Source: Myxococcota bacterium (lineage in GTDB: Bacteria; Myxococcota; JACRCW01). From it: DNA of 12,007 nucleotides. The position numbers were made by a program, and so were the translations under genes. This document shows positions 1 through 12,007 of this stretch, in pieces. Positions within the stretch are counted from its first letter, which is position 1, and the number at the start of each line of letters is the position of its first letter. The notes beneath the pieces were generated by a model. That model had not been told where the DNA came from. It saw nothing but the letters and a program-made list of their open reading frames with translations, and ran no database searches. Where the stretch lies: contig JBFMGU010000307.1 in the NCBI GenBank assembly GCA_040752415.1, positions 1 to 12,007 on the forward strand, given 5' to 3'.

Positions 1-93
1 GGCACGCTTGGGCTCAACTCGCCGGTGACGACGACGCTTCTTCAACTCCAGCCGGGACAGCCGGATACGCCAGATTTTGTCGATGCTGTCCAA
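1..93 (-). CDS. Possible 5' end of a gene running off the left edge (MDSIDKIWRIRLSRLELKKRRRHRRVEPKRA...), product unknown
   Basis: The minus-strand frame is open from TTG at 93 to position 1 and gives a protein-like basic sequence. Several A/T-ending or rarer codons (AAA, CGT, GTT, TTG) differ from neighbouring genes. It starts 5 nt after the inverted repeat arm at 99-122. No strong RBS, so the start is uncertain. Confidence 0.35.
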   Translation of the reverse strand, partial: MDSIDKIWRIRLSRLELKKRRRHRRVEPKRA

Positions 94-98
94 AGCGG

Positions 99-237
99 CT
101 CGCCGCCCTGGCCAGCGCCGAGTGCGTTCCCAACGTGCGGAACGGCCTTCGGCCTGTCGCGACGGGGCGTCGACGTGTCTGCGACCGGCGACCGTTGACA
201 AGAGTGCCACCCGCTCGGCGCTGGCCAGGGCGGCGAG
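99..237. repeat. Perfect 24-bp inverted repeat (99-122 / 214-237) enclosing 91 nt with several small hairpins; possible structured ncRNA or MITE/REP-like element
   Basis: 99-122 CTCGCCGCCCTGGCCAGCGCCGAG is the exact reverse complement of 214-237 CTCGGCGCTGGCCAGGGCGGCGAG. Internal stems: CGTTCC(125-130)/GGAACG(139-144), GGCC-TTC-GGCC(144-154), and GTCGCGAC(156-163)/GTC-T-GCGAC(177-185). Confidence 0.85.
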
Positions 238-381
238 GGCCCGCCGCACTCCAGGTTGTGGTCCGTTTGAGGCTGTCACGACCCGATGGCCAATTTGTCC
301 TGGCGCAGCCCCGACATGCTCACGTCGTCACGGTTGTGCTTCACCGCCCTGAAGGGAACCGCGACGTTCCTGGAAGCGCGC

Positions 382-3096
382 TCAGCCCACCGGAGCCGGT
401 GCAGCAGCGTTGCCCGTCGTCGGGGCGGGAGTGGTGGTGCCGGTGGCGGCGGGCTGCTGCGCGGGCTTGGTGACCGGCAGCTCCTTGTTGAGATCCTCGG
501 CGGAGTGCGCGTTCTTGATGTGCCAGGGATAGACGCGCTCCAGCCCGTGCATCTCCTGCTCGGCGGCGAAGTGGTGCTTGCCCAGCGTCACAATGCCCGG
601 CAACAGCGCGTCCTTGTCCAGCCGCAGCTCGAACGCCTTGCGATGCGCGGTCACCTCCACCTTCTTCTGGCTCTTCTCCTGGATCTTGAGCTGCATCAGC
701 GTGCCCGGCACGCCAAAGCGGTCCTTGATCTCGGTGACGCCCGGGTCCTTCTTCTCCCCGCTCGTCGACGACGTGGCGGCCGCGTCCGCGGGCTTGGCGG
801 CATCCGCCGCGGCCTTCTCCGCCTTGGCGGCCTCCGCGCCCTTCTCCGGGTCCAGCCAGGTCAGGATGCGGTCCGCAATGAACGCCGGGATGTGCTGCAG
901 GTTCACCACCTGGCTCTTCTTGCTGTCCGCGAAGGACTTGCTCAGCAGTGACAGGTCGCTGGTGGTGCAGATGTACTGCCGACCCACCGCCGAGCCCTCC
1001 AGCTTCATCAGCTCGTCGTAGAGCAGGCCCACCGTGCCGTTCTCGGAGCGCTCCTTGGCCACCGCCTTGGCGTCCTTCTGGCGCACGTCGTTGTTGGGCG
1101 CCATGCCAATCAGCTTGGCGAAGCTGTAGTCGCCACGCCACACGGTGATCTTTCCGTCGCCGTCGTTCTTGATGGCGTCATCCAGTGACTTGAAGCGCAG
1201 CGGCGAGGTCTCGTACATCATCTGCTCGTAGCGGACCTTGAAGCCGTAGGGGTTCTCCGTCGAGACGCGCGTGGGATCCGCCTTGGCCTTCAGTTGCTCC
1301 TTGGCCAGGTCGAACAGCTTGCCGCGCTGCTCATGCACCTTGGCGGCCAGGTCCTTGCGACCGGTGTCGCGCAGGCCCTGCTCCAGGTACCAGAACTCCA
1401 GGTCCACCTGCTGGTACTTGCTCATGGCGCTGGTGGCGTCGGAGCCCTTGGCGCCGGAGACCGTGAACAGCGTGGTCTTGTCCATCTTGGACACGTCGGC
1501 CAGCTTCACCAGCAGCTCGGCAACCTGCGGGTGCGGGGAGAGCTTGTAGTTCCCGTCGGCCTTGCGCGCTTCCAGGTCCGGCTCCACCACGAACTTCTCA
1601 CCGGCCTTGGGTTCCGTCGCGACCTTGCCGTGCAGTGCCACCGTGTCCTTGGTCAGCTCACTCAGCAGCTTCTGCCCTTCCTCCTTGGGCATCATCATCA
1701 GCCGACGCGACAGCGTGAAGTACTCGAGCTGGCTGAAGGGCACGGCCTTGCCGCCCATCACCAGCGAGGGCCGGCCCGCCGGGTCGTAGAGGAAACCGTC
1801 GCGGCCGAGGTCGAAGGGCAGCCCGTTGAGCAACACCGGCTTGTCCGGGCTCTTCTCCAGCACCTTCAGCCCGTTGCTGACCATGTAGTCGTCAAAGCCG
1901 GCGCGCACGCGGTCAGAGCCGATGAACTTCTTGGCGCGCGCAATGCCCTCGGAGACCTCGCGCTTGAACTGCTCGTGGCTCAGGGAGAGGTCGCGGTCCT
2001 GGTCGCGCAGGATGGCGGGCGGGAAGTCGTACTCGGAGAGGATGCGGTTCATCAGCACGCGACCGGTGCGGCCGTTGGAGTCGCCGAACGGGTGCAACGC
2101 CACGAAGCGCTGCTGGAACTTCGCCGCGGCGCCAATGACGTCGGCGTCGGGCTTCTTCAGCTCCGTCTTCAGCTCGTCCACCATCTCCTGCATCTTCTGC
2201 TTGATGACGTCCGGCTTGGGGTACTCCAGCATGCCGTAGCGCGCGTCGTTCTTGCTGCCCGGCAGCTCCACGAACTTGATGCCCAGCGCCTGCATGTTCT
2301 TCACTTCGTCGTTGGTATAGGTGCTGGGGCGCGCGTACTGGCGGCCATCCCGGATCTCCCCGCCCTTGTCCCAGCGGAAGCCGCGACCAATCCAGGCAAT
2401 GCCACGCAGCAGGGTGGCCTTGATGCCCTCGTCGGGGGCGTGGATGGCCTCATTGGCCTTCACCATCAGGTCCACGGAGAACTCGTCGAGCAGCTTCCCC
2501 TTGGGGATGTTCTCCAGCATGGTGTGCGCGCGCATGTAGCCACGCCACGCCACGTCGCCATAGGCCCGGGTGAAATCACCTTCCGCGCGGTTGGGCGTGT
2601 TGATGAACGTCGCCGCGATCATCATGCCCACGCGGCCGCTCTCGTAGTCGCCCTTGGCCTTGGGCAGCTCGTACGAGGAGAGCTTGAGGTTCGCCGGCTC
2701 GAGGTCGCGCGCGGAGAAGGTCTGCTTCTCGAAGAAGACGTTGCCCTTCCGCTCCCCGACGCCGTCCTCCAGCTTGAGCGCCTTGGGCTGGATGGGCGCC
2801 ACGAAGGCCTGCCACTGGCCGGACTTGATGGAGTTGCTGAGCTGGAACGTCGTCTCGGTGAGCTCGCTCTCGGTGGGCGAGTCGACGCCCTTGGCCTTCA
2901 GCAGCGCCCGCGCGGCGCTCTGCATGGACCACGAGTCCTTCTGCAGGTCCTCGACGGTCTTGTTGTTGGCCTTGAGATACTCCCCGAGGTTCTGCGGCTC
3001 CTTCTTCTCCTCGGGCTTGGGTTGTTGCGCAGGGAGGCCCGTGGGGGCCGGTGGGATGTAGCCGTGGGATGGGCTCTTTCCGGAGACGACCGTCAT
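382..3096 (-). CDS. Fic-domain protein with a putative C-terminal R-S-E ADP-ribosyltransferase domain (904 aa), candidate toxin/effector
   Basis: Fic motif HPFGDSNGRTGR at aa 335-346 (nt 2059-2094), preceded by AAAKFQQRFVAL. ART-like motifs are VWRGD (R654), YICTTSD (C710-S713) and EQEMHGLERVYPWHI (E846/E848). RBS AAGGGAGA lies upstream of ATG 3096. Strong G/C third-position bias. Both termini are Pro/Thr/Ala-rich. Confidence 0.9.
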   Translation of the reverse strand: MTVVSGKSPSHGYIPPAPTGLPAQQPKPEEKKEPQNLGEYLKANNKTVEDLQKDSWSMQSAARALLKAKGVDSPTESELTETTFQLSNSIKSGQWQAFVAPIQPKALKLEDGVGERKGNVFFEKQTFSARDLEPANLKLSSYELPKAKGDYESGRVGMMIAATFINTPNRAEGDFTRAYGDVAWRGYMRAHTMLENIPKGKLLDEFSVDLMVKANEAIHAPDEGIKATLLRGIAWIGRGFRWDKGGEIRDGRQYARPSTYTNDEVKNMQALGIKFVELPGSKNDARYGMLEYPKPDVIKQKMQEMVDELKTELKKPDADVIGAAAKFQQRFVALHPFGDSNGRTGRVLMNRILSEYDFPPAILRDQDRDLSLSHEQFKREVSEGIARAKKFIGSDRVRAGFDDYMVSNGLKVLEKSPDKPVLLNGLPFDLGRDGFLYDPAGRPSLVMGGKAVPFSQLEYFTLSRRLMMMPKEEGQKLLSELTKDTVALHGKVATEPKAGEKFVVEPDLEARKADGNYKLSPHPQVAELLVKLADVSKMDKTTLFTVSGAKGSDATSAMSKYQQVDLEFWYLEQGLRDTGRKDLAAKVHEQRGKLFDLAKEQLKAKADPTRVSTENPYGFKVRYEQMMYETSPLRFKSLDDAIKNDGDGKITVWRGDYSFAKLIGMAPNNDVRQKDAKAVAKERSENGTVGLLYDELMKLEGSAVGRQYICTTSDLSLLSKSFADSKKSQVVNLQHIPAFIADRILTWLDPEKGAEAAKAEKAAADAAKPADAAATSSTSGEKKDPGVTEIKDRFGVPGTLMQLKIQEKSQKKVEVTAHRKAFELRLDKDALLPGIVTLGKHHFAAEQEMHGLERVYPWHIKNAHSAEDLNKELPVTKPAQQPAATGTTTPAPTTGNAAAPAPVG

Positions 3097-3311
3097 CAGC
3101 GTTCTCCCTTCCGCAACTGTTCGATGTAGGGCTTGAGCTCAGGAGGCGGCGGCCATTGCGGCCCGGGCGGCGGCTTCCCCTTCCAGTCGATGCCGAACTT
3201 GTGGCCGCGCTCGCACTTGTACTCGTCGGTCTCGTCGCCCTCGTACGTGCGCTCCGCCTTGGCGCCACAGATCAGACACCAGTGGGTCTTTGCGTTCTCG
3301 CCGCCAGCCAC
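3096..3311 (-). CDS. Small Zn-ribbon-like protein (C-x2-C-x17-C-x3-H, Pro-rich tail), about 71 aa; alternative ATG start at 3335 (79 aa)
   Basis: Sequence includes HWCLICGAKAERTYEGDETDEYKCERGHKF. GGAGG sits 5 nt upstream of GTG 3311. Its TGA stop overlaps the ATG of the Fic gene (TGATG at 3098-3094). Confidence 0.75.
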   Translation of the reverse strand: MAGGENAKTHWCLICGAKAERTYEGDETDEYKCERGHKFGIDWKGKPPPGPQWPPPPELKPYIEQLRKGER

Positions 3312-3393
3312 TCCACCCTCCAGGAAGTCCCTCATCGGGTAACCGGATCACCCTACAATGGCGCTCCGGGCCTTTCCACTGAGGGGTGGGCGT

Positions 3394-3420
3394 TTATCGG
3401 GCAGGAAGACCGAAAGTTGC
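3394..3420 (-). promoter_or_regulatory. Putative sigma28/FliA-type promoter for the Zn-ribbon/Fic-ART operon
   Basis: Minus strand reads GCAACTTT-N11-CCCGATAA against the enterobacterial FliA consensus TAAAGTTT-N11-GCCGATAA: 5/8 and 7/8 matches with exact spacing, in the intergenic region upstream of the operon. Confidence 0.5.
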
Positions 3421-3499
3421 GTGGATCCGCGCGGTTGTGCCCGCCGTCACCCCGGGTCGTAGGATGCGGTCCCCCGTCGTGGAACGGGCAGGAGGTGGC

Positions 3500-4177
3500 A
3501 TGAAGCTGGTGATGGGTTCTCGGGCGTACTCGTCGTGGTCCCTGCGACCGTGGCTGCTGCTGAAACACGCGGGGATCCCGTTCGAGGAGGAGGTGCTGAG
3601 CTTCAACGCGCCGGACTTCAAGGCGCGCGCGCGCAGCTACTCGCCGGTGGGCAAGGTGCCGGTCCTCGTCGACGGAGACCTGGTGATCTGGGACAGCCTG
3701 GCCATCTGTGAATACGTGGCGGAGCGCTTCCCCGAGAAGGGCCTGTGGCCGAAGGAGCAACGGGCGCGGGCCCGGGCACGCTCGGTGTGCGCGGAGATGC
3801 ACTCCGGCTTCCAGGCGCTGCGACAGAACATGCCCATGAACGTCACCGCGCACCTGCCGGGCCGGGGCTGGAACCTCACCGTGCAGCGCGACATCGACCG
3901 CGTCACGTCGCTGTGGGCGGACTGTCGCGCGCGGTTTGGCGCGGGTGGGCCGTTCCTGTTTGGCGCGTTCTCCGTCGCGGATGCCTACTTTGCGCCGGTG
4001 GTCACGCGTTTCACCACCTATGGCGTCGCGTTGCCCGACGACGCGCGTGCCTACGTGGACACCATCACCGCGCTCCCCGCCATGAAGGCGTGGGTGGAGG
4101 CGGCGCGCGCAGACCGCGATTACGTCGAGGAGGACGAGCCGTATCGGACGCGGGAGCAGGCGGGATTGGGGTCGTGA
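3500..4177 (+). CDS. Glutathione S-transferase family protein (225 aa)
   Basis: N-terminus MKLVMGSRAYSSWSLRPWLLL, then SPVGKVPVL, IWDSLAICEY, CAEMHSGF and FLFGAFSVADAYFAPV. RBS GGAGGT at 3491-3496 before ATG 3500, so the ORF-track start at 3386 is too far upstream. Confidence 0.95.
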   Translation: MKLVMGSRAYSSWSLRPWLLLKHAGIPFEEEVLSFNAPDFKARARSYSPVGKVPVLVDGDLVIWDSLAICEYVAERFPEKGLWPKEQRARARARSVCAEMHSGFQALRQNMPMNVTAHLPGRGWNLTVQRDIDRVTSLWADCRARFGAGGPFLFGAFSVADAYFAPVVTRFTTYGVALPDDARAYVDTITALPAMKAWVEAARADRDYVEEDEPYRTREQAGLGS

Positions 4178-4322
4178 AGCGGTTCGTGCCCCGCTCGGGC
4201 GACACCCCGACACGTGGTGGGCGCGTGAAGCGTGGGTTGGGTTGGGAGGGCGCGGGCCGGTGGGCGCGGAACCCCGGCGGGGCGGAGGGGCTCCCGCGAC
4301 GGGCATGTCACGTTTTGTTCAT

Positions 4323-4356
4323 GGTGTAATACACCTTTGGAAGAATGTATTGCACC
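4323..4356. terminator. AT-rich 11-bp hairpin between convergent GST and murJ genes; possible bidirectional terminator or protein-binding dyad
   Basis: GGTGTAATACA-(12 nt)-TGTATTGCACC with one G.U pair on the + strand. It lacks a long poly-U tract, so the terminator role is only inferred from position. Confidence 0.4.
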
Positions 4357-4378
4357 TTGATGACCGACTCGGGCCCAC

Positions 4379-6031
4379 TCACCGCCGGAGACGACGGGTC
4401 AGCTTCCCGGTGAGACTGCGCGCATCCTCGACACCCAACGCCGCCGTGATGCCCAGGTACACCGCGCCAAACGCCGCACCAACGACGGCCGCGGTCACCA
4501 GCGGATGCACCGGCGGAAGAACCAGCCGCGCGCCCCAACCCGCCGCCGCGCCGGCGCCCGACGCACCGAACATCTGCACCAGCCGCACCGCGCCCACGCC
4601 AAAGGAGCCAATCTGCTTGCGCAGTGCGCGGCGGAGCAAGACCCACTCCAGCCACGACGAGACTCCCGCCCCCAGCGCCAATCCCACCGGCCCCAGCGGC
4701 AGCCCGCCCACGCGCAGCTCACCAAAGACTCCCGCGGACAGACCAATCTGCGGGATCGGCTCGAACTGCACCATCAGGATGAAGCTCAACACCGACGACA
4801 CCACAACCCGGATGATGGCGATGCGCTTGGGCGTGGCGGTGTCGCGCATGGCGAAGAGCGCGGAGGAGAAGAGGCGCGTGGTCGTCGACGCGAGCAGGCC
4901 CACCGCGTAACCCACCAGCACCACGTAGACGAGCAGCGTCTCGTTCCTTCCGAACCGACCCGTCTGGTACAGCGCCGCCACCCACACGTCGCCCAGCACC
5001 ACGAACGCCACGAAGGTGGGCACCACGTAGAACGCCACCCGCCGCATGGCCGCGCTGGTCCGCTCCTGCAGCACCTGCACCGCGGCGTTGCGTTGCCGGG
5101 AAAGCTCGGGAAGCTCCGCCGCCGCCACCGCCATCCCAAACAGGCTCACCGGCAGCATGTAGATGGTCTGCGCGCAACCAATCGCCGCCACCGCGCCCAC
5201 CGCGAGCACGCTGGCCATCACGCCGTCAATGTAGCCGCTGAGCTGCACCACCCCGCGCCCCACGATGGCGTCGCTGGCGTTGCGCACGGCGTCCCGCACG
5301 CCCTGCAGCTTCAGGTCCCAGCGGATCTTCAGGCCGCGCTCGAGGCGCAACACGCCGGGGAGCTGCACCAGGAACTGCAGGAAGCCACCCAAGAGCGCGC
5401 CCACGCCCACCGCCAGCACCAGGTCCGCCGACGCCATGTCCAGCACGCCGCCGCACAACAGGAACGCACCGATGATGGCCACGTTCCACAACACCGGCGC
5501 GAAGTAGGGGAGGAAGAAGTGGCGATGGCTGTTGAGGATCCCCAGCGCCCACGCCGAGAGGACGAGCAGACCCGTCATGGGGAAGAGGATGCGCACCAGC
5601 GTGATGGTGAGAGCCTGTCGCTCGCCGGTGAAACCGGGGAGGAAGAGCCGCACCATGATGGGCGCACCCAGCACGCCCACCAACGTCAACGCACCGGCCA
5701 GCGCGAGGAGCAGCGCGAACACCGCACCCGCCACGCGCCCCGCTTCCTCGTTGCGCTTCTGCTCGAGCAGCTCGGCGTAGACGGGGATGAACGAAGCGCT
5801 CAGCGTGCCCTCGCCGAGGAGGTTCTGCAGCAGGTTGGGCAGTCGCAGCCCGGCGCGGAAGACGTCCGCGTACAGCGAGGTGCCGAAGTACTGCGCGAAC
5901 ACGCGCTCGCGCACCAGGCCGGCGATGCGACTCAGCAGGATGCCCGCGCGGACCTTGCCCGAGCCGGAGCCCGGTGGCGGAGCAGCAGGTGCGCCCTCGA
6001 CGGGAGGTGGTGCCGCGGTGGTGGTGGTCAT
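4379..6031 (-). CDS. murJ: Lipid II flippase MurJ (MviN), 550 aa
   Basis: Motifs LLSRIAGLVRERVFAQYFG, ADVFRAGLRLPNLLQNLLGEGTLSASFIPVY, GILNSHRHFFLPYFAPVLWN and LPVSLFGMAVAAAELPELSR, with many TM segments. ATG 6031 overlaps the upstream stop (ATGA). Confidence 0.95.
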   Translation of the reverse strand: MTTTTAAPPPVEGAPAAPPPGSGSGKVRAGILLSRIAGLVRERVFAQYFGTSLYADVFRAGLRLPNLLQNLLGEGTLSASFIPVYAELLEQKRNEEAGRVAGAVFALLLALAGALTLVGVLGAPIMVRLFLPGFTGERQALTITLVRILFPMTGLLVLSAWALGILNSHRHFFLPYFAPVLWNVAIIGAFLLCGGVLDMASADLVLAVGVGALLGGFLQFLVQLPGVLRLERGLKIRWDLKLQGVRDAVRNASDAIVGRGVVQLSGYIDGVMASVLAVGAVAAIGCAQTIYMLPVSLFGMAVAAAELPELSRQRNAAVQVLQERTSAAMRRVAFYVVPTFVAFVVLGDVWVAALYQTGRFGRNETLLVYVVLVGYAVGLLASTTTRLFSSALFAMRDTATPKRIAIIRVVVSSVLSFILMVQFEPIPQIGLSAGVFGELRVGGLPLGPVGLALGAGVSSWLEWVLLRRALRKQIGSFGVGAVRLVQMFGASGAGAAAGWGARLVLPPVHPLVTAAVVGAAFGAVYLGITAALGVEDARSLTGKLTRRLRR

Positions 6032-6762
6032 GCGCGCCCGTCCAGGATCTGCTCCAGCGCCTGCTGGGCACCCGCCCGCACCCTCTCGACATCCACCGGG
6101 TCGTCGGGATTCCCCCGCGTGTCCACCGGCGGCGCCACCACGAAACGGAACCGCGCCCGACGTGGCAGAGGCGTCCCCCACACGCCTACCGGGATGGGGA
6201 TGTCATAACGCTCCGAGCCGAACAACGTGCGCCCGATCCACCGCTCCCGTCCCAGCACGCGCCAGGCGTCGTCGATGCCGAGGCCGGCGACGGGGATGAT
6301 GGGCACACCCGCGCGCATGGCCAGCCGCGCAAACCCGCTGCGGTTCCCCCACTGCAGCCGACCACGCTCCCGGGACGTCTTGAAGCTGTCGTGGATGCCG
6401 CCGGGATACACGCCGAGCAGCTGTCCCGACGTGAGCAACCTTCCCGCCACCTCGTGCTCACCGGGGACCGCGGCCACCAGCTGGAAGAACGACGCAAAGG
6501 GCTCGCGCTGCCACACGTTCCGGTCGGCGATGAAGCGCACGTAGCGGCCGGTCTCCTTGAGGAGCAGCGGCACCAGCACGAAGCTGTCGATGCCGAAGAG
6601 CGCGTGATTGCCGACGATGAGCGCACCCCCGCTGCGAGGAATGCGCTCCACGTTCTCGACGGTGGCGCGGAAGTAGCGACGGATGACTTCCACCACCACG
6701 CGCGCGGACGGGCGGGCCATCAGCTCCACCACGCGCGCCTCCGCTTCCGACGACACCTCCAT
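6028..6762 (-). CDS. Lysophospholipid acyltransferase family protein (PlsC/DGAT2-like), 244 aa
   Basis: Catalytic NHxxxxxD (GNHALFGID), VENVERIP, GVYPGG and GFARLAMRAGVPIIPV motifs. Confidence 0.9.
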   Translation of the reverse strand: MEVSSEAEARVVELMARPSARVVVEVIRRYFRATVENVERIPRSGGALIVGNHALFGIDSFVLVPLLLKETGRYVRFIADRNVWQREPFASFFQLVAAVPGEHEVAGRLLTSGQLLGVYPGGIHDSFKTSRERGRLQWGNRSGFARLAMRAGVPIIPVAGLGIDDAWRVLGRERWIGRTLFGSERYDIPIPVGVWGTPLPRRARFRFVVAPPVDTRGNPDDPVDVERVRAGAQQALEQILDGRA

Positions 6763-6844
6763 CCACGCTCCTCATCCCCGCACGCGCCCGCATGGAAGGA
6801 TGACAACCGTACCGGTGTCAATGACGTGCTAGCGTCGGCGCCGC

Positions 6845-7468
6845 ATGCCCACCACGCGCGCCATCGCGGCCAGCCTGCTCGCCGGGAGGGAGCTGTACCG
6901 GGAGGTGGTGCTCAACCGCATCATGCACGCGCGGGAGTCGGTGTGGATCAGCACCGCCAACGTGAAGGCCATGATGGTGGAGCGCCGCGGCCGATACGTG
7001 CCCATCCTCGACGTGTTTGCCGACCTGGCCAAGCGTGGCGTCGAGCTGAGGCTGTTGCACGCGGAGCTTCCCAGCCGGCCCTTCCGCGCCGCGTTCGACC
7101 GTCACGCGCAGCTGGTGTCGGGTGGCCTGGGGCTGCGCATCTGCCCGCGCGTGCACTTCAAGGCCGTCCTCGTCGACCGCGCCTGGCTCTACCTGGGCAG
7201 CGCGAACCTCACCGGCGCGGGCCTGGGCGCCAAGGATGAGCACCGTCGCAACTTCGAGCTGGGGCTGGGCACCGAGGACTACGAGCTCATTGATCACGTG
7301 GTGGCGCTGTTCGAGGCCATCTGGAGCGGCGCGGAGTGCGCCACCTGCAAGCTCCACGACGTGTGCCCCGACCCCATTGGCCCCGGCCCCCAGCGCAAGA
7401 CCCGCCGCAGGTCCAACGACGGTCTGGTCACGTTGGGTCGCGCGCGCAAGCTGCCGCGGCCGCGCTGA
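6845..7468 (+). CDS. Single-HKD phospholipase D superfamily protein (Nuc-like, possible nuclease) with a C-terminal Cys cluster, 207 aa
   Basis: HFKAVLVDRAWLYLGSANLT matches HxK(x4)D(x6)GSxN, followed by RRNFELG. C-terminal CATCKLHDVCP. No signal peptide. Confidence 0.9.
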   Translation: MPTTRAIAASLLAGRELYREVVLNRIMHARESVWISTANVKAMMVERRGRYVPILDVFADLAKRGVELRLLHAELPSRPFRAAFDRHAQLVSGGLGLRICPRVHFKAVLVDRAWLYLGSANLTGAGLGAKDEHRRNFELGLGTEDYELIDHVVALFEAIWSGAECATCKLHDVCPDPIGPGPQRKTRRRSNDGLVTLGRARKLPRPR

Positions 7469-8812
7469 TCAGTGCAGCGGAACCTCGGGCTTCACCGAGC
7501 GTTCCGGCACCTCTCGTGCCCCCAGTCGTCGCGGCACCACCACGGTGAACGTGCTCCCGGAGCCCACCGCGCTCTCCACGGTGATGTCGCCGCCCATCTG
7601 GCGGACGATCTGGCGCGAGAGCCACAGCCCCAACCCCAGCCCTCCGTAGTTGCGCGCCGACGCTGCCCGCTCGAACCGCTGGAAGATGCGCGGGAGGTCC
7701 TGGGCGGAAATGCCGATGCCGTGATCCTCCACCTCCACGTGGACCTGCTCCCCCACCTCCACCACGCGCACCACCACCGGCTTTCCGTCCCCGTACTTCA
7801 CCGCGTTGCCCAGGAGGTTCTGCACCACCTGCTGCAGCGCCACCGCGTCCCACCGTCCCAGCACCGGCCCCGGGCTGTGCACCTGGATATCGACGTCGTC
7901 ACCGTGCTCCTCGCGCAGCCGCGTCACGGTTTCCTGCACCAGCACGCTGAGGTCGGCATCCACCGGGTCCAGCACCATCCGTCCCGCGGTGATCACCGAG
8001 AGATCCAGCAGCCGGTCCATCAGCGACTGCAACCGCTCCGCCTGGCGCAGGACGGCATTGAGCGCGCGCTCCGCCTTCTCCGGCACGCTGCCCGGCGTCA
8101 CCGTCCGTCGCGCGTGTTGCGCCTGCAGCTTCAACGCGGTGAGCGGGGTGCGCAGCTCATGGGAGGCCACGGACAGGAAGTGGTCGCGCGCCTCGACGGC
8201 AACCTGGTAGTCGCGCTCGCGCTCCAACGACGCCACGTGTTGGCGGTAGAGCAGCGCCTCGCGGTTGCGCAGCCGGCGATAGATCACCGACGCGTAGACC
8301 GCCAACGCCGCCATGCACGTGGCCAGCACCAACCACTCCACCAGCGTCCGCGCCTCCCGCCCCGAGGCCACCTGCACCGCCACACCGGCCAGCACCATCC
8401 CCACCGCGGCGCCCAGCGTGGCAATGGGATGATCCTGCAGCACCACCGCCACGACGAGCGGCATGGCCAGCATGAAGTGGAACAGCGGGCTGTGCGTCCC
8501 GCCGGTGAGGTGCACCAGCAGGCCAAAGAACACCGGCGTGGACAATCCCACCGCCAGCACCAGGCGCTCCTGCAAGAGCGGCGTCGCGCGCGGCAGCCAC
8601 AACGCCACCGCCACCACGGTGCCCGCCCACGCCACACGCACCGCGAACGTGAGCGCAACCCGCGTTCCCGGCGTCAACCCGTCGGCCACGGCGAAGATCA
8701 GGATGAGCGGCGCGCACCACAGCAGCACGTTGCGTCGCTCACGCCAGGAGAGCGCGGCGGGGTCCTCACCCGACGACGAAGCTTCCCGGACGCTGCCAGA
8801 TGGTCCTGCCAC
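7469..8812 (-). CDS. Membrane-bound sensor histidine kinase (HisKA + HATPase_c), 447 aa
   Basis: About 5-6 N-terminal hydrophobic segments. H-box FLSVASHELRTPLTAL, N-box QNLLGNAVKY, G1 VEDHGIGI, F-box IFQRFER, G2 GGLGLGLWL. Its stop abuts the PLD stop (TGATCA). Confidence 0.95.
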   Translation of the reverse strand: MAGPSGSVREASSSGEDPAALSWRERRNVLLWCAPLILIFAVADGLTPGTRVALTFAVRVAWAGTVVAVALWLPRATPLLQERLVLAVGLSTPVFFGLLVHLTGGTHSPLFHFMLAMPLVVAVVLQDHPIATLGAAVGMVLAGVAVQVASGREARTLVEWLVLATCMAALAVYASVIYRRLRNREALLYRQHVASLERERDYQVAVEARDHFLSVASHELRTPLTALKLQAQHARRTVTPGSVPEKAERALNAVLRQAERLQSLMDRLLDLSVITAGRMVLDPVDADLSVLVQETVTRLREEHGDDVDIQVHSPGPVLGRWDAVALQQVVQNLLGNAVKYGDGKPVVVRVVEVGEQVHVEVEDHGIGISAQDLPRIFQRFERAASARNYGGLGLGLWLSRQIVRQMGGDITVESAVGSGSTFTVVVPRRLGAREVPERSVKPEVPLH

Positions 8813-8882
8813 GTGCCCTCGGTGTCCCGTTCCGCGCCATCATGGCCAAACGCGCGGTGTGACGCCAGAAAACCCTCTGCGG

Positions 8883-9542
8883 TCAGGCGCCCAGGCGGGC
8901 CCACAACTCCTCGTGCAACTCGCGCAGGGAGGGCAGCACCACGTCGGCCAGGGAGAAGCGGGGATCGGCTCGGAAGGTGGGGTGGGGGATGGCCACACAG
9001 GACATGCGCGCGGCCTTGGCCGCAATCACGCCGTTGAGGGAATCCTCCACCGCCACGCAGGTCACGGCGGGACAGCCCAGGCGCGCGGCGGTGGTGAGGT
9101 AGACGCCGGGGTGCGGCTTGCCCAGCGGCTCATCCTGCGCGGAGTGCACCGTCGAGAACGCGCGGGACAGGCCCACCCGCTCCAGCACGGCGGCAATGAC
9201 CCGGTGCGGTGAAGACGAAGCCAACGCCAGCTTCCACCCTCGTCTCATCACCGACTCCACCGCCGCGCCCACGCCCTCCGTGCCCTCACCCCGGGTGCGG
9301 ATGAGCTCACACACGCGGTCCAGGATGCGCGCCTCCACCTCGCGCAGCGACGGAGCCTCCCACGGATGACGTCGGTGCCAGTGCTGCACCACCTCGTCAA
9401 TGCGCAGGCCCATGGTCTGGACGCAGTCGGCGTGTTGCAGCGGCACCCCCACGCTGCGGAACACCTCCACCTCCGCGTCCTGCCACAGCGGCTCGGAGTC
9501 GATGAGCACGCCGTCCATGTCGAAGATCACCGCCTGGATCAT
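8883..9542 (-). CDS. hxpB: HAD-family hexitol/2-deoxyglucose-6-phosphate phosphatase, HxpB/YniC-like (219 aa)
   Basis: MIQAVIFDMDGVLIDSEPLW (motif I), TMGLRIDEVV, LASSSP, KPHPGVYL, AVEDSLNGVIAAKAARM and DPRFSLAD are all recognisably like E. coli YniC/HxpB. Start placed at ATG 9542 rather than 9695. Confidence 0.88.
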   Translation of the reverse strand: MIQAVIFDMDGVLIDSEPLWQDAEVEVFRSVGVPLQHADCVQTMGLRIDEVVQHWHRRHPWEAPSLREVEARILDRVCELIRTRGEGTEGVGAAVESVMRRGWKLALASSSPHRVIAAVLERVGLSRAFSTVHSAQDEPLGKPHPGVYLTTAARLGCPAVTCVAVEDSLNGVIAAKAARMSCVAIPHPTFRADPRFSLADVVLPSLRELHEELWARLGA

Positions 9543-9594
9543 GGCCGCACGCAGTAGCACCGCGGGTGGAGGCGCGTCGTGGTAGAGGCGGGGT

Positions 9595-10587
9595 GTGGAC
9601 GTCCTCATCATCACCCGCACCGATGACAACGACTGCATCGGCATGGTCTCGGAAGAGCTGCGGCGTCGTGGCGCGCGGCCCATCCGCCTGGACACCGACC
9701 GCTACCCGCAGGACGTCCGCATCAGCACGCGCGTGGGCGGGGACCCTCGCGTCCGTCGCATGGTGACGTCCAGCGACAGCTTTGACCTCGGCTCGCTCGG
9801 CGCCGTCTGGTACCGCCGCTTCTTCGCCGGGGGTCGACTCCCCGCCGCGCTCGGCGACACGCGGCCCGCCTGCGTCGAGGAATCCCGGCGCACGCTGTAC
9901 GGGACCATTGCCGCCTCGGGGTGCTTCGAGATGGACCCGCTGGTGGCGGTGCGCAAGACCGACCACAAGGAGCTGCAGCTCAAGCGCGCGCACGAGCTGG
10001 GGCTGGAGGTGCCGCGCACGCTGTTCACCAATGACGTCGTGGAGGCGCGCGCGTTCCACGCGGAGCTGGGCGGCAACGTCATCACCAAGATGCAGAGCTC
10101 CTTCGCCATCTACCGCGACGGTCGCGAGCTGGTGGTGTTCACCACGCCGGTGAAGGCGGAGGACCTGCAGGACGCGGAGGGCCTGCGCTATTGCCCCATG
10201 ACCTTCCAGGAGCTGCTGCCCAAGCGCCTGGAGCTGCGCGCCACCGTCGTGGGAAGGCGCGTGTTGACCGCCAGCATTGACTCGCAGAAGTCGGAGAAGA
10301 CGCAGGTGGACTGGCGCCGCGACGGCATGGGCCTGCTCAACGACTGGCAACCCTACACGCTCCCCGCCCACGTGGAGGCGGCCCTGCTGCGACTCACCGC
10401 GGACTTCGGGCTGAACTACGCGGCGGCGGACTTCGTGGTGACGCCGGAGGGCCGGCACGTGTTCCTGGAGATCAACGCCGGTGGCGAGTGGTTCTGGCTG
10501 CAGCGCGCTCCGGGCCTGCCCATTGCCGCAAGCATTGCGGAGGTGCTGCTGGGGCAGGCGGAGCGGGCGGTCACCGTCGTGAAGTGA
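9595..10587 (+). CDS. mvdD: MvdC/MvdD-family ATP-grasp RiPP (microviridin/graspetide) maturase, closest in motifs to the MvdD/MdnC ester ligase (330 aa)
   Basis: Motifs VLIITRTDDN, RLDTDRYP, AVWYRR, HKELQL, ITKMQSSFAIY, VVFTTPVKAEDL, GLRYCPMTFQE, LELRATVVG, DWRRDG, WQPYTLP, FGLNYAAAD and FLEINAGGEWFWL follow the MdnC/MvdD pattern along the whole length. Confidence 0.88.
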   Translation: MDVLIITRTDDNDCIGMVSEELRRRGARPIRLDTDRYPQDVRISTRVGGDPRVRRMVTSSDSFDLGSLGAVWYRRFFAGGRLPAALGDTRPACVEESRRTLYGTIAASGCFEMDPLVAVRKTDHKELQLKRAHELGLEVPRTLFTNDVVEARAFHAELGGNVITKMQSSFAIYRDGRELVVFTTPVKAEDLQDAEGLRYCPMTFQELLPKRLELRATVVGRRVLTASIDSQKSEKTQVDWRRDGMGLLNDWQPYTLPAHVEAALLRLTADFGLNYAAADFVVTPEGRHVFLEINAGGEWFWLQRAPGLPIAASIAEVLLGQAERAVTVVK

Positions 10588-10657
10588 GCGGATCCTCCCG
10601 TTGCCGGATGGGCGTTCTCCGTCGGGAAAAGGCCGTCCTCCCTTTGACCGAGGGGTG

Positions 10658-10684
10658 CGAACACCCGGGCGCGGACCTCGATAA
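10658..10684 (+). promoter_or_regulatory. Possible sigma28-like promoter upstream of the peptidoglycan-targeting gene
   Basis: CGAACACC-N11-CTCGATAA. The -10 box matches 6/8 of GCCGATAA and the -35 box is weak. It is followed by a 7-bp leader hairpin GGGAGTG(10686-10692)/CACTCCC(10700-10706). Confidence 0.3.
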
Positions 10685-10720
10685 CGGGAGTGTCTGTTCC
10701 ACTCCCACCGGGGATCACCG

Positions 10721-11572
10721 ATGCCCACCTCCGTTGCCCTCCGCCCCGTCTCCTCCGCCCCCCGCCAGCGCAGCGCCGAGGCGCCGTCCCTGCAGACGGT
10801 GGCCCAGGGTGGGGCCCTGCTGACGCGCGGCGCGGAAGGCCAGAGCGTGCGTGACCTGCAGCAGCTGCTGGGCAGCAAGGGCTTCCCGGTGGACGTGGAC
10901 GGTGACTTTGGTCCGCGCACGGAATGGGCGGTGCGCCAGTTCCAGCGCAGCCGCGGCCTCGACGTCGACGGCAAGGTGGGACCCCAGACGCTGCGCGCGC
11001 TGCAGGGCAACAGCGGCGCCACCGTGACCGACGGGATGGAGCGTCGCCCCAACGGTGCGCCCACGCCGCGCGCGCCCACCGAGGCCGAGCGCAACTCCCG
11101 CCCCGAGGGCACCATCCGCGCCGGTGACCTGCAGCAGCCCCGTCCCAGCACCGCCGGCGCGCCGCCCAACCGCACCGCGGAGTTCCAGTCGGTGAGCAAG
11201 GCCGGTCAGCGCAACCAGATGATGACCGGGCAGATCACCGTCAACGGCAACACGTACACCTTCCGCACCGGCGGCCACGGACGCGGCAACCTCCCCAAGG
11301 GCGACTACACCATCACGCCGCACCTCTGGAGCCGCAACGACCGCAGCATGAACGTGGGTGGCGTCGGATACAGCTTTGCCATGAGCGACAAGTACGACCC
11401 GCGCGTGGGCGGGACCCGCTCCCTGCTGCGCATCCACCCCGACGGCGGCAGCGCGGGCACCGAGGGCTGCATCGGCATCGTCGGCGACGCGGCGACGCAG
11501 CGGCGGTTCCGTGAGGACATGCGCGCGGAGCTGGCGCGCAACGGTGGTCGCTTCACGTTGACGGTGCGCTGA
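10721..11572 (+). CDS. Peptidoglycan-binding domain + Tlde1/DUF2778-like L,D-transpeptidase-fold domain protein (283 aa)
   Basis: PG_binding_1 pattern LTRGAEGQSVRDLQQLL...VDGDFGPRTEWAVRQFQRSRGLDVDGKVGPQTLRAL (about aa 33-94), then a Pro/Arg/Thr linker. C-terminal LPKGDYTI...RSLLRIHPDGGSAGTEGCIGI has His239/Cys250. No hydrophobic signal peptide. Confidence 0.85.
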   Translation: MPTSVALRPVSSAPRQRSAEAPSLQTVAQGGALLTRGAEGQSVRDLQQLLGSKGFPVDVDGDFGPRTEWAVRQFQRSRGLDVDGKVGPQTLRALQGNSGATVTDGMERRPNGAPTPRAPTEAERNSRPEGTIRAGDLQQPRPSTAGAPPNRTAEFQSVSKAGQRNQMMTGQITVNGNTYTFRTGGHGRGNLPKGDYTITPHLWSRNDRSMNVGGVGYSFAMSDKYDPRVGGTRSLLRIHPDGGSAGTEGCIGIVGDAATQRRFREDMRAELARNGGRFTLTVR

Positions 11573-11613
11573 ATCGGTCAGCCCGAGCCAAAGCGGTATT
11601 TCAGACCGCACTC

Positions 11614-12007
11614 CCAAAGGTGCGGGCGCCGCTTCCCGAACTTTGTCTCAGAGCCCGCACCTCGGCTTTCCGTCGGAGACTCTGCGTCCCGGCGTCTCCG
11701 CCCCATGAGATGCGCGCGGCCGGCACTTTGGAATCCAAAGGTGCGGGCGCCGCTTCCCGGACATGTCTCAGAGCCCGCACCTCGGCTTTCCGTCGTCGGA
11801 GACTCTGCGTGCCGGCGTCTCCGCCCCATGAGATGCCCGCGGCCGGCACTTTGGAATCCAAAGGTGCGGGCGCCGCTGCACCTTCTCACCGCTCGCCGGC
11901 ACCTGGGGGTCACGTCGGGGACTCTGCGTGCCGGCGTCTCCGCCCCATCAGATGCGCGCGGCCGGCACTTTGGAATCCAAAGGTGCGGGCGCCGCTGCAC
12001 CTTCTCA
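11614..12007. repeat. Non-coding tandem repeat array with period about 119-123 bp, at least 3 full units plus a partial one, truncated by the window edge
   Basis: CCAAAGGTGCGGGCGCCGCT starts at 11614, 11735, 11858 and 11977 (periods 121, 123, 119). A conserved core of about 83 nt alternates with segments of about 36-40 nt of two types (A, A', B, B-partial). Confidence 0.95.

What the first reader, a model, noticed from the sequence alone, without database searches (positions are those of the whole stretch)
382..3096. Fic + ADP-ribosyltransferase fusion: candidate dual-warhead toxin
Seen: besides the Fic motif (aa 335-346), the C-terminal third has VWRGD (R654), YICTTSD (710-713) and EQEMHGLERVYPWHI (E846-x-E848) in that order. 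Established: R-S-E clade ARTs use an aromatic-R strand, an S-T-S motif and (Q/E)-x-E. Cholera toxin A reads LYRAD, YVSTS, EQEVSALGGIPYSQI, and the last segment resembles the one here; ExE usually indicates arginine targeting. Inference: one polypeptide may carry two different nucleotide-transfer activities (AMPylation-type and ADP-ribosylation), an architecture I do not recognise as characterised. Automated annotation would probably say only 'Fic family protein'. Caveat: the TTS-to-ExE distance is long (about 130 aa) and includes an Ala/Lys/Ser-rich insert.
Basis: partly seen in the sequence, partly recalled or inferred. Interest (0 to 1): 0.85.

Follow-up and report, generated by a model that had tools for sequence, protein, structure and literature searches.

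The report
Fic enzyme fused to ADP-ribosyltransferase
An uncultured soil-type myxobacterium encodes one large protein that joins a Fic (AMP-adding) enzyme to a previously unrecognised ADP-ribosylating toxin-like domain, a pairing of two protein-modifying enzymes for which I found no description.

Summary
Window 382-3096 is one 904-aa gene, on the minus strand. It carries a genuine Fic domain (Pfam E 1.3e-11, motif HPFGDSNGRTGR at aa 335-346).

1. Conservation: in 76 aligned relatives, 53 of the 61 rows that cover all the sites keep R + [ST][ST] + ExE.

No sequence method (Pfam, NCBIfam, PDB profile search) detects the domain. It is therefore a new sequence family of a known fold, and its relatives are annotated only as "Fic family protein".

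Every full-length relative scanned also has Fic, so Fic plus ART behaves as one module. In three proteins of 2,000-3,400 aa the module sits at or near the C-terminal end.

A small zinc-ribbon gene is translationally coupled upstream and stays adjacent in 8 of 12 related loci.

Enzyme activity, target, delivery route and the partner's role were not tested.

The parts
382..3096 (-). Fic-ART gene, 904 aa (P0001); stop codon at 382-384
   Evidence: ORF list and translation. Third-position GC is 0.94, typical of real genes in this 65-70% GC contig. It is a single copy in the 11.0-Mb genome.
2917..3096 (-). N-terminal ~60 aa, rich in Pro/Lys/Ser/Gln, with no recognised domain; a possible secretion signal (inference only)
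   Evidence: Composition. No Pfam or NCBIfam hit.
2038..2229 (-). Fic core matched by Pfam PF02661 (aa 290-353)
   Evidence: Pfam E 1.3e-11, 45.6 bits against a cut-off of 24. PDB sequence hits to FICD, IbpA and 3cuc, E 4e-8 to 2e-5.
2059..2094 (-). Fic active-site motif HPFGDSNGRTGR (aa 335-346); Ser replaces the first Gly of the canonical GNG
   Evidence: H335, P336, F337, D339, S340, N341, G342, R343, T344 and R346 are each listed as nearly invariant (>=90%) in the 31-sequence alignment (rows shown). No [ST]xxxE[GN] inhibitory motif occurs anywhere in the protein.
1246..1896 (-). Conserved middle region (aa ~401-617) of unknown fold; its last ~80 aa (aa 553-604) model as a long helical hairpin
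   Evidence: Conserved columns in A1. Helices H14-38 and H42-65 of model 1, with pLDDT >90. No family hit.
469..1191 (-). ADP-ribosyltransferase-fold domain, R-S-ExE type (aa 636-876)
1129..1143 (-). VWRGD, with the aromatic-Arg (R654) on predicted strand beta-1
   Evidence: Model 2 strand E32-40 contains residue 37 = R654. W653, R654, G655 and D656 are invariant in 31 sequences. The cholera toxin A1 alignment runs model 31..255 = chain 1..138.
955..975 (-). YICTTSD, the S-T-S-type motif (T712-S713) at the end of a strand, followed by a helix
   Evidence: Model 2 strand E92-95, then helix H99-103. T712 is 66/70 and S/T713 is 69/70.
739..885 (-). Variable helical and disordered insert (aa 738-786), Ala/Lys-rich
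   Evidence: Model 2 helices H121-148, with pLDDT <50 at model residues 151-162. The length varies from near zero to ~100 aa among relatives.
517..561 (-). EQEMHGLERVYPWHI: the ExE motif (E846, E848) at the start of a strand
   Evidence: Model 2 strand E231-234; E848 = model residue 231. E-Q-E is invariant in the 16-sequence domain alignment. E846 is 67/70 and E848 is 65/72.
3096..3335 (-). Small zinc-ribbon-type partner gene (79 aa from the ATG; relatives suggest the GTG start at 3311, giving 70 aa beginning MAGG). Its TGA stop overlaps the Fic-ART ATG (TGATG).
   Evidence: A homologue lies next to the toxin homologue in 8 of 12 loci. In the 9-sequence alignment, MAGG, C12, C15, R21, E24, G25, C33 and H37 are invariant. 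It is a single copy in this genome.

Best explanation
The gene encodes a multi-domain protein-modifying toxin or effector of an uncultured Myxococcota bacterium. It carries two catalytic domains that both look intact. The first is a Fic domain, which should transfer AMP (or another nucleotide-derived group) from a nucleotide to a Ser/Thr/Tyr hydroxyl of a target protein. The second is a C-terminal ADP-ribosyltransferase domain of the R-S-ExE clade, which should bind NAD+ and transfer ADP-ribose. The ExE form suggests an arginine acceptor, as in cholera toxin and TreX/Tre1. SHOWN: the ORF, the Fic family membership, the ART fold (predicted structure), conservation of both active-site motifs, the inheritance of Fic plus ART as one module, and the conserved adjacency of a small zinc-ribbon gene. 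INFERRED: both activities, the arginine specificity, the toxic or effector role, delivery out of the cell (route unknown; a type III system is possible), and a role for the small protein as an immunity, inhibitor or helper partner.
For: Fic domain: Pfam PF02661 E 1.3e-11, above the cut-off. The closest solved sequences are FICD and IbpA. The motif positions H335, P336, F337, D339-T344 and R346 are each >=90% conserved in the 31-sequence alignment. No auto-inhibitory [ST]xxxE[GN] motif is present.

Motif placement: R654 lies on beta-1, T712-S713 at a strand end before a helix, and E848 at a strand start. Alignment end-points place cholera toxin residue 7 and pertussis S1 residue 9 opposite R654 (that these are the catalytic Arg residues is recalled).

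Conservation: 53 of the 61 rows that cover all eight sites keep R, [ST][ST] and ExE.

Module: 29 of 30 close homologues carry Fic. Of 20 further relatives scanned, 14 carry Fic, including proteins of 1,963, 3,373 and 3,397 aa with the module at or near the C-terminal end.

Accessory-gene distribution: the domain was found in 8 of 401 sampled genomes of the phylum.

Partner: the stop and start codons overlap. The partner is adjacent in 8 of 12 loci, in three different arrangements. In all 5 sampled genomes that hold both genes, they lie on the same contig within about 2 kb.

Literature: TreX is described as an R-S-ExE, arginine-modifying interbacterial toxin neutralised by an adjacent immunity protein (PMC11606950, passages read).
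Confidence: 0.6

Rival explanations
1. The two domains form a coupled or self-regulating enzyme rather than two independent warheads. They act in sequence on one substrate, or one domain modifies and controls the other (for example auto-ADP-ribosylation or auto-AMPylation).
For: The ART-like domain was never found with an intact catalytic motif outside a Fic-containing protein. 29 of 30 close and 14 of 20 further relatives carry Fic, and the Fic-less ones are short, so they may be truncated (contig lengths were not checked). The intervening region is conserved too. In polymorphic toxins independent warheads usually shuffle (PMC3482391, passages read); here they do not.
Against: No direct evidence exists for coupling. 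Fixed two-enzyme effectors with independent targets are known (ExoS/ExoT, IbpA; recalled).
Confidence: 0.15
2. The gene pair is an intracellular toxin-antitoxin or phage-defence module. The protein stays in the producer cell and is held in check by the small zinc-ribbon protein.
For: The small upstream gene is translationally coupled, as in type II toxin-antitoxin pairs. The partner family has an invariant Glu-Gly, and 5 of 9 members match the Fic-inhibitor pattern [ST]xxxE[GN]. Fic proteins appear in PADLOC defence models. No export signal or secretion-system marker lies nearby.
Against: The window's own partner lacks the S/T of that pattern. The partner's position and strand vary, including convergent placement and one case 3 kb away, which is unusual for toxin-antitoxin operons. 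The PADLOC hits cover only the generic Fic core. Relatives of 2,000-3,400 aa with the module at or near the C-terminal end look like delivered polymorphic toxins. The neighbours are housekeeping genes, not a defence island.
Confidence: 0.15
3. The ART-fold domain is active but not on protein arginine. It modifies DNA or RNA (like Scabin or pierisin) or a small molecule (like Arr), or it simply hydrolyses NAD+.
Against: The best match, TreX, modifies arginines of FtsZ and shares the ExE form that its authors call typical of arginine-modifying toxins (PMC11606950). E846 is conserved in 67 of 70 rows.
Confidence: 0.12
4. The C-terminal domain is a catalytically dead ART-like fold used only for binding, or the motif match is coincidental.
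For: There is no sequence-level membership in any ART family. A large insert interrupts the domain. 8 of 61 relatives have lost one or more triad residues.
Against: The triad residues are among the very few invariant columns: 14 of 263 in A5, including T712 and E-Q-E. That is the pattern expected for an active site under selection. 53 of 61 rows keep the full triad.
Confidence: 0.05

Closest known systems
TreX / Tre1 (T6SS-delivered Rhs C-terminal ADP-ribosyltransferase toxins; PDB 8s2m, 9gco)
   Different: There is no detectable sequence homology. This domain carries a ~49-aa insert and sits behind a Fic domain rather than an Rhs cage. No T6SS sheath gene was found in this genome. The neighbouring protein is a zinc ribbon, whereas TriX acts through an inhibitory alpha-helix.
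Cholera toxin A1 / heat-labile enterotoxin / pertussis toxin S1 / PltA (CT-PT group of R-S-E ARTs)
   Different: These are AB5 toxins with B-subunit genes and signal peptides, and none of these features is present here.
Scabin / pierisin / mosquitocidal toxin / CARDS toxin
   Different: Scabin and pierisin modify DNA guanine and use QxE (recalled). This family has a strictly conserved ExE.
Fic-domain effectors and enzymes (FICD/HYPE, IbpA, VopS, XopAC/AvrAC, AnkX)
   Same: Pfam Fic core. Best sequence hits are FICD, IbpA and the XopAC family model. There is no intramolecular inhibitory motif; that effector-type Fic proteins also lack one is recalled.
   Different: Ser replaces the first Gly of GNG. 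Scores fall far below the cut-offs of the XopAC, SoFic and AnkX models (32 vs 450, 20 vs 550, 11 vs 1400 bits). None of those proteins carries an ART domain.
Two-enzyme bacterial effectors (ExoS/ExoT: GAP+ART; IbpA: Fic+Fic+protease; SidE family: DUB+PDE+mART)
   Same: The principle of several catalytic domains in one delivered polypeptide (recalled; SidE chemistry appears in the search listing for PMC5518988).
   Different: The Fic+ART combination was not found in three full-text searches, nor in the passages of two comparative-genomics surveys that matched the terms Fic, Doc or AMPylat (PMC3482391; PMC5512222).

Membership tests
Fic/DOC family (Pfam PF02661) | Profile match above the curated cut-off | tested here: met
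   45.6 bits against a cut-off of 24, E 1.3e-11, aa 290-353.
Fic/DOC family (Pfam PF02661) | Active-site motif HxFx(D/E)GNGRxxR (motif recalled; PMC3482391 gives HxFx[DE]GNxR) | tested here: met
   HPFGDSNGRTGR at aa 335-346 has His, Phe, Asp, Asn, Gly and both Arg. The one deviation is Ser340 in place of Gly. It fits the HxFx[DE]GNxR form except at that Gly. Divergent relatives have G, A or C at this position.
XopAC/AvrAC, SoFic, AnkX equivalog families (NCBIfam) | Score above the family cut-off | tested here: not met
   32.4 vs 450, 19.7 vs 550 and 10.9 vs 1400 bits. It is a Fic protein but not a member of these named families.
ADP-ribosyltransferase superfamily, R-S-E clade | ART fold (split beta-sheet core with an NAD cleft) | tested here: met
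ADP-ribosyltransferase superfamily, R-S-E clade | Arg preceded by an aromatic residue on strand beta-1 | tested here: met
   W653-R654 lies in predicted strand E32-40. R is kept in 59 of 64 rows; the other 5 have H or Q.
ADP-ribosyltransferase superfamily, R-S-E clade | S-T-S (or [ST]-[ST]) motif at the end of beta-2, followed by a helix | tested here: met
   T711-T712-S713 ends strand E92-95, followed by helix H99-103. T712 is 66/70 and S/T713 is 69/70. It reads T-T-S rather than S-T-S.
ADP-ribosyltransferase superfamily, R-S-E clade | (Q/E)xE with the catalytic Glu at the start of beta-5 | tested here: met
   E846-Q847-E848, with the strand starting at E848. E846 is 67/70 and E848 is 65/72. 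E-Q-E is invariant in A5.
ADP-ribosyltransferase superfamily, R-S-E clade | The three motif residues converge on one NAD-binding cleft | not testable with these tools
   Model coordinates are not exposed. Only secondary-structure placement and alignment end-points are available.
ADP-ribosyltransferase superfamily, R-S-E clade | NAD+-dependent ADP-ribosyl transfer | not testable with these tools
   Needs biochemistry.
Any curated ART sequence family (Pfam / NCBIfam) | Profile match | tested here: not met
   No ART family matched at E<=1 for the protein or at E<=10 for 16 domain sequences. PDB sequence searches with the single domain sequence and with the domain profile each gave 0 hits at E<=10. 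It is a new sequence family within the fold.
Polymorphic toxin system | N-terminal trafficking domain, C-terminal toxin, adjacent immunity gene | tested here: inconclusive
   No known trafficking domain occurs in this protein. Relatives of 1,963-3,397 aa carry the module at or near the C-terminal end. A small conserved neighbour exists, but its role is untested.
Class I Fic toxin-antitoxin (VbhT/VbhA type) | Small partner supplying the inhibitory (S/T)xxxE(G/N) motif (motif recalled) | tested here: inconclusive
   5 of 9 partner sequences match; the window's own does not. The E-G is invariant. The motif sits inside a zinc-ribbon segment, not a known helix.

The most novel reading that the evidence does not exclude
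The two domains may carry out one coupled, SidE-like two-step reaction instead of two separate ones. The ART domain would ADP-ribosylate an arginine. The Fic domain would then use that ADP-ribosyl group as its nucleotide-diphosphate donor in place of free ATP, much as AnkX uses CDP-choline. It would either pass AMP to a target hydroxyl or form a phosphoribosyl bridge between two proteins. This would explain why this ART family is found intact only behind this Fic clade, why the linker region is conserved, and why the Fic anion-hole Gly is replaced (Ser here; Ala or Cys in some relatives). It would be a new chemistry for Fic enzymes.
Probability: 0.07. Interest if true: 0.9.

Novelty: new variant of a known kind. 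Interest (0 to 1): 0.62.

Why it matters
Fic enzymes and ADP-ribosyltransferases are two of the main families that bacteria use to modify the proteins of other cells, and both consume adenine-nucleotide cofactors. I found no report of a natural protein in which the two are locked together. Such a protein offers a way to ask whether they cooperate on one target or pathway.

The finding also adds an ART sequence family that current profile libraries miss entirely. Its roughly 80 known members are annotated only as "Fic family protein" or hypothetical. It points to predatory or soil Myxococcota as a source of large, unexplored toxin architectures, with proteins up to 3,400 aa. The conserved zinc-ribbon neighbour could be a new kind of immunity or regulatory partner.

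If the two domains simply act independently, this is one more multi-domain effector: useful, but not surprising.

Tried and rejected
**Sequence links to known ARTs.** None were found. This covers Pfam and NCBIfam on the protein, phmmer of aa 540-880 against PDB sequences (0 hits at E<=10), profile A5 against PDB sequences (0 hits), Pfam on 16 domain sequences at E<=10 (no ART family), and profile A5 against 5.8 billion proteins (9 hits, all from this family, none with a Pfam domain).

**ESM Atlas.** No usable lead for aa 636-875 (best score 0.81) or aa 395-620.

**Sequencing runs.** None was listed.

**PADLOC.** Only generic Fic-core hits.

**Promoter and terminator scan, window 1-3700.** No promoter-like site; terminator-like sites at background level.

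**Earlier scan notes.** Nothing on this protein or on a Fic+ART pair.

**ORF 3353-4306 (-), 317 aa, Arg/Pro-rich.** Rejected as a frame artefact. Its third-position GC is 0.69, against 0.86 for the overlapping plus-strand GST-like gene, and it has no Pfam hit.

**Strict toxin-only partner.** Rejected. 8 of the 13 sampled genomes with the small gene lack the toxin.

**T6SS or eCIS delivery.** No TssC was found. No eCIS core domain was found, but that control rang in no genome, so the answer is uninformative.

**My ExE regular expression.** It was badly designed and I ignored it. The alignment counts are used instead.
Full report
**1. What is in the sequence.**

Window 382-3096 is one open reading frame on the minus strand, 904 aa (P0001). 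The plus strand of the same coordinates is full of stops. Third-position GC is 0.94, as in the other real genes of this 65-72% GC contig.

- HPFGDSNGRTGR, aa 335-346
- VWRGD, aa 652-656
- YICTTSD, aa 708-714
- EQEMHGLERVYPWHI, aa 846-860

The window is a complete 12,007-bp contig of an 11.0-Mb, 520-contig genome (96.8% complete). The gene is single-copy in that genome. Named relatives come from Myxococcota and Kofleriaceae metagenome-assembled genomes.

**2. The Fic half.**

- Pfam places a Fic domain at aa 290-353 (E 1.3e-11, 45.6 bits against a cut-off of 24).
- The closest solved sequences are FICD, a Bacteroides Fic protein and IbpA (E 4e-8 to 2e-5).
- NCBIfam gives only sub-threshold similarity to the XopAC, SoFic and AnkX models. 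It is therefore a Fic protein but not a member of a named equivalog.
- The motif keeps His, Phe, Asp, Asn, Gly and both Arg. The one departure is Ser340 in place of the first Gly of GNG. Ser is fixed in the core clade and is G, A or C in divergent relatives.
- No [ST]xxxE[GN] auto-inhibitory motif occurs anywhere in the protein.

**3. The C-terminal domain: sequence evidence.**

- No profile library recognises aa 540-904.
- The region is nevertheless strongly conserved. A word-indexed search with aa 560-904 found 30 homologues at 40-65% identity, and 29 of them carry Pfam Fic.
- An exhaustive phmmer search of 1.84 billion representatives with aa 540-880 found 56 proteins at E<=0.001.
- In the 31-sequence alignment W653, R654, G655, D656 and T712 are invariant, and S713, E846, Q847 and E848 are at least 90% conserved.
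- In the 76-sequence alignment: R654 59/64, T712 66/70, S/T713 69/70, E846 67/70, Q847 67/72, E848 65/72.
- Of the 61 rows that cover all eight key columns, 53 keep R + [ST][ST] + ExE. Five carry W[H/Q]G instead of WRG while keeping EQE, and three are otherwise degenerate.
- In a 16-sequence domain-only alignment only 14 of 263 columns are invariant. These include T712 and E-Q-E. That is the pattern expected of an active site.

**4. The C-terminal domain: fold evidence.**

A second model was restricted to aa 618-880 and built on 76 sequences. It reached pLDDT 90.1 and pTM 0.83. Results with this model:
- **Foldseek.** Still not significant on its own (best E 0.11), although the first 21 printed rows are all ART toxins.
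- **VIA-align against all 48,161 representative chains.** This search does not depend on Foldseek.

|---|---|---|
| TreX | 10.3 | rmsd 2.9, 107 of 128 residues, 20% identity |
| Scabin | 8.7 | |
| CARDS toxin | 8.2 | |
| EcPltA | 8.1 | |
| Pertussis S1 | 7.6 | |
| TccC3 | 7.4 | |
| LT | 6.5 | |
| Pierisin | 6.4 | |
| Arr | 5.7 | |
| Tpt1 | 5.3 | |
| DarT | 5.0 | |

In the model:
- R654 lies on the first strand (E32-40).
- T712-S713 ends a strand that is followed by a helix.
- E848 begins a strand.

These are the canonical positions of the R, S-T-S and ExE elements (canonical positions recalled).

Aa 738-786 form an insert of two helices plus a disordered Ala/Lys-rich stretch. Its length ranges from near zero to about 100 aa among relatives.

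**5. Architecture and distribution.**

- The ART-like domain travels with Fic. Among 20 further relatives scanned, 14 have Fic (13 of them above the cut-off).
- In proteins of 1,963, 3,373 and 3,397 aa the Fic-ART module sits at or near the C-terminal end: it runs to within about 10-35 aa of the end in the two largest, and is followed by about 130 further residues in the 1,963-aa protein.
- Four relatives start with DUF4781.
- The six relatives without Fic are five short proteins (440-605 aa), which may be truncated (their contig lengths were not checked), plus P0082.
- P0082 is a 2,216-aa protein with an eCIS-core domain. It contains only a degenerate copy of the last third of the domain, with GGQD where EQE should be.
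- In a sample of 401 genomes of the phylum the domain occurs in 8, spread over three families. That is the patchy pattern of an accessory gene.
- The genome has two FHIPEP (SctV/FlhA-type) genes and no TssC. A type III route is possible, but this is inference only.

**6. The neighbour.**

A small gene (window 3096-3335) ends in a TGA that overlaps the Fic-ART ATG. Relatives indicate a GTG start at 3311, giving a 70-aa protein that begins MAGG. Its 9-sequence alignment has invariant MAGG, CxxC, R, E-G, and a C...H pair (C33, H37): a zinc-ribbon pattern with no Pfam family.

- A homologue lies beside the toxin homologue in 8 of 12 related loci: upstream on the same strand, downstream on the same strand, downstream convergent, and once 3 kb away. 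Some of these loci are the same records as the sampled genomes below, so the two counts are not independent.
- In the 401-genome sample, 13 genomes have the small gene and 8 have the toxin domain. The 5 that have both keep them on the same contig within about 2 kb.
- The other 8 have the small gene beside unrelated genes, and no toxin lies within 6 kb: a CobW-type GTPase plus ABC transporter (twice), a GNAT, a sigma-54 activator and others.
- The three genomes with divergent family members lack the small gene. The genome of locus L007 has it elsewhere. That last statement rests on genome G401, which the tool flags as unpublished.
- The profile weakly resembles the zinc-ribbon core of RbpA (E 0.012-0.06 over 25 residues).
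- 5 of 9 members match the Fic-inhibitor pattern [ST]xxxE[GN], but the window's own does not.

I regard the protein as a probable functional partner (immunity, inhibitor or helper) whose role is open.

**7. Mechanism.**

Most likely (about 0.6) this is a bifunctional protein-modifying toxin or effector. The Fic domain would transfer AMP or a related group from a nucleotide to a hydroxyl side chain. The ART domain would transfer ADP-ribose from NAD+ to arginine; the ExE form is described by the TreX authors as typical of arginine-modifying toxins (PMC11606950, passages read).

- **Shown:** domain identities, conservation of both catalytic motifs, the modular inheritance, and the gene pairing.
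- **Inferred:** the activities, the acceptor residue, toxicity, export, and the partner's role.

The rivals are:
- coupled or self-regulating action of the two domains;
- an intracellular toxin-antitoxin or defence module;
- a non-protein acceptor for the ART domain;
- a dead, binding-only domain.

Their evidence is set out in the rival-explanation entries.

**8. Comparison and novelty.**

The domain belongs structurally to the R-S-E clade of ARTs, nearest to TreX and then to the Scabin/CARDS and CT/PT groups. It fails every sequence-family membership test, so it is a new sequence family of a known fold.

Fic toxins are a known class of polymorphic-toxin domain (PMC3482391, passages read), and multi-enzyme effectors are a known principle. 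The specific Fic+ART module did not turn up in:
- three full-text searches;
- the passages matching Fic, Doc or AMPylat in two comparative-genomics surveys;
- earlier notes of this scan.

These searches cover only the open-access library, and I opened no supplementary files. I therefore class it as a new variant of a known kind.

**9. Verdict.**

Activity is untested. Interest is moderate to high (0.62). It is a clean, testable prediction of a two-cofactor modifying enzyme with a candidate new partner protein. There is also a small chance that the obligate pairing reflects a coupled chemistry.

Noticed in passing
window 3096-3335 (-); loci L038-L045: The small zinc-ribbon protein family (MAGG...CxxC...R.YEG...C..GH.F..DW) also occurs away from the toxin in 8 of 401 sampled genomes, twice beside a CobW/HypB/UreG-type GTPase and an ABC ATPase. 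Its profile weakly resembles the zinc-ribbon core of the RNA-polymerase-binding protein RbpA (E 0.012-0.06).
   Followed up: partly
protein P0082 (2,216 aa), residues ~464-547: A giant protein with an eCIS-core domain (PF13699) contains only the last third of the ART-like domain, with GGQD in place of EQE. It looks like a recombination remnant inside another toxin-type protein.
   Followed up: partly
proteins P0034, P0035, P0036 (1,963-3,397 aa): The Fic-ART module sits at or near the C-terminal end of very large proteins. Pfam leaves their N-terminal 1,200-2,700 aa almost entirely unassigned, apart from one weak Peptidase_M6 hit.
   Followed up: no
proteins P0049, P0051, P0058, P0064: Four divergent family members carry an N-terminal DUF4781 domain ahead of Fic.
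   Followed up: no
proteins P0052, P0054, P0059, P0062, P0066: A subset of relatives has W-H-G or W-Q-G in place of W-R-G while keeping T-[ST] and E-Q-E. This may be a sub-clade with altered NAD handling.
   Followed up: no
window 3500-4177 (+): A glutathione-S-transferase-like gene is transcribed divergently from the partner/Fic-ART operon (NCBIfam E 1.7e-23, below the cut-off). The overlapping 317-aa minus-strand ORF is a frame artefact.
   Followed up: yes
window 9595-10587 (+): An ORF with an MvdD-type pre-ATP-grasp domain (microviridin-like peptide maturation) lies next to a HAD hydrolase and a peptidoglycan-binding protein. This may be a small RiPP locus.
   Followed up: no
window 1-381: No ORF with coding-like third-position GC lies downstream of the Fic-ART stop up to the contig end. 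The terminator scan was at background level.
   Followed up: partly
protein P0028 (581 aa): One close homologue departs from the family just before the EQE motif and continues in unrelated sequence, as after a frameshift or assembly error.
   Followed up: no
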